Part shown: positions 1 through 64,000 of the stretch, piece by piece
Layout: every line of letters begins with the position of its first letter
Numbering within the stretch: the first letter of the stretch is position 1
NCBI GenBank assembly: GCA_022561055.1
Contig: JADFRY010000002.1
Location: 54,064-118,063 of the forward strand
DNA length: 64,000 nucleotides
Direction: 5' to 3'
DNA from: Nanobdellota archaeon
GTDB lineage: Archaea > Nanobdellota > Nanobdellia > Pacearchaeales > GW2011-AR1
Notes under the pieces: generated by a model
The model's input: the letters and a program-made list of their open reading frames with translations, nothing else
What the model was told of the DNA's origin: nothing
Databases searched by the model: none
Position numbers and translations under genes: made by a program

Positions 1-2
1 CA

Positions 3-587
3 CTAGGGAGATTATCTGGATTAGATTATCTTGTTTTTGGGCCGCTATACAATGATAATATTTCTGCATCAACAATTCAAGCATTTTCTAGACAGGTTGG
101 AAACTCTGGTACAAGACAAGTGTTGGCTCCTCAAGGTTTGATTAGATATCTGAAAGGAGAAAAAATTGTATGGAGAAATCCTGAGAATGTGCGTGATTCA
201 TTACCTTATGTGGACTATGTATTATTTGACGACAGAGAATTGGAATTTGTTAGTGGAAGGGATAAAATAATAGATGGAGTGCATTGTTTACAAGGAGAAT
301 ATGGGGCAAAAAATGTTATTGTTACGCAAGGCAGACAGGGATCTCGGCTTTTTCTTAGAGATAAAACATATAGAATAAGGGCTTTTCCACCAAGAGAATT
401 AGTTGATACGACTGGAGCAGGGGATTCGTATATGGCAGGATTTCTAAAAGCTCAAGAATTATTTGAGGGCCCTCCAGAACAAGGAGAGTTTGCTGCAATG
501 ACGGCAACAATGGCTATAGAAAGAAGGGGCCCATTTAATGGAACAGTGAAAGAGGTTTTGAAAAGATTGCAGTTAGAGAAGCTATAA
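3..587 (+). CDS. PfkB-family sugar/nucleoside kinase, C-terminal part (5' end outside window)
   Basis: The reading frame is open from the window edge (no stop between 3 and the listed GTG at 120). DTTGAGDSYMAGFL matches the PfkB DTxGAGD motif. Confidence 0.7.
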   Translation, partial: LGRLSGLDYLVFGPLYNDNISASTIQAFSRQVGNSGTRQVLAPQGLIRYLKGEKIVWRNPENVRDSLPYVDYVLFDDRELEFVSGRDKIIDGVHCLQGEYGAKNVIVTQGRQGSRLFLRDKTYRIRAFPPRELVDTTGAGDSYMAGFLKAQELFEGPPEQGEFAAMTATMAIERRGPFNGTVKEVLKRLQLEKL

Positions 588-739
588 AAAGAAGGGGAGG
601 TTCTGTGAGAATTTTAACCTGCGACATTGTTCAAAGAGCGTTACCCCAATATTTAGAATATGTTCAATACCAAGCTGATATTTCTAGAAGAGTATTAGAG
701 TATGAACATAGAGGAATTTAGAATAAATCTGCTTTCCAA

Positions 740-1282
740 TTATATAAAATCACTAATTTTATGCTTTAACTCTAACCATATGAGCCAAAGAAAGAAAAGA
801 ATTGCGTCTAAGGAAGGGATAAATATTTCATTCAAAGGATAAGGTAAAAGGTTAATTAGATTTAATCCGAATTCGAAAAAGGACACTGGATAGAAAGGCA
901 TTATAAGTCCTATGAAAAGGGCATCTAATGCTAAATGTACTATATAACCTAAAGCAATCATTAGGAAAATCACATTCAATCTTAATTTATGTCTTCCAAG
1001 TTTTTTCATTCTTACATTTTGGAAGACGAAAAACATCAGTAAAAAAGCTAAAGGTATGAAAATATTGTGTGTGAATGTTCTATGAACTTCTGATATTGTG
1101 TATCCAAGAAAGTGTAAACCCCAGAAGACGACTATATCTAGGTCAGGAAGTAAACCGGCGAGTCCGGCGATTAAAACATAATGTAATGAAAAGAATCTTT
1201 TTTTCTTTTTTCCTTCATAGATGTCTTTAAACAAAGACATGATTACTAATGGTAATAAAATGTGCAATACTGCTAGTGGCAT
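740..1282 (-). CDS. membrane-bound metal-dependent hydrolase, YdjM/DUF457-like
   Basis: Polytopic hydrophobic protein with LLPDLD and His-rich HRTFTH segments typical of this family. Confidence 0.5.
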   Translation of the reverse strand: MPLAVLHILLPLVIMSLFKDIYEGKKKKRFFSLHYVLIAGLAGLLPDLDIVVFWGLHFLGYTISEVHRTFTHNIFIPLAFLLMFFVFQNVRMKKLGRHKLRLNVIFLMIALGYIVHLALDALFIGLIMPFYPVSFFEFGLNLINLLPYPLNEIFIPSLDAILFFLWLIWLELKHKISDFI

Positions 1283-1327
1283 AAATGTAATGGGAAAAAG
1301 AAGTTTATATTTTTATTCCTTAAATTT

Positions 1328-1732
1328 TTATCTATCAATTTTCGTTATTAGTTCTCTAACTTTTTTCTCAATAATATCTCGCGCTTTTATAAATTCAGAA
1401 TAGAGATATTCATCTGTTTCTTTTGCTACCACATCAGGAATATTCCATACCTCTACTTTTTTATTAATATGAAAGCTTTCCTTTAGCTCAGGATCTATTA
1501 AAATAATCAAATCTGCCTTATTAATCATTTTAGTAGTAACTTTTTTAGAAATATTTTTACTAATGTCAATACCTTTTTCTTTCATTGCTCTAACAACAAA
1601 TTTGTGCATTTTATCTTGGGATTTAATTAAAGCTGCACTTTCGGCTTTACTATTTTTTGAATATTTATTAAAAAAAGCCTCTGCCATTTGGCTTCTAAAA
1701 ACATTAGATTTACATAAAAATAATATTCCCAT
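1328..1732 (-). CDS. low-molecular-weight phosphotyrosine phosphatase / ArsC-type reductase family
   Basis: N-terminal ILFLCKSNVFRSQMAE is the CX5R(S) P-loop of the family. Size is 134 aa. Confidence 0.7.
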   Translation of the reverse strand: MGILFLCKSNVFRSQMAEAFFNKYSKNSKAESAALIKSQDKMHKFVVRAMKEKGIDISKNISKKVTTKMINKADLIILIDPELKESFHINKKVEVWNIPDVVAKETDEYLYSEFIKARDIIEKKVRELITKIDR

Positions 1733-1762
1733 GATGATAAATTTGTATTTAGGTTTATATTT

Positions 1763-2644
1763 TTATTCTCTTTTGTATTTTTTTCCTCTTATTCCCCACT
1801 GGAATCTTAACAACCAACTAAGTAATGCACGATAGCTTTCTGGTTTTGTTTCATTCTCAAATTTTCCTAATTTTAATACCTTTCCGATATCTGTAAAGAG
1901 AGCTCTTTCGCTAGATTCGTCTAGTCTCTCATTGGAAATTATATTAGACATGCCTGCGCTCTCAATCCAATGAGCATTTGAAATAGCTATCCAACACATG
2001 TCATTATCTTCTGCGAATTTTTGGGCTAAGTCATTTGCTTCCATGCTGTATTGACCTATTTTAGGGAGCCGCGATAAGCGCCTTGGTAATATCATCTGAG
2101 CATCATATCCTTCTATTGCATGAATCTGGTCTCCAAATTCCTTTAATAGCTCTTGCGCTCTTTTTAACCCAACTCCAAAATGGCTTTCTAAACCTACATT
2201 TCCGAGAAGTTGTATAAGGCCACGACGTGAAGCATAATCTATCGTGTGTTCAAAATCCTCTCCGTTGGGAACTTGATTTGAACCTATCACGACATGGGTA
2301 AATCTTTTTCCATTTTCTTTAACTATAACTGCCTGCGCATTTAGAAATTTTACTTTTCTTTGTCCTTTTTTAACAGAGATAATATTTTCTCCTACCTCTG
2401 GTTCATAATCTTCTGGAAGAGACTCGGCATAACTGGCAAGACACCCAAACCTATCTGCTGGACAAGATGGGATGAGTTTTGGGATATGAAAATCTTCGCT
2501 TGTTATTGCACATAAATCTATTCTTCTTTCTAAACAAATATCTGTATGAAGCTGCAACAGGTTTTTTCCTTTGTAGCCTTGACTTCTTAACCAATATGGA
2601 TGATACCCTATTGGTCCATGCATATGTAAGTCTATTTTTACCAT
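1763..2644 (-). CDS. putative metal-dependent phosphoesterase (PHP-like), tentative
   Basis: N-terminal KIDLHMHG metal-binding-type motif. The remainder is not recognised. Confidence 0.35.
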   Translation of the reverse strand: MVKIDLHMHGPIGYHPYWLRSQGYKGKNLLQLHTDICLERRIDLCAITSEDFHIPKLIPSCPADRFGCLASYAESLPEDYEPEVGENIISVKKGQRKVKFLNAQAVIVKENGKRFTHVVIGSNQVPNGEDFEHTIDYASRRGLIQLLGNVGLESHFGVGLKRAQELLKEFGDQIHAIEGYDAQMILPRRLSRLPKIGQYSMEANDLAQKFAEDNDMCWIAISNAHWIESAGMSNIISNERLDESSERALFTDIGKVLKLGKFENETKPESYRALLSWLLRFQWGIRGKKYKRE

Positions 2645-2682
2645 AAAAAACCAACCTATAATCAGTTTATAAATATTATGGT

Positions 2683-3216
2683 TTACCCAACCAATCCTCT
2701 TAATAAGTAACCAACAAGAAACGCTAACGTTGCAGCGATTCCTCCAATTAACAGAGTCTCAAATGCAGACTTAAAATAGTTCTTTTGTACAATCCTACCT
2801 TTGACTCCGCCAACTATCAATAATGCTATTCCTGTTAAGACGGCAGAGTAAAGAAATTTGTTCGCGTCTATAAATGGCACTGCCAACGCAAGCACAAAAG
2901 AAATCAAGGGAATAAATCCTATTATGAAAAAAGAAATAAAAGTTGCAAATGCTGTTTTTGTAGCATTGACGTTGCCATAATATCTATGTTTGTGTTTTAT
3001 ATGTAATTCTTTTTGTGATTTTGTTGATAAATAATTTGAAACAGCCATTGAGAACCCGTCTGCAAAAAGATTTGCAAATCCTAGAATTAAGACAATTGAT
3101 GAGCTTAAAGATGCACCAACTACTCCTGCAACTACTGCAAAGGTTGTTATTGCTCCGTCAATACCTCCATAGACAAATTCCGGCAGATATTTTCTTTCAA
3201 TATGTTGCTTGGGCAT
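2683..3216 (-). CDS. VIT1/CCC1-family iron/manganese transporter
   Basis: VYGGIDGAITTFAVVAGVVGA N-terminal signature followed by several TM helices. Confidence 0.7.
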   Translation of the reverse strand: MPKQHIERKYLPEFVYGGIDGAITTFAVVAGVVGASLSSSIVLILGFANLFADGFSMAVSNYLSTKSQKELHIKHKHRYYGNVNATKTAFATFISFFIIGFIPLISFVLALAVPFIDANKFLYSAVLTGIALLIVGGVKGRIVQKNYFKSAFETLLIGGIAATLAFLVGYLLRGLVG

Positions 3217-3283
3217 GTTTTATAGAATAGAAAGAGAGTTTTATAAAGGTTAATTTTAAAAACCCTCAAAAAGTAGTTTTCTT

Positions 3284-5077
3284 ATGGTAGAAGAAAAACC
3301 CAAGAATCTTGGTCTTAGCGGGCAGATATCATCTCCAACTAAGTATACTCCTCCTAGTGAGATGCCTATTCCATCTGAGGCTCTTAAAGAAACAGATAAA
3401 GTAAAGAAAGAGCTGGAAGATTTTAAGAAAAAAGTTATTAAGAAATTTCCTTTTACAATTTCTTTGAGCATTTTACCTGCTCATTCATTTAAGTTATTTG
3501 AAGAGGATGAGGGTTTGCTTCCTGAAGAAATTAAAAGAAAGCCTTTACATTTGATATTTATCATACCAGAAGATGAATTTAAAAACATCTCTAAGAAAAT
3601 AAAACCGGAGATTATAAAACTCATTCAAGAAACTAAACAGAATTTATGGGTTCATATTAAAACTCCAGTTGATGTTTGGAATTATGGGCTTGACAGCAAG
3701 TTTGAGTTTATTGATGCAATTGGAGGAAGCTTTCCTCTTTATGACAAGGGACTGTTAGGATCATTAAGGGTTGCTACAATCCATAAGTCTTTAGTTTTAA
3801 GAAAGTTTGAGAAGTATGTAGCAAGTTATATTATTGGAGGAAGTCTTGTGCGAGGGACGGCTGATAAAGACAGCGATGTTGATACTTTTATTATTATTGA
3901 TGACACTGATGTCAAAAGAATGCCACGCTTACAACTTCTTGAGAAACTTAGAGGAATTATTTATGATTATATAAGAGAAGCAACTGCTCTCTCAGGCGTG
4001 AAAAACATTCTGAATGTTCAGGTTTATCTCTTGACTGACTTCTGGGATAATGTGAAAGACGCAAATCCAGTTATGTTTACTTTTATTAGAGACGGAATTC
4101 CTATGTATGACAGGGGAACATTCTTACCTTGGAAACTTCTTCTGCAAATGGGAAAAATCAAGCCAAGCCCTGAGTCAATTGATAAATTCATGAAGTACGG
4201 AGAACAAAATGAATCTCTTGTGAATAGAAGACTAATAGATGCGATGATTGATATTTATTGGGGAGTTATCACTCCGACACAAGCTTTAATGATGCTGGCA
4301 GGACACGCTCCACCTACACCTAAAACCATTGTTCAAGATGTTAAGAAATTATTTGTTGATAAAGAAAAAATTATGGGCTTGCGGGAATTGAAAATCCTGG
4401 AGAAAGTTGTTAAACTATACAAAGACTATGAGCACGGTAAATTAAAAAGAATCCCTGGAAAAGATGTTGACCTTATATTAAAAGAAGCAAATGAATATGA
4501 TAAGAAATTAAAAGAAATAAGGAAAAAACTTGAGGGGCGCTTGATTGAACATACTGCTGAAAATCTTGACAGTGAGATTTTCGGTCTTCTGAAAACCGTT
4601 TTAGGAAACAAAGGCAAGGAAGCTCTAATCAAAGATTTTGAAAATGAATTAGTTAAAAAGGGTAAAATGCAGAAAAGATTTTTGTCTGTCTTAAGAGAAG
4701 TTGCCACAATTAAACAAAAAGTAAAATCAGGAAAAGTAAGCCAGACAGAGATGGATAATTTAAGAAGAGACGCCTCTGAATTAATTAGAGAGTTGATAGA
4801 TTACTCGCAAAGAAAAGAATTGATTGCAACAGAAAAAGGAGTTATTCAGGTTTCTTTTAGCGACAAGACGGGCGAGCTTGTTTTAACTGACTTGGGCATA
4901 TTCTTTATTGAAGCAGGAAGAATTATGAAAGTTGGCAAGAGCAGATTTGATATTTCTAACAGAAAAGAATTAGAAGAAGCAATATCAGAGACAAAAGACA
5001 GAGTGAAATTGAAACTCAATTCTAATGTTTTTGAAGTTTTGAAGAAAGAGTTAGGAGAGTTTAGTTTGAGTGTTTAG
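3284..5077 (+). CDS. nucleotidyltransferase-domain protein with long helical C-terminal region (paralog of 12158..13147)
   Basis: GGSLVRGTADKDSDVDTFIIIDD is the minimal NTase GS...DxD motif. It shares the GKIKPSPE and HAPPTP motifs with the 12158..13147 protein. Confidence 0.6.
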   Translation: MVEEKPKNLGLSGQISSPTKYTPPSEMPIPSEALKETDKVKKELEDFKKKVIKKFPFTISLSILPAHSFKLFEEDEGLLPEEIKRKPLHLIFIIPEDEFKNISKKIKPEIIKLIQETKQNLWVHIKTPVDVWNYGLDSKFEFIDAIGGSFPLYDKGLLGSLRVATIHKSLVLRKFEKYVASYIIGGSLVRGTADKDSDVDTFIIIDDTDVKRMPRLQLLEKLRGIIYDYIREATALSGVKNILNVQVYLLTDFWDNVKDANPVMFTFIRDGIPMYDRGTFLPWKLLLQMGKIKPSPESIDKFMKYGEQNESLVNRRLIDAMIDIYWGVITPTQALMMLAGHAPPTPKTIVQDVKKLFVDKEKIMGLRELKILEKVVKLYKDYEHGKLKRIPGKDVDLILKEANEYDKKLKEIRKKLEGRLIEHTAENLDSEIFGLLKTVLGNKGKEALIKDFENELVKKGKMQKRFLSVLREVATIKQKVKSGKVSQTEMDNLRRDASELIRELIDYSQRKELIATEKGVIQVSFSDKTGELVLTDLGIFFIEAGRIMKVGKSRFDISNRKELEEAISETKDRVKLKLNSNVFEVLKKELGEFSLSV

Positions 5078-5093
5078 AGAATAGCGTGTAAAA

Positions 5094-5423
5094 ATGAATG
5101 ATCTTTATATTATTGCGAATGATTTTAGCAATCAAGTAGATATTGGGTATGATATTAGAGTTATTATTTATACTCTTGCGTTGTTTTCAGTCCCTATTGT
5201 TTCTTATCTTGGATTTAAAGCATATAAAGAGGAAAAAAGAAAAAATCTAAAACATCTTAAATTTCTGGCAGATAGTGCAATTGAGAGGGTTAGACGAAAT
5301 TATGTTGTAGATGGAGATATTAGAATTATCGACAGAGCTATACGCAAAAGAGTTATAGATGAAGAGGAATATAATCTAGCTCTCATGGAACAAAGAGGAA
5401 AAAGGCTTTTGTTTGATTATTAA
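5094..5423 (+). CDS. small membrane-anchored hypothetical protein
   Basis: ORF with one hydrophobic segment (IIYTLALFSVPIVSYLGF) and a charged tail. It is followed by a hairpin plus T-run. Confidence 0.4.
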   Translation: MNDLYIIANDFSNQVDIGYDIRVIIYTLALFSVPIVSYLGFKAYKEEKRKNLKHLKFLADSAIERVRRNYVVDGDIRIIDRAIRKRVIDEEEYNLALMEQRGKRLLFDY

Positions 5424-5434
5424 ATCTTTTGTTT

Positions 5435-5457
5435 AAAAATCCTGTAAGGATTTTTTT
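5435..5457 (+). terminator. hairpin plus oligo-T after 5094..5423
   Basis: aaaaatcc / tgtaa / ggattttt stem-loop running into a T7 tract. Confidence 0.45.
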
Positions 5458-5557
5458 GTTTAAACCCTGATAAGCTCAAGAACCAGTATGAATGATAAGG
5501 ATCGAAACATCAAATTCTAGATAATTTGTTACCTTTCTTAAATTACTACATTAGAAA

Positions 5558-5569
5558 GATTTATATATT
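5558..5569 (+). promoter_or_regulatory. TATA box (gatttatatatt)
   Basis: The centre of the tttatata 8-mer lies 25.5 nt upstream of ATG 5589. The same spacing recurs at many genes in this window. Confidence 0.5.
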
Positions 5570-5588
5570 TGTCAAGGCATGATTTTTC

Positions 5589-6032
5589 ATGGTAAAATAT
5601 GACCCTTTATCTGGTTATTCTACGGATGCTATTGAAGCAGAACTTGATAGAAGAAAATCAGTATATGCAGAATCACCGCGCGTTTTGGGTGATGCTGCGA
5701 AGGTAATTCTTTCTTATAATGATTCTAGGTCAGCAAAAAGCTTACACGAGCTAGCTGAACATTTAGAAAGGCTTTCTGGAGCAGAAAATATTGGAGCCCT
5801 TATAAAAAAAGTAAATAATAGGCTTGATCAATTTGAATTGACTAGTAACAGGGCTGGAAGTGGCAAAGGAAGGTCTAGGAAAAAACAATACGATGATCCT
5901 TTCGGTGAACTTGTTAAGAGAATGGAAAAAAGCCCTAACGCAGACCCGGGTAAAATCCTTGATAGAATGAGAATAACTGGAAGACAAAGAGGAGGTATTC
6001 TATCTTCTTATGCTAGATATTACTCAAAATAG
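5589..6032 (+). CDS. hypothetical protein
   Basis: ORF with a well-placed TATA box. No family recognised. Confidence 0.4.
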   Translation: MVKYDPLSGYSTDAIEAELDRRKSVYAESPRVLGDAAKVILSYNDSRSAKSLHELAEHLERLSGAENIGALIKKVNNRLDQFELTSNRAGSGKGRSRKKQYDDPFGELVKRMEKSPNADPGKILDRMRITGRQRGGILSSYARYYSK

Positions 6033-6074
6033 ACTTTCCTAAACTTTAAAAATCTAGATTGGAATAACTTATTC

Positions 6075-6338
6075 TCATATATCTCCATTCTCTTCTTTCT
6101 TTTTATCTTCGTAAGGGGAAACTTGCATTCTGTAAAATTCCTGTTTAATACACTCTAACAATCCGACAGCTTTGTTGTAATTGTGATAAGACGGTTTATA
6201 AGTTTCCTTGAGCAACTTGCTTATGAGATAGTTCAGCTCGCCTTCAAGTTTGTCCTCTGGAATGTCCTTTATCAATTCTTTTATTTTAGACAAGGTTTCA
6301 TCCCATTTTCCTCTCTCTTCCTTTTGTATGTAAGGCAT
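6075..6338 (-). CDS. small conserved-looking hypothetical protein
   Basis: 87-aa ORF with GELNYLISKLL ... EFYRMQVSPYEDKKKEENGD. The motif pattern resembles small proteins seen in phage/prokaryote genomes. Function unknown. Confidence 0.4.
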   Translation of the reverse strand: MPYIQKEERGKWDETLSKIKELIKDIPEDKLEGELNYLISKLLKETYKPSYHNYNKAVGLLECIKQEFYRMQVSPYEDKKKEENGDI

Positions 6339-6389
6339 TAATATTATCAGAAATATAATGTTATAAAGTTTACTATATCAAAAGCTGAA

Positions 6390-6400
6390 GATTTAAAAAG
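6390..6400 (+). promoter_or_regulatory. TATA box (gatttaaaaag)
   Basis: The 8-mer centre lies 25.5 nt upstream of ATG 6421. Confidence 0.5.
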
Positions 6401-6420
6401 CTAATTTTCTAAAAGAACTT

Positions 6421-6780
6421 ATGGTTAAAGGAATAGTCGTTCAATTCAGACGTGGTAGACACAGAATTCATGAAAAGCATTATTTACTAGACTTAAATCT
6501 GGGAAGTCGGGATGACGCCAAGAAAATGGCTGGAAAAGAAGTTGAATGGAAAAGCCCTTCAGGCAAAATAATTAAAGGAAAGATTTCAGACGCTCATGGT
6601 AACAATGGTTTAGTTAGAGCAATTTTTGAAAAGGGTTTGCCAGGACAAGCAATGACAACTGAGATTGAGGTTAAAGGAGAAACTCCAAAGCCGGTAGAGA
6701 AAACAGAAAAGCCAGCTGAGAAGAAAGATGAAAAGAAAGAAGTTAAGGAGAAGAAAGATGAGACTAGCAACAAAGAGTGA
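6421..6780 (+). CDS. rpl35ae: ribosomal protein L35Ae with Lys/Glu-rich C-terminal extension
   Basis: VEWKSPSGKIIKGKISDAHGNNGLVRAIFEKGLPGQAM matches the archaeal L35Ae core. About 40 extra K/E-rich residues follow. Confidence 0.75.
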   Translation: MVKGIVVQFRRGRHRIHEKHYLLDLNLGSRDDAKKMAGKEVEWKSPSGKIIKGKISDAHGNNGLVRAIFEKGLPGQAMTTEIEVKGETPKPVEKTEKPAEKKDEKKEVKEKKDETSNKE

Positions 6781-7057
6781 AATGACATCCCAGGGCGCCC
6801 TAGCAATCCTTGTTAATTTGGATAGATATGTTGGAGGAGAACTAGTTCGAAGTGATGAAATTTCATTTTGGAGACTTGATAGAAATAAGGTATATTCCAT
6901 GGTGGGATTATTAGACGATGGGATTGGTGGCAGACGCATCATTATACATGGTTATGGGAAACCAAACGAGATTGGTGGCCTTGTCAAGGAAGCTAAAGTA
7001 ATTGGATGCAGTATACATGTTCAAGATCGTGGTTATGATAGGAGAAGAAATAGATAA
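6758..7057 (+). CDS. hypothetical protein in r-protein operon (alternative start 6728)
   Basis: The ORF overlaps the L35Ae tail and ends in a TAATG overlap with the next ORF. Confidence 0.4.
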   Translation: MRLATKSEMTSQGALAILVNLDRYVGGELVRSDEISFWRLDRNKVYSMVGLLDDGIGGRRIIIHGYGKPNEIGGLVKEAKVIGCSIHVQDRGYDRRRNR

Positions 7058-7347
7058 TGGAAACGGCAACACGGACTGAAAGAATAACTGTTTATTTCTC
7101 GGCAAGTTTTAAGTCCTGTTCTGATTTAAAACTAATAGAATTTACTAAAATACGTAAGGATGTAGATTACAATATCAGAATTATTAACTCTGATGACTCA
7201 ACAGTTGTTAGTCGTAATGGTCTAGATAGAGATGAGTTAAAAGGGATAGTTTCATCTTGGAGACTAACACCAGAAATGAGAGGTGCACAGTTTTATGTTG
7301 ATCATCCGGATAATAATGTATCTGCAAAACGTGAGGGAAGGTTATAA
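7057..7347 (+). CDS. hypothetical protein in r-protein operon
   Basis: Bounded on both sides by 1-nt TAATG stop/start overlaps (7055-7059 and 7345-7349). Confidence 0.4.
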   Translation: METATRTERITVYFSASFKSCSDLKLIEFTKIRKDVDYNIRIINSDDSTVVSRNGLDRDELKGIVSSWRLTPEMRGAQFYVDHPDNNVSAKREGRL

Positions 7348-7886
7348 TGGCATCATTAAGAAAGGCATCAGCATATTCTAAGAAGAAGGCCAGGCCTTAT
7401 ACTCGGAAGTCCAAGAAGAAGTCAAAGTCTTACATTAAAGTTATCCCGCAAAATAAAATTGTCAAATATAATTTAGGAAATATAAAATCTTATCAAGAAG
7501 GAAAATTCAAGTATGTTGTTAGATTTATCGCGAATGAGAAAGTGCAGATTAGGGACAACGCTATTGAGGCATGCAGACAACTTTTAAACAAAACACTCGA
7601 AAGAAAAATTCCAAATCAATATTATTTTGGAATTAAAGTCTTTCCTCATCATATTTTAAGAAACAATAAAACTGCTGCCGGCGCAGGAGCTGACAGACTT
7701 TCTAGCGGAATGAAACATTCTTTCGGAATTATTGAAGGCCGCGCCGCTATAGTTAAACCAGGCAAAGAAATCTTTATTGTTGCTTGTGAAACAGAACAAG
7801 GCGCTCGTATTGCGCGACAAGCCATGACAATGATAAAGTCTAAGGTTCCATGTAAAAGCATAATAAGATTCCAAAAAATTCCTTAA
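7347..7886 (+). CDS. rpl10e: ribosomal protein L10e (uL16)
   Basis: MASLRKASAYSKKKARPYTRKS... and GADRLSSGMKHSFG are typical of archaeal L10e/L16. Confidence 0.85.
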   Translation: MASLRKASAYSKKKARPYTRKSKKKSKSYIKVIPQNKIVKYNLGNIKSYQEGKFKYVVRFIANEKVQIRDNAIEACRQLLNKTLERKIPNQYYFGIKVFPHHILRNNKTAAGAGADRLSSGMKHSFGIIEGRAAIVKPGKEIFIVACETEQGARIARQAMTMIKSKVPCKSIIRFQKIP

Positions 7887-7933
7887 AAGGAATTTTTGGG
7901 CGTTCAAGAATTCTAGTTAAAGAATTCTTGACG
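7871..7933. repeat. two adjacent hairpin modules, related to modules of the 17.3 kb and 61.6 kb elements
   Basis: ccaaaaaattcc/ttaaaa/ggaatttttgg is followed by cgttcaagaattct/agttaa/agaattcttgacg. The site lies between convergent genes. Confidence 0.55.
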
Positions 7934-7979
7934 TGAGAAAGTTGAGTGATTCTTCTTTTTTAGTGTTAATATAACAACC

Positions 7980-8483
7980 TTATTGTTCTTCTAAAACTCT
8001 AACGCCATTATCTAGTGTGTTTCTTTCGAAATATTCAGCATCTGTGTTTATGCCTGTAAAAAGTTTGCCGGAAGGGTGTGGTTTTTCCATAACAGCGTTA
8101 AGTGTATTAGCATACTCTCCTCCACCTAATGGAATTTCTCTAAAAATTACAACTCTCACGTCATCATCATATCCAGTCCTGTGAGAGTCTGCTCCTCTAG
8201 CTTCTCTAACAGCTTCTCTTCTGCTTCTTTCTTCAAGTTGGTCTGAAGCTCCTCTAATTCTGTCCTGGAGTTCTTCTTTCTTTAGGTAATTCCTTAAAGT
8301 TGATTTGTGGTATATTCTTCCAAGAGCCCTATTCACATTAGCACCGAACTCTTTATTTCCATATCTAAGAGCTGCTTCTGTTAAAAGCCTTGGATGTCTC
8401 TCAGCCTCTTCATAAATAAGGCCCCCGCTAGCAGAATCATATACTTTTCTTGCTGCTCTTTCAATTAATCCTTCTGATACCAT
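7980..8483 (-). CDS. hypothetical protein
   Basis: 167-aa ORF, visibly more GC-rich than its surroundings. No family recognised. Confidence 0.4.
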   Translation of the reverse strand: MVSEGLIERAARKVYDSASGGLIYEEAERHPRLLTEAALRYGNKEFGANVNRALGRIYHKSTLRNYLKKEELQDRIRGASDQLEERSRREAVREARGADSHRTGYDDDVRVVIFREIPLGGGEYANTLNAVMEKPHPSGKLFTGINTDAEYFERNTLDNGVRVLEEQ

Positions 8484-8607
8484 TTTGTTAATCTAATAAA
8501 TAATTTTAAGGTTATAAACCTTTCTATTGTTATTATTTCTTAGTAGTTACATAATCGAAGGGTTTAAATACCCTCTGAGTAAATTATTACTATATAGTGA
8601 TAATAAA

Positions 8608-8922
8608 ATGAGATTCGGAAGATGCATGTCGAAGGAGGAAGCAAAGCGAATGAAGAGAACTGGAGTATTAGGTGACCCCAGCGGTGATCTTGTTCCGGTT
8701 TTTGATAGCCCTGGGTCTGTAGAACAGAGAATTTATGGTATGGGTAAAGAGGCTCTAAGAAACATGTTCCGTGGTTTAGGAGTAAGAGATCCTTATTCTG
8801 TCGCCTTTTTTGAAACTGGCGAACCAGCTGTTGGCCCTATACCTCAAAGGGCCGGTGGTTTAAGGGAATATAAGTTGGAACCAGGAACACCTATAAGGGT
8901 TTGTTCAACTAAAAGAGTTTAA
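8608..8922 (+). CDS. hypothetical protein (start uncertain: 8527/8608/8626)
   Basis: ORF. MSKEEAKRMKRTGVLGD...VPVF...YSVAFFE...GGLREYKLEPGTPIRV loosely resembles small toxin-type C-terminal domains. This is unverified. Confidence 0.35.
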   Translation: MRFGRCMSKEEAKRMKRTGVLGDPSGDLVPVFDSPGSVEQRIYGMGKEALRNMFRGLGVRDPYSVAFFETGEPAVGPIPQRAGGLREYKLEPGTPIRVCSTKRV

Positions 8923-9002
8923 ATTTATTTTTATACCAAGATTGCTAATTACTCATAGAACAATAGAACAATATTTATTAACTCTATCCTCTTTTTTATT
9001 TC

Positions 9003-10547
9003 ATGGCAGAAAAAGAGGTTCAAAAAAAGACAAACAATAATGGTTTTGTCAAATGGTTTTCTGAGTTAAGCAGCAAAGATGTTGCAATTGCTGGAAACAA
9101 AGGTGTTATTCTAGCAGAAATGTATAATAACAATTTTCCTGTGCCGCCGGGATTTGTCATAACATCGAACGCTTACAAATATTTTATTGAAAAAAATTCT
9201 CTCAATAAAACAATCTCTGAGATTTTGAATAGCATAGATATCAAAGACAAAAATGCTTTAGAGAAAAATGCTAAAAAGATAAGAGAGATGATAATAAACG
9301 CCAACATCCAAGATGAAATGCGAGAAGAGATTCTCGAGTCTTATGAGGTTTTAGACGTAGATAAGAAAAAGTTTGTTAGTGCCAGTTCCAGAGCATTAGA
9401 TATTTTAAAAGCCTCCCATGAGCAACCATTTGTCGCAGTCAGAAGTTCTGCAACAATATTGGATAATGGAAAGACTCTCTTAAATGTAAAAGGAAATGAA
9501 AACTTAATTGAAAATATCAAGAAATGTTTTGCTTCTTTATTCACAGAGGAAGCAATCTATGAACGTGAAAAAAAAGAAATTCAACATGACGAATCTGAGA
9601 TGGCTGTCGTCGTGCAATGCATGGTTGACTCTGGTAAATCAGGAGTTATTTTCTCTAAAAACCCTTCAAAAGACGATGGCAATATCATAATAAAAGCTGT
9701 TTTTGGTTTAGGTCACGGAATTATTTCTGAAAGAATTTCTCCAGACTATTATGTTATTAATCCTAAAGAAGATTTCAAAATTATTGAAAGAAAGGTTTCT
9801 GATAAAAAATTTGCTTTAGCAAGAAATTCTTCAGGAAAGATTGGGGCTATTGAATTGGATGATGATTTAAGAAAGAAAAATGTTTTATCTGGCTACCAAA
9901 TTAAAATGCTTGCTCAGCTTGCGGCAGAAATTGACGAACATTTTGGAGAACCACAAGACATACAGTTTGCAATAAAAGAAAATGAGATTTATATTATTAA
10001 TTCGCGACCGATAGAAATTAAGTACGAAGAGGATGAAGAAATAAAAGAAGAAACAGAAAAAAAACCTGAAGAGAAAGAAGCGGAAGTGTCGAAGACTGAG
10101 AAGGAGGAAAAAAAGACGGCTCCTATTGTAACTGCGCCTTCTATCCCAGAAATGCAACCCGGCCAACTAGAAGACATAAACGAAGAAGAATTAATTTTAA
10201 AAGCCTTAGAAGAGGATGAGCAATCAGGAGATGTTCCAATACTTTTTTCTATGTCTGAAATAGAGTCTTTTTTTAAAAAAGATGAGTATCTGCCTGGATT
10301 AGAGAAAAAGGACGACGTTCCACCTTTGAATGAAGCAATACCTGTCAGCTCTGAAGATTTTCAGGATGAGGAAGAAGAGGAAATACTGGAAATTAAAAAA
10401 GATGAAATTGATGAAGAGCCAGAAGCGAATCCAGAATCAGGAGGACAACCAGACGAAATAGATGAGGTAGATGAAATGCTCGGCGATGCTGAAGTTAATG
10501 GCGATAGTCACGAAAAAGAAGAAGATGAAGTCTTAGATGTTTTTTAA
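9003..10547 (+). CDS. PEP/pyruvate-binding (PPDK_N, ATP-grasp) domain protein with about 180-aa acidic tail
   Basis: GNKGVILAEMYNNNFPVPPGFVITSNAYKYF is the N-terminal signature of PEP synthase/PPDK. No phospho-His or TIM-barrel domains follow. The C-terminus is E/D-rich. Confidence 0.65.
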   Translation: MAEKEVQKKTNNNGFVKWFSELSSKDVAIAGNKGVILAEMYNNNFPVPPGFVITSNAYKYFIEKNSLNKTISEILNSIDIKDKNALEKNAKKIREMIINANIQDEMREEILESYEVLDVDKKKFVSASSRALDILKASHEQPFVAVRSSATILDNGKTLLNVKGNENLIENIKKCFASLFTEEAIYEREKKEIQHDESEMAVVVQCMVDSGKSGVIFSKNPSKDDGNIIIKAVFGLGHGIISERISPDYYVINPKEDFKIIERKVSDKKFALARNSSGKIGAIELDDDLRKKNVLSGYQIKMLAQLAAEIDEHFGEPQDIQFAIKENEIYIINSRPIEIKYEEDEEIKEETEKKPEEKEAEVSKTEKEEKKTAPIVTAPSIPEMQPGQLEDINEEELILKALEEDEQSGDVPILFSMSEIESFFKKDEYLPGLEKKDDVPPLNEAIPVSSEDFQDEEEEEILEIKKDEIDEEPEANPESGGQPDEIDEVDEMLGDAEVNGDSHEKEEDEVLDVF

Positions 10548-11182
10548 TTAGGTCCCCTAGCATAATTTTCTTGATGATCAACTTGTTGTTCTAAAGTCTG
10601 CTGATAATTTGTATTTTCTCTATTAGGAGTTAAAGCATATATCCCAGCAGTGAGACCTATAGCTCCTGCCGCTAATAGACTTGCTAATCCTTTTTTCACC
10701 TTAGAATTTCTTTCTCTTACTAATTCAGGAACTCTTTGGGATTTTTTCAATCCAGTTAAATCACGAAAAGTATCTATAGTATATCCTGCAGGTCCTCCTA
10801 TAACTGCTCCCAAGCCAATTCCTACAAGAGTGCCAATAACTATTTCTTTTGTATCCCTCGCTCCTGCAATATAATAAAATATTGGTAAAGCTACTAATTG
10901 AAGTGTTGCGGCATATGCTGCATCAATGGCGTGCTGAATTTTTCCTTTTGTCTCATCTGTAATACGAAATAATTTTCTCAATCCATCTCTACCTCTTGCA
11001 ATTAACCCTCCAAATCCTGCGTAAGCTAAACCAGCATTAATTAATCTTGCATTTAGAGAAACATCATCAGACATTCCTACAACAAAAGTTTCTAAAGTGG
11101 CTGAAATTGGAGTGGATATTGATAGCAAAGCTGTTGAATCCACAAAATTATATTTTAACCAATTTGGAGCTTTAACTTTCAT
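10544..11182 (-). CDS. AlaE-like (L-alanine exporter family) membrane protein
   Basis: VDSTALLS...ETFVVGMSDDVSLNARL...RGRD and later ...GAVIGGPAGYTIDTFRDL align with the E. coli AlaE pattern (DT..E.F..GMS...S..RL...RD). Confidence 0.55.
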   Translation of the reverse strand: MKVKAPNWLKYNFVDSTALLSISTPISATLETFVVGMSDDVSLNARLINAGLAYAGFGGLIARGRDGLRKLFRITDETKGKIQHAIDAAYAATLQLVALPIFYYIAGARDTKEIVIGTLVGIGLGAVIGGPAGYTIDTFRDLTGLKKSQRVPELVRERNSKVKKGLASLLAAGAIGLTAGIYALTPNRENTNYQQTLEQQVDHQENYARGPN

Positions 11183-11295
11183 GCCTCTTCTTATAATTTG
11201 GTCTTTTTAAATCTTCCCACTATGTTACCCCTAACTAGTTTATACAAAACAGGAAGGTTTATAAATGACTGTTTTCTAGGCTAAGTAAGATAAAA

Positions 11296-12156
11296 ATGGC
11301 AGAAAATGATTACGAAAAAGTAGGAAGAGAGTATAAAATAGCTCAAGAGATAGATGATTATCTTAGCCAAAGGTCTCAGGATGATAGAACTGAAATAAAA
11401 GAAAGAGCTAAAGGAAAATTAAGAAAGATAGGTCATGATTATGCAGTCGCAAAGGGATTTATAGATGGGGATAGAGTTGGTCCCCGAGATATTGAAGAGA
11501 GAAACTTACTAGAGTTTCTTAAAGGAGCACAAAGAGAAACACTGACAAATTCTGCTAACAGACTTTATGATAATCTTGAAAGTATTGTTGATGAGCTTCC
11601 AGAGAGCAAGCTTGAAGACTTAATTAAGAGTGATGATGTTCTCAAGTTTACAGAAGGTAATGAGAGAAAGGTTCTTGCTAGTTATAGATTCTATAAAGAT
11701 ATTGAAAGTTTTGCTAGAAGATATCAAGATAGTGGAGAGATAAGAGATGAGAAAGAGAGAAAGCTTGTAGAGCAAGCTTCTAAGGCTGGTGAGGGAATAT
11801 ATCTTGAAGAGCAAAGAAAGAAAGCAATGGATGCTGAAATTGAGAGACAAAAGGAAGAAGGTTATAGTGTTGTAGACGAAGATCTTACAAATCTTGCTGG
11901 AAATTTGATGGTTATTTCAGTTAAATCTGGATATTCTGCAAGCCCAGAGGAAAGAATAAAAGAATACACTGTCAAGGCCCTTAGTGAAACAGCAGGAGAG
12001 CTTAAGAAAGCTTATGAAAATCTAACCGAAGAGTCTGGAATAGATGCCAAGGGTGCTGTAAAAGCAACCCTTAAGAGACTAGGTAGGAAGGGAAGTTCTA
12101 CAAATGATTTCAAAACTATGGCAAAACTTATTTATGATTTACCTAGTGGTGAGTAA
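11296..12156 (+). CDS. hypothetical protein (charged, helical)
   Basis: 286-aa ORF with TATA (ggtttataaatg, 11257..11268) upstream. No family recognised. Confidence 0.4.
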   Translation: MAENDYEKVGREYKIAQEIDDYLSQRSQDDRTEIKERAKGKLRKIGHDYAVAKGFIDGDRVGPRDIEERNLLEFLKGAQRETLTNSANRLYDNLESIVDELPESKLEDLIKSDDVLKFTEGNERKVLASYRFYKDIESFARRYQDSGEIRDEKERKLVEQASKAGEGIYLEEQRKKAMDAEIERQKEEGYSVVDEDLTNLAGNLMVISVKSGYSASPEERIKEYTVKALSETAGELKKAYENLTEESGIDAKGAVKATLKRLGRKGSSTNDFKTMAKLIYDLPSGE

Positions 12157-12157
12157 T

Positions 12158-13147
12158 TTAGTTAGATAGTTTCCTCTTTTCATCTAGTAATTTGTCAATA
12201 ATATCAGTCATTTTTTTCATGAATAATCTTGCGCGGTCTTGCCATTGGTCTATTTCAACACCTTTAATACTACTTATATCTCTGTGAACTATGCTTTTGT
12301 GCAAAACATAAATGTCTCTATACCAAATTACATATTCCATTTTTAGCATTTTTGTATCGACAAAGTTCTCTTTTAACATTGGTGCGACGTGTTCTGGAGA
12401 AGGTGGTAATTTTCCTAAAGTGATTAAAGCTGCTTGCGCAGAATCAATCATCGTCCAGTAAATGCCTTCGATTGCTCCCATTTGAGCAGCTTTGCTTCGA
12501 GCCAAATGCAACGGTGCTCTTTGCAAAGCAGCATATACCGCCTCCGGAGTCGAATGTATTTTTCCTTGAGCAAGCAAAGCTTTCAATGGATTAAAGAAGC
12601 CAGCTATATCAATTAATACCTCGCCATATCTCAATATATTTATGACAACAGAATCGCCATGCATTAAGTCATTCCACCAGGTTGTTAACTTTATTGTGTT
12701 AACATGAAGCTCACGTGAATATCTGCTTACGGCAATCAACTTCCCAAGTTCTTCTCTATACCAAGCAATTAACTCCAAGTCCCAATCTATAGAAGCATCA
12801 TCGACTATTATTATCATATCTATATCTGAAGATGAAGTTGCTTTATTTTTTGCCTGGCTCCCAAAAAGAATTGTCGCTTTTACTATTGTATCAAACTTTT
12901 TATGCACTTTAGCAGCAAAATCCATGGCAATCTCTTTTTCACTTCTTAAAAGTCTGGGGGGAGCCATTTTTTTTATTATAACTTTTCTCTTAGAAGACTT
13001 CTCTTCAGTTTTCTTCTTTTCAGTTTTCTTTTTTTCAATTTTTTTCTTCGAAGTTTTTTCTCGAGATGGTTTCTTAGACACTGACAACTTCAATTCAGGA
13101 AGATTAGAACTTCCTTTTTCAATTTCCCTCTTTTTTGCCATTCTCAC
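12158..13147 (-). CDS. nucleotidyltransferase-domain protein with Lys-rich N-terminus (paralog of 3284..5077)
   Basis: FGSQAKNKATSSSDIDMIIIVDD NTase motif. It shares GKIHSTPE and KLPPSPE motifs with the 3284..5077 protein. Confidence 0.6.
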   Translation of the reverse strand: MRMAKKREIEKGSSNLPELKLSVSKKPSREKTSKKKIEKKKTEKKKTEEKSSKRKVIIKKMAPPRLLRSEKEIAMDFAAKVHKKFDTIVKATILFGSQAKNKATSSSDIDMIIIVDDASIDWDLELIAWYREELGKLIAVSRYSRELHVNTIKLTTWWNDLMHGDSVVINILRYGEVLIDIAGFFNPLKALLAQGKIHSTPEAVYAALQRAPLHLARSKAAQMGAIEGIYWTMIDSAQAALITLGKLPPSPEHVAPMLKENFVDTKMLKMEYVIWYRDIYVLHKSIVHRDISSIKGVEIDQWQDRARLFMKKMTDIIDKLLDEKRKLSN

Positions 13148-13246
13148 TATCCTCTTAATTCTAAAGAAACTCTATTTTTTAAATGTTTAGTAACTTGTAG
13201 CTTATTGTGATGCCCTATAACTACTTTTTAACTAAAGATTTTTAAC

Positions 13247-15091
13247 CTACTCCATCGGAGCACCCGATAATCTGTTTCTTCCGCCCATTTGTCCTCCCAA
13301 CTCTGTAGGAAGATTTGAAAACCCTGCGCCATATGTTGAGAAGTGAACATCTGGCAATACACGACCAAAACCAACAGAATATTCTCCTGTTGTCGCGGCT
13401 GCTTGATTCCAATAAGGAGCCTGCATTGAAAAAACAGGAGAACCAAACGCTTCTAAAGTCTGTCTAAAGGGTGTTTGAGTGCCAAAAGCTTGCGGACCAA
13501 ACCATGTTCCGGTTTCTGCAATTTTTTTTACTTGCTTATTATATTTCGAAATCAAATCCAACATTTTCTTTGTCGGAACATTGCCCATGCCCATCGGTAA
13601 CTCTGTATGCTCCATTCCAAAATTATCTGATAAATGGACGTGTTTTACATAAGGAGCTATTTTTTCAGTTTCTTTTACGATATCTGACTCGTCGTAACCA
13701 AATTTTCTAATCATATTAATATGACCAATATCCCATGTTACACCAATTAGTTTTTCAGACTGTTTTCTAGCTTCGCTTCCCGACATGCCTAATTCTTCTT
13801 TTGCCTTTTTAACAAATTTGTCTCTTGTCGTATCGATTAATTTCCTTATATCTTCTGCACGAGTAATGCCCATGCCGGCAGGAGGATTTTCTATGCTTAT
13901 GATTGGTGCAGTATCTTTAAATTTTTTATAACCTTGCAAAGCTAAATTAGAAAATGTTTCGGCCGCCTTGTCGTTTGCGAATTTTTCTAAGGGTTGAAAG
14001 ACCTGAGGAGATTGAATTGAGTCGAGGACTCTAACACCTCTCGTTATTTCATCTGCTAATTCAGCAACCTTTGTGGGGTCAGTTTTCCATTTTTCCAGTT
14101 TTTTAGATACTTCTTTTTGATATTCATCTAATTTCATTATGTCTACTTTCCTGTCTGACCCCAATGCTGCATCGTAAGCCTGGTCAAATAATTGTTGTAA
14201 GTCTGAATATGCCTCCCTGACCGCAACAGCCCCATAATCAATATTATTAATAATCTCTTGTGCGAATTTTTGTGAATTAGGATTTAGGTTTTCAATAAAT
14301 TTCTGCCCTTCTGATGTTTTCGATAAATTATACAATTCCATCACATTTTTTTCTTTTAATTCTACTGGAAGTTCTTGCATTCTTTGTTTTCTTTCTAAGT
14401 CATTTATTGTCTCACGAATTGCGTTCCTGCCTCGATTAACTATGAAGTTTAAGTTGCCTAAAGACCTCGCCCAGTTTTCTTCATTTAGCCTCTTGAGTTC
14501 TTCATCTACGCTCGCTTTTCTTCCTAAGAAATGCTCTTCTTTTGGTTTTGGCATTGCTCCGAAACGACCTGTTCTTTCATCGATGACTGCCAATCCTGTG
14601 CTTATTATTTTTCCATCTTTTGTTTTCACTCTTGTCCTTGGTTCTGGAAGGCCATTGCTTGTGTGGAATGTCACGACAATATTTCCATCTGGCTCTAACT
14701 CGTGACTTCTTTCTAAAGCAGACCACATTTGTCTTTCTGCAAATTCTCTTTGCTCTTCAGTCCAATTGTCCCGACCAACGCCAGTAGGTTCGATAAGAGG
14801 ACCGTGAAACGTTAAATTAACTCCTGTTAATTTCTTCAATCTGTTGATTTCTTTAAGATGTTGTTTTGGAATATTTTCTAAGACTTGCGGTGTAACTCCT
14901 GAAACTTCAATTGTTTTTGCACCAGTGGAAAGTTTGTCAGAAACTGCTTTTATTTGGTTTGCAGTCCGTGGGTCGGTAGGGATACCGAACTGTTCAGTAG
15001 GAAATCTATAGCCAAACCCGAGAAATGATTCTCCATAATCTGAGTCCAAACCATAGTCTGCTCCTGCATAAAAATTCTCATAACTTACCAT
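13247..15091 (-). CDS. xylose-isomerase-like TIM-barrel (AP endonuclease 2 family-like) protein with large helical insertion
   Basis: The ordered motifs LTFHGP, VVTFH, ISIENPP, WDIGH and HVHLSDN resemble the sugar-phosphate isomerase/Endo IV TIM-barrel metal ligands. A coiled insert of roughly 230 aa sits between them. Confidence 0.45.
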   Translation of the reverse strand: MVSYENFYAGADYGLDSDYGESFLGFGYRFPTEQFGIPTDPRTANQIKAVSDKLSTGAKTIEVSGVTPQVLENIPKQHLKEINRLKKLTGVNLTFHGPLIEPTGVGRDNWTEEQREFAERQMWSALERSHELEPDGNIVVTFHTSNGLPEPRTRVKTKDGKIISTGLAVIDERTGRFGAMPKPKEEHFLGRKASVDEELKRLNEENWARSLGNLNFIVNRGRNAIRETINDLERKQRMQELPVELKEKNVMELYNLSKTSEGQKFIENLNPNSQKFAQEIINNIDYGAVAVREAYSDLQQLFDQAYDAALGSDRKVDIMKLDEYQKEVSKKLEKWKTDPTKVAELADEITRGVRVLDSIQSPQVFQPLEKFANDKAAETFSNLALQGYKKFKDTAPIISIENPPAGMGITRAEDIRKLIDTTRDKFVKKAKEELGMSGSEARKQSEKLIGVTWDIGHINMIRKFGYDESDIVKETEKIAPYVKHVHLSDNFGMEHTELPMGMGNVPTKKMLDLISKYNKQVKKIAETGTWFGPQAFGTQTPFRQTLEAFGSPVFSMQAPYWNQAAATTGEYSVGFGRVLPDVHFSTYGAGFSNLPTELGGQMGGRNRLSGAPME

Positions 15092-15156
15092 GTTTGATGA
15101 TAGACAATAGTTTATTTAAATATATTGAAGTGCCATGAGCCATCTAACTACATAAC

Positions 15157-15705
15157 CTATCCTCTCGACCCGCTTCTTCTTTTTGTTCTAAGTTCTTCTC
15201 TTTCTTCTCTAGCTGTGTAATCTTGTCCTCTCTCGCCTCTTTCTGACCCTACAGCCCCTGTCATTGGTTCCTCACCTTGTTGTGAGGGTTGTATCAATGG
15301 AGACCTATCTCTTGAGAGTGCCGACTCTGTTGGATTTTGAGTGTTTTCTTCTGGCAGTCCTAATGAAACCGGAGCTTCATATCTTGTTCGTTCGTCTTCG
15401 GTGGAAATGCCCGCTGCAACGTCGTATGCTGTTCTTCGTCCGCCTTCTTCATATATTTGTGTTGCAGTCTCCTCGGGAGCTGTTTGAACTTCTTCCATGT
15501 CCTCAATTCTTTCCGGCAGTTGCCCTGTTTCTAAAACTGGCGCAATATCTGCTGAAGTTGTTCCAGTCAAAAATTCCTTAAATTCTTCTGATGCAGATTC
15601 TTCAATTTCTTCTTCTAAGTCTTCATGACCAATTTCTTCTTTGCTTTCTTCTTTGATTTCCTTTATCTTTGAAGAAATTTCTCTTATTTTTTTTAGTTTT
15701 GGCAT
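15157..15705 (-). CDS. acidic, low-complexity (likely disordered) protein
   Basis: 182-aa ORF rich in E/T/P/G, packed 6 nt after the upstream gene on the same strand. Confidence 0.4.
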   Translation of the reverse strand: MPKLKKIREISSKIKEIKEESKEEIGHEDLEEEIEESASEEFKEFLTGTTSADIAPVLETGQLPERIEDMEEVQTAPEETATQIYEEGGRRTAYDVAAGISTEDERTRYEAPVSLGLPEENTQNPTESALSRDRSPLIQPSQQGEEPMTGAVGSERGERGQDYTAREEREELRTKRRSGSRG

Positions 15706-15711
15706 TTTTCT

Positions 15712-17247
15712 TTAGCTATATGGCTCAAAAGGAGTGGTGTAAGAGGGCATTGCATGGGCCTTTTTGTATATATCAAATACTAAAAAGCATTTATCTCTTG
15801 CAGCTATAATTGCCTGAGAGCGAATTATTTTTTCATATTCATTGTCGGGTTTTATCACTTTTGGCAACTCTTCTTCAGGATGTTTCTCCTTTTCTGTTTT
15901 TAAGAAAGAGAACAAAGCTGTAAATGGGTTCACGTCTCCGGTTTTCTTTTTTTCTTTTTTATCTTCAGTTTTTTTATCTTCAAGAATTTCTTCTATATCT
16001 TTTTCTATTTGCTCTAAACTTTCGGTTGTCGCTCCTTCAATTAATTTCATCACCTCTCCAAAGTCATCTTTTTCCATTTCTTCTTTTAAAACTTTCAATT
16101 CCTGGTCATTCAGTGCGTAACTTGTGAATTTTATTTCTGTTCTGCCGCCGAACGTGTAATGCTGGCCTGCTCTATGAGGAATTCCTCTGAATTTAAGCTC
16201 GACAACGACAAAAGGCATGTATTTTCTTTTTTTAATTTTCTCAAATGATTTTGGCAGAATTCCTTTTTCTATATCTTCTTCTAATTTGTATTCGTCTTTA
16301 GCTAATAATGTTAATTCTAAAATAATTGTGTTGAATGCTGTGACAAGCGCTGATTGCATTGATGTGGTGCTTTGCTCTAATTTTCTAGCAGATTTAAGAT
16401 ATGGTTTTATCCAGCGAGAGTATAATTTTACAGTATTGACCTGACTCTTCAAATAATTTTTTTCTATCTTAAATCTTTTGTTTAATTCTTGCTCTGACTC
16501 TTCTATCCATTTAAGAAATTCTCCGACTCTTTGTTCTAAAATTCTTTTAACTCTATCGTTTAAATCCAGCTTTTTAACATCAGCTAAAGAATTAGCTATC
16601 ATGAATGCGTCAATAATTGTTACATAATCAAATTGGGCAGCCAGATTTTTTAGACTCGTAGTGCCTCTTTTTGGAAAGTCAACTTGGTCCATCCAGATTT
16701 GTTTTAGTGAAAGCATTGCAGAACTTTTTTTTTCTGGGATTTTTGATTTTAAGTCTTCATAATTACCGAGTCTTAATTTGAATTCCTTTAAATCGTAAAC
16801 AATATTAAGTATGGATTTTATTACTGTGTTAACTGTGCCGAGCATTTTCATTGCTTCTTCTTGCATTCGTGTTGCTTTTCCGGTCAATTCAGAAAAGTGT
16901 CCTGAGCCTGGCGAAGAGATAAAGTTATCTGTTATTTTTTCTACTTCTTTAGATGAGTTATTTAAGAAATCCAAAATCCAGAAATATAGGGGTTCGAGGC
17001 CTTCGGTTGTTGAGTCGTAGATAATTTCATGTTCTTCTGAAGGGGCTTTGAGGCCCCATTTTGCAAACGGCTCTTTGTAAGCTTCATCGTAGTCAAATAC
17101 GATATCGCTCTTGAATGGTTTCGCTTTTTCTGCTGCTTTTAGAAAACCCTGGGTCTTCACAAGTTTCTTTACTTCTGCTTTCACTTCTGGAGCGCAATAA
17201 ACATCAGGGTTAATCGCGGCTATTAGATTGTGTATACTCACTGCCAT
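15712..17247 (-). CDS. large hypothetical protein (511 aa from internal ATG)
   Basis: I placed the start at MAVSIHNLIAAINPD. The 45-codon extension to 17382 in the ORF track runs through a TATA-like site (17277..17289) and into the structured repeat. Confidence 0.5.
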   Translation of the reverse strand: MAVSIHNLIAAINPDVYCAPEVKAEVKKLVKTQGFLKAAEKAKPFKSDIVFDYDEAYKEPFAKWGLKAPSEEHEIIYDSTTEGLEPLYFWILDFLNNSSKEVEKITDNFISSPGSGHFSELTGKATRMQEEAMKMLGTVNTVIKSILNIVYDLKEFKLRLGNYEDLKSKIPEKKSSAMLSLKQIWMDQVDFPKRGTTSLKNLAAQFDYVTIIDAFMIANSLADVKKLDLNDRVKRILEQRVGEFLKWIEESEQELNKRFKIEKNYLKSQVNTVKLYSRWIKPYLKSARKLEQSTTSMQSALVTAFNTIILELTLLAKDEYKLEEDIEKGILPKSFEKIKKRKYMPFVVVELKFRGIPHRAGQHYTFGGRTEIKFTSYALNDQELKVLKEEMEKDDFGEVMKLIEGATTESLEQIEKDIEEILEDKKTEDKKEKKKTGDVNPFTALFSFLKTEKEKHPEEELPKVIKPDNEYEKIIRSQAIIAARDKCFLVFDIYKKAHAMPSYTTPFEPYS

Positions 17248-17299
17248 TTTCTCTTTATAGTAATTAGGACGAGAGTTATTTAAATGTTGTCTGAATATC

Positions 17300-17434
17300 A
17301 AAAAGTCTTTGCGTTTTTTGTTTGGACTTTTGGATGCAAGAAAATTCCTCCTGAAAGTAATTTTCTGCACAGAGAATTGCAATTGTCAGCAATTCTCTTG
17401 TGTTCAAGATGCTCTTTTGCAAGCATCTTGACAT
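17300..17434 (+). repeat. structured intergenic element, copy A (four consecutive hairpins)
   Basis: About 70 nt are near-identical to 61584..61661 (ggatgcaagaaaattcc...aattttctgcacagagaattgc...gcaattctcttgtg.tcaaga). The flanking stems differ but stay complementary. Confidence 0.6.
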
Positions 17435-17495
17435 AGATCAAGAATTTTCTCTATGATTTTTGATGAAGAAACTTTTGTATTAGCATCTATGAGTC

Positions 17496-17909
17496 TTACT
17501 TCTCCCCATAATTTTCAACCATTTCTTTTTCACTTTTATTTAGTTTGTTTAACTCGTAATCTCCTCCTTTACACCATATTTCTGGTTTGAGTTTATTCAA
17601 AATTGCAGATATATTCACATCGTCAAATAAAAAAACATAATCAACATATCTTATAGATGAGAGAATTTCTGCTCTTTCATTTTCAGGAATAATTGGCTTT
17701 TTCTCACATTTATATTCTTTAACAGAAGAGTCTGAGTTTATGCCAATAATTAAAATGTCTCCTAACATCTTTGCTTTTTCTAGATATCTCGTGTGCCCTA
17801 TATGAACTAAGTCAAAAACACCATTAGTAAAAACAACTTTTTTATTATCCTTGCGTGCTTTTTCGACTATTTCTTTTATTTCTGCAAAGGTCTTTATTTT
17901 CTGATACAT
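17496..17909 (-). CDS. cytidylyltransferase-family nucleotidyltransferase (RfaE domain II / RibL-like)
   Basis: FTNGVFDLVHIGHTRYLEKAKMLGDILIIGINSD contains the (T/H)xGH motif of the family. Confidence 0.7.
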   Translation of the reverse strand: MYQKIKTFAEIKEIVEKARKDNKKVVFTNGVFDLVHIGHTRYLEKAKMLGDILIIGINSDSSVKEYKCEKKPIIPENERAEILSSIRYVDYVFLFDDVNISAILNKLKPEIWCKGGDYELNKLNKSEKEMVENYGEK

Positions 17910-18003
17910 ATTAATAGGCTCATAGAATGGTTAAAGTAATTTTCTATATTGACAACTTAAACAACAAAATTTTTAAGATTTTGACTCGGGGATTGTGTAG
18001 TAA

Positions 18004-18015
18004 TCTTTAAATAAA
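18004..18015 (+). promoter_or_regulatory. TATA box (tctttaaataaa)
   Basis: The 8-mer centre lies 25.5 nt upstream of ATG 18035. Confidence 0.5.
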
Positions 18016-18034
18016 ACAGCTTCTTTTCTAATTT

Positions 18035-18427
18035 ATGGGTTTGTTCAGAAGAAAAAAAGGTTCAGAAGTAATTGATTTTACTAATTTATATAACAGGGAG
18101 CTGATTAAACAATCAGGAGAAAGCGCAGAGAATGATGTCGTTGATCTAAGCACTAATCAGAGTCAGGATACATTCTCAAATTCAGATGATTTTTTGAGTG
18201 GGCTTGCCGGTGTTGGTGCTGTCGCAGATACACAAGTTCAAACATCTGAACGCATAGGAGCAGGGCCTATAACTTCTTCTTTGAGAAAAGCCAGGCAAGA
18301 ATCAAATATTCATGCGAAGTTTAATGAAATAAAATTGAAGATAGATGATACTGACTATAAATTAAATAATTTAATTGAGAAAGTCAAGGAAATTGAACAT
18401 AGGGTTAGGAAGTTTAAAGGAATCTAG
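18035..18427 (+). CDS. hypothetical protein
   Basis: 130-aa ORF with a well-placed TATA box. C-terminal coiled-coil-like segment. Confidence 0.4.
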   Translation: MGLFRRKKGSEVIDFTNLYNRELIKQSGESAENDVVDLSTNQSQDTFSNSDDFLSGLAGVGAVADTQVQTSERIGAGPITSSLRKARQESNIHAKFNEIKLKIDDTDYKLNNLIEKVKEIEHRVRKFKGI

Positions 18428-19071
18428 CGTTGGGCATCTATCAGGGAAGTTAGCATGACTCTCAATCCTCTTTCATATCCTGGTGTGGAGCTTGGAGCTG
18501 GCATAATTAATGGAACACCTTCACTCGGGTCTGAATCCAATATTTCTTCTAATGGCATGAACTTTATTTCTGATATCTCTTCAGTTTGGTATTTCATATC
18601 TTCAGCTTTCCTAGATTCAAAAAGCAAATAAAATTGCTGCAATTGTCTTTCGGGTGGACGCAAGCTGCCTTCCTCTCTCTTAAATTCTACGAAGACACTT
18701 CTTTCTAGATCATCTAAGTCATCCTGACAAATCTTTGTATAGAATTCTTCTTCGTAACATCTTCGTGCAGTCTCTCTTGAATTTTCTCCGTATTGCTGAT
18801 GTTCTGATGGAATTGACCATTTACCCGGATAAAAGCCAACATTATCACTTCTTTTCACAACTAAGAGTTTTAGATTTTCTTTAAGCACTCTTTTATCCTG
18901 AATCCCTTTTGGCTCATAAACTACTATTAAGCACGAAACAGGATGCCAAAGACCCTCTCGATGAACTATTCTTCTTGAAGCACTTCCGCAAATCACTCCA
19001 CTTCCTCTATCTATAAAAGGAAGTATTTCATCTTTAGTTTTAGTTTTAGTATATTGTGTTGCTACAACCAT
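18424..19071 (-). CDS. Nudix/IDI-like hydrolase fold protein (degenerate Nudix box)
   Basis: GLWHPVSCLIVV...LLVVKRSDNVGFYPGKWS...GENSRETARRCYEEEF follows the Nudix-fold pattern. Confidence 0.45.
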   Translation of the reverse strand: MVVATQYTKTKTKDEILPFIDRGSGVICGSASRRIVHREGLWHPVSCLIVVYEPKGIQDKRVLKENLKLLVVKRSDNVGFYPGKWSIPSEHQQYGENSRETARRCYEEEFYTKICQDDLDDLERSVFVEFKREEGSLRPPERQLQQFYLLFESRKAEDMKYQTEEISEIKFMPLEEILDSDPSEGVPLIMPAPSSTPGYERGLRVMLTSLIDAQR

Positions 19072-19151
19072 AAAAAAATAGACAACTTTACCTTTAAATA
19101 ATTAACTATCTTAGAATAACAAATTCGTAAGATTATAAAAGCTCTTCAAGA

Positions 19152-19164
19152 AACTTTAAATAAT
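19152..19164 (+). promoter_or_regulatory. TATA box (aactttaaataat)
   Basis: The 8-mer centre lies 25.5 nt upstream of ATG 19184. This supports ATG 19184 over the TTG at 19169. Confidence 0.5.
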
Positions 19165-19183
19165 TGGCTTGAATATATTAACC

Positions 19184-20845
19184 ATGAGAGATTTTTCAAA
19201 AGAGGTTATGGCTTATTCATTGCAAAACGCGATTGATTTTGGTAAAGCTAATCCTGAGAAAATTTTGCCTAAGTTGTTTCAGCACGAGTTAGAGAAAAAG
19301 GATATAGGAAAAGTTATGCCTTTGGTAAAAGAGACTGTGAAGAAAGTTAATTCAATGAGTGTGAAGGAAAGAGTTACGGCTTTTTCTAAATTAAAAAAAT
19401 TAGTTAAAAAACGAGAAGAGCAAGAAAGAGATTTGGTTGAGCTTCCTGGGAGTGCGATGAAGAGAAAATTGATTTTCAGACTTGCGCCGTTTCCGTCAGG
19501 AGCTTTACATATTGGCAATGCAAAAACTTACATTTTGAATGCTTTATATGCCGAAAGGTATAAGGGAGATTTGCTTCTTGTTATGGATGATACTATAGGA
19601 AGTGCTGAAAAACCTTTGATTGAAGAGGGCTATCAATTAATTGAGGAAGATCTTGAGTTGGTTGGCATTAAATACAAAAAACCAATTATTTACAAGTCAG
19701 ACCGATTAAAGATTTATTATAAATATGCTAAAGACTTAATTGAAAAAAATAAGGCATATGTTTGTTATTGTTCTCAAGAAGAGCTAAGGGAAAACAGGGA
19801 GAAGGGAGTTGAATGCAGTTGCAGGCAGTTTCCCGTTAAGATTCAATTATTAAGATGGAAAGAGATGTTTAAAGCGAAAGAAGGGCATGCAACTCTTAGG
19901 ATTAAAACAAGCATGTTTCATCCTAATCCTGCGTTCAGGGACAGGGTTTTGTTTAAAATTTCAGAGAGAGAACATCCAAGAGTTGAAAAAAAATACAGAG
20001 TTTGGCCTTCTCTGGAAATGAGCTGGGCTATCGACGACCATTTGCTAGGTATTACGCATATTATTAGAGGAAATGACTTAATGATTGAAACTGAGATGGA
20101 AAAATACATCTGGGATATTTTTCATTGGAAAGGCGCGGAAACAATTCATACTGGTTTGATTAGAATTGAGAAGACTGGCGCTAAAATTTCTAAAGCAAAA
20201 TCGCAGAAAGAAGTTTTATCCGGAGAATTTTTGGGATGGGATGACCCTAGAACATGGAGCATCCGAAGTTTGATAAGAAGAGGAATAACAAAAGAGGCTA
20301 TTAGAGAGTTTGTTAAAGAGATCGGCCTAAACAAACAAGACATTACTGTTCCTATTGAAACTCTTTATGCGATTAACAGAGGAATCATAGATTATACTTC
20401 TGAAAGATATTCTTTTATTGAAAATCCTAAAAAGATAGAGATTGAGAAAAATCCTGGGATAAAGGAGCCTTTTGTGCCGATTCATCCTGATAAACCAAAA
20501 AAGACAAGAAAAGTTAAATTGACAAATAATATTTTTATTTCGGGAAAAGATTTTGAGAAGTATAAAGGTAAAGAAATTAGACTCTTGTACTTGTTTAATT
20601 TGAGGTTGGGCGAAAAATCAAAGTTTACTTCGCTGAAAAATAAGAAAATTCCGAAATTAAATTGGGTGTCTGTGGATGTGCCTGCAAGAATCCTGATGCC
20701 TAATGGCGATTGGATTTCAGGAATTGCCGAAGAGGGAATAAATAAGTTATATATTGGGCAAATAATACAGTTTGAGAGATTTGGCTTTTGTAGGTATGAT
20801 GGAAAAAGAAAAAATATCTATGAATTCTGGTTTGCTCATAAGTAA
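19184..20845 (+). CDS. gltX: glutamyl-tRNA synthetase (archaeal type)
   Basis: RLAPFPSGALHIGNAKTYILNALYAE (HIGH region), class Ic layout, about 550 aa. Confidence 0.85.
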   Translation: MRDFSKEVMAYSLQNAIDFGKANPEKILPKLFQHELEKKDIGKVMPLVKETVKKVNSMSVKERVTAFSKLKKLVKKREEQERDLVELPGSAMKRKLIFRLAPFPSGALHIGNAKTYILNALYAERYKGDLLLVMDDTIGSAEKPLIEEGYQLIEEDLELVGIKYKKPIIYKSDRLKIYYKYAKDLIEKNKAYVCYCSQEELRENREKGVECSCRQFPVKIQLLRWKEMFKAKEGHATLRIKTSMFHPNPAFRDRVLFKISEREHPRVEKKYRVWPSLEMSWAIDDHLLGITHIIRGNDLMIETEMEKYIWDIFHWKGAETIHTGLIRIEKTGAKISKAKSQKEVLSGEFLGWDDPRTWSIRSLIRRGITKEAIREFVKEIGLNKQDITVPIETLYAINRGIIDYTSERYSFIENPKKIEIEKNPGIKEPFVPIHPDKPKKTRKVKLTNNIFISGKDFEKYKGKEIRLLYLFNLRLGEKSKFTSLKNKKIPKLNWVSVDVPARILMPNGDWISGIAEEGINKLYIGQIIQFERFGFCRYDGKRKNIYEFWFAHK

Positions 20846-20883
20846 TTCGGAAACTTTATATACTAAATTCAATTTAATAGAGC

Positions 20884-21348
20884 ATGAACTTAAAGAAAAG
20901 AGGTATTAGTACAGTCGTTGCTAATGTTCTAATTATACTCTTAGTCCTTGCCGCAGTCGCAATTATCTGGGCTTTTATCAGGCCTGTTATCACAAGCACT
21001 AGTGAACAAATCAGTGCTGATTGCCTGACAATTGACTTGGAGATTGAGAGCTGTCAGGTTTCTGGGACTTGTACAGGTGGTGAATCAAATTGTTATGACA
21101 TTCGAGTAAAAAGAAATGCTGGTAAAGGAGATTTGCGAGAATTAAGATTTATTTTTGAATTAACTGACGAAAGTTCTAGAGTAGTACCGAATCCATCTTC
21201 TTTAGGTGAATTAGAATCACTTACTTACACCCTCCTTTATGGAGGAGGAATAATAGCCGCCACTTCTGTTGACGTTGCTGCTGTTATTAAGGGAGAAATT
21301 GTTTGTAATCCAATAAAGGCTATTGTGTCTTGTGGCCCTGGTGGCTAA
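20884..21348 (+). CDS. archaeal type IV pilin-like protein (class III signal peptide)
   Basis: MNLKKRGISTVVANVLIILLVLAAVAIIWAF is the KRG/ISxV prepilin-peptidase-type N-terminus plus hydrophobic helix. Confidence 0.6.
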   Translation: MNLKKRGISTVVANVLIILLVLAAVAIIWAFIRPVITSTSEQISADCLTIDLEIESCQVSGTCTGGESNCYDIRVKRNAGKGDLRELRFIFELTDESSRVVPNPSSLGELESLTYTLLYGGGIIAATSVDVAAVIKGEIVCNPIKAIVSCGPGG

Positions 21349-21409
21349 TAATTACATTTTTCCTTGAGAAAGACTTATAAAATAATTTCAATTGATGTAT
21401 TTGTTTAAA

Positions 21410-21964
21410 ATGAGTTGGATAGAAGTTGAGTCAAAGATTAGAGTTCATGATGTGAATCAAGCTAGAAAGAGAATTAGGGAGATTGCGAAGTTTGTTAAAA
21501 TAGAAAATAAAGTCGATGATTATTACTCTTTAAAGCACGACGTATATCCTAAAAGGAGTTTGAGAATCAGGAGAAAGGGAAAAAAAGTTGAAGTTAATTT
21601 TAAGCAATGGCTTTCTTATGTTAATGGTGTGCATGCTAAAAGGGAGGTGGAATTTGAAGTTTCTGATTTAAAAGGTTTTTTTGATTTGCTCGATGATTTT
21701 GGATTTAAAAAATGGCTTAGTAAAGAAAAGAGAACAGAGCTTTATAAGACGAGGGACGGCACTAAGATTGAATTGAATCATGTTAAAGGACTCGGATGGT
21801 TTATAGAGATTGAGATTTTATGTCAGCCAAAAAATATTGCGAGCGCGAGAAAAAGAATTATGAATATTCGCAGGAAGTTAGCATTGCCAAGAAAAGATAT
21901 TCCAAGGAAAGATATTAAGAAGATAGGATATACGAAGGATTTATGGAATTTGCGGAAGAGGTGA
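21410..21964 (+). CDS. CYTH-domain protein (CyaB-like class IV adenylyl cyclase / triphosphatase)
   Basis: It starts WIEVESKIRV (ExExK motif). Size and charged beta-strand pattern fit CYTH. The start could also be 21392/21395. Confidence 0.6.
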   Translation: MSWIEVESKIRVHDVNQARKRIREIAKFVKIENKVDDYYSLKHDVYPKRSLRIRRKGKKVEVNFKQWLSYVNGVHAKREVEFEVSDLKGFFDLLDDFGFKKWLSKEKRTELYKTRDGTKIELNHVKGLGWFIEIEILCQPKNIASARKRIMNIRRKLALPRKDIPRKDIKKIGYTKDLWNLRKR

Positions 21965-21970
21965 AATTAA

Positions 21971-22408
21971 TTAGAGCTTCATTAGTTCAAATGCCTGGAG
22001 AGCTATATGCTTAACGTCCGACGGGATTGAATCGTCATGCAAATCTGACTTTGAAACCCATTTAGAGCCTCTTAGTTCGTCATTAATTTTAAGTTGCGCT
22101 GGATTTAATGCTTTGCAGATGTAAAAAAATGAGCAGTGGTCGTGGTCGCCGACTGAATGAACATTAACGTAAAAAGGTGTGGAAAGATTCTTTTTTGTAT
22201 TGCCTTCTAAAGGAATTTTAGATTTATTTAAGATTTCTATATCTAAATTAGTTTCTTCTTTTATTTCTCTTGCAAGGGCTTCATCTGGAGTTTCGTCTTT
22301 TTCTATGTGCCCACCGACTGGAAGCCATTTGTTTAATTTATTATGATGAATCAGAAGCAATTTGTCTTTATCAAATATGTAGCCTGTAACTACCAGATCT
22401 GTTTTCAT
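21971..22408 (-). CDS. Nudix hydrolase
   Basis: GGHIEKDETPDEALAREIKEETNL is the canonical Nudix box GX5EX7REUXEEXGU. Confidence 0.8.
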   Translation of the reverse strand: MKTDLVVTGYIFDKDKLLLIHHNKLNKWLPVGGHIEKDETPDEALAREIKEETNLDIEILNKSKIPLEGNTKKNLSTPFYVNVHSVGDHDHCSFFYICKALNPAQLKINDELRGSKWVSKSDLHDDSIPSDVKHIALQAFELMKL

Positions 22409-22429
22409 ATTAGTTTATTCTTTTTTCTA

Positions 22430-23047
22430 TTATTCTTCCTCTTTTTTTTCTAACTCTACTTCTTCTTTCTTTAAAGCTTCCTTCATTTTGTCAAGTTGTT
22501 CAAGCTCTTTCTCTATATCCTCTTTTGTTGGTTTTTTTGGCTGCATTGTTGCGCTGGGGAATTTTTTCATGTAATCCAGGACAGAGGCTTTTTCCATCTT
22601 GAGGACTGTTTGTGATTCATCATCAACATGCGCTTTTAAAACTCCCATACCTGAAAGTATGCAATTGAGAATCCAAATTTTCTTGCCTTCGATTGTCTGA
22701 ATTACTGCCACTATTTTTCTGATTTCTTCTGTTATGTTTCTGTTTTTCATTTCGTCATCAAGAATTCCTTTCAATGCGTCAAGGTCAATTTTTGTTTTCA
22801 TTTCAAGTTTTTCCGGGACCTTTTCATTTACAGTGTCAAGAAGTTGAACAACTACTTTATCATCGAGAGTGAATGCGGCAACTTTCTTTTCTGATGGAAC
22901 ATAATAGTCAATTTGGTGGATGTTTTGCCCTGTCTCAAAATCCAAGACAAAGAATCCTGCTACAAGAAAAGCATCTTTGTATTTTTGTTGAAATTCTTTA
23001 TAAGTTTTAGATGCACTTAATTTTTCTACATATGGTTGTATTTTCAT
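22430..23047 (-). CDS. hypothetical protein with K/E-rich C-terminal tail
   Basis: 205-aa ORF. No family recognised. Confidence 0.4.
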   Translation of the reverse strand: MKIQPYVEKLSASKTYKEFQQKYKDAFLVAGFFVLDFETGQNIHQIDYYVPSEKKVAAFTLDDKVVVQLLDTVNEKVPEKLEMKTKIDLDALKGILDDEMKNRNITEEIRKIVAVIQTIEGKKIWILNCILSGMGVLKAHVDDESQTVLKMEKASVLDYMKKFPSATMQPKKPTKEDIEKELEQLDKMKEALKKEEVELEKKEEE

Positions 23048-23084
23048 TTTATTAAGAGATATATTGATTTAAGTTTATAAAGAT

Positions 23085-23699
23085 TTATATTCGCGAATAT
23101 TTATTATTATCTATGATATGTCTATCTGGTAAGGAAAAGAAAGAAATAGAAGATTTTTTTAGCTTGCTACTTATTATCTGAATAATTTCTGGGAATTTCA
23201 GTTTATTAACATCACTTCCAAAATGCCCTTCATCATCATATTCATAATACTCTGCATCTAATTTATCCCTAATATATCTCGCTTCTTTTATTGGTATATA
23301 AGGGTCATCGGTTGAAGCAAAAATAACTATCCAGTCTGAATTCTCTTTTATCTTGTTCCATTGCCATTCGGTATCAAAATATCCACTTTCCTTCTCCTTC
23401 TCATCTCCAAGATGGGTGTAATAAGAACCAACAAGAATAGCCCCCTTAATTTTATGTGTTTCTAAATATCTTAAAATTGCCACTGTTCCAGAAGAGTGCC
23501 CTACTAAAATTGCTTCTTCATCTCTCCCCAATTTCTTTTCAATAAAAGACAGCCAATATTCTTTTCTCGCTAAATCTGGATCAGGCATATTTTCTGCTAT
23601 TACATTTATTCCTATTTTTTCTAATTCTTCTTTTACATAGGGAAACCAATTCTCTGAAATATCTGTGTTACCGTTTCCCGGGATAATCATGGCTTTCAT
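23085..23699 (-). CDS. alpha/beta serine hydrolase (YdeN/RBBP9-like)
   Basis: MIIPGNGNT... and LVGHSSGTVA (GxSxG nucleophile elbow). About 200 aa. Confidence 0.65.
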   Translation of the reverse strand: MKAMIIPGNGNTDISENWFPYVKEELEKIGINVIAENMPDPDLARKEYWLSFIEKKLGRDEEAILVGHSSGTVAILRYLETHKIKGAILVGSYYTHLGDEKEKESGYFDTEWQWNKIKENSDWIVIFASTDDPYIPIKEARYIRDKLDAEYYEYDDEGHFGSDVNKLKFPEIIQIISSKLKKSSISFFSLPDRHIIDNNKYSRI

Positions 23700-23721
23700 A
23701 AAAAAACAAATAAATATATCT

Positions 23722-25443
23722 TTAAATATTCTTATATGGTTCCTGCAATTCTTTTTTTAAATTATCTATAAAGAACTGTCTTTTGACGCCGAACTTTGGT
23801 TTTTTTCCGCCGGGCCTTACAGCAAGTGTTTTGGAGCGTTCTTCTCTGTCTCCGATAACGATTATGTAATTTACTTTCATTAATTCTGCATCTCTTACTC
23901 TCGATTGCACAGTGTCTGAGCGGAAGTCAATATCTGCCCTTATCTCTGGAATTTCTTTTTTCAATTCGTTAAAGAATTTTTCACAAGCTTTTTCATTTTT
24001 TTCTGTGAAGTTAATAATGCGGACTTGTCTTGGGGAAAGCCATAAAGGAAGAGCTCCGTTTAAGTGTTCTAATAAAACACCAATAAATCTTTCTAACGAA
24101 CCGAATATTGCTCTATGAATGACTAATGGTGTTTTTTCTTTGTTGTCTTTATCAATATAAGTTATTTCAAACCTTTTTGGCATTTGCATATCTAATTGTA
24201 TTGTAGCACATTGCCAGGTTCTTCCTAAAGAATCTTTAATATGCAAGTCAATTTTTGGACCATAAAACGCACCCTCTCCTTTGATAATTTTATATTTTAC
24301 TTTAGATTTTTTTAATGCTTCTTTTAATACTTTTTCTGAATAATCCCAATCCTCTTTAAGGCCCATAAATTTTTCTGGGCGAGTCGATAATTCTAAAGAA
24401 TAAGAAAAATTAAAAGTGTCTTTGTAAACTATTTTTATTATTTTTAGTAGGTCTGCTATCTCTTTGCTTAGCTGCTCTTTAGTACAAAATATGTGAGCAT
24501 CATCTTGTGTCATTTTTATTACTCTAAATAAGCCTGCCAAAACTCCTGAAAGTTCATGTCGATGCACAATACCCATTTCAGCAAGTCTTAAAGGCAGATC
24601 CTTATAGCTTTTTGGAGTTGTTTTATACACTAACATAGCTCCAGGACAATTCATTGGCTTGACACCAAAGTCTCTTTTTTCATATTCTGTTATAAACATA
24701 TTTTCTCGAAAATGTTCCCAATGGCCTGAAACTTTCCACAATTTATTATCTAGTAGAAAGGGCGTTGATATTTCTTGATAGTCAAATTTTCTCAATAATT
24801 TTCTCATAAATTCTATCAATTGATTGTAAATGAATAAGCCAGAGTCGTGCCAAAAAACAGAGCCAGAAGAGACTTCATTAAAGCTAAATAAATCTAATCT
24901 TTGCCCTAAAATTCTGTGGTCGTTTTCTCTTAATTTTGAAGTGTCAAGTTTTGTCTTTGAAATTTCTCTGAGCAATTGTTTTATGTCGTAGTCTTCTTCT
25001 AGCACTTCTCCTGAAACTATCTTGGATTGGGGTCTGAATTCTTTTGATAATTCTGAAAGAGGATGTCCTTTGACTTTCAATTCTAAAGATTTGTAATAAC
25101 CGAAGGGAGCTCTTATCACTCTGAATTTCTTTGACAAAAGTTTTTCAGCTTTTTTTAAATATTCTAAAGCTAATATAGGAGTCGCTAGATTTGATGATAA
25201 ATGTGCGTAAGGGTAAAGCACTATTTTTTTTGCTTTTACTTCTTTTGCTGTTTTCTCAACTGCAGAAATAAGTTGTTTTAGAGTTTCTTTGTTATCTCCT
25301 TGCTCAATTGCTGTTAAAACAACGAGAGCTTCTTTTACTTCTACTTCTTTTTGATTTTTATTTGAGAGCTCTTCAGCATCTTTTAGGGCTTTTTTTAGTG
25401 GTTTAAAGCGAATGTAGTCGCAATGGAGTGTTATGATTCTCAT
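23722..25443 (-). CDS. thrS: threonyl-tRNA synthetase (archaeal type with N-terminal archaeal editing-like domain)
   Basis: Class II core motifs (FRHELSG-like HRHELSGVLAGLFRV, GAFYGPKID, TIQLD) plus a C-terminal anticodon-binding domain. Confidence 0.9.
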   Translation of the reverse strand: MRIITLHCDYIRFKPLKKALKDAEELSNKNQKEVEVKEALVVLTAIEQGDNKETLKQLISAVEKTAKEVKAKKIVLYPYAHLSSNLATPILALEYLKKAEKLLSKKFRVIRAPFGYYKSLELKVKGHPLSELSKEFRPQSKIVSGEVLEEDYDIKQLLREISKTKLDTSKLRENDHRILGQRLDLFSFNEVSSGSVFWHDSGLFIYNQLIEFMRKLLRKFDYQEISTPFLLDNKLWKVSGHWEHFRENMFITEYEKRDFGVKPMNCPGAMLVYKTTPKSYKDLPLRLAEMGIVHRHELSGVLAGLFRVIKMTQDDAHIFCTKEQLSKEIADLLKIIKIVYKDTFNFSYSLELSTRPEKFMGLKEDWDYSEKVLKEALKKSKVKYKIIKGEGAFYGPKIDLHIKDSLGRTWQCATIQLDMQMPKRFEITYIDKDNKEKTPLVIHRAIFGSLERFIGVLLEHLNGALPLWLSPRQVRIINFTEKNEKACEKFFNELKKEIPEIRADIDFRSDTVQSRVRDAELMKVNYIIVIGDREERSKTLAVRPGGKKPKFGVKRQFFIDNLKKELQEPYKNI

Positions 25444-25461
25444 ACATGAAGTATGAGAAGA

Positions 25462-25499
25462 GGATATTTAAAATTGTTGTTGGAAAGCTTTAAAAAGGG
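25462..25499. promoter_or_regulatory. back-to-back divergent TATA boxes (thrS on minus strand, SLT gene on plus strand)
   Basis: tatttaaa (25465..25472) lies 25.5 nt from the thrS ATG at 25443. ctttaaaaag (25488..25497) lies about 28 nt before ATG 25521. Confidence 0.5.
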
Positions 25500-25520
25500 T
25501 TTTTTCTCTTGGCAGATACA

Positions 25521-26132
25521 ATGAAAAGAAAAAATATGAGAAATTTGGCTATTATTGTTGCAAGCTTGGGAATATTGGCATACTGTACAATTCCTAATTT
25601 GCTTAGCAGTGTGAGAAATGCAAGGCAAGATACTCAAGGAAGATTAGAGACTGTTGTTGAAAAATCCAAATCTAGTGTTTTACCTACACCACGACTAACT
25701 AATGAAAATTATCAAAAAATCCAAGATATAATATCTCCAGAATATATTGATAATATCATACAAATAGAGTCTTCTGGAAGAGCAGATGCCGTAAGTTATG
25801 CTGGTGCAAGAGGACTCATGCAGTTAATGCCTGAAACCTGGGCAGAAGAAACAAGAAGGCTTTATGGAAGGGAATTGGATTTTGATTTAGCATTTGATCC
25901 TAAAATAAGTAAAGAAGTAGGAACTGCATATTTGAAAAGAATTGAAAAATATTTATCAGGGAGAATAGATGGATGGGAAAGTATGGATATTAAACAAAAA
26001 CAAGAACTGATGGCTGCTGCCTATAACGGTGGCATGGGAAGATTAGTTAGAAATAGAGGTGATATCTTAAAGATGCCTGAAGAAACTAGAAATTATATAA
26101 ATAAGCTGAAAACATTAAGAAATAAAAACTAA
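25521..26132 (+). CDS. membrane-anchored/secreted lytic transglycosylase (SLT domain)
   Basis: IQIESSGRADAVSYAGARGLMQLMPETW is the SLT catalytic Glu-Ser motif plus GLMQ block. N-terminal hydrophobic anchor NLAIIVASLGILAYC. Confidence 0.75.
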   Translation: MKRKNMRNLAIIVASLGILAYCTIPNLLSSVRNARQDTQGRLETVVEKSKSSVLPTPRLTNENYQKIQDIISPEYIDNIIQIESSGRADAVSYAGARGLMQLMPETWAEETRRLYGRELDFDLAFDPKISKEVGTAYLKRIEKYLSGRIDGWESMDIKQKQELMAAAYNGGMGRLVRNRGDILKMPEETRNYINKLKTLRNKN

Positions 26133-26262
26133 TCACTAGATAAATTATTTAAACACGATTATTGTCGTGTATGTATGTGGGTTATGAAATTAAGGATTCC
26201 TTGCTTCATTTAACTCTCCAATGCTAAATTAAAAAATCGCATAACACGCTGATTAAACGAAA

Positions 26263-26299
26263 TTGCTGAAAATATTTTCTTCTAAAAAATGTGCTAACG
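26263..26299. repeat. left arm of inverted repeat flanking the GNAT gene
   Basis: ttgctgaaaat[11 nt]aaaatgtgctaacg is the reverse complement of 26766..26791 (cgttagcacatttt a attttcagcaa). Confidence 0.6.
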
Positions 26300-26333
26300 A
26301 TAACTTAATAAAACTTCTTCACAATATAATTTT

Positions 26334-26771
26334 ATGAGATTTAGAAAAGCAAAAAAAGAGGATATTTCTAAGATGTTTGAGATTTTAAAAATCAATAGTC
26401 CAAAATATCCAAAGAAATTAGCTTTTCAAGAATTGAATGAAATGTTTTCTAAATCTCTTCTTAAGCCTACTTATATTGTTGCAGAAGATAAAAAAGAAAT
26501 TTTCGCATTTGGAGGATTTATTTCTTCGTGGATAGATAATCTGGTTTTCAATATCTTTTGGGTCAATACAAATCCAAAATATGAAAGCCAAGGAATTGGC
26601 TCCAAACTAATGAAGGATTTGATTGATAGGATAAAGAAAACAAAAAACATTAAAGCAAAAATGATTCTTATCTCCACGAATAAACCTACTTTTTATAAAA
26701 AATTTGGGTTCAAAAAAGTAGCCTCCAAATATGATAGAGATTATATTTTAATGTCTCTAAATTTGCGTTAG
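26334..26771 (+). CDS. GNAT-family N-acetyltransferase
   Basis: VNTNPKYESQGIGSKLMKDL is the acetyl-CoA binding motif A (Q/RxxGxG/A). 145 aa. Confidence 0.75.
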   Translation: MRFRKAKKEDISKMFEILKINSPKYPKKLAFQELNEMFSKSLLKPTYIVAEDKKEIFAFGGFISSWIDNLVFNIFWVNTNPKYESQGIGSKLMKDLIDRIKKTKNIKAKMILISTNKPTFYKKFGFKKVASKYDRDYILMSLNLR

Positions 26772-26791
26772 CACATTTTAATTTTCAGCAA
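26766..26791. repeat. right arm of inverted repeat flanking the GNAT gene
   Basis: It overlaps the GNAT stop codon and is complementary to 26263..26273 plus 26286..26299. Confidence 0.6.
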
Positions 26792-27038
26792 CTACACTAA
26801 GAAATCGGTCGTGGGCAAATTTCAACTCATGAGGTCTCAATATTTGAAGTTGCTCCTCTAGTGCCCCGCTGCGCTTTCGCTCACAATATCCCTTGTTCGC
26901 TCATGTCGTTGAACACAGATTTAAAGGTTCGCTCCTGCCGTCGCTCCCCAAAATTCTTTCACCAGCTCTGAAAATTTTTCTTTACACTAAATTAAAATTT
27001 TCGAGGGCTCAAGAACTTCTTTAAATCAAATGATAAAA

Positions 27039-28157
27039 TTAATCACTATAAACAAACCTCTTGATTTGCCTCTCGGCTCGCTTTCTCTTTCTTTGATGGT
27101 CTTTTAAAAATGAATTTATTTTTTTAATTAAGATTTCTTTTAATTCTGAGGTAAGTAGTTTGCCTGATTTGTAATCGTCGTGTATTTTTTGTAATTTTTT
27201 GTCATCTGGCTCAAAAAGCATTCTTAAATATTGATATGAAATGTCAACTTCTGGATTGCCGCCTAGTTTTCTGTGCTCTTCTAGCGTGTCTTTGCCGCCG
27301 GAAAAAGCATATTTTTTTATTTTGTGTTCGACTGTTTTTTCGTTGTCAGATAAATAAATTAAATTTGTTTCTTCCTCATCTGTAGCAGACATTTTTGTTG
27401 AGCCTTTTAAACCGGGAATAAATTTTGCATGTATTGCGGCTGGCTTTTGGAATTTTATAGAGGAATGTGATGCTATGTCCCTCGTTAGTCTTATGAAAGG
27501 GTCTTGGTCTATGCCTACCGGGACAAGTGTCTTGTGAGGGCCTTCTAAAAATTGAGGCAGTAAAATATGTGCCGCCTGAACAGCTGGATAAAAAGACCAA
27601 CCGATGTTATTCTCTGGCTTTAGACCAAATATTGCTTTTACTTCTGAATAAGTTATTAGTTTTGCAATTTGTGCTGCCCAGTTATACAAAGGAGGATAAG
27701 AAAAATCCTTCATTATAAAAGTTTTTCTAGGTTTGAAATCGAGCGCAATTAAATCTAAAATATTGTCATCTGCAAATTTTTTTGCATCTTTGTAAGATAG
27801 AGCTGGATTTACGAAGAATTTTTCATCTTCTGAAATTGGTATATAAATATTACACTTGTATAAATCTTGGAGTGATTTTGCTGCTAAAAACGGGACTAAA
27901 TGACCAAGATGCATTTTTTCTGAGGGGCCTCTTCCTGTAAGTATAGAGACTTTTTTCCTTGATTCTGCATCTTTTAACCAGACGTCAAATTCTCTATGAG
28001 AAAAGTAAACTCCTCTTCTTAACAATGGATGGGCTTTTTTTAACTTTGAAAGGATAGAATCAGGTATTTTTTCTGTGCCAAATTGTCTTATTAGCTTTTT
28101 GTAATTAACCTCTCCGGTGACTTTCCAGGGAGTAATTTTAAAATCCTCTTTTGCCAT
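27039..28157 (-). CDS. trpS: tryptophanyl-tRNA synthetase (archaeal/eukaryotic type)
   Basis: TGRGPSEKMHLGHLVPF (HIGH-type) and KMSAT (KMSKS-type). The N-terminal ITPWKV...YKKLIRQFG block is typical of archaeal TrpRS. Confidence 0.9.
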   Translation of the reverse strand: MAKEDFKITPWKVTGEVNYKKLIRQFGTEKIPDSILSKLKKAHPLLRRGVYFSHREFDVWLKDAESRKKVSILTGRGPSEKMHLGHLVPFLAAKSLQDLYKCNIYIPISEDEKFFVNPALSYKDAKKFADDNILDLIALDFKPRKTFIMKDFSYPPLYNWAAQIAKLITYSEVKAIFGLKPENNIGWSFYPAVQAAHILLPQFLEGPHKTLVPVGIDQDPFIRLTRDIASHSSIKFQKPAAIHAKFIPGLKGSTKMSATDEEETNLIYLSDNEKTVEHKIKKYAFSGGKDTLEEHRKLGGNPEVDISYQYLRMLFEPDDKKLQKIHDDYKSGKLLTSELKEILIKKINSFLKDHQRKRKRAERQIKRFVYSD

Positions 28158-28239
28158 GTTACTTTATGGAAAGGGGAATTTATAAAGATTCTCTGTGATT
28201 TTTATGACCTATGAATAGACAAATTTGATTTCTCTGGTA

Positions 28240-28251
28240 AAGTTTATATAC
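28240..28251 (+). promoter_or_regulatory. TATA box (aagtttatatac)
   Basis: The 8-mer centre lies 25.5 nt upstream of ATG 28272. Confidence 0.5.
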
Positions 28252-28271
28252 AAAAAACACATGATTTATAC

Positions 28272-30191
28272 ATGGAAATGAGGTTGACTCTATTATTTGG
28301 CGTTTTACTTTTATTGCCATTGGTATCAGCAGAAATATTAATTAGCCAGCCAGAGAACATTTATAATCTTGATGATGAACTTTCTATTAGTATAACTTTG
28401 AATCCAAATAATAGAGTCATAGATGAATTAATTGTAGATATTGTGTGTGATAATAGAACCGTCAAGATTTATGAGGTGCAACATAATCTTAATGTTGGAG
28501 AGGTAAGAGAAGTTAATATTGATTATATTTTAACAAGATCTAAAATTGGCTTTTTGGTAGGAGAATGTCGTCTTGCGGCGGATTATGGAGTTGACAGAGC
28601 TTTCAGCCAGAATTTTGAGCTTAGTGATGGAATAGATATTGACTTAGATTTAAAAATTGGAAGGTTTAACCCTGGAGATGAAGTGAGAGTTAGTGGCGAT
28701 GCATTAAAACTAAACGGAGAAAAAGTTGTCGGTTTCATAGAAATTAGAGTTGATGATGTAGGCGTTGCAATTTCAAAAACAGTTTATGAAGGCGAGTTTA
28801 CATTTAACTTCACACTTCCTGAAGACTCCCCTGCCGGAAAGCATTTGATGAATGTCAGAGTTTATGAAAAGGATTCTTCCGGAGAAACCAGTAATGAGGG
28901 AAATATAACTAAGTCAATTGAAATAAATCAAATCTTAAAAAAATTAGAGATAAATACGGCGTTCCTTAGCGTCTCGCCTGGAGAAGAGTTGACTTTTTCC
29001 GTTACACCATATGACCAAGCGGAATATGAAATTAAAAGGGAGATTAGTATTATAATCTACGAGCCCGGGGATTTTGTTTTTTTAAAAAAGTTAATTAATG
29101 CAGGAGAAGAAAACACTATAAAGATTAATTTAGGCGATGCTCCTGGATACTGGAAAATTGAAGCCAGGGCTGGAGATGTTAGTGTGAGGAAATTATTTTA
29201 TGTTGAAGATAATGAAGAGGCTCTTTTTAGTTTAATCAATAATACTCTCATCATAACAAATGTTGGAAATGTTTTGTATAAAAAAGCTGTGGAAATTTCA
29301 ATCGGTTCTGCTGTCGAAATAAAACATCTCAGTTTAGATGTAGGCGAAACACAAAAATTTAGGTTGTTTGCGCCTGATGGAACTTATTTAATTAGAGTAA
29401 AAGATGGCGATAAGGAAGCTGTTCTCGGGAATACTTTGTTAACAGGAAAAGTAATAGGAGTCACTGAGGTCAGGGAAGGGATTCTTGCAAGCTTTTCTAA
29501 TCCTTTACTTTGGATTTTAGGAATATTTTTATTAACTTTAATCATTGTTTATGTATATTTAAAAAAAATAAAGGGTAAATTTAAATTAAATTTAGGAAAA
29601 TCTAAAATCAAAAAAGAAACTTCTTCTGATCACCCTGTTTTAACATCTGGAGGAGCAATTGCAGGAGGAAAAGAAGAAGCCAGTGTTATTGCTTTAAAAC
29701 TTAACAATAAGATCTCTTCACGTTATGCATCGTCTTATCTTGAAAAAGCTCTTATGACTGCTAAGAGTGCTGGAGCGAAAATTTATGTAGATGAGAATTA
29801 TAGGATTATACTTTTCTCTACTTCTTTAACAAAGAAAAAAGATAATGAGCTTATAGCAGTCAAGGTATCGAAGAAGATAGAGGGAATTTTGAGTGAGTAT
29901 AATAAGCAGTTTAAGGAGAAAATCTATTTTGGATTAGGTATCAGTAATGGACAGATTATTATTGAAACAGCCGAAGGTAAATTTAAATTTACTTCTGTTG
30001 GTAAAGTAATTAGTGTAGCGAAAAAACTTGCTAATTTATCTGAGATGGAAGTATTGCTCTCTGACACTATGCACAGAAGAGTTATCACTGTCGTTAAAAC
30101 AAAGAAAGTAAAAAAAGATGCTTGGAAAGTAATAAAGATAACTGAAAGAGACAAACATAAAAACTTTCTTAGTAGGTTTAGTAATAAATGA
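28272..30191 (+). CDS. single-pass surface protein with cytoplasmic cyclase-homology-like domain
   Basis: Signal peptide (LLLLPLVSAEIL), about 400-aa beta-rich ectodomain, TM (LLWILGIFLLTLIIVYVYL). The C-terminal YFGLGISNGQIIIE...FTSVGKVISVAKKLANLSEMEVLLSD resembles the class III cyclase core. Confidence 0.45.
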   Translation: MEMRLTLLFGVLLLLPLVSAEILISQPENIYNLDDELSISITLNPNNRVIDELIVDIVCDNRTVKIYEVQHNLNVGEVREVNIDYILTRSKIGFLVGECRLAADYGVDRAFSQNFELSDGIDIDLDLKIGRFNPGDEVRVSGDALKLNGEKVVGFIEIRVDDVGVAISKTVYEGEFTFNFTLPEDSPAGKHLMNVRVYEKDSSGETSNEGNITKSIEINQILKKLEINTAFLSVSPGEELTFSVTPYDQAEYEIKREISIIIYEPGDFVFLKKLINAGEENTIKINLGDAPGYWKIEARAGDVSVRKLFYVEDNEEALFSLINNTLIITNVGNVLYKKAVEISIGSAVEIKHLSLDVGETQKFRLFAPDGTYLIRVKDGDKEAVLGNTLLTGKVIGVTEVREGILASFSNPLLWILGIFLLTLIIVYVYLKKIKGKFKLNLGKSKIKKETSSDHPVLTSGGAIAGGKEEASVIALKLNNKISSRYASSYLEKALMTAKSAGAKIYVDENYRIILFSTSLTKKKDNELIAVKVSKKIEGILSEYNKQFKEKIYFGLGISNGQIIIETAEGKFKFTSVGKVISVAKKLANLSEMEVLLSDTMHRRVITVVKTKKVKKDAWKVIKITERDKHKNFLSRFSNK

Positions 30192-30197
30192 GGTTAA

Positions 30198-30827
30198 ATG
30201 TCTATAAAGCTTCTGATTTTTGATTTTGATGGAACTTTAGTCGATACTAGAAATCTGATTTTAAAAATAGTTAGAACTCATCTTGGAAAATTTAATTATG
30301 CGTTAACTAAAGAAGCCTTACAGAAATTTGGTGATACTCCACTTGAAAAATTTATTGAAACAATAGGTGTTGAAAAAAAGATAATTAAAATTATTTCGAA
30401 ATTAATTAAGAGAGATTTTTTTAAAGAATACAACAAAGTAAAAGCTTGTAAAAATCTTGATAAGATTAAGAAAATAAAAAAAAGAAAAATAATTTTATCT
30501 GACAACACGAAAAAATTTATAACTGATTCATTGGAGCACCTTAAATTAAATTTTTTTGATGATATCTATGGGGCAGATGATTTTAAGAATAAAACTACCG
30601 GTATGAAAAAAATAATGAGAAAATATAAATTGAATCCTAAGGAAGTAGTTTATATTGGGGATAGAGTTATTGGTGTTAGGGTTTCTAAGGATGTGGGTTG
30701 TTTCTCAGTTGTAGTTTATAATAAATGTTCTTGGGGAAATAAAAAGGATTTATTAGAAGCGAACCCTGACTTTATTATTAATGATCTAAAAAAATTAAAA
30801 AAAATTATTCATAAGTTAGATAAATAG
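30198..30827 (+). CDS. HAD-superfamily phosphatase
   Basis: LLIFDFDGTLVDT (motif I, DxDGT) and a later GDRVIG-type motif. Confidence 0.75.
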   Translation: MSIKLLIFDFDGTLVDTRNLILKIVRTHLGKFNYALTKEALQKFGDTPLEKFIETIGVEKKIIKIISKLIKRDFFKEYNKVKACKNLDKIKKIKKRKIILSDNTKKFITDSLEHLKLNFFDDIYGADDFKNKTTGMKKIMRKYKLNPKEVVYIGDRVIGVRVSKDVGCFSVVVYNKCSWGNKKDLLEANPDFIINDLKKLKKIIHKLDK

Positions 30828-30845
30828 TTATTGTCTTGTGTGATT

Positions 30846-31859
30846 ATGAAAAGAATGTTTTTTATACTTATTTTGTTTATTTTTATTATGGGACTTGTAT
30901 CAGCTGAGGAGATTAATATTTCTGAGATGAATATAGAACAAAAAGTTGCTCAGATGGTAATAGTTAGTGGAGATAAGTTTGATTCTAGATTTTTAGACTT
31001 GGGTGTTGGAGGAATATTTTTAACTAAACAAAAATCAAAAGAAGATTATAAAAAATTAATTTCAAAATACCAAACAAATAGCAAAATAAAATTATTTGTC
31101 GCTACAGATATGGAAGGTTATTGGAATCCTTTCGATGATTTTTATAAAAGTAAAAATTTTGCTCAGATTAATAATGGAGAGGAAGCTTATGCATTAGGAA
31201 AAGAGCATGGCAACATATTGAAGGAATTAGGATTTAATATTGATTTTTCTCCTGTTGTGGAAGTTAGAAATAGCGTATGGCCTGGAAGGAGTTTTACTGG
31301 CAGTAATGAAGAAGTGAAAGAGAAAATTAAAAGTTATATAAAAGGTTTGCAAGAACAAGAAATTTTAGCAACTGCTAAGCATTATCCAGGAGGAAGTATG
31401 ATAAAAAATCCCCATATTTTTAAAGTAAGAGCGAAAATTTATCCTCAAGATTTAGAGCTTTTTGATTTTGCAATAAAAAATAAAGTTGATGCTATAATGG
31501 TTGGGCATTCTATTGTTTATGGCGCAATGGACTCTAAAGGAAAACAAAGTTCTGTCTCTGGTGAAATAATTATGGATTTAAGAGATAAGTTTAATGGTTT
31601 GATTATAACTGATGCAATAACTATGATGGGCCTAAGGTGGTCTTATTTGTTCAGTTTTAATAGAAAGGTTTATGTGGATGCAATAAATGCAGGAAATGAT
31701 ATTATTCTCGATGTATGGAAGTATTCTGGATATAAAAAAGTTAAGAAAAGAATAAATAATGTTATTAAAGCTATTGAAAAGGGTGAGATTTCTGAGGAGA
31801 GGATTGATGAAAGTTTGAAGAGGATTTTAGAGAAAAAAGGTTATAAAGTTGTTGAGTAG
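30846..31859 (+). CDS. secreted glycoside hydrolase family 3 N-terminal domain protein (NagZ-like)
   Basis: Signal peptide, then KHYPGGS and GLIITDAITM (GH3 KH(F/Y)PG and nucleophile-Asp blocks). ATG 30846 preferred over TTG 30831. Confidence 0.7.
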   Translation: MKRMFFILILFIFIMGLVSAEEINISEMNIEQKVAQMVIVSGDKFDSRFLDLGVGGIFLTKQKSKEDYKKLISKYQTNSKIKLFVATDMEGYWNPFDDFYKSKNFAQINNGEEAYALGKEHGNILKELGFNIDFSPVVEVRNSVWPGRSFTGSNEEVKEKIKSYIKGLQEQEILATAKHYPGGSMIKNPHIFKVRAKIYPQDLELFDFAIKNKVDAIMVGHSIVYGAMDSKGKQSSVSGEIIMDLRDKFNGLIITDAITMMGLRWSYLFSFNRKVYVDAINAGNDIILDVWKYSGYKKVKKRINNVIKAIEKGEISEERIDESLKRILEKKGYKVVE

Positions 31860-31868
31860 ATTATACAG

Positions 31869-32150
31869 ATGAAAATTATTTTTGAAACAATAGATAAGAC
31901 AAACAGAAAGATACATTTATCTAGAGAAAGATTAAAGCATATATCAAAGCACCCACATATGCATGAGCCAATTGATAATATTGAATTAACATTAAAAAAT
32001 CCAACAACTATAAGATATTTTGAAGATGATGAAAATATACGATATTTTTATAAAGAATTTAAGCATATGGACTCATCGGAGAGATATTTATTAGTCGCAG
32101 TTAATTATTTTAAACGGAAAGGGGTTCGTAATTACATCATTTTTTACTAA
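31869..32150 (+). CDS. small toxin-like protein paired with DUF2283-like gene, possibly frameshifted near its 3' end
   Basis: 93-aa ORF. The +1 frame from about 32113 reads NGKGFVITSFFTNKITGLKWQMK, which looks like a more typical C-terminus. Confidence 0.4.
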   Translation: MKIIFETIDKTNRKIHLSRERLKHISKHPHMHEPIDNIELTLKNPTTIRYFEDDENIRYFYKEFKHMDSSERYLLVAVNYFKRKGVRNYIIFY

Positions 32151-32168
32151 TAAAATAACTGGCTTAAA

Positions 32169-32414
32169 ATGGCAAATGAAATGAATATTTATTATGATGA
32201 AGAAGGAGATTTCTTAGAGATAACTTCTGGCGATATTGCTAATTGTTATTTTGACAATCTTGGAAATGGAATTTTTGAAATTATTGACAGGGAAACAAAA
32301 GAAGTAAAAGGTATTGCTATATTCAGTTTTAAAGCGAGAACAAAAAGTTTGGAAGAAATTAAGCTTTCTCTCCCGTTTAAGTTTAATATTACTCAGGAAT
32401 CAAGTGAAGTCTAA
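32169..32414 (+). CDS. DUF2283-like small protein (putative antitoxin partner)
   Basis: NIYYDEEGDFLEI...GIAIFSF matches the DUF2283 pattern (YD.E.D.L.I ... G.E.L). Confidence 0.55.
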   Translation: MANEMNIYYDEEGDFLEITSGDIANCYFDNLGNGIFEIIDRETKEVKGIAIFSFKARTKSLEEIKLSLPFKFNITQESSEV

Positions 32415-32429
32415 TAATTAGTGACAAAA

Positions 32430-33335
32430 TCACATCCTCTCCAACTTCTTTATTCTTTCATTTATGTCTGGATGGGTTGAGAAAAGTCCTTTGATTTTTC
32501 TTTTAAATGGATCTGAAATAAACAAGGGAGCAAGAGCTTTGGCAAATTTATGTTTTTCTTTCGAGGAAATATGTTCTTGTTTTATTTTTTTTAATGCGGA
32601 AGTAAGGCCGGGAGGATAGCGGGTTAGTTTGACAGCTGTCGCATCTGCTCCAAACTCGCGTTTTCTTGAGATTGCTAAAGAAACTAATTGGGCAGCTATT
32701 GGTGCAAGAATTGCAAATAATATTCCAATTAAAATTAAAAATATTTGTACTCTGCCATCCCTACCGCGTCCCCTCATACTTGAAAACCATAGACTTCTTA
32801 GAAAAATTTGGGCAATAATTGAAATCATTCCTACAAGCACTGCTGTCAATGTAATAAATCTTATATCATAATTTGCAACATGAGACATTTCGTGGGCAAT
32901 TACTCCTTCTAACTCTTGCTTGCTTAATTTTTGTAGGCAGCCTGTTGTGACACATATTACTGCATTTTTCGGGTTTCTTCCAGAAGCAAATGCGTTTATT
33001 TCTGATGATTCCATAATGTAGAGTTTCGGCATTGGTAGACCCGAAGCTATAGCCATTCCCTCTGCGGCGTGGTAAAACTCTCTGTGTTCAGTTTGGGAGG
33101 CTGGCTTTGCTTTCACGGAAGCCAGGGCAATCTTATCTGAGTTGTAATAACTAATTAAAACATAGGACATAGAAAAAATTATCGAGATAATCATTATGAT
33201 AAAAAAATAGCTCGGGTCTAGAATTAGTGAGATTATGAAGCCAAGAATTAAAAAGAAAATAAATATTACTATTATTAACAAAAAAGATTTTATTTTGTTA
33301 TTTCTGATCTGGTCGTGGAAGGATAGTCTTTGCAT
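32430..33335 (-). CDS. htpX: HtpX-type M48 zinc metalloprotease
   Basis: HEMSHV zinc motif, four TM segments, C-terminal FSTHPDINERI. Confidence 0.85.
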   Translation of the reverse strand: MQRLSFHDQIRNNKIKSFLLIIVIFIFFLILGFIISLILDPSYFFIIMIISIIFSMSYVLISYYNSDKIALASVKAKPASQTEHREFYHAAEGMAIASGLPMPKLYIMESSEINAFASGRNPKNAVICVTTGCLQKLSKQELEGVIAHEMSHVANYDIRFITLTAVLVGMISIIAQIFLRSLWFSSMRGRGRDGRVQIFLILIGILFAILAPIAAQLVSLAISRKREFGADATAVKLTRYPPGLTSALKKIKQEHISSKEKHKFAKALAPLFISDPFKRKIKGLFSTHPDINERIKKLERM

Positions 33336-33423
33336 GTGTTATTTAAAGATTTGTGATTTTTAAGGGTTTGGGCATAAACACGGTTAAGGAAAAATTATTA
33401 AATTAAAGACTGTATGAGTATTT

Positions 33424-33579
33424 ATGGCAAATATTTGTATGGTTTGTGGCCAAGAATTAATAAAGATTGTGTGCACTGGAAGAATAGGTAATATGGAAGT
33501 TGATTTTTGTGACGAGCATGCTGAATACTGTGATAATTGCGAGAAGGTTATATGTAGGATTATAAAAAACAATTACTAA
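33424..33579 (+). CDS. 51-aa Cys-rich zinc-ribbon-like peptide (not in ORF track)
   Basis: MANICMVCGQ...VCTG...FCDEH...YCDNCEKVIC carries CxxC and CxxC-type pairs. It is convergent with the tandem-HTH gene. Confidence 0.35.
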   Translation: MANICMVCGQELIKIVCTGRIGNMEVDFCDEHAEYCDNCEKVICRIIKNNY

Positions 33580-33599
33580 AACTCAACTCTGGGTATGTC

Positions 33600-34337
33600 T
33601 TATGTTTTCCTTGATTCTATTAATCCATCTACATATGTAGCGCGTTCTTGAGCTTGAGGGTCTTCTTGCATTGCTTTGTTTACATAAGTTGTATATCTTC
33701 TTACAGCAACCATGACACCTGTATCGTCTCCGTATCCTAAGACGTCGGCAATATCTTGAAAAGGAATCTTTCCTCCACAACAAGGAACATGATTTAGATC
33801 TCTCAACCAAAAAGCGCATGCATCTCTGAGTTTCATAATTTTAGTATCCTTATATAAATCTCTTCTACCATCGTACTGTCTAATTCTTCGGAGCATATCT
33901 TCAGGATTTTCTATTTGCATTTCCTTTAATATACCTAAACAAATATTTACAAGAGATGGAGTTTGCTTCATTGGGTGTTGTGGTTCCATGAATAAATCTT
34001 TAATTGGGTCTTCTTTCATTACTTTGTCTACATAAACTGTATATCTTCTTACAGCGTCCACAGCACTTGCATGGCTTCTGTATCCTAAGACGTTAGCAAT
34101 ATCTGGAAAAGAAATCTTTCCTCCACAACAAGGAACATGATTTAGATCTCTCAACCAAAAAGCGCATGCATCTCTGAGTTTTACAGTTTTAGTATCCCTA
34201 TATAAAGCATTTCCACCATCGCGCTGTCTAATTCTTTGGAGCATATCTTCAGGATTTTCTATTTGCATTTCCTTTAATATACCTAAACAAATATTTACAA
34301 GAGATGGAATTTGTCTCCTTTGGTGTTGTGGTTTCAT
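33600..34337 (-). CDS. protein with two tandem DnaA-domain-IV-like (Bac_DnaA_C) HTH domains
   Basis: Each half has KLRDACAFWLRDL...ISFPDIANVLGYRSHASAVDAVRRY, which parallels DnaA RPRQ.AMYL...L.EIG..FGGRDHTTV.HA.RKI. TATA lies 25.5 nt upstream of the ATG. Confidence 0.55.
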   Translation of the reverse strand: MKPQHQRRQIPSLVNICLGILKEMQIENPEDMLQRIRQRDGGNALYRDTKTVKLRDACAFWLRDLNHVPCCGGKISFPDIANVLGYRSHASAVDAVRRYTVYVDKVMKEDPIKDLFMEPQHPMKQTPSLVNICLGILKEMQIENPEDMLRRIRQYDGRRDLYKDTKIMKLRDACAFWLRDLNHVPCCGGKIPFQDIADVLGYGDDTGVMVAVRRYTTYVNKAMQEDPQAQERATYVDGLIESRKT

Positions 34338-34352
34338 GAATAAATCTTTAAT
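33657..34352. repeat. head-to-tail tandem duplication, 2 x 348 bp
   Basis: Identical runs are offset by exactly 348 nt: 33765..33833 = 34113..34181 (69 nt) and 33890..33960 = 34238..34308 (71 nt). The unit includes 15-16 nt of the former 5' UTR. Confidence 0.85.
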
Positions 34353-34391
34353 TTTTTATTTATAAAAATTTAGGTTCTAATAGGGAGATCA

Positions 34392-34949
34392 CTAGAACTC
34401 AATTTTAGGAACTGCTCTGGCTTCTGTTGGAATTTGTAAGAATTTCTTTGGCGATTTACCGTAGATTCTGGCGAAGAAAATTCCAGGAAATGATTTGCAA
34501 GTGTTGTTATATGTTAAGATTGAGTCATTATAAAACTGCCTTGAATAAGATATTTTGTCCTCTATGGCTGCCAGTTCTTTTTGTAAATGTAAAAAGTTTT
34601 CATTCGCTTTTAATTGGGGATAGTTCTCAGCAATTGCAAAAATAGACTTTAGAGCATTTTGTAATTCAGAACCCGCTTTCATCTTCTTTTCTATAGTTTT
34701 AGCGCCAAGTAAAACTTTTCTCGCATCAGTTACTTCTTTCATAATTTTACTTTCGTGTTTTGCATACCCTTTTACTGTACTTATTAGAGTTGGGACTAGA
34801 TCTGCTCTTTTTCTTAGCTGAACATCTATCTGAGATAAAGAATTGTCTATTCTATTACCAAGAACGATAAATCTGTTGAAGTAATATATTAAAATTAGGA
34901 CTACTAAGATAGCTAGTACAATGACTGTCCAGATTAATCCTGTTGGCAT
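34392..34949 (-). CDS. lemA: LemA family protein
   Basis: N-terminal TM plus IDVQLRKRADLVP...ENYPQLKANENF...Y..SRQFYND are LemA signature blocks. Confidence 0.85.
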   Translation of the reverse strand: MPTGLIWTVIVLAILVVLILIYYFNRFIVLGNRIDNSLSQIDVQLRKRADLVPTLISTVKGYAKHESKIMKEVTDARKVLLGAKTIEKKMKAGSELQNALKSIFAIAENYPQLKANENFLHLQKELAAIEDKISYSRQFYNDSILTYNNTCKSFPGIFFARIYGKSPKKFLQIPTEARAVPKIEF

Positions 34950-35070
34950 TGTTAGAACTAGAAAAAGAGTTTTATAAATATTGCTATTGGAATCTTTAAT
35001 TCACTTTGGATTAATAATTTATAGATAAAAGGATAAAAAGGATTAAAAGGTTTGAATTTCTTATTTTATT

Positions 35071-35445
35071 ATGAAACCAAGAACCAGAGTTTTTGTTACT
35101 TTCTCTATTTTAGTAATGATTATTGTGGGCTTGTATTTTTTTACTGACTGGTTCTCTAAAGTTACTGGTTATGTTTTAGGAGAGGACGAAAAAATAAAAT
35201 TAGCTCAATGTCTTGACGGTAAAAATGCTGTCTTGTACATTTCTTCAACATGTCCTGACTGTGATAAGCAGAGAGAGCTTTTTGGAGAGGAGGCTTTTAA
35301 GTTTATTAGCTATTTTGAATGCAAAAGTATTGAAGAATGTCCTGACCTTAAGGGAGTTCCTGCCTGGAAAATTAATGGAGAGTTTTATTATGGTAAGAAA
35401 TCGCTGGGAAGCTTGCAGAAGATTAGTGGGTGTGGGGTGGAGTAA
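35071..35445 (+). CDS. membrane-anchored thioredoxin-fold protein (CxxC)
   Basis: N-terminal TM, then LYISSTCPDCDKQRELFG ... GVPAWKINGEFYYG, like the Trx-like domains partnered with VKOR/Dsb systems. Confidence 0.5.
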   Translation: MKPRTRVFVTFSILVMIIVGLYFFTDWFSKVTGYVLGEDEKIKLAQCLDGKNAVLYISSTCPDCDKQRELFGEEAFKFISYFECKSIEECPDLKGVPAWKINGEFYYGKKSLGSLQKISGCGVE

Positions 35446-35543
35446 TATTTGATTTTCATTCAATTTTAGTTAACAATGGTAAACGGTGTTCTCGAAACAT
35501 TTAAATAATAAGTTAACAATAGTTAACTATTGGAGGTTATAAT

Positions 35544-35924
35544 ATGTATAGTTTACCACAAGAAATTGAGGTTTGGTATATAATTCCCGCTATAAGAAGA
35601 GAGTTTGCTAAACTTTTAACTGAAAAATATGGACTAAGTTATGATAAAGCAGGAAATATTTTAGGAATTAGCAAAGCTGCTATTTCTCAGTATAATAAAA
35701 ATAAAAGGGCTTCTAAAATTAAATTACATAATCGGGCTTTAAAAGAGATTGAAAAATCTGCAAAAATAATTAGTAAGGATAAAGAAAGAACTATTAAAGA
35801 AATAATGAGAATTTTGGCATTTATGAGAGATAAAAATCTTTCTTTTGAAATTTGCAAGGACAGATTTGATGAGGATGAAGATTGTAAAGAAGTCATGTTA
35901 ACTTATGAGAAGTATTGGAAATAG
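35544..35924 (+). CDS. putative HTH transcriptional regulator
   Basis: LSYDKAGNILGISKAAISQY is a classic helix-turn-helix segment. Confidence 0.5.
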   Translation: MYSLPQEIEVWYIIPAIRREFAKLLTEKYGLSYDKAGNILGISKAAISQYNKNKRASKIKLHNRALKEIEKSAKIISKDKERTIKEIMRILAFMRDKNLSFEICKDRFDEDEDCKEVMLTYEKYWK

Positions 35925-35965
35925 ATTTATCCTATAAATTATTAAATCTTTGAGTTCAGACTTGA

Positions 35966-36208
35966 TTATTGTTTGAAGACTCTATATAAACCATATACTG
36001 CAATTAATAACCAAAAAAGATTAATCGTAAATGATGGGTATGCCCTATTAAGCAATGCATTTGTTCCTACTAATAATGAACCTACAAGATTCATCCATTA
36101 ATAAAATTTTTATCTACCTGTTAGATCACGATGTGTAAGAAGGAAATATGCAAGAAGAATCAAGATTGCTCCAATCCATCCAAGGACTTCAATTAAGAGA
36201 ATAGCCAT
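35966..36208 (-). pseudogene. small two-TM membrane protein gene interrupted by two in-frame TAA codons (or two separate 32-aa and 42-aa peptides)
   Basis: MAILLIEVLGWIGAILILLAYFLLTHRDLTGR * KFY * W MNLVGSLLVGTNALLNRAYPSFTINLFWLLIAVYGLYRVFKQ. One frame throughout, stops at 36110..36112 and 36098..36100. TATA at 36229..36242. Confidence 0.4.
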
Positions 36209-36382
36209 ACGATTAAATAATTTTACACATTAATAAATATATCCCGCTGAATTTCATCTAATCGGTGTTAAACTCCTATAAGGGTCGACCAAAAGTAGAA
36301 GTTCGGGCTGTGATATTATTATTAATTTAAAAGTGACATCTAAAACGAAAGGTTTATAAACATTCTATTTATTCCTTTGTAT

Positions 36383-36733
36383 ATGGATCCACAAACTGTG
36401 AGCACACTTGAAGAAGTATTAAATTCCGTTGGAGGAATTGGAATTGCTAATATACTTGAAGCAGGAGTATATTCTTTTGGAGCAGTTGGAGTAGCTTACA
36501 CAATTGCTAAACATCGGTACCTTAAAAGAAAATCTGATAATGAAACGCATCCTGCAAGAATGCAAGCTGTCAGAGAATTAATGGAAACTGAGGGCTTTCA
36601 GGCTTATCTACAAACGAGAAGAGATTTAACTGAAAAAATTGCTAGTGGAGACTCCAATCATAATGCCGGTTACGTTGATTCAATAGTAAAAAATTCTTTG
36701 GGCAAGTTTCCCTCGTTAAGGATTGATTCTTAG
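36383..36733 (+). CDS. hypothetical protein
   Basis: ORF. tttataaa (36353..36360) lies about 26 nt upstream of ATG 36383, which favours that start over TTG 36377. Confidence 0.35.
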   Translation: MDPQTVSTLEEVLNSVGGIGIANILEAGVYSFGAVGVAYTIAKHRYLKRKSDNETHPARMQAVRELMETEGFQAYLQTRRDLTEKIASGDSNHNAGYVDSIVKNSLGKFPSLRIDS

Positions 36734-36788
36734 TGCAGTGTTCATCTTGCAAGTCTGAATATGATAAATATTAAAAGCACACTTTTTC

Positions 36789-37628
36789 CTATTTGTTTGC
36801 TGTAAAGATATTATAACGAATTAATCCTTTTTCAGCCATTTTATAAAATTCAACAGCTGCTGAAGCATTAGGGAATTTTTCTTGTAAACCAAATGGTTTT
36901 ACAAATAAATAATAGGGTACAATTGCAAACTTTCTCAATCTTGCAAGTGAGGGTTTTGTGTTTTGGCTTATATCTTCTACCTTTACACTTGTAAAACCTG
37001 CCTTGAGGAGAATATTTTGAAATTTATCATGTCTAAAATCTTTTAATCTATCCGTTGCTGTCCCTCTTGTAATTTTATTTAAAATTTTCATTTCATATTT
37101 TGAAAAATCTTTATCCTCGGCGAGCGTATATTCAAAAAAAGCAACTCTTCCTCCTTTTTTCAAAACCCTAAAAAATTCCTTGAGAGTTTTTTGAACATCT
37201 ATGGAATGTGATAAAGTTTCAGTTGTATAAATACAATCAAAATAACTATTGTTAAACTTCATTTTGTTATAATTCATCAAAGAATAATTTACCTTATCAC
37301 TTACATTTAATTTCTTAGCTAGAAGATTTGCCTTATTAATTTCAAAAGGAACAATAGTTATGCCCTCAATTTTACAACCATTCCTTTTTGCTAAAAATAC
37401 CGAAACAACTCCTTGGCCACAACCCGCATCAAGAACAACATCTTTTGAAACCAATCTTAGTTTTTTGGCAACTAATTCCTGCATTAAAACCTGTGCTTCT
37501 TTTTCGGTGATATTCTTACCTTCTGGATAAAATCCAAAATGTTTAGCGCCCCATAAAGCTATATCATAACCTAATTTTGATTTCTCATAATACTTATTCA
37601 ATCTTTCAAAATGTTCTTTTTCATCCAT
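36789..37628 (-). CDS. class I SAM-dependent methyltransferase
   Basis: VLDAGCGQGVVSVFLA is SAM-binding motif I. Confidence 0.8.
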   Translation of the reverse strand: MDEKEHFERLNKYYEKSKLGYDIALWGAKHFGFYPEGKNITEKEAQVLMQELVAKKLRLVSKDVVLDAGCGQGVVSVFLAKRNGCKIEGITIVPFEINKANLLAKKLNVSDKVNYSLMNYNKMKFNNSYFDCIYTTETLSHSIDVQKTLKEFFRVLKKGGRVAFFEYTLAEDKDFSKYEMKILNKITRGTATDRLKDFRHDKFQNILLKAGFTSVKVEDISQNTKPSLARLRKFAIVPYYLFVKPFGLQEKFPNASAAVEFYKMAEKGLIRYNIFTANK

Positions 37629-37705
37629 ATATGTTTTTGTTTTTTAAACTTTAAAAGTTATTCTGATATGGCAAATCTTAAAAGCACGTTTTTTCTTAGT
37701 TACCT

Positions 37706-38830
37706 ATGGCAAGGAAACAAATTTACCTTGATTATGCTGCTACGACTCCTGTGGATAAGGAAGTTGTAAAGGAAATGCAGAAATATTTTTTAGAAGAATA
37801 TGGTAATCCTAGTTCTTTACATGAATTAGGAGAAAAAGCTTTTGATGAGATCAACAAAGCAAGAGAGAAACTGGCTAAAGAGATTGATGCGAGAAGCTGG
37901 GAAATCATTTTTACTTCTGGTGGAACAGAATCTGATAATTTAGCCATACAGGGTCTTGCAAGAGCTTACACAAAGAAAAAGATAATTATTTCTGCTATAG
38001 AACATCCTGCTATTATGGATGTGTGTAATCATATGGAAGGACAGGGATATGAAATTAAAAAAATTAAAGTTGATAAGAGTGGTTTATTAGATATGGCAAA
38101 ATTGGAAAACGAGATTGATGATAATACTTTATTAGTTTCTATTATACATGTTAATAATATTATAGGAACTATTCAGGATTTAGGTAAAATAGGGGAATTA
38201 TGCAGGAAGAAAGATGTGCTATTTCATACCGACGCTGTTCAAAGTTTTGGAAAGTTGAAAATTGATGTTGAAAAAATGAATATTGATTTGTTATCTGCCT
38301 CTGGCCACAAACTTGGCGGACCAAAAGGAATCGGATTTTTATATGTTCGCGAGGGAGTTAAAATTAGTCCTTTAATATACGGGGGTGGTCAAGAAAAAGG
38401 TTTGAGAAGCGGGACAGAAAATGTTCCTGGTATTGTTGGTTTTGCAAAAGCATTGGAGTTGAGTAAGAAAATAAATAAGGAAAAAGTAAGAAAGTTGAGG
38501 GACAGATTGATAGAAGGATTGGGGGATATTGATGGAAGAATAAATGGCTCGTCGGAAAAAAGAATTTATAATAATGTCCATGTTTCTTTTCAAGGCATAG
38601 AATCGGAAAGTTTAGTTTATTATTTGTCAAAAAAAGGAATTTATGTTTCTGCCGGCAGTGCATGTGACAGCAAAAAAGAAAAAGAAGAGCATGTATTGAA
38701 AGCGATTGGTTTAAAAGAAAAGGATATTGGTGGCTCATTAAGGATAAGTTTGAGCCAGGAACTAACGAGTAAAGATATTGATTTTGTTGTTAAAGAGATT
38801 AAGAAATCTGTGGAGAAGTTGAGAGTTTAG
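37706..38830 (+). CDS. cysteine desulfurase (class V aminotransferase, NifS/IscS-like)
   Basis: SASGHKLGGPKGIGFLY (PLP-Lys) and SAGSACDS (catalytic Cys loop). Confidence 0.85.
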   Translation: MARKQIYLDYAATTPVDKEVVKEMQKYFLEEYGNPSSLHELGEKAFDEINKAREKLAKEIDARSWEIIFTSGGTESDNLAIQGLARAYTKKKIIISAIEHPAIMDVCNHMEGQGYEIKKIKVDKSGLLDMAKLENEIDDNTLLVSIIHVNNIIGTIQDLGKIGELCRKKDVLFHTDAVQSFGKLKIDVEKMNIDLLSASGHKLGGPKGIGFLYVREGVKISPLIYGGGQEKGLRSGTENVPGIVGFAKALELSKKINKEKVRKLRDRLIEGLGDIDGRINGSSEKRIYNNVHVSFQGIESESLVYYLSKKGIYVSAGSACDSKKEKEEHVLKAIGLKEKDIGGSLRISLSQELTSKDIDFVVKEIKKSVEKLRV

Positions 38831-38888
38831 AAAGTAGTGAAAAATTTTAGAAACATTTTTTAATATTAGATATGTAATTAATTTAAAA

Positions 38889-39800
38889 ATGAGAGCTTTA
38901 GTAACAGGAGCAACAGGATTTATTGGCTCTAATTTGGCAAAAGAGTTAGACAAAAAAGGATGGGAAGTTATTGCGCTAGGAAAAGATAACGAACAGCCAT
39001 TGAATAATTTTTCTGGAAAACTGATTAAAAAACCATTTCATGAAATTGATTGGAATGAAATTGGAAACATTGATATTTTATTTCATCAAGCTGCAATTGT
39101 TAATACTGTTTTTAATGATGAAAAAGAAATGTTTTTTGTTAATGTTGAAACTGCTATAAAGTTATTTAAAAGGGCAATTATTCACGATTGTAATAAGATA
39201 ATTTATGCATCCTCAACTGCTGTTTATGGTAATACTCCCTCTCCTTTTGTTGAAGGAAAGAGTGAAGAGCCGCTAAATATTTATGGTAAATCAAAATTAC
39301 TTTTAGATAGGATGGCAATGAAACTTGCTGAAAAAAATCCAGATATAAAAATTGTTGGTTTACGTTATTGCAATGTTTTTGGTCCTGGCGAGAATCACAA
39401 AGGAAAAATGGCAAACATGGTATATCAGCTTGCGCAGCAAATCTTATATGATAAACCCGAAGTCTTTAAGTATGGTGAGCAAAAAAGAGATGAAATTTAT
39501 GTTAAAGATGTTGTAAAAGCAAACTTATGTGCATTGAATGCGAAAGAAAGTTGTGTTGTTAATTGCGGTACAGGAAAACCAGTAAGTTTTAATGAAATAA
39601 TTGCGATATTGAATGAAATATTAGGAAAAAATAAAGAAACAATTTATATTGATAACCCCTATCCTTTCTTTCAAACTCATACTGAATGTGATATGAAAAA
39701 AGCAAAAGAAACTATTGGATTTGTGCCAGAGTATAGTTTTGAAGAAGGGGTTAAAGATTATTATAAAACTGGATGGTTGACGAAACCTCCTATTAAGTAG
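38889..39800 (+). CDS. NAD-dependent sugar-nucleotide epimerase/dehydratase (SDR, RfaD/GalE-like)
   Basis: LVTGATGFIGSNL Rossmann motif and YGKSK (YxxxK) catalytic motif. Confidence 0.8.
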   Translation: MRALVTGATGFIGSNLAKELDKKGWEVIALGKDNEQPLNNFSGKLIKKPFHEIDWNEIGNIDILFHQAAIVNTVFNDEKEMFFVNVETAIKLFKRAIIHDCNKIIYASSTAVYGNTPSPFVEGKSEEPLNIYGKSKLLLDRMAMKLAEKNPDIKIVGLRYCNVFGPGENHKGKMANMVYQLAQQILYDKPEVFKYGEQKRDEIYVKDVVKANLCALNAKESCVVNCGTGKPVSFNEIIAILNEILGKNKETIYIDNPYPFFQTHTECDMKKAKETIGFVPEYSFEEGVKDYYKTGWLTKPPIK

Positions 39801-39993
39801 TCTCCACAAGACTAAGTTCCAGGACGAAATAATTAAGGAACCAATATAATCCTCACTATAAAAGTTCGTTCGCTTTATTTGATAATTTTCACCAAAATAT
39901 AGGGATTTTGAGTAAATATTATATGGAATTTTCCAGTTGTTTAGATACTGCTAAGTAAGATATATTTAAAAATCACCTACTTCTAAACAGTTT

Positions 39994-40098
39994 ATGAAAA
40001 GACACGTTAGAAAATCACGTAGAAAGAGAAAGATGCTTAAGTTATTGCATAAAGGAAGGAAGAAAGTCAAAAGAATAACATCCAAAACACTTTTATAA
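39994..40098 (+). CDS. 34-aa highly basic peptide, possibly ribosomal protein eL41-like (not in ORF track)
   Basis: MKRHVRKSRRKRKMLKLLHKGRKKVKRITSKTLL. The extreme K/R content is typical of L41e-type peptides. Confidence 0.35.
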   Translation: MKRHVRKSRRKRKMLKLLHKGRKKVKRITSKTLL

Positions 40099-40119
40099 GC
40101 TATTTATTTCTCAACTTCT

Positions 40120-40881
40120 ATGGAGAAAGAAATATACTCTCATTCTAAGCTTTGGCTTTTTGAAAACTGTCCTGAGGCTTATAAAATAAAATACATTGAC
40201 AAAAAATTTCCTGAGTTACCGAAGAGTATTGAAGCTTTTTTAGGAGGAATGGTTCATAAAAGTTTGGAATGGCTATATAGAGAGGTAAAAGAAGAGAAAG
40301 AGGTTAACATGGATGATTTAATGAAAAATTTTGCAAATAATTGGATAAGTAATTTCTCTCATGATTTAAGAATTAATTGGGGCAAGTCAGAAGATTATTT
40401 TAATAAGGGAATAAAATTTTTAATTGATTATTATCAGAAGAACAAACCCTTTAATGATAATACAATTGAGATTGAAAAGAAAATTCTTTTTAATTTAGAT
40501 GAAGGTGCTGAATATAAAATTCGAGGATATATTGATAGAATTGTTTTAAATGAAAATGGCGAATATGAGGTGCATGATTATAAAACAAATGATTTTATGA
40601 AAACTCAGGAAGAGGTGGATGCAGATAGACAGCTTGCATTTTATCATTTGGGAATTAATGAACTCTTTGGGCAGCAGGCTAAAATAAAATTAATTTGGCA
40701 TTTTCTCGCCCACAATAAGACAATAGTTTCGAGGAGAAGTCAAGAACAATTAGAGCAGTTAAAAAAAGAAACTTTGGAGCTGATTAAAAAAATTGAAAAT
40801 ACAATAGAGTGGCCGGCGTGTGGAAAAAGATATTGCGATTGGTGCACGTATAAGAGAACTAATAGGATTGAGAATTATTAA
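40120..40881 (+). CDS. PD-(D/E)XK nuclease with Cas4/AddB-like cysteine cluster
   Basis: GYIDRIVLNENGEYEVHDYKT (D...(E/H)xK core), plus one N-terminal Cys (FENCPEAY) and C-terminal CGKRYCDWC. Confidence 0.7.
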   Translation: MEKEIYSHSKLWLFENCPEAYKIKYIDKKFPELPKSIEAFLGGMVHKSLEWLYREVKEEKEVNMDDLMKNFANNWISNFSHDLRINWGKSEDYFNKGIKFLIDYYQKNKPFNDNTIEIEKKILFNLDEGAEYKIRGYIDRIVLNENGEYEVHDYKTNDFMKTQEEVDADRQLAFYHLGINELFGQQAKIKLIWHFLAHNKTIVSRRSQEQLEQLKKETLELIKKIENTIEWPACGKRYCDWCTYKRTNRIENY

Positions 40882-40941
40882 TTGTTAATAAGTATTTTAG
40901 AGGATAATTATATTTAAATCCTGTTAATTGCACAAAACCTT

Positions 40942-42780
40942 ATGAGTCCTGACAGTAATAGAGGATATTGTTTAGTTTCTCAACAAATAAGAGATAAGAT
41001 TGAAAGGGGAGAGATAGTTATAAGAGGAGATTTCTCTAAAGACGAGAGGGGGTGGTTTAAAGATGATGATTTAGAGGGTAGAGTTCAACCCTCATCTTTT
41101 GAACCAATTATTGGAGATGAAGGATTTATTCTTGATACCGAGAGACTTGGAGGTTTCAGACCTCAAAGCAATCAAACTGTTTATAGGGCTTTATTGGAGT
41201 TACCTAGAAGACAGAGACTAAGAGTTAACATGTCTGGGGGGTTTATAGCACAGACTGGTTTTACTTATCTTTTTCCACTTGAAGAAAGAGTTACTCTTAA
41301 AAAAGGAGATAGAATGAAATCTTCTCCAAAAAGTAGCACTGGTAGACTATTCCCAAAAACTAGATTGATAGCAGACTATACTCCTAATTTTGACAGTGTT
41401 AATCATGTTGAAGGTGTTAATGATCCATTACAACTATGGCTTCTATTTCAGCCGACTTCATTTAACATTATTCTATATCCAGGAGATATATTAAACCAAT
41501 TAAGATTTTTTCAAGGTACGAATGCTTCATTAAGCCAGGAGGAAATTATTGAAGAATTTACGAAAAATCCTTTGCTTTATAAAAAAGTAGGAGATGACGA
41601 ACTTGTTCCTACCAAACCTGTAATTACTGATGATGGTTTACAAATAAATCTTGATTTAACTGGACAAAATACATATGGAATTGTAGGTTTACGGGCAAGA
41701 GACAATCCTAAACCTATAGAAATTGGTAAAGAACATGAGTTAGATCCTGAGGAATTTTTTGAACCTGTTACTGTAAAAAGAGGAAAAGTAAGATTTTATG
41801 AGGGAGAAAGATATTTGCTTGCTACTGCTGGTGTAATGAATATTCCCCCTCATCTTTGTGGTGAACTTAGAAGACATTTTGGTCTTGGGCTCAGAGCTGT
41901 TTGGGATGAGGCAGGTTACTTTGATAATGGGTTTAAGGGAAATGGAGTTCTTGAAGCGACTCCTCAAGAAGAAAAAGATATTGAGCTAGATCAAGGTGAT
42001 ACAATTCCATGCAGCGCACTAGAGCTTTTTCGAACTAGTGAAACTCCAGATAAACTTTATGGAACTAAAGAAGCTAAATCTCATTATTACGAACAGCTCG
42101 GACCTAAAGTATCAAAACACTTCAAACCGTTTGATTTTGCTCGTGCAGCAAAAGATTATCAAAAGCTTAATAGAGATGTGTTAGTACATGATGCTAGAGT
42201 ATTAATGAGTTTTAGAGAAGCCCGAGATGGATTTGAACCAATAAGGCCAGAAGTTGCTGAAAGAATTGTTAGAGAAATTGAAAGGAATGGTTTTTTCCAT
42301 TCAAGGTATGACTGTGAAGATGATGAAGAAGTTTTACAACCAATTCCTTATGTTTTGCTTTTTGGCTCCAATGGAACTGTTTTTACTTATGTAAGAGCAA
42401 CTAATATAAGAGATTATGGTGATGAAAGATTATTTGGAAAGTATTCAATTGGATTAGGAGGACATATTATTAGAGCAGACAGACCAAATTTTGTTATAAA
42501 CTGTTTAGAAAGAGAAGTAATAAGGGAAGAAGTTAAAATAGAAGGAGATCATTCTAAACCAAAACTTGTAGGAACTTTAATGGCTTATGATAAACCAGTA
42601 GACAGAGTTCATTTTGGTTTAATTTATACAATACATACTAATGGAAATATAATATCAAATGAGTCATCAATTACTTCTTTTGGAATGATGTCTTTTGATA
42701 AATTAGCTGAGAAGATTGATCCTTTTGAAACATGGAGTAGAGTTTTAGTTCCTCTTCTTCCTGAACTTTACAAGAGATAA
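40942..42780 (+). CDS. fusion protein: DCD-family dCTP deaminase-like N-domain plus YmaB-like Nudix-fold C-domain
   Basis: N-half: VQPSSFEPIIG, SSPKSSTGRLF, LNQLRFFQG (pattern of the roughly 360-aa 2'-deoxycytidine 5'-triphosphate deaminase family). C-half: LQPIPYVLLF...YVRA...GDERLFGKYSIGLGGHI...LEREVIREEV parallels B. subtilis YmaB. Confidence 0.6.
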   Translation: MSPDSNRGYCLVSQQIRDKIERGEIVIRGDFSKDERGWFKDDDLEGRVQPSSFEPIIGDEGFILDTERLGGFRPQSNQTVYRALLELPRRQRLRVNMSGGFIAQTGFTYLFPLEERVTLKKGDRMKSSPKSSTGRLFPKTRLIADYTPNFDSVNHVEGVNDPLQLWLLFQPTSFNIILYPGDILNQLRFFQGTNASLSQEEIIEEFTKNPLLYKKVGDDELVPTKPVITDDGLQINLDLTGQNTYGIVGLRARDNPKPIEIGKEHELDPEEFFEPVTVKRGKVRFYEGERYLLATAGVMNIPPHLCGELRRHFGLGLRAVWDEAGYFDNGFKGNGVLEATPQEEKDIELDQGDTIPCSALELFRTSETPDKLYGTKEAKSHYYEQLGPKVSKHFKPFDFARAAKDYQKLNRDVLVHDARVLMSFREARDGFEPIRPEVAERIVREIERNGFFHSRYDCEDDEEVLQPIPYVLLFGSNGTVFTYVRATNIRDYGDERLFGKYSIGLGGHIIRADRPNFVINCLEREVIREEVKIEGDHSKPKLVGTLMAYDKPVDRVHFGLIYTIHTNGNIISNESSITSFGMMSFDKLAEKIDPFETWSRVLVPLLPELYKR

Positions 42781-42830
42781 GTATTTTCTATTATAATAAT
42801 TTATTTAAAGAACTAACATTAAAATTGAAG

Positions 42831-43874
42831 ATGATAAAAATTGGGGTTACTGGAAAGTTATGTGCTGGAAAAGATACACTAGCTGAATATTTAAAAGAGA
42901 AAGGATTTGAACATATTTCTTTGTCAGATATGATTAGAGAGGAATGTAGAAAAAGAGGGTTAGAAGTGACCTTACAGAATTTAATAAGATTGGGCAATGA
43001 ACTGAGAAAAAAAGAAGGTAGCGATATCTTGGCTAAAATGGCTGTTGAAAAAATGAAGGAAGGAAATAATTATGTGGTGACTAGCATTAGAAATCCCTTG
43101 GAAGTTAAATATCTATCTAATTCTAAGAATTTTGTTCTGATTAATATTGAATCTCCTTTAGAAAAAAGATTTGAAAGAATGATTAAAAGAGGGAAGAAGG
43201 AAAGTGAGCCCAAGAGTCTTGAAGAATTTAAAAGAATTGAAGAGAGCCAATTAAGTTCTACTAATGAGAGTGACCAACAAATTAAAAATTGCATCGATAT
43301 GGCTAGACTGACGATTGTTAATGACGCTGATATAACTCTTTTTTTACAGAAGGTGGAAGAAAATTTTCTAAGAATTAAAGAAATGGCTTCTTTTGTTAGA
43401 CCTGGGTGGGATGAATATTTTGTAGGACTTATGAAGTCTGTTGGAAAAAGGGGAACGTGCGATAGAGGAAGAAGCGGATGTGTTATTGTTAAAGATAAGA
43501 GAATAATGGCTACCGGTTACGTCGGATCCCCGCCTGGACTCGCGCACTGTGATGATGTGGGACATTGGTTCAAGAAAGTGATTCATGAGGATGGGAGTAT
43601 CACTCAACATTGTATAAGAACCGTCCACTCAGAGGCAAATGCTATCGCGCAAGCAGCAAAAAACGGTATAAATATTGAAGGCTCAACTCTTTATTGTAAA
43701 CTAGAACCTTGCCTGGATTGCACAAAATTATTGATTAGCGCTGGAATAAAAAGAATCATCGCCGAAAAGAAATATCATGCATCGAAAGAATCTAGAGAGA
43801 TGTTAGAAGAAGCAGGGGTGGCATTAGAAGTTTTGGATGATGAGTTTGAGGGGTACGAAAGTGACGACAGCTAG
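42831..43874 (+). CDS. fusion protein: P-loop nucleotide-kinase-like N-domain plus dCMP/CMP-type zinc deaminase C-domain
   Basis: GVTGKLCAGKDT (Walker A), then HSEANAI and EPCLDCTKLL (HxE / PCxxC deaminase zinc motifs). TATA lies 25.5 nt upstream of ATG 42831. Confidence 0.75.
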   Translation: MIKIGVTGKLCAGKDTLAEYLKEKGFEHISLSDMIREECRKRGLEVTLQNLIRLGNELRKKEGSDILAKMAVEKMKEGNNYVVTSIRNPLEVKYLSNSKNFVLINIESPLEKRFERMIKRGKKESEPKSLEEFKRIEESQLSSTNESDQQIKNCIDMARLTIVNDADITLFLQKVEENFLRIKEMASFVRPGWDEYFVGLMKSVGKRGTCDRGRSGCVIVKDKRIMATGYVGSPPGLAHCDDVGHWFKKVIHEDGSITQHCIRTVHSEANAIAQAAKNGINIEGSTLYCKLEPCLDCTKLLISAGIKRIIAEKKYHASKESREMLEEAGVALEVLDDEFEGYESDDS

Positions 43875-43964
43875 CATAACCGAACTTTTATTTATAAATG
43901 GTTCGGATTTGTGTTGTGCGGAATATAAAACTTTAAATACCAATAAATTTTGTATAGCTTGTTA

Positions 43965-43980
43965 ACACAAGCTATTGTAT
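43965..43980 (+). promoter_or_regulatory. NrdR box 1 (ACACAAGCTATTGTAT)
   Basis: 13 of 16 matches to the 16-bp NrdR-box palindrome (approx acaCwAtATaTwGtgt). It sits upstream of nrdR. Confidence 0.5.
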
Positions 43981-43995
43981 TGTCGTCACAAAAAA

Positions 43996-44011
43996 ACACA
44001 ATATATTGTAG
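43996..44011 (+). promoter_or_regulatory. NrdR box 2 (ACACAATATATTGTAG)
   Basis: 14 of 16 matches to the NrdR-box consensus. Centre-to-centre spacing to box 1 is 31 bp, as in bacterial tandem boxes. It overlaps an AT-rich TATA-like core. Confidence 0.55.
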
Positions 44012-44045
44012 TGCTGTCGTAATTCAAAAGTTAAAAAGAGGTTAT

Positions 44046-44489
44046 ATGTTATGTCCATTTTGCTCTCATTCAGAAACAAAGGTTACAGATAAAAGGGATG
44101 CTGGCAGAATTACGAGAAGAAGAAGAGAGTGCTTAAAGTGTAGCAAGAGATTTTCCACGCATGAAAAGGTAGAGTGGAGCGAAATAAAAGTTATAAAGAA
44201 AGACGGAAAGAGAGAACCGTTCAGCCGAGAGAAAATTAAAATAGGCTTTATGAAGGCGTGTGAAAAAAGGCCTGTAAATGAGGAAAGAATTGAAAAGATG
44301 CTAAACTTTATTGAGGAAAAAGTGAGGAAGAGAGGAAAAGAGATTAATACGAGTGTTATTGGCGATTTGGTTTCTAAAGAATTAAAAAAAGTTGATAAGG
44401 TTGCATACATAAGATTTGCTTCTGTTTATATGGATTTCACAGATATTTCAGATTTTAAAAAAGAAGTAAGGGGGCTGTTGAAGAAATAA
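44046..44489 (+). CDS. nrdR: transcriptional repressor NrdR (zinc ribbon plus ATP-cone)
   Basis: MLCPFCSHSETKVTDKRD...RRRRECLKCSKRFSTHE plus an ATP-cone. The upstream extension to 43950 in the ORF track covers the NrdR boxes and is not credible. Confidence 0.9.
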   Translation: MLCPFCSHSETKVTDKRDAGRITRRRRECLKCSKRFSTHEKVEWSEIKVIKKDGKREPFSREKIKIGFMKACEKRPVNEERIEKMLNFIEEKVRKRGKEINTSVIGDLVSKELKKVDKVAYIRFASVYMDFTDISDFKKEVRGLLKK

Positions 44490-44697
44490 TACTCAATAAA
44501 AATTGTAAAAAGGGATTGAAAAAAGATGATGAAAAAAAGACGGCAAAGTAGAGTGTATGAAATTAGAAAAAATGAGAATCTTATTAAGAGTAGCACTTTT
44601 GAGAATAGTCGTATTGAAAATAGCTGTAATACTATATAGACAATAGAGAAGCAAAAATAATAAATATAAATAAAGATGAAAAAAAGGATGTGTTAAA

Positions 44698-47580
44698 ATG
44701 GCTGATATAAAAAAAGTAGAGGTTGATACCAATTCTCTAGATGGACTCGGTAGTGGTTTGGAACAAAAAGGTGTTGTGGGTGGCTTGCCAGAGTCAGACA
44801 CTGGATTAAAAATAGCAAGATATTTCACTAAACAGGGAATGAGTCCTTTTAATTTTGATGTAGAAAGAAAACCAATAAATTGGGTTTCTGAAGAAGTACA
44901 ATTTACTGATGATATGGGAAAAGTTATTTATACACAACCAAGTGTTAAGAAACCTGACTTCTGGAGCCCCCTGGCATTGAAAGTTGTGGCTAGTAGATAT
45001 TTCTGGGGTAATCAACAAAAAGGGGAGAGAGAAGATTCTGTAGAAAAATTGATTGATAGGGTTTCTAGGTTTTTTGAAAGGCAGGCATTAAAACAGAAAT
45101 ACTTTAATGAAGAAGAATCAAGAATCCTAAGAGATGAGATTGCTGCAATAACATTAAATCAATTATGCGTTTTCAATAGCCCAGTGTGGTTTAATGTTGG
45201 TATTCAGAAATATGATATTATAGCTGGAGGGGTTGCTCCTTGGAAATGGGATTCTGAAAAGGGAGAGGTTGTTGAATCAGAAAAAAATGAAGATAGACCA
45301 CAATGTTCAGCTTGTTTCATTCAAAGCATGGAAGATAATATGGACTCTATTATGGAAGTCCAGACAGCTGAAGCCATGTTATTTAAAGGCGGTTCTGGAA
45401 CAGGTTCAAACAGGTCTAATCTGAGAAGTTCTAAAGAAAGGCTTACGGGAGGAGGGATTTCTTCTGGTCCTGTGAGCTTTATGAGAGGTTATGATGCATA
45501 TGCTGGTGTTATCAAGTCAGGAGGTAAAACAAGAAGAGCAGCAAAAATGGAAATCTTAAATATGAACCATCCTGATATTATGGAGTTCATTGAAGCAAAA
45601 CAAAAAGAAGAGAAAAAAGCATGGGCTTTAATTGATGCAGGTTATGGTGGTGGCTTAAATGGGGAAGCATATAATAGTATCTCTTTCCAGAACAGTAATA
45701 TGAGTGCCAGGGCTTCTGATGAATTTATGGAGGCTATAAAAAAAGATGGTGACTGGCAGACTAAATATGTTTTAACAGGAGAAGTTTGTGAAACTTTAAA
45801 AGCTAAAGAAATGTTAAAGAAAATTGCTGAAGGGACTCATATTTGTGGGGACCCAGGCATGCAGTTTGATACAATAATCAATAAATATCATACTTGTAAG
45901 AACTCTGGAAGGATAAATGCTTCTAATCCTTGTTCGGAGTATATGTTTTTAGATGATACTGCATGTAACCTTGCTTCTCTCAATTTAATGAAATTTAGAA
46001 CAGAAGATGAAAAATTTGATGTGGAGAAGTTTAGAAAAGCTGTGAAGTTCTTTATTATTACAATGGAGCTCATTATTGATGGTGCTTCTTATCCTACCAA
46101 AAAAATAACACAGAGGTCACATGATTTTAGGACTCTTGGCTTGGGATATGCTAATCTTGGAGCTTTACTTATGTCTTTTGGTCTGCCTTATGATTCTGAT
46201 TCTGGCAGAGCTGTTGCTGCAGCAATAACTGCAATAATGTGTGGAGAGGCTTACAAAATTTCTGCACAATTAGCTTCTTTGGTTGGTACTTTTCCGAGAT
46301 ATGAAGAAAATAAAGAACCCATGTTAAAAGTTATGGAAATGCACCGAGACCATGTTAAAGATATAGAAGTTAATAAAATGCCTTCTGATTTGAGATATTT
46401 GGTTAATGATTCCTGGGATTCATGGAGTGAGGCTGTAAAATTAGGAGAAAAATATGGCTATAGAAATGCTCAAACAACTGTTATTGCTCCTACTGGAACA
46501 ATTGCATTCATGATGGATTGTGATACAACAGGAATTGAACCTGACATTGCATTAGTTAAGTACAAAGTTCTTGCTGGGGGAGGCATGTTAAAGATAGTAA
46601 ACAAAAGCGTGCCTTTGGCTTTGAGGGGTTTGGGTTATAATGAAGAACAAATAAAAGAGATTATTGATTATATTGACAAAAATGATATGATTGAGGGGAC
46701 TCCGCATTTGAAAGAAGATCATCTTGCGATTTTTGATTGTGCTTTCAAGCCTGCTAATGGTAAAAGGGCAATACAGTATAAAGCCCATATTAAGATGATG
46801 GGAGCATGTCAGCCTTTTGTTTCTGGAGCAATAAGCAAGACGATTAATATGCCTGAGCAATCAACAATTGATGAAATTGCCGATGCATATATTTTCTCTT
46901 GGGAACAGGGATTAAAATCTGTGGCAATTTATAGAGAAAACAGCAAGAGAAGCCAGCCTCTGAATACGCAGAAAACAGAAGGCGAGATGATAAGAAAAGA
47001 TGCAAAGATCCAAATGTCTCAGATGAGAATAAAACTTCCTCAAACAAGAAAATCCATAACTCACAAGTTTGACATTGGGGGACATGAGGGATACTTGACA
47101 GTTGGCTTATATGACGAAGGAAAACCTGGAGAGATTTTTATTACGATGCATAAGACTGGTTCTACAATCAGAGGCTTAATGGATGCGTGGGCAAATTCTA
47201 TTTCATTTAATTTACAATACGGGATTCCAGTCGAGTTTTTATTTAAGAAATTCAGACATCAGAAGTTTGAGCCTTCTGGATTTGTGAAGAACGTTAATGG
47301 AGGAAAACTGGATGAGAAAGGAAATAAGATAAAAACAGCATCGTCAATAGTTGATTATGTTGCACAGTTTATGCTAAATAACTTTGGTGAAGGCTCTGGT
47401 AATATAGAGTTTGAAGTTGAAACTTTGGGAAATCTAAAAGATGAGCAGAAAGCATTGGATGACTTCGGCGATGAAGGACTTATTTGTCCTTTGTGTGGAG
47501 GGACTGCAAAACGACTTGGAAATTGCACTATGATTTGCAATTCCTGTAAGCAGAAGACAACTGGTGGTTGTGGTGAGTGA
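44698..47580 (+). CDS. nrdJ: class II (adenosylcobalamin-dependent) ribonucleotide reductase
   Basis: NPCSEYMFLDDTACNLASLNL (active-site Cys/Glu block), TVIAPTGTI block, C-terminal CPLCGG...CNSC zinc-ribbon tail. Confidence 0.85.
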   Translation: MADIKKVEVDTNSLDGLGSGLEQKGVVGGLPESDTGLKIARYFTKQGMSPFNFDVERKPINWVSEEVQFTDDMGKVIYTQPSVKKPDFWSPLALKVVASRYFWGNQQKGEREDSVEKLIDRVSRFFERQALKQKYFNEEESRILRDEIAAITLNQLCVFNSPVWFNVGIQKYDIIAGGVAPWKWDSEKGEVVESEKNEDRPQCSACFIQSMEDNMDSIMEVQTAEAMLFKGGSGTGSNRSNLRSSKERLTGGGISSGPVSFMRGYDAYAGVIKSGGKTRRAAKMEILNMNHPDIMEFIEAKQKEEKKAWALIDAGYGGGLNGEAYNSISFQNSNMSARASDEFMEAIKKDGDWQTKYVLTGEVCETLKAKEMLKKIAEGTHICGDPGMQFDTIINKYHTCKNSGRINASNPCSEYMFLDDTACNLASLNLMKFRTEDEKFDVEKFRKAVKFFIITMELIIDGASYPTKKITQRSHDFRTLGLGYANLGALLMSFGLPYDSDSGRAVAAAITAIMCGEAYKISAQLASLVGTFPRYEENKEPMLKVMEMHRDHVKDIEVNKMPSDLRYLVNDSWDSWSEAVKLGEKYGYRNAQTTVIAPTGTIAFMMDCDTTGIEPDIALVKYKVLAGGGMLKIVNKSVPLALRGLGYNEEQIKEIIDYIDKNDMIEGTPHLKEDHLAIFDCAFKPANGKRAIQYKAHIKMMGACQPFVSGAISKTINMPEQSTIDEIADAYIFSWEQGLKSVAIYRENSKRSQPLNTQKTEGEMIRKDAKIQMSQMRIKLPQTRKSITHKFDIGGHEGYLTVGLYDEGKPGEIFITMHKTGSTIRGLMDAWANSISFNLQYGIPVEFLFKKFRHQKFEPSGFVKNVNGGKLDEKGNKIKTASSIVDYVAQFMLNNFGEGSGNIEFEVETLGNLKDEQKALDDFGDEGLICPLCGGTAKRLGNCTMICNSCKQKTTGGCGE

Positions 47581-47658
47581 TAGTAAATAATCAATTTCAA
47601 TTTTTATTCCTTTTTGTGAGTGCTATAGATTTAAATATAATATATTCCAGTTTCGTCT

Positions 47659-48168
47659 ATGACGAAACTACTTGACAGATTCAGAGATGCTGCACTTTTG
47701 AGAGGGAATTTTACTTTAAGAAGTGGAAGAACATCAGATTATTATATCAATGCTATGGATGCTTTTAAATTTCCAAGTTTGTTAAATGATTTAGCAGATG
47801 ATGTTTTTAATCTTTTTGATGAAAGGATTACTTGTGTAACTGCTACAGGTTTTGGAGGAACTCCATTGGCAACTACAATTTCTTCTAGGCATAACTTGCC
47901 TTTATGTTGTGTGAGAGATAAACCAAAGGTATATGGAACTAAAAGCCAAATTGAAGGGCATACTCCTACCAGAGAGGATTTTATTGCTTTGGTGGATGGT
48001 GTTTTTACAACTGGAGGCAGTTTAAGAGAAGCAACTGCTATTTTAGAAGAATTTCATCCTGCATCAATAGAATATGCTGTTATCCTTAATAGATCTGAAG
48101 AACAAAAACCAATGTTGCTCGATGGAGAAGTTAAGTATTTGTTTAGCGTGGCGGATATTTTGGAGTAG
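47659..48168 (+). CDS. orotate phosphoribosyltransferase-like type I PRTase
   Basis: LLRGNFTLRSGRTSDYYIN (PyrE-type N-terminus) and LVDGVFTTGGS (PRPP-binding loop, DG instead of DD). Confidence 0.65.
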   Translation: MTKLLDRFRDAALLRGNFTLRSGRTSDYYINAMDAFKFPSLLNDLADDVFNLFDERITCVTATGFGGTPLATTISSRHNLPLCCVRDKPKVYGTKSQIEGHTPTREDFIALVDGVFTTGGSLREATAILEEFHPASIEYAVILNRSEEQKPMLLDGEVKYLFSVADILE

Positions 48169-48208
48169 TTTTTAGTACTCCTTTTTCTTTTTATGAAATT
48201 CTTACTAA

Positions 48209-48472
48209 TTATGTGTTTTCTTCACCTTTTCCATAAACCTCTCTACGATGCCCGACATAATGAATAACAATTCCTTTAGGATGATGTGAATACATAACTC
48301 TATACTTTTTAAATCGAAAACTAAAAAATCCTTTTAATCTTCCCTTGAGTTGTTTGCCTTTAATTTTGCTTCTGAGCCTTTTCAATTCTTTTTTAATTTG
48401 TCTTTGATTACTTATGTGAAGCCCATGCAGGGTTCTTTTACCTTCTTCTGTAAATTGTATTGAAAAGTCCAT
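48209..48472 (-). CDS. RelE/ParE-family toxin
   Basis: LKG...FSFRFKKYRVMYSHHPKGIVIHYVGHRREVY follows the RelE/ParE C-terminal pattern (R.G.YR..Y......I..VGHR.E.Y). Confidence 0.7.
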   Translation of the reverse strand: MDFSIQFTEEGKRTLHGLHISNQRQIKKELKRLRSKIKGKQLKGRLKGFFSFRFKKYRVMYSHHPKGIVIHYVGHRREVYGKGEENT

Positions 48473-48714
48473 TAGACCTCATCAATAGAATAAAGTTTTC
48501 CTTTTTTCATATCTTTGATACTTTTTGCTAAGCTAGCCATAACGTCTGGATCCGAAAGTATCTCAATTGTTTCATAGAGTGAATCGTCTTGCATGTCTGT
48601 GTCGCCGGAAAGAATTCTCATGAGAACATCATTATACGATTCTCGTGGATGAGACTTGACTCTATCAAGTTTGGCTTTTACATTTCTATCCAAGGTTATT
48701 GTTGATATATTCAT
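48472..48714 (-). CDS. putative antitoxin
   Basis: 80-aa acidic protein immediately upstream of the toxin, with a 1-nt TAATG overlap at 48470..48474. Confidence 0.55.
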   Translation of the reverse strand: MNISTITLDRNVKAKLDRVKSHPRESYNDVLMRILSGDTDMQDDSLYETIEILSDPDVMASLAKSIKDMKKGKLYSIDEV

Positions 48715-48821
48715 GACTATTAATAGTTATTAATAGTATTTAAGGGTTTCGGTGTTCTTCAGTAGTATATTAATTAAGCTAACAAAAAACTTATAAAAGT
48801 TAGAATTTCTTTAAGAATGAG

Positions 48822-49262
48822 ATGGAATTAAAAAGTAGTGCATTTAATCAGGGGGAGAAAATACCTGTGAAATACACTTGTGACGGAGATGATTTTAGTC
48901 CGCCGTTAGAAATTAGCGGCGTTCCTGAAAATACAAAGAGCTTAGTGCTAATTGTTGATGACCCTGATGCTCCTGTTGGAACTTGGGTGCATTGGGTAGT
49001 ATGGAATATTCAGCCAAAGATAACAAAAATTGAAGAAAATACAGTTCCTGTAAATGCGATAGAAGGAATTAATGACTTTGGAAAACATAATTACGGTGGA
49101 CCTTGCCCTCCCTCTGGCACACATAGATATTTCTTTAAATCGTACGCATTAGATAAAACTTTAGAGCTTGATAATAATGCTAAGAAATCTGACGTTGAAA
49201 ATGCAATGCGGGGTCATGTTATAGAACAAGCAACTTTGATTGGAACTTATTCTAGGAGTTAA
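48822..49262 (+). CDS. PEBP-family protein (YbhB/YbcL-like)
   Basis: LIVDDPDAP...WVHWVVWNI...GPCPPSGTHRYFF are PEBP signature blocks. Confidence 0.85.
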   Translation: MELKSSAFNQGEKIPVKYTCDGDDFSPPLEISGVPENTKSLVLIVDDPDAPVGTWVHWVVWNIQPKITKIEENTVPVNAIEGINDFGKHNYGGPCPPSGTHRYFFKSYALDKTLELDNNAKKSDVENAMRGHVIEQATLIGTYSRS

Positions 49263-50480
49263 TTAAGCAGCTTTATCAAATAGTGCTAAGCCATCTCCAA
49301 TTAATTTTTCTAAGTCTTTGCTTTGCCCATGTTTTTTCTCTAAGCTTGCTCTTATTTCAGACCGTAACTGGGGATTAAATCCTCCTTTTGTTAAGATTTC
49401 TAAGATGCCAAGTGGTGCGAGCCAATCGTCTTCATGTTCCTTTTCTAATTTTTGCCATGATTCTCGAAGCCAATAGGTATTTCTTTTCTGTTCTCTGCAT
49501 TCCCTCATAGCCTTATATATTCTATTGAGTCTTTTTTGCTTTTCAGTTGGTCTAAATTTATGAGTCCGTTCTTCTGGTTTTATTATACTTTCGATGCCCA
49601 CATCACTTGTACCAGACATTGTCCCTCTAAATTTCTCTAAAATGTCAAGAATATTATCTAAACTTTCAGCTTCATAGAGTGTTTCTTGTTGTATGGTAAT
49701 ATTATACTGCGCCTCTGCTGTCTCAAGAGAAAGAGGACGTATAGTTCTATTAAGATAATTTCTTCCTTCGTCTATTGAGGAGATTAGAGCAGCTCCCCAA
49801 ATTCTTGATTCTCTATTATATTTTACAAGTCCAAACTCTACTGTAAACCAGTGTAAAGCAGAAAGTCTTCGCGCATCAGAAGCAGCATCATAGGCAGCTT
49901 TATTTGCTAATTTCCACCTTTCATTTGCTTCTTTTTTCTGTTCTTCGGTTGTTACAAAGTCTTCTTCTAAAATAGATAAATGGCGTGTAGCTTCATAATA
50001 CTCTTGATCTTCTGGAGCCGATACTGCCTTTATTCCAAGTTCACCAAATAATTGTAAAATTCTCCTAACTTCTAGATTAGCAAGCATTGTTGTATGCCCC
50101 AGACCTTCATGAACTATATCTGGAGAAGGAGTATATCCTATATTCGCAGGTATTCTCATATCAGTAGAAATTGGTGTTACTCCTCTATATTGAAGAGCCA
50201 TAAAAGCTCTGGGAGGAATAAAACCATTCACACCTATGGCGCCAAAGCTGACTTGACTTAATTTATCGTCTATGTGCGCTATTCTAGGTATTGTGTCTAT
50301 AGGGATATCTAATAATTCTATACTCTCTAGATATGATGGATGAGCATGTTCTAGGTAAAAAGGATGACTAACTTGTCTTATGTAGCGCCATGCTTCATGT
50401 TGCGCTGCTGTATATTTGGGTTGCACTTCTTTAAACTGTGCTAAGGGTGGTGGAAGATTTTTTACATGTTCGCTAACCAT
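49263..50480 (-). CDS. aromatic amino acid hydroxylase-like (phenylalanine-4-hydroxylase family) protein with insertion and C-terminal extension
   Basis: YTAAQHEAWRYI, PDIVHEGLGHTTML (two iron His retained), WFTVEFGL (iron Glu retained), GAALISS. Confidence 0.6.
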   Translation of the reverse strand: MVSEHVKNLPPPLAQFKEVQPKYTAAQHEAWRYIRQVSHPFYLEHAHPSYLESIELLDIPIDTIPRIAHIDDKLSQVSFGAIGVNGFIPPRAFMALQYRGVTPISTDMRIPANIGYTPSPDIVHEGLGHTTMLANLEVRRILQLFGELGIKAVSAPEDQEYYEATRHLSILEEDFVTTEEQKKEANERWKLANKAAYDAASDARRLSALHWFTVEFGLVKYNRESRIWGAALISSIDEGRNYLNRTIRPLSLETAEAQYNITIQQETLYEAESLDNILDILEKFRGTMSGTSDVGIESIIKPEERTHKFRPTEKQKRLNRIYKAMRECREQKRNTYWLRESWQKLEKEHEDDWLAPLGILEILTKGGFNPQLRSEIRASLEKKHGQSKDLEKLIGDGLALFDKAA

Positions 50481-50537
50481 TTTATATAAAAAATGAATTT
50501 GATGACTTAAATATTTTATTGTGTTTTGTGGATAGTA

Positions 50538-51143
50538 TCATTCATCGACTAAGGGCACAAAGACAAAGCCCGGGAATTCTTTAGTCGTTATTTTTCCTTT
50601 TTCCTTTTTTATTTTGAAGACAGACCATTTTACAGATGCGACGATAATTCCGTTTTCTTTTAATTGTTCGCAAAGTTTTTGAGCAGTGTTTAAATCTGGA
50701 CATGCGGCACTTATTAAGATTTTATCGTAAGGAGAAAACTTTGGCAATCCATTTTTGCCGCTTTGATGAACAATTATGATATCTTTATATTTTTTTAATG
50801 TTTTTCGCGAGCGCTCTGCTAATTCTTTTATAATTTCGACTCCATAGATTTTTCCTTTTGTTATTTCTGAGAGCAAAGCCAAAACATAGCCAGAGCCGGA
50901 GCCAATTTCGAGAACCTTTTGTTTGCTATTAGGTTTTAACTCAAGCTGATTAAGCATGAAAGCTGTTACATAAGGTTGAGATATAGTTGCACCATAATCT
51001 ATTGGTAAAGAAGTATCATCATAAACATATTCTTTATAATTTTCAGAAACGAAATCCTCTCTCTCGACTTTTTTAAATGCTCTTAGAATTTTTTCTGGAA
51101 ATCCTTGAAGTTTTAGATGTTTGATTAATTGTTGTTTATTCAT
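50538..51143 (-). CDS. pcm: protein-L-isoaspartate O-methyltransferase
   Basis: GATISQPYVTAFML and VLEIGSGSGY signature blocks. Confidence 0.85.
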   Translation of the reverse strand: MNKQQLIKHLKLQGFPEKILRAFKKVEREDFVSENYKEYVYDDTSLPIDYGATISQPYVTAFMLNQLELKPNSKQKVLEIGSGSGYVLALLSEITKGKIYGVEIIKELAERSRKTLKKYKDIIIVHQSGKNGLPKFSPYDKILISAACPDLNTAQKLCEQLKENGIIVASVKWSVFKIKKEKGKITTKEFPGFVFVPLVDE

Positions 51144-51276
51144 TATTATGAAAAATTAATTATATATTTAAGTTTGCTGATATTGGCCTTGATAATTAAG
51201 CTGTGTGTTTGGAACTATCCTTTCATAGTTAAGAGAGTTACAAAAACTTTATTAATGGTTTTTTGTAAAGTTAGTC

Positions 51277-51594
51277 ATGGCAGGAAATATTAAGGAATTG
51301 AATGCTAATAATTTTGATGATTTTATAAAAAAGGGTGATTGCATTGTGGATTTTTATGCTGATTGGTGTGGTCCTTGTAAAGCTATGGCTTCACATTTTG
51401 AGAAGGCTGTAGAGAAATTAAAAGATGTTAAATTTGGAAAGATTAATGTTGATGGCAACCAAAAATTAACTGGAAGATTTATGGTTATGTCAGTACCAAC
51501 GACTATCTTTTTCAAGAATAGAGAGCAAGTTGATAGGCATACTGGTGCAATGAGTTTTGAAGATATTAGAAATTTCTGTGAGAGAAATTTCTAA
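51277..51594 (+). CDS. trxA: thioredoxin
   Basis: DFYADWCGPCK active site. 105 aa. Confidence 0.85.
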   Translation: MAGNIKELNANNFDDFIKKGDCIVDFYADWCGPCKAMASHFEKAVEKLKDVKFGKINVDGNQKLTGRFMVMSVPTTIFFKNREQVDRHTGAMSFEDIRNFCERNF

Positions 51595-51597
51595 GCC

Positions 51598-51621
51598 AGA
51601 AAACAAAGGATATTGTTTTCT
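51598..51621 (+). terminator. 9-bp hairpin directly after trxA
   Basis: agaaaacaa / aggata / ttgttttct, starting 4 nt after the stop codon. Confidence 0.4.
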
Positions 51622-51658
51622 ATATTAGGAGGAGAGTTGAGGATAATTTCTAATAAAA

Positions 51659-51670
51659 GCATTTAAAAAC
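51659..51670 (+). promoter_or_regulatory. TATA box for tRNA-Lys (gcatttaaaaac)
   Basis: It lies about 28 nt upstream of the first tRNA nucleotide. Confidence 0.45.
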
Positions 51671-51692
51671 AATTTAATTCTTTTTCAGTTAT

Positions 51693-51767
51693 GGTCCCGT
51701 AGCTCAGCCTGGTCAGAGCACTGGGCTTTTAACCCAGGTGTCGCGGGTTCAAATCCCGTCGGGGCCA
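51693..51767 (+). tRNA. tRNA-Lys (anticodon UUU), no intron, CCA not encoded
   Basis: Hand-folded cloverleaf: acceptor GGUCCCG/CGGGGCC, D arm GCUC/GAGC, anticodon stem CUGGG/CCCAG with loop CU-UUU-AA, T arm GCGGG-UUCAAAU-CCCGU, discriminator A. Confidence 0.9.
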
Positions 51768-51887
51768 TTTTTGCAAAATCCGGGCAAAAGTTTATAAACC
51801 CACATTTATAATCTTTTATTATTACTAAGTTGTTAAAGGAATTTCAGCGTAATTTAAAACAATTAAATTAACTTCAAAAAAGCTCCC

Positions 51888-52094
51888 ATGCACATCCTAC
51901 AGCCAAAACACATTAAATTGAAGCCCGAAGAGGTCAAAGCTTTAGTTAAAAAATATAATATTTCTTTATCGCAATTGCCCAAGATAAAATCAACAGACGC
52001 AGGAGTTCCTGAAAACTGTGAATCGGGAGATGTTCTTAAAATTGAGAGAAAGCAAGAGGAAAAAATAAGAGCATGTTACAAAGTTATTGTATGA
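51888..52094 (+). CDS. rpoH: RNA polymerase subunit H (Rpo5)
   Basis: HILQPKHIKLKPEEVKALVKKYNISLSQLPKI...GDVLKIER matches the archaeal RpoH/Rpb5 C-domain. It sits directly before rpoB. Confidence 0.85.
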   Translation: MHILQPKHIKLKPEEVKALVKKYNISLSQLPKIKSTDAGVPENCESGDVLKIERKQEEKIRACYKVIV

Positions 52095-52115
52095 TAGAGT
52101 TGAAGAGAGTTTGAT

Positions 52116-55100
52116 ATGAAAGAAAATCACATTTTAGTCCAGAAATATTTAGAACAGCACTCATTAGTTGAATCTAATATTCTTAGTTTTAATGATTTCA
52201 TAAATAAAAGAATGCAACAAATTATCAATGAAATTAATGATGGACTTGAAAATGATGAGATGGAAATAAAATTTGGGAAGATTAGAATTAACAAACCAGA
52301 TGTTATAGAGGCTGATGGCAGTGTTAACTTTATTACGCCTACCGAAGCCAGATTACGAAGCCTGACTTATTCTGCACCTATTTTTGTAGAACTAACAGTA
52401 AAATATAGCGAGCAATCGGACAGTGCGGAAGTTGAAATAGGAAGGATTCCAATAATTGTTAGAAGCGATGTTTGCAACACAAGTAAAATGAGTAAGGAAG
52501 AATTGCGAGAAAATTATCTGGACCCGCTTGACCCTGGCGGATATTTTATAATTAATGGAAATGAAAGAATTATGGTAATGACAGAAGACCTTGCGCCGAA
52601 TCAGCCTTTCATAGAAGAGGGTAGGCAAGGTCTGACATTAAGACTTTTTTCCCAAAGAGGCCCTTACAGAATTCCAACTACTATTTCTGAAACAAATGAG
52701 GGCATTCTAGAATTGACATTCAGCAGGTTAAGAAATATTCCTGCAATTCCTTTGGTAAAAGCATTAGGAATAATAAAAGAATCTGATATTGCAAAACATA
52801 TTGGAAAAGAAGACGATTGTGTTATTGTCAATTTGTATGAATTTGCGAACATTCAAAATACAGAAGATGCGCTTTTATATCTTGCTGAGAAATCCAGCAT
52901 TCAAGGAACAAAAAAAGAAATTCTTGACAGAGTAAAACAGAGAATTGACGCTTATTTACTGCCTCATATTGGTTTAGATAAAAGTGCAAGAGTCGAGAAG
53001 GCATTGACCATATGTAAATTATTGAAACAATATTTGAATGCTAAAGATAATAAAAAAATCAGAACAGACAAAGACCATTACGCAAACAAAAGAATAAAAC
53101 TTTCAGGAGATTTGTTAGCTGATTTATTCAGAGTTAACATGAACATTCTTGTCAAAGATATACAATATTCTTTGCAGAAAATTGTTAAGAGAAAGAAATT
53201 TTATTCTATCAAAACAATTGCTAAATCTACTTTGTTTACTCATCGAGTTGAGAGCGCGATTGCTACAGGAAGTTGGATTGGCGAAAGGACAGGGGTTACT
53301 CAAAATATGGACAAGACTAATTATTTAGCTATTCTTTCCCAATTGCAGAGGATTTCGAGTATGCTGCCAGGAGAGCAAGAAAACTTCATGGCAAGAACTT
53401 TACATCCAACTCATTACGGAAGATTCTGTCCGACAGAGACACCTGAAGGAACTGAAATAGGCTTGAGGAAAAATCTGGCTCTTTTAGCAAGGATTTCAAC
53501 TTCTGTTGATTTTGATGAGCAAAAAGTTTTAAAGAAATTTGCAGAACTTGGTCTTGATAATGATAAAGAAAAAGATGTTTTCTTTAACGGGCGATTCATT
53601 GGGATGGTTGAAAATCCTGAAGAATTTGCTAAGAAAGTCAGAGAAGCGAGAAGAAAGGGAGAACTTCCTGTTGAATTAAGTGTTAGAAGCAAAAATGAAG
53701 CAGATGCTGTGATAATCTTGACTGAAGTTGGCAGAGTATTAAGACCTTTGATAGTTATTGAAAATGGTGTGAGCAAATTAAAAGATGAGCATCTTGTATT
53801 GTTAGAGCAAGATAAAATGTCATGGCAAGACTTGGTAAAAGAAGGAGTTATTGAATATCTCGATGCTTCTGAGGAAGAAGATGCTTTGGTTGCCTTAAAG
53901 CAAAATGAATTGAGTGATAAAAATACTCACCTTGAAATTGATTCTATTGATATTTTTGGTTTGATAACCTCATTAGTGCCTTATGGAAACCATGACCAAT
54001 CGTCTAGGCTGAATCGTGGGAGCAAAACTTTGAAACAAGCTCTTGGAATTTATGCTGCAAATTATTTGACGCGGCTTGATACAGATGTTTCAATATTACA
54101 TTATCCACAAAATCCTATTGTAAAAAGCTTTGTTTATGACACTCTTAATATTTATCCTGCAGGACAGAATTTGATTGTGGCAATTATGCCTTATGAAGGT
54201 TATAATGTGGAAGATGCTATTGTCCTGAGTAAGGCAAGTGTCGAAAGAGGAATGGGAAGAAGTACTTATTTTAGACCTTACAAGGCTACTGAACTGCATT
54301 ATGCTGGTGGGTTAAAAGATGAGATAACAATACCTGACAAAGATGTTTCTGGTTATAGGACAGAAGAGTCTTATAGATTTTTAGAAGATGACGGAATAGC
54401 ATACCCTGAAGCGAAAATAGAATCTGGCGAGGTTGTTATAGGCAGAGTAACTCCGCCAAAGTTCTTATCTGAAGCAAAGGACATTAGTATCCAGGCAAAG
54501 AAAGAAGGAAGCATGGCTATTAGGCAGGAAGAAAAAGGAACTGTCGACGCTGTTTTTGTTACTGCAGATAGAGAAGGAAATAAGATTGCTCAAGTAAGAA
54601 CAAGAGATTTAAGGATTCCAGAGCCAGGTGATAAATTTTCAACGCCGCATGGACAAAAAGGGGTTGTTGGACTTCTTGCAGATTCCAAAGATATTCCATT
54701 TACATCTAGAGGTATTAAACCTGATTTGATTTTTAATCCACATGGAATTCCGAGCAGATTGACTGTTGGGTATATGATTGAATTACTTGCAGGCAAAGTC
54801 GGGGCTATTACAGGAAAGTTTATTGACGGGACGCCATTTTCAGGACAAAAAGTTGAAGAACTTGAAGCTCAGCTGAGAGAGTTGGGTTTCAGCTACGATG
54901 GAAAAGAAACAATGTATGATGGCGTAACAGGAAAGAAAATGGATGTTAAAATTTATATTGGGAATATGTATTATTTAAAACTGAAATATATGGTAAGTAA
55001 TAGAATACATGCAAGAGCGTCTGGTAAAGTCACGTTATTGACTAGGCAACCTGTTGAAGGTAGAGCGAGGGGCGGTGCATTGCGTCTTGGAGAAATGGAG

Positions 55101-55358
55101 CAACAGGCTTTGGTTGCACACGGGGCATCATTATTATTAAAAGAAAGATATGACTCTGACAAAACAATAATTTATATCTGCTCAAAATGTGGAAACATTG
55201 CTATCAAAGACACACTTAGAAACAAAACCTATTGCGCATTTTGCGGAAGTAATGAAGTTGAATCTATTGAAGTTTCATATGCCTTTAAATTATTGATAGA
55301 AGAATTACTTGGATTACATATTTTAACAACTTTTGAGTTGAAGAATAAATATGAGTAG
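52116..55358 (+). CDS. rpoB: RNA polymerase subunit B (unsplit)
   Basis: Full set of Rpb2-type blocks (GYFIINGNERI, HPTHYGRFCPTETPEG, GDKFSTPHGQKG, RLGEMEQ) and C-terminal zinc ribbon CSKCG...CAFCG. Confidence 0.95.
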   Translation: MKENHILVQKYLEQHSLVESNILSFNDFINKRMQQIINEINDGLENDEMEIKFGKIRINKPDVIEADGSVNFITPTEARLRSLTYSAPIFVELTVKYSEQSDSAEVEIGRIPIIVRSDVCNTSKMSKEELRENYLDPLDPGGYFIINGNERIMVMTEDLAPNQPFIEEGRQGLTLRLFSQRGPYRIPTTISETNEGILELTFSRLRNIPAIPLVKALGIIKESDIAKHIGKEDDCVIVNLYEFANIQNTEDALLYLAEKSSIQGTKKEILDRVKQRIDAYLLPHIGLDKSARVEKALTICKLLKQYLNAKDNKKIRTDKDHYANKRIKLSGDLLADLFRVNMNILVKDIQYSLQKIVKRKKFYSIKTIAKSTLFTHRVESAIATGSWIGERTGVTQNMDKTNYLAILSQLQRISSMLPGEQENFMARTLHPTHYGRFCPTETPEGTEIGLRKNLALLARISTSVDFDEQKVLKKFAELGLDNDKEKDVFFNGRFIGMVENPEEFAKKVREARRKGELPVELSVRSKNEADAVIILTEVGRVLRPLIVIENGVSKLKDEHLVLLEQDKMSWQDLVKEGVIEYLDASEEEDALVALKQNELSDKNTHLEIDSIDIFGLITSLVPYGNHDQSSRLNRGSKTLKQALGIYAANYLTRLDTDVSILHYPQNPIVKSFVYDTLNIYPAGQNLIVAIMPYEGYNVEDAIVLSKASVERGMGRSTYFRPYKATELHYAGGLKDEITIPDKDVSGYRTEESYRFLEDDGIAYPEAKIESGEVVIGRVTPPKFLSEAKDISIQAKKEGSMAIRQEEKGTVDAVFVTADREGNKIAQVRTRDLRIPEPGDKFSTPHGQKGVVGLLADSKDIPFTSRGIKPDLIFNPHGIPSRLTVGYMIELLAGKVGAITGKFIDGTPFSGQKVEELEAQLRELGFSYDGKETMYDGVTGKKMDVKIYIGNMYYLKLKYMVSNRIHARASGKVTLLTRQPVEGRARGGALRLGEMEQQALVAHGASLLLKERYDSDKTIIYICSKCGNIAIKDTLRNKTYCAFCGSNEVESIEVSYAFKLLIEELLGLHILTTFELKNKYE

Positions 55359-55366
55359 GTAAGACT

Positions 55367-55666
55367 ATGAGAGAAGAAGAAATACTGGAAAGGGCAGGGA
55401 GAGTAATTAGAGAGTATGTGAAAGGGCACCAACGAGAGCTTAGAAGTAAATATGGAAATGATCAATTTTATATATTTATTACAGAAGAATATGAAATTAT
55501 AGATCATGGTAAAGATCTTCGTACTGTGCATGATAGAGGTTATAGAAGAGCAAAGAGGGGTACTCAACCTATGATAATTCATGGTACTGTTGATGACCTT
55601 ATAAATCCAGGAAAAAATCCAAGAAGAAGAGAAAGCCTGTTTTCAATAGAAGGAGTAATGAAATAA
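55367..55666 (+). CDS. hypothetical basic 99-aa protein inserted between rpoB and rpoA
   Basis: The ORF starts 8 nt after the rpoB stop. No family recognised. Confidence 0.45.
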   Translation: MREEEILERAGRVIREYVKGHQRELRSKYGNDQFYIFITEEYEIIDHGKDLRTVHDRGYRRAKRGTQPMIIHGTVDDLINPGKNPRRRESLFSIEGVMK

Positions 55667-55667
55667 A

Positions 55668-55865
55668 ATGGAAAGAAATTTAGAAGTATTGGAGTTTGAA
55701 TTGAATGATAAACAAATAGATGAGATGATATCAAAATTAAATGAATTAAAAGAAAGTCAAGAGCATATTCATTATGATTTACCAAATAAACAAATGAATG
55801 TTATTGGAGATAACATAGAAATTATGGAAATACTTATTCACCACGAAAAGGATGAGTTAAAATAA
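55668..55865 (+). CDS. hypothetical acidic 65-aa protein inserted between rpoB and rpoA
   Basis: The ORF starts 1 nt after the preceding stop and ends 3 nt before the rpoA ATG. Confidence 0.4.
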   Translation: MERNLEVLEFELNDKQIDEMISKLNELKESQEHIHYDLPNKQMNVIGDNIEIMEILIHHEKDELK

Positions 55866-55868
55866 AAA

Positions 55869-58800
55869 ATGCCAGAAATAATAAAAAAACAAGTTAAAGC
55901 TTTAAAATTTAGTTTGATTAGTCCGGCGCAGATAAAAAAAATTAGTGCTGCCAAGGTTGTTACTCCTGAGCTCTATGATATTGACGGTTTCCCTGTTGAT
56001 GGAGGTATTATGGACTTGCGTTTAGGAGCTATTGACCCTGGAGTCAGATGTAGAACCTGCGGCGGGAGATTAAAAGAATGTCTAGGACATGTTGGAAGTA
56101 TTGAACTTGCTCGGCCAGTTATTCATATAAAATATGTTCCTTTGATTGAATTATTTTTGAGAAGTTTTTGTCATAAGTGTGGAAAACTTATGTTGGAAGA
56201 AGAAAAACAGAAAAAATTTGGTCCTGCTGAGAGCGCTAAAAAGGCTAGAGATAAAAAAAGATGTCCATATTGTAATGAAGTCCAAGAGAAAATTAAACTT
56301 GAGAAGCCAAATTTATTCTCCATGGGGAAAAAAAGAATATTCCCTAATGAAATAAGAGAGATGCTTGTTACAATTCCTGATGAGGAAGCTAGGAAAATTG
56401 GAGTAAATCCTAAAACATGCAGACCAGAGTGGGCAATTCTTTCTCTGTTGTTAGTACCGAGTGTTATTGTAAGACCTTCAATTACTTTAGAAACAGGAGA
56501 AAGGAGCGAAGATGATCTAACCCATAAGTTATCTGATATTATTAGAGCTAATCAAAGATTGTGGGAAAATTTGAATGCTGGAGCGCCGGAAGTAATTATT
56601 GAAGACTTATGGGATTTATTACAGTATCATATTACAACATTTTTTGATAATAATATTTCTAGAATACCACCAGCAAGACACAGGTCAGGACAGCCATTGA
56701 AAACAATAACTGAAAGAATTAAAGGTAAAGAAGGGAGGATTAGAAAGAACTTAGCTGGAAAAAGAGTTAACTTTTCTGGCAGAACAGTCGTTTCTCCAGA
56801 GCCTGCTCTCAACATTAATGAAGTTGGAGTTCCATTAGAAGTTGCAAAAATTATTACTGTTGCTGAGGCAGTAACAACTACAAATTTAGAATTTATTAAA
56901 AAGATTATTATAAATGGACGTGAAAAACATCCTGGAGCCAACTATGTTATTAGACCGGATGGAAAGAGAAAGAGAATTACCGAAGATCTAAAAGAGGAGC
57001 TTTGTGATGAAATCCAGCCAGGATATAAAGTTGAAAGACATTTACGGGACGGCGACGTTGTTCTTTTCAATAGACATCCATCTTTGCACAAACAAAGTCT
57101 TATGGCTCATTATGTAAGAGTCCTACCAGATAGAACATTTAAAATACATCCAACTGCTGCTTTCCCTTATAACGCGGATTTTGATGGAGATGAAGTCAAT
57201 ATACACTCTCCTCAGACAGAAGAGGCAAGGTCTGAAGCAAAAATTCTTTTAGATATTAAAAATAATATTATTTCTTCTAAGAATAATATAAATCTTGTTG
57301 GATGTATTGCAGATGCTATAACCGGCTCTTACATTTTAGGAAAAGAAAAATTTGATAAGCCAGACGCAGATCAGTTACTGTTTTCTGCAGGAGTCATCAA
57401 TAGTTTGAAAGGTAAAGAAATCTCTGGTATAAATCTGTTTAGTCAAATATTACCTAAAGAAGCTAATATAAAAATGCCTTCGGAAATCTTAAGTAAAAAT
57501 ACATTAGGGTCGGAAGATGGCGAGATGGTTAAGATATTGGACAAAAATTGCGGAAGAGAAGCAACACTTGAATCTATAAGAAGAGCATTCTCCCTCGGGA
57601 CAATTTACTTATCTAGAAGAGGATATACGCTTTCGTTGAGAGATTTGGATGTTTCAGAAAAAGTCAAGAAAATAACTAGGGAAGTTATAGAAGAAGCTGA
57701 GAAAAAAACTAAAGAAATAATAAAAGATTCAGAAATTGGAAAATTAGAGATAATTCCAGGAAAAAGTATTGAAGAGTCAAGAGAAGTCAAGATTTCTAAA
57801 GTATTGAATGAGATAAGGTCAAATGTTGGTCAGATTGTTCAGAGTCATTTTCCAAAAGAAGGAAACGTTAGTAAAATGATTGCTGCCGGAGGAGGCGGAA
57901 GTATATTAAACATTACTCAAATTGGTTGTTGTGTTGGACAGCAAATTTTATGGAATGAACGAATTAGTTTTGGCTACACAGGAAGAACTCTTTCTTTTTT
58001 TGAGAAGGGAGATATAAAAGCGGAATCACGCGGGTTTATAAAATCGTCTTTTTTCGATGGTTTGAAGCCCAGTGAGTTTTTCTTCGGAGCCATTACAGGA
58101 AGAGATGCCCTCATGGACACTGCTTTAAGGACACCTAAATCAGGATATCTTTACAGGAGATTAGTTAGCGCCTTACAAGATTTGAAATTAGAGTATGATG
58201 AAACAGTAAGAGATGCTTCTGGCAACATAATCCAGTTCTTATACGGTGGTGATGGATTGGATGTATCCGCTTTGCATTTAAATAAAAAAGTTTGTCCCGG
58301 CGAAGCTGTTGGAGTTATCACAGCCCAATCATTTGGAGAAGCTTCAACACAAATGGTCTTAAATGTATTCCACTCTGCAGGTGTTGCTGAAATGCAGATT
58401 ACACTCGGATTGCCAAGGTTAATTGAGATTTTTGATGCAAGAAAACAACCATCTACTCCATCAATGGAAATTTATCTTGACAGAGAACATAATAATGAAA
58501 ATGATGCAAGAGTTATTGCAGAAAAAATTAAAGAAGTAAAAGTAGAAGGGATTGCTTCTGAAATAAAGATTGATTTTTCTGGAAAGAAGATTGAGATAGA
58601 GTTGGACAATGCTGCCTTAAAAACAGTTCACGTCGGGGTGCAAAAAATAGTTGACAGACTAAATGAAAAAGGATTTAAAGTTAAAAAGAGAAACATAAAG
58701 ATTAGTTTAAATGTTTTGGATATGGACTTTAAATCTATTTACAAATTAAAAGGAAAACTAAGAAAAACAATTATATCTGGAATTAAGAATATCAATCAAG

Positions 58801-59282
58801 TTATTGTTGCTAAGAGAGAAAAAGAGTTTGTTATTTTAACTTCGGGAAGTAATTTGCGAGATATTATGGAAATAAAGGGGGTCAATAAAGATAGAGTGGT
58901 TACGAATAATATTCATGAAGTTGCAGATGTTCTCGGTATTGAGGCGGCAAGACAAGCGATTGTAAATGAAGTAAAAAAAGTTCTTGAAACTCAAGGTTTA
59001 GATATTAATTTTAGACATCTTGATTTGATTGCCGATGCAATGACGTCTTCTGGAGTTGTTAGAGGGGTTACACGAATGGGAATTATATCTCATAAATCGA
59101 GTATTTTTGCACGGGCTGCATTCGAAACTCCTGATAAACAATTTATTAATGCAACTATACAAGGAAAAAAAGATGAGTTGGCTTCAGTGATTGAAAATAT
59201 TATACTTAATCAACCGGTTCCCGTCGGTACAGGCTTGCCCGGCTTGCTTGTTAAAGTCACAGGTCCTTTGGTTAGGAAGTGA
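55869..59282 (+). CDS. rpoA: RNA polymerase subunit A, single polypeptide covering A' and A'' regions
   Basis: One ORF contains the N-terminal zinc motif (CRTCGG...CLGH), NADFDGDE, the bridge helix (GRDALMDTALRTPKSGY) and the trigger-loop block normally at the A'' N-terminus (PGEAVGVITAQSFGEASTQMVLNVFHSAGV). Confidence 0.95.
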   Translation: MPEIIKKQVKALKFSLISPAQIKKISAAKVVTPELYDIDGFPVDGGIMDLRLGAIDPGVRCRTCGGRLKECLGHVGSIELARPVIHIKYVPLIELFLRSFCHKCGKLMLEEEKQKKFGPAESAKKARDKKRCPYCNEVQEKIKLEKPNLFSMGKKRIFPNEIREMLVTIPDEEARKIGVNPKTCRPEWAILSLLLVPSVIVRPSITLETGERSEDDLTHKLSDIIRANQRLWENLNAGAPEVIIEDLWDLLQYHITTFFDNNISRIPPARHRSGQPLKTITERIKGKEGRIRKNLAGKRVNFSGRTVVSPEPALNINEVGVPLEVAKIITVAEAVTTTNLEFIKKIIINGREKHPGANYVIRPDGKRKRITEDLKEELCDEIQPGYKVERHLRDGDVVLFNRHPSLHKQSLMAHYVRVLPDRTFKIHPTAAFPYNADFDGDEVNIHSPQTEEARSEAKILLDIKNNIISSKNNINLVGCIADAITGSYILGKEKFDKPDADQLLFSAGVINSLKGKEISGINLFSQILPKEANIKMPSEILSKNTLGSEDGEMVKILDKNCGREATLESIRRAFSLGTIYLSRRGYTLSLRDLDVSEKVKKITREVIEEAEKKTKEIIKDSEIGKLEIIPGKSIEESREVKISKVLNEIRSNVGQIVQSHFPKEGNVSKMIAAGGGGSILNITQIGCCVGQQILWNERISFGYTGRTLSFFEKGDIKAESRGFIKSSFFDGLKPSEFFFGAITGRDALMDTALRTPKSGYLYRRLVSALQDLKLEYDETVRDASGNIIQFLYGGDGLDVSALHLNKKVCPGEAVGVITAQSFGEASTQMVLNVFHSAGVAEMQITLGLPRLIEIFDARKQPSTPSMEIYLDREHNNENDARVIAEKIKEVKVEGIASEIKIDFSGKKIEIELDNAALKTVHVGVQKIVDRLNEKGFKVKKRNIKISLNVLDMDFKSIYKLKGKLRKTIISGIKNINQVIVAKREKEFVILTSGSNLRDIMEIKGVNKDRVVTNNIHEVADVLGIEAARQAIVNEVKKVLETQGLDINFRHLDLIADAMTSSGVVRGVTRMGIISHKSSIFARAAFETPDKQFINATIQGKKDELASVIENIILNQPVPVGTGLPGLLVKVTGPLVRK

Positions 59283-59366
59283 CTGGTGAAAGAAGAAAGT
59301 TCTTATTAAAATTTCAACTAAATCAAACATAAGTTTATAAACTTCTTTAATAAATGAATTCTAAAG

Positions 59367-59606
59367 ATGGTGCATGAACTAAAGCAACATATTTTGGCTA
59401 GAAAAGTTTTTTTTGGAATAAAACAGTCCTTAAAAAATTCTAAAAATCTAAATAAGGCATTATTGTCTTCTGATTGTAGAGAAGAAATTATGGATTTATT
59501 GGAAAAAAATAAAATAGATATAGAAATAATGGACTTTTCTAAACAAGAGTTAGCTGATAAATTAGAGCTAGATTTTAAATGTGAAGTTTTTGGTTTGAGA
59601 AAATAA
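59367..59606 (+). CDS. rpl30e: ribosomal protein L30e (short form)
   Basis: GIKQSLKNSKNLNKALLSSDCREEI...ELADKLELDFKCEVFGL follows the L30e/L7Ae-fold pattern. The position after rpoA is the conserved archaeal order. Confidence 0.65.
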   Translation: MVHELKQHILARKVFFGIKQSLKNSKNLNKALLSSDCREEIMDLLEKNKIDIEIMDFSKQELADKLELDFKCEVFGLRK

Positions 59607-59611
59607 AGAAA

Positions 59612-60025
59612 ATGACGACGATAAATATGCAAATTATGAGATATATTAATCTTTTGAATAAAATTTCTAGAGTTAGGACTAAAAAATGTTTTATCTATAA
59701 TAACACAATTATATTCGCTGTTCATCCGAGATTTGTCTCGAGGGCTATTGGTCCTGCAGGAAAAAATATAAAGTCAATTCAAGAAAAGCTTGGGAAAAGA
59801 GTCAGAGTAATTAAAGAAGCAGACGGAATAAATGATGCTAAACGATTTGTTGAAGATATTGTTGAGCCAGTTAGTTTTAGGTCTTTAGAAGTTAGAGGAG
59901 ATGATTTTATCCTTGTTGCAGGTATAAGAAATAAAGCCGCCCTTATAGGAAGAAATAAAAGAAGATTTGGAGAATTAAATAAAATACTAAATGATTATTT
60001 CGGAAAGGATTTGAGGATAGTTTAG
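59612..60025 (+). CDS. nusA: archaeal NusA-like KH-domain protein
   Basis: AIGPAGKNIKSIQEKLGKRVRVI (KH GxxG motif). Conserved position between rpl30e and rps12. Confidence 0.8.
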   Translation: MTTINMQIMRYINLLNKISRVRTKKCFIYNNTIIFAVHPRFVSRAIGPAGKNIKSIQEKLGKRVRVIKEADGINDAKRFVEDIVEPVSFRSLEVRGDDFILVAGIRNKAALIGRNKRRFGELNKILNDYFGKDLRIV

Positions 60026-60096
60026 GTTTTTGCTCAGGATGTAGAGCTATTGTTAAAATGTTTAGTTTATAATTTGACTAGAATTGTGAAATTCTA

Positions 60097-60300
60097 CTAA
60101 TTCTCTTTCTTTGGTTTGTTCTTATCAGAAGCACTCCAACTAATACCTCCTGCTTCATCTAATTGTTCTATTATCTTTTTCTTTCTAAACTCTAAATGTG
60201 TCAAAGCTACAGATAATTCTTGAAATGTCGCTTTATTAGTTGTGGTTTCACTACTTGCATTTTTATCTTTCACATGTATGACAATCTTTACCTCTCCCAT
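60097..60300 (-). CDS. small hypothetical protein, opposite strand, between nusA and rps12
   Basis: 67-aa ORF only. No family recognised. Coding status uncertain. Confidence 0.3.
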   Translation of the reverse strand: MGEVKIVIHVKDKNASSETTTNKATFQELSVALTHLEFRKKKIIEQLDEAGGISWSASDKNKPKKEN

Positions 60301-60406
60301 GTAAGAGAATTTATAATAGAATATAAAAGCTTTATGGATATCCTTGGACAGTTAAAGAAAAAGTGGGACATACTAGGACTTTAGGGACTGTGTTATGATT
60401 AAGACA

Positions 60407-60419
60407 ACATTTAAAAACG
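60407..60419 (+). promoter_or_regulatory. TATA box (acatttaaaaacg) for rps12-rps7
   Basis: The 8-mer centre lies about 26.5 nt upstream of ATG 60439. Confidence 0.5.
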
Positions 60420-60438
60420 TATTTTTCTCTAGACTTTT

Positions 60439-60861
60439 ATGGGACTAATGAATGCTAAGAAATTGATAAAGAATAGGAAAAAATTTAGATGGAAGCAGAG
60501 AGCTTACAAAGTTAGAATGAAAAAACTTAAAGAGAAGTCTGATCCTCTTGGAAGGGCGTGGCAAGCTAAGGGAATAGTTATTGAGAAATTTCAAAAAGAA
60601 GCTGCACAGCCAAACTCTGCTATGAGAAAGTGTTGCAAAGTCCAATTGATAAAGAATAGTATTCAGGTTGGTGCGTTTATTCCTGGGAATTTGGCGCAGA
60701 GATTTATCGATGAACACGATGAGGTTATTATTGAAAGAATAGGTGGAAAACAGGGCAGGTCAAAAGGCGATATTAGAGGAATAAGATTCCAAGTAATTAA
60801 AGTAAATGACCAGCCGTTGCATTTGCTTGTTAAGGGTAAGATTGAGAAGGGGAGGAGATAA
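60439..60861 (+). CDS. rps12: ribosomal protein S12 (uS12)
   Basis: [30 protein letters not shown]...IPG...[10 protein letters not shown] are archaeal S12/S23e blocks. Confidence 0.9.
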
Positions 60862-60862
60862 A

Positions 60863-61456
60863 ATGAAATTCAAAGTATTTGATTTATACGACATGGATGA
60901 AGTTGAGCTTAGTGATGTTGCGTTAAAGCCATACATCAATTTGGAATCAAAACTTTTGATAAAATCACAAGGAAGAAATCTTTGGAAATTTTCAAGTGCA
61001 AAGGTCCATATTCTTGAGAGAATGGCAAATAGAATTGCTGTGCCCGGACACGTCGGTAAAAAACATAAAATAATTACTTCCTGGGGGTCTGGCAAATATG
61101 AGAGCAATATGAAAATTGTCTTGGATGTTTTAGAGATGATTAAAAAAAGAAAAAAAGAAAATCCTATCCAAGTTTTGATAAGGGCAATTGAGAATTGCTC
61201 TCCGAGAGACGAGACTACGACAATTGAATATGGTGGAGCAAGATATCCTCAAGCAGTTGATGTTAGTCCGTTAAGAAGAATCAATCTTGCTATTAGATGG
61301 TTAATTCAAGGATCTTATCAAAAATGTTTTGGAAAAAAGAAAAAAATGTATGAAAGTCTGGCTAATGAGATCATGTTCGCTTCCGATGGTAATATGGAAA
61401 GTTATGCAATGCAAAAAAAGAACGAATCTGAAAAGCAAGCAGATGCTGCCAGATAA
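60863..61456 (+). CDS. rps7: ribosomal protein S7 (uS7)
   Basis: It starts at MKFKVFDLYD, 1 nt after the S12 stop and behind a GGGGAGGAG Shine-Dalgarno (60849..60857). C-terminal ...AMQKKNESEKQADAAR is typical of S7. Confidence 0.9.
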   Translation: MKFKVFDLYDMDEVELSDVALKPYINLESKLLIKSQGRNLWKFSSAKVHILERMANRIAVPGHVGKKHKIITSWGSGKYESNMKIVLDVLEMIKKRKKENPIQVLIRAIENCSPRDETTTIEYGGARYPQAVDVSPLRRINLAIRWLIQGSYQKCFGKKKKMYESLANEIMFASDGNMESYAMQKKNESEKQADAAR

Positions 61457-61527
61457 TTTTAATTAATAAGTAGATTAAACTTAATTTTATTTAACTATTT
61501 AAATTTTGATTTTACTTTTGCATAATC

Positions 61528-61719
61528 AAAAAAACGATGCGCCACCACGCCTTGAAAGGCTGGTTTGACGGCGCTCGTTTTTAGGATGCAAGAAAATTCC
61601 GCCAACTTGGAATTTTCTGCACAGAGAATTGCAAAATCAGGCAATTCTCTTGTGCTCAAGAACAGTGCTTCATCCATTGGCTAAAGCCAATGGTTTTCGC
61701 ACTCGACTGTTCTTGACAT
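61528..61719 (+). repeat. structured intergenic element, copy B (four hairpins; candidate ncRNA or MITE-like repeat)
   Basis: H0 61528..61582, linker ggatgcaag, H1 61588..61620, H2 61618..61655, H3 61656..61716 with inner ccattggc/gccaatgg hairpin. The core is near-identical to 17332..17409. Confidence 0.6.
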
Positions 61720-61788
61720 AAACATTTTTCCAAACCTTTAAATACAATAAACTGTTAACAGTATTAACTTAAAAGGAGGTGTTAAACA

Positions 61789-61932
61789 ATGGCTGGATGG
61801 AAAGCTTGGCTTGTAATTGTTGGTGGAGTATTGGCTTTAATCGGTCAATGGTGGGGAATGAACTTTTATCTTCCTGCAATCGGCGGTGTTCTTGCAATAA
61901 TTGGTGGTATCGGTAGTATGACTGGTAGATAA
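61789..61932 (+). CDS. 47-aa Gly-rich two-helix membrane peptide (not in ORF track)
   Basis: MAGWKAWLVIVGGVLALIGQWWGMNFYLPAIGGVLAIIGGIGSMTGR, preceded by AAAGGAGGTG 8 nt upstream. Confidence 0.4.
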   Translation: MAGWKAWLVIVGGVLALIGQWWGMNFYLPAIGGVLAIIGGIGSMTGR

Positions 61933-62010
61933 ATTAAGAATAAATAGTCTTTTTATTTATTTGAAATCTTATTTAGTAAAGTTTAAAAAGGAATAATTTA
62001 ATTTATTTTT

Positions 62011-62367
62011 ATGGTTAGAGTTTTGTATGCTGATAATTATAGAATACCCTTGATTGGTTTAGGTGCTATACTAGAACAACAAGGTTTTAATGTTGACTGT
62101 ACAAATAGCGAGAATGCAGAAAAAGAATTTAATGAGAAATTTCGCGATCGCTTGGGAGATTATGATGTATTAATTGCTCATTTAGGAGTTGAATTTAATG
62201 GAGAAGTGAGGAAGTTATTGACTGACTTTCCTAATTTAAGTATAGCTCTTGTTTCTGAATTCCCTAAACATTATTCAGAGCATAGTGATCACAAGAGAGT
62301 TCTTGTTTGTGATTACGACGCGCCAGAACTAATTTATTTCATTAAAAGAAGAATTCAAGCAGCTTAA
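62011..62367 (+). CDS. hypothetical protein, possibly a degenerate receiver (CheY-like) fold
   Basis: 118-aa ORF with TATA 25.5 nt upstream. The alternating beta/alpha pattern (VRVLYADN ... YDVLIAHLG ... IALVSE) is only suggestive. Confidence 0.35.
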   Translation: MVRVLYADNYRIPLIGLGAILEQQGFNVDCTNSENAEKEFNEKFRDRLGDYDVLIAHLGVEFNGEVRKLLTDFPNLSIALVSEFPKHYSEHSDHKRVLVCDYDAPELIYFIKRRIQAA

Positions 62368-62428
62368 TTTTTCTAAGTTGCATAGCAACTTTTAAAAACC
62401 TAATTTATTATCAGAGTTTATTCTCGGC

Positions 62429-62566
62429 AAAAACAGAAAAGGCAGAAGAAAAAGTTCAGGAAAAACATAGAGTAAAAATGGCAGACGATAAAAACAGGAA
62501 ATTTTTAAGCCTGACATTTTCAGGAAAAACATAGAGTAAAAATGGCAGACGATAAAACAGAAAAGG
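62429..62566 (+). repeat. about 64-nt tandem repeat (about 2.2 copies) covering the EF-2 translation start
   Basis: ttcaggaaaaacatagagtaaaaatggcagacgataaaa occurs at 62455 and again at 62519. aaaacagaaaagg occurs at 62429 and 62554. Confidence 0.85.
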
Positions 62567-64000
62567 TCAAAAAATTGATGGGAAATGTTGAAAAAATAAG
62601 AAATATAGCTATTGCTGCGCACATTGACCACGGAAAGACTACTTTTTCTGATAATCTTTTGGCAGGGGCAGGAATGATGTCTGAAGAACTTGCAGGCAAA
62701 CAATTATTATTAGACTTTCATGAAGATGAACAAACCAGAGGAATTACAATTGATGCAGCTAATGTTAGTATGGTTCATGCTGTTGATAATGAAGATTATT
62801 TAATTAACTTGATTGACACTCCAGGACATGTTGATTTTGGAGGAGATGTTACAAGAGCTATGAGGGCTGTTGATGGTTGTATTGTTTTAATTTGTGCGAG
62901 TGAAGGAATAATGCCTCAAACTGAAACAGTTTTAAGACAAGCTTTAAGAGAAAGAGTCAAGCCAATTTTATTTATCAATAAAGTTGACCGTCTTATTAAG
63001 GAAGTTAAGTTGAGTCCTGAGGAAATGCAAAATAGATTTATGAATATAATAAATAAAATTAATGACTTAATCGATGACCTTGCAGAGCCTGAATTCAAAG
63101 ACAAATTCAAAGTTAATGTTCAGGAAGGAAGCGTTGCATTTGGCTCAGCATATCATAAATGGGCGTTGTCTGTTCCTTTCATGAAAAAAAGCAACATTAC
63201 TTTTAAAGATATTGTTGAAGCTTATAATAATGGTGAAGATTATAAAGAATTAACTAAGAAAGCTCCTCTTCATAAAGTTATTCTTGATATGGTGAGTAAA
63301 CATCATCCAAATCCAAAACAAGCTCAAGCATATAGAATTCCTAAAATTTGGCATGGTGATTTAGAAAGTGAAATTGGAAAAGACCTTCTTTCTTGTAGTG
63401 CTAAGGGAGAGCCTAGTTTTATCTGCACAAAAATAGTAATAGACAAAAACGCTGGTGAGATCGCTGCAGGAAGATTATTTTCTGGAGAGCTAAATCAAGG
63501 GGATGAAGTTTATATGAATCTTGCTAAAAGGAAAGTGAGTCTTCAACAAGTCTTTATTTATCGAGGAGCTCAGAGAATTCAAGTAGACAAAGTCAAGGCA
63601 GGGAACATTGTTGGTCTTGTTGGTTTGAAAGGAGTTTTTGCAGGAGAAACTGTCAGTAGACATGAGATGGAACCGTTTGAAGCTATCAAACATATTTTTG
63701 AGCCAGTTGTTACTAAAAGTATTGAAGCAACAAAAGCTGCTGACTTGCCAAGACTAGTTGAAGTTTTAAGACAAATAGCTAAAGAAGTTCCAGACATAAG
63801 AATTGAAATTAATGAAGAGACTGGAGAGAGCTTGATGTCAGGAATGGGGGAATTACATTTAGAAGTTATAGAAAATAGGATAAAGACAGAAAAAAATCTT
63901 GATGTCAAAACCGGAAACCCAATTGTTGTATACAGAGAGACAATTTCAAAACAAAGTGGTGTGGTTGAGGTAAGAACACCAAATGGACATAATATTTTTA
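62542..64000 (+). CDS. fusA: translation elongation factor 2 (aEF-2), N-terminal about 486 aa; 3' end outside window
   Basis: [40 protein letters not shown]...[21 protein letters not shown]...NKVDRL. The ORF is open to the window edge, which is why it is absent from the ORF track. Confidence 0.9.

Follow-up and report, generated by a model that had tools for sequence, protein, structure and literature searches.

Gene-less hairpin arrays in DPANN archaea, probably a family of small mobile DNA elements, with one copy downstream of rps7

The window analyzed here, by which we mean the whole 64-kb stretch of DNA, holds genes that include rpoA, L30e, NusA, rps12, rps7, and EF-2. Its Rps7 protein is identical to one labelled "MAG: Nanoarchaeota archaeon" at NCBI, and the next Rps7 relatives, several of them labelled Pacearchaeota, are at most 80% identical. 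On the + strand, rps7 (60863..61456; Pfam Ribosomal_S7, E = 1e-35) is followed by a 47-aa membrane ORF (61789..61932, + strand) that has a homologous ORF in a relative, L005. The spacer between them is occupied by a hairpin array, copy B (61527..61719, + strand), which lies 68 nt past the rps7 stop codon and 69 nt ahead of the membrane ORF and is co-directional with rps7. In two other assemblies (L001 and L100) the region is 99.98–100% identical and the element is present.

Copy B was delimited from its sequence, its fold, a covariance model (R1), and the borders found in flank profiles of its family. Its core runs from CAAAAAAACG... to ...TTGACAT, with an invariant flanking AT (61525-61526) before it and AA after it. 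Sequence and fold together resolve positions 61525-61720 into four stem-loops on the + strand, each directly abutting the next. H0, the 5′ near-terminal hairpin (61525..61587), has the outer stem ATC.AAAAAACGATGCGCC / GGCGCTCGTTTTT..GAT and contains an optional inner hairpin, ACCA-C-GCCT TGAA AGGC TGGT (61544-61564), followed by TTG. The H0/H1 junction GGATGCA (61584..61590), placed by alignment and RNAalifold, contributes a GAT that pairs with the 5′ ATC and a CA that closes H1. H1 itself (61591..61618) pairs AGAAAATTCC with GGAATTTTCT around a variable loop. In H2 (61619..61655), formed by GCACAGAGAATTGC / GCAATTCTCT-T-GTGC, the bulged T is conserved and the base, CACAG...CTTGTG, is invariant. 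H3, the 3′ near-terminal hairpin (61656..61716), has the foot TCAAGAACAG / CTGTTCTTGA and an optional inner hairpin of its own, CCATTGGC TAAA GCCAATGG (61674-61693), followed by TTTTC. The array closes with GACAT (61715..61719), a 3′ terminal motif conserved across the 65 copies whose flanks were profiled.

Folding predictions put the + strand of 61520-61725 at −91 kcal/mol (minimum free energy), compared with −47 ± 4.2 kcal/mol in 200 dinucleotide shuffles (z = −10.6), none of which folded as well. The minus strand of the region reaches −88.6 kcal/mol (z = −8.5). Copy B has a G+C content of 45%, higher than that of the 64-kb window (34%) and of the spacers on its two sides (12% and 25%), in agreement with the enrichment over surrounding spacer reported in the original prediction. 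That prediction had also placed four hairpins here, all of which we find in sequence and fold, and its borders were accurate to one base at the 5′ end (61528 versus 61527) and exact at the 3′ end. Its description of H0 and H3 as perfectly self-complementary was too strong: the pairing in copy B is interrupted by a bulged C and by internal loops, and the second copy has a short H0 stem. A 60-aa ORF called mechanically across copy B (61495..61677, minus strand) had been put down as an artefact, and rightly so: no frame is kept open family-wide, and the ORF is left uncalled in two independent assemblies.

The second copy in the window, copy A (17299..17434, + strand; preceded by AT at 17297-17298), was located by blastn, R1, and folding. 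It sits between two minus-strand genes, one cytidylyltransferase-like and the other encoding a 511-aa protein of unknown function, and consists of a short H0 that lacks an inner hairpin, H1, H2, and a short H3. Positions 17297-17435 fold to −47.9 kcal/mol (z = −5.6), and R1 scores 17332-17405 at 82 bits, compared with 85 bits for the H1+H2 core of copy B (61584-61657). The two copies are 84% identical over 83 nt by blastn; between GGATGCA and TCAAGA, all stem and junction bases are identical and the differences are confined to two unrelated loops; the near-identity claimed for the cores is confirmed. In H0 and H3, the copies differ mostly by the presence or absence of the optional inner hairpin and by a different H3 stem. 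The compensatory pattern previously read from this pair as a sign of selection on structure is not found between A and B; true compensatory change is visible only across the wider family, where that conclusion does stand. No candidates emerged when the + strand ORF of copy A was used as a protein query.

Searching related loci with the covariance model, as had been proposed, yielded further copies beyond A and B. A scan for H2 over one genome per species gave 28 loci, 27 of them in nine DPANN genome assemblies labelled Nanoarchaeota, Pacearchaeota, or Woesearchaeota (7, 6, 5, 4, 2, 1, 1, 1, and 1 matches per assembly). The 28th match, in Treponema (L035), is unrelated and has none of the other family motifs. 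A metagenome scan with an H0 motif, which is independent of H1–H3, produced 62 loci, mostly from groundwater (Hainich wells, Rifle). A sequence profile and R1 each detect more copies without relying on exact patterns, for example, at L021:780-855 and L023:1198-1256. Two viral-contig matches to an 18-mer were discarded as chance, both lying inside a phage coding region of closely similar contigs. Altogether, 66 unique copies were available, with lengths of 97–303 nt and a median of 170 nt.

These copies are modular. The order H0-H1-H2-H3 is kept, while individual hairpins are optional and can be missing, nested, or duplicated: H1 is missing in L068 and L090, both H1 and H2 are missing in L084, and six loci (L012, L013, L022, L043, L060, and L096) have extra hairpins with a TCAAGA...TCTTGA foot, placed between modules or nested in loops. 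A CAAGA...TCTTG foot is common to H1, H2, and H3. At the standard 5′ end, a flanking AT is followed by CAAAAAGTCC...GGACTTTTGGAT, which form H0; an alternative H0, CAAAAAAACGATGCGCC...GGCGCTCGTTTTTAGGAT, occurs as in copy B. The standard middle reads GCA, one variable bulged base, H1, CTGCACAG, H2 with its bulged T, and CTTGTGC, and the standard 3′ part reads TCA, the H3 stem, and TGACAT. The optional inner hairpin of H0 and H3 follows the scheme CC-stem-T(A/G)AA-stem-GG and then TTT(T/G), this T-run behind each inner hairpin being present on the + strand only; copy B has both inner hairpins and copy A neither. Conservation is concentrated at the helix junctions (ATCAAAAAGTCC, GGATGCA, CTGCACAG, CTTGTGCTCA, and TGACAT) and at both termini, and the loops are free to vary. 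The GGATGCA junction, for instance, is conserved in 24 of 29 copies, as read from an alignment of the set found through H2. H1 and H3 types are common to the copies of one genome and different between genomes, a uniformity that fits recent spread or gene conversion.

Structure is under selection across the family. In 37 cores aligned over H1 and H2, 35 of which had been found through H0 only, 92.6% of cells are paired and 16 of 24 pairs have changed on both sides (93 cells). None of 500 shuffles reaches these values, a figure that, like the H3-foot shuffles and the Wilcoxon statistic given below, overstates independence because the copies are related; the variety of pair types across genomes is still plain in the alignment. 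Sliding the pairing partner by 1–3 columns gives 42–59% pairing and 7–13 double-change cells. Changes on both sides are seen at 8 of 10 pairs of H1, whose compensatory variants include GAGAAATC/GATTTCTC, GCAAATC/GATTTGC, and GGAAAA/TTTTCC. The H0-found set, which involves no selection for H2, has changes on both sides at 8 of 14 H2 pairs, with 96% of cells paired. RNAalifold recovers the same H1 and H2 helices and the pairs C6:G40 and A7:U39. The foot of H3 also covaries, with variants such as TCAAGA/TCTTGA, TCGAAG/CTTCGA, TCACGAACG/CGTTCGTGA, and TCAGGAATGC/GCATTCCTGA. Its 5′ arm, which nearly always lies directly behind the conserved TGTGC, was chosen as the best complement, and this choice inflates the paired percentage; the foot has 121 double-change cells, whereas shuffles average 35 and never exceed 53.

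In these folds, one strand is favored. The + strand folds better in 50 of 66 unique copies (mean difference −2.2 kcal/mol, Wilcoxon p = 2e-6), G–U pairs number 199 on the + strand versus 130 on the other strand over the 66 copies, and R1 scores the + strand 30–50 bits above its complement. This asymmetry would fit either an RNA or a single-stranded DNA intermediate.

The borders are sharp. At the left, information rises from approximately 0 to 1.5–2.3 bits at ATCAAAAAG (65 flanks); at the right, it falls to 0 within two bases past GACAT, with nothing after two A's (65 flanks). The left flank is weakly A-rich from −3 to −1, and the element always lies 3′ of an AT dinucleotide, a fixed AT after A-rich bases that fits a target motif. 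Because the element also ends in AT, there is an AT at both junctions and the border is ambiguous by 2 nt, such that a fixed 2-nt AT duplication could formally be present; matches indicating a target duplication of 2–4 nt, sought at any offset, were not above those in shuffles. Nor is there a terminal inverted repeat: between the two ends of a copy, the best inverted match is 4.4 nt long on average, compared with 2.8 nt in shuffles, and never exceeds 7 nt, and the termini have only a short TCAA(A/G)A similarity. The outermost 5′ bases already belong to H0, and 3 nt separate H3 from the 3′ terminus, in copy B and family-wide. We also considered whether the copies are the terminal parts of a larger known mobile element, a possibility raised earlier, and saw no sign of one: among 65 H0 matches, none had these ends enclosing a gene.

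Genomic contexts are dispersed. Flanking proteins are almost all unrelated between loci, with the exception of two small syntenic blocks, each common to a pair of loci, and no recurrent neighboring gene was found at the element loci. Relative to neighboring ORFs, the copies are oriented at random: within tandem gene pairs, 11 are sense and 12 antisense, and a further 8 lie between convergent and 6 between divergent genes. Many begin 0–30 nt past a stop codon, on either side. The element is also absent after rps7 in relatives whose Rps7 is 77–80% identical to that of the window (L004, L005, L008, and L101), and R1 finds no match in these four loci. In L005, only about 95 nt separate rps7 from the homologous 47-aa membrane ORF, and in L004, L008, and L101, rps7 is followed by other ORFs or by plain AT-rich spacer. 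Syntenic conservation with rps7 was rejected on the absence from these relatives; the element, with its dispersed copies, is not a single-copy RNA gene tied to rps7. A joined-flank blast among the fetched loci found no unoccupied matching site at the DNA level, and insertion is therefore argued from diverged orthologs.

Two copies lie inside genes. At L027, a 132-nt core is inserted in frame and without a stop codon in a Cupin_2 gene, and the reading frame passes from ...LLVEN through 44–45 element-encoded residues to LITLKKGDYLNIPAH... and on to the normal stop. The insert corresponds to CAAAAAG...GACAT placed behind an AT. The ortholog in L022 is uninterrupted (...LKFEN SSVKMKEGDYIIIPAH...) and keeps the same 7-residue spacing, indicating that nothing was duplicated at the L027 insertion; L022 carries a copy of its own about 80 nt downstream of the cupin gene. 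At L034, the host is an MCM gene (a 1195-residue ORF) with an intein, and a 144-nt core, likewise in frame and stop-free, occupies the linker that joins the splicing and LAGLIDADG domains of this intein. The L027 and L034 inserts are in different frames. Copies in genes are a minority, and both copies in the window are intergenic. Across the family, we found no conserved peptide or open frame; lengths divide evenly by residue modulo 3 (22/22/22), and few frames are stop-free. Since both in-gene copies are nevertheless multiples of 3 and stop-free, their sequences point to translatable insertions that survived rather than to splicing. An intron, of the bulge-helix-bulge type or any other, would sit poorly with stop-free inserts of 132 and 144 nt and with flanks that are unconserved and form no general exon–intron helix, and was rejected.

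We consider it probable that copies A and B are two insertions of one family of small (~100–300 nt), gene-less, non-autonomous, PATE-like mobile DNA elements in DPANN archaea. Within the rps12-rps7-EF2 gene cluster, copy B is most likely a passenger, and it would be transcribed with these genes if they share a transcript. PATEs (palindrome-associated transposable elements) occur in haloarchaea and derive from IS200/IS605-type transposons but have no genes (Dyall-Smith et al. 2011, PMC3119063). They are defined by the lack of terminal inverted repeats, near-terminal palindromes, the lack of target duplication, and a length too short for a transposase (PMC3119063). The DPANN family has all four of these properties: no terminal inverted repeat, palindromes near both termini, no target duplication, and 97–303 nt. 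Like PATEs, it is archaeal, short, non-coding, and multi-copy, with a short conserved terminal oligonucleotide, heterogeneous copies, and frequent hits by nested small repeats; its nested hairpin cassettes are reminiscent of Haloquadratum, where PATEs are targeted by small mobile repeats (PMC3119063). Differences are also clear. The body of a DPANN element is a chain of abutting, covarying hairpins, whereas a PATE has two end hairpins around a spacer; the hosts have small genomes; the family hairpins lie 0–3 nt from the ends; and no IS605-type transposon with related ends was found for the family.

How such elements might move can be sketched by analogy with the HUH/Y1 transposase TnpA, which acts on IS200/IS605 elements and their gene-less PATE derivatives. 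The copies would be moved in trans by an enzyme encoded elsewhere, which would recognize the near-terminal hairpins H0 and H3 on one DNA strand together with a short left-flank motif ending in AT, and mobilization would proceed via a single-stranded intermediate. Hairpin pairing may persist because lineages that lose it stop spreading. Conserved junctions and covarying stems, in elements with neither terminal inverted repeats nor target duplication, point to hairpin recognition on one strand. The geometry is not that of IS608, whose cleavage sites reportedly lie about 19 and 10 nt from the hairpins rather than the 0–3 nt found here. No transposase was found in the window, where all ten ORFs checked are housekeeping genes, and a crude motif screen, which is not rigorous, detected no Y1-like or TnpB-like protein among 539 ORFs in ~0.6 Mb of loci.

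Other families of small repeats resemble the DPANN elements in part. Pneumococcal BOX elements (boxA-boxB(n)-boxC) are modular, intergenic, multi-copy, and strongly folding, with fixed 5′ and 3′ modules and variable internal hairpins. They have no known transposase, and BOX work is not known to have reported gene insertion or a comparable pattern of junction conservation and covariation. The DPANN family has the same modular build but is unrelated in sequence to these bacterial elements. Rickettsia palindromic elements (RPE) are ~100–150 nt long and palindromic and occur both between genes and in frame in protein genes, where they are read through. In-frame coding insertion of this kind is seen in the cupin (L027) and MCM intein (L034) copies and is not general to the DPANN family, which differs from RPE in that a minority of copies are in genes, no frame is consistently open, and lengths are spread evenly over the three residues modulo 3. 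REP/BIME, REPIN-RAYT, and ERIC/IRU repeats share with the family the form of extragenic palindromes, often near gene ends and often clustered or in inverted pairs, with compensating changes between lineages. A REP unit, however, is a single palindrome of 20–40 nt that carries a conserved 5′ GTAG and is linked to a single-copy RAYT gene, and a REP/REPIN-RAYT assignment was rejected: there is no GTAG at the hairpin feet and, in the crude screen, no Y1-like ORF in the loci. Classical MITEs are likewise short, non-autonomous, multi-copy, and mostly intergenic. The original label of a MITE-like repeat was apt insofar as it named a mobile repeat: multiple copies are scattered through many DPANN genomes, relatives lack the element at the corresponding site, and some copies are inserted in coding sequences. 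The label fails for the ends, which are PATE-like, without the terminal inverted repeats (~10 nt or more) and target site duplication of a classical MITE. In a prokaryote-wide census of MITEs, a Woesearchaeal genome had 105 MITEs per Mb, among the highest archaeal densities (PMC11602168).

The pattern of conservation also invites readings in which the RNA is what matters. Conserved junctions, freely covarying stems, variable loops, the + strand bias in folding energy and G–U pairs, and a sharp 3′ end at GACAT could all be produced by a functional structured RNA of the + strand, for example, an omega-RNA-type or other RNA–protein scaffold for which mobility is only the vehicle. PATEs "often encode omega RNAs" acted on in trans (PMC10055086). 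The omega RNAs of TnpB/IscB are structured, covarying RNAs that end exactly at the right boundary of the transposon, and gene-less carriers of them are known (PMC10055086). In the omega-RNA version, the RNA would sit at the right end of an IS200/IS605-derived element, and a TnpB/IscB-like nuclease would use it in trans, taking its guide from the 3′ flank. We regard an RNA function of this general kind as the main rival but as unlikely; it is compatible with mobility and could give the same pattern as a mobile element. The loops are unconserved, H1 or both H1 and H2 may be absent (L068, L090, L084), the in-gene copies are compatible with translation, and the crude screen finds no TnpB-like ORF in the loci. 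The family further differs from omega RNAs in having no nuclease gene nearby and no Rfam match, and in its simple, unbranched hairpins, which give no hint of pseudoknots or triplexes. Signals of an independent RNA gene are equally scarce. Information upstream of the copies is ~0 from −70 to −4 (65 flanks), leaving no conserved promoter (BRE/TATA ~25–35 nt upstream), and no oligo-T terminator occurs at a fixed distance, 52 of 65 copies having no run of five or more T's within 60 nt downstream. Given the random orientation as well, the candidate structured ncRNA of the original prediction remains unproven as an independent gene. At the Rfam 15 gathering score, the whole window yields tRNA-Lys only, and at E ≤ 10, the best local matches on the two copies reach 15–23 bits against thresholds of 50–176 (E ≥ 0.1), in keeping with the earlier failure to match SRP RNA, RNase P RNA, or C/D-box features; the families compared also included H/ACA sRNAs and IS605-associated motifs. 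A tRNA/tmRNA scan also found only tRNA-Lys, at 51692. An archaeal H/ACA sRNA was rejected: there is an ACA within GACAT, but H3 is pocketless in copy A and many other copies, and there is no conserved G–A/A–G K-turn. C/D sRNAs, bulge-helix-bulge introns, intrinsic terminators, and operator palindromes were weighed and rejected. A more specific proposal, modeled on omega RNAs, is that the H1-H2-H3 block up to the right boundary would be a guide scaffold on gene-less elements. Some nuclease (TnpB/IscB-like or other) or recombinase of DPANN archaea would use it in trans, guided by the 3′ flanking bases, and the AT-ending left motif would be the target-adjacent motif; we think this quite unlikely. 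Were it true, very small archaeal genomes would host an RNA-guided mobile system whose RNA half is the element.

Two further readings tie the hairpins to host functions. Copy B could be a cis-acting 3′ hairpin block of the rps7 transcript that ends transcription or blocks 3′ exonucleases, within a family maintained by the host. The position of many copies 0–30 nt past a stop codon on either side, the G+C-rich inner hairpins followed by TTTT or TTTG on the + strand only, and the co-directionality of copy B with rps7 are what such a block might look like. Tandem copies are nonetheless split between sense (11) and antisense (12), six copies lie between divergent genes, others lie inside coding sequences, relatives of the same gene order manage without the element, and a hairpin-plus-T-run scan calls no site inside it. 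Archaeal termination, moreover, uses oligo-T tracts and aCPSF1, not hairpins, and we judge a cis-acting role very unlikely. The palindromes could alternatively be double-stranded DNA sites for a regulator or chromatin protein, or for replication or recombination, as the high sequence conservation of H2 and the junctions and the CAAGA...TCTTG foot repeated in H1, H2, and H3 might suggest. A sequence-specific duplex site would not allow stems to vary freely with pairing kept; the + and minus strands differ in fold and in R1 score, and the contexts are dispersed and random. We hold this last reading to be highly improbable.

Little is known about the mobile DNA of DPANN archaea, whose genomes are tiny and densely packed with genes. 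The literature searched contained no description of a DPANN hairpin-array family, and Rfam 15 has no such family. We rate the family as previously undescribed and as a hairpin-bearing, non-autonomous mobile element of a known sort that introduces no new principle. As a mobile element, it would be a recurrent DPANN parasite, with copies in at least nine genome assemblies and in numerous samples of groundwater, that reaches the ribosomal protein/RNA polymerase gene cluster and essential or conserved genes (MCM intein, cupin). Recognition of hairpins on a single strand would be a concrete lead to the responsible enzyme, and possibly to a guide RNA, in DPANN lineages. For annotation, the copies yield spurious ORF calls, candidate-RNA look-alikes, and odd protein insertions, all of which a model such as R1 can mask.

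Within the 64-kb window, 17 hairpins have at least 10 paired bases, and eight of these fall within three loci, at 7.9, 17.3, and 61.6 kb. The first of these loci holds a possible degenerate relative of the family, two hairpins on the + strand (CCAAAAAATTCCT.../TCAAGAATTCT...AGAATTCTTGAC; 7866..7938) that overlap the L10e stop codon. Its R1 score of 23.5 bits (E = 2e-4) is weak, and the other strand scores similarly. Positions 51561-51627 are borderline for R1, at 15–16 bits.

Two members of the family lie in frame within protein-coding genes. The first, at L034:1704-1850 (loci, designated L, are from genome or metagenome contigs), is found in MAG H52-bin126_1 (JBBSYO010000044.1), in the intein of an MCM helicase gene, where the host intein carries Intein_splicing and LAGLIDADG_3 domains. 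This copy is a selfish element nested within another selfish element, and the insert would depart from the mature MCM protein along with the intein. The second, at L027:2495-2629 on the minus strand, interrupts a small cupin protein within its Cupin_2 domain and adds 44-45 residues in frame, as compared with an uninterrupted cupin ortholog from another MAG (L022:3333-3626, minus strand).

Nesting is also observed in the opposite sense, with the family element as host. A two-hairpin cassette of ~60-70 nt, ..TCAAGAAC-loop-GTTCTTGA-TGRCC-ATCAAGAATC-loop-GATTCTTGAGG, occurs at several different positions within family elements: inside H0 (L013 and L022), inside H3 (L043, L060, L062, L083, L055, and L070), in the interval between H0 and H1 (L012 and L028), and inside or adjoining H1/H2 (L038 and L048). 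It frequently sits precisely in the T(A/G)AA loop that caps the inner hairpin, the optional G+C-rich stem found inside H0 or H3. The cassette has the appearance of a small mobile unit for which the larger family element is the target.

Five loci (L042, L061, L069, L082, and L085) contain inverted, tail-to-tail pairs of elements ~35 nt apart (..GACATGAC...ATGTC..), an arrangement reminiscent of REP doublets. At two loci, L031 and L084, the element has an oppositely oriented tRNA gene no more than ~20-30 nt from its 3' end. Four metagenome contigs (L081, L087, L097, and L099) share one truncated copy, in which H0 and H1 are followed by unrelated sequence. A tyrosine-recombinase-like ORF lies ~2 kb from this copy in L081, and a reverse-transcriptase-like ORF ~3 kb from it in L099.

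Within the window, two adjacent hairpins at 7866-7938, CCAAAAAATTCCT TAAA AGGAATTTTTGG and TCAAGAATTCT AGTTAA AGAATTCTTGAC, gave a weak match to R1, the covariance model of the H1+H2 core (23.5 bits, E = 2e-4), that was similar on both strands; these hairpins could be related to the family as a short or degenerate form. They lie between convergent genes, and the L10e stop codon falls within the first of the two. Two AT-rich hairpins at 51561-51628, TTAGAAATTTCT...AGAAATTTCTAA and CCAGAAAACAA...TTGTTTTCT, gave only borderline R1 matches (15-16 bits, E ~0.02-0.04). This pair precedes the tRNA-Lys(UUU) gene (51692-51768) by ~65 nt. Two matches to the H2 search pattern on a spirochaete contig (L035, Treponema sp. 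MAG) were rejected as two copies of an unrelated, tandemly repeated unit that contains a palindrome.

In archaea, RpoA usually comes as two separate parts, A' and A''. Both parts appear to be fused in the window, in a single plus-strand ORF of 1137 aa at 55869-59282. All five Rpb1 domains (PF04997, PF00623, PF04983, PF05000, and PF04998) are present in the called products of the identical gene in L100 and of its homolog in L004.
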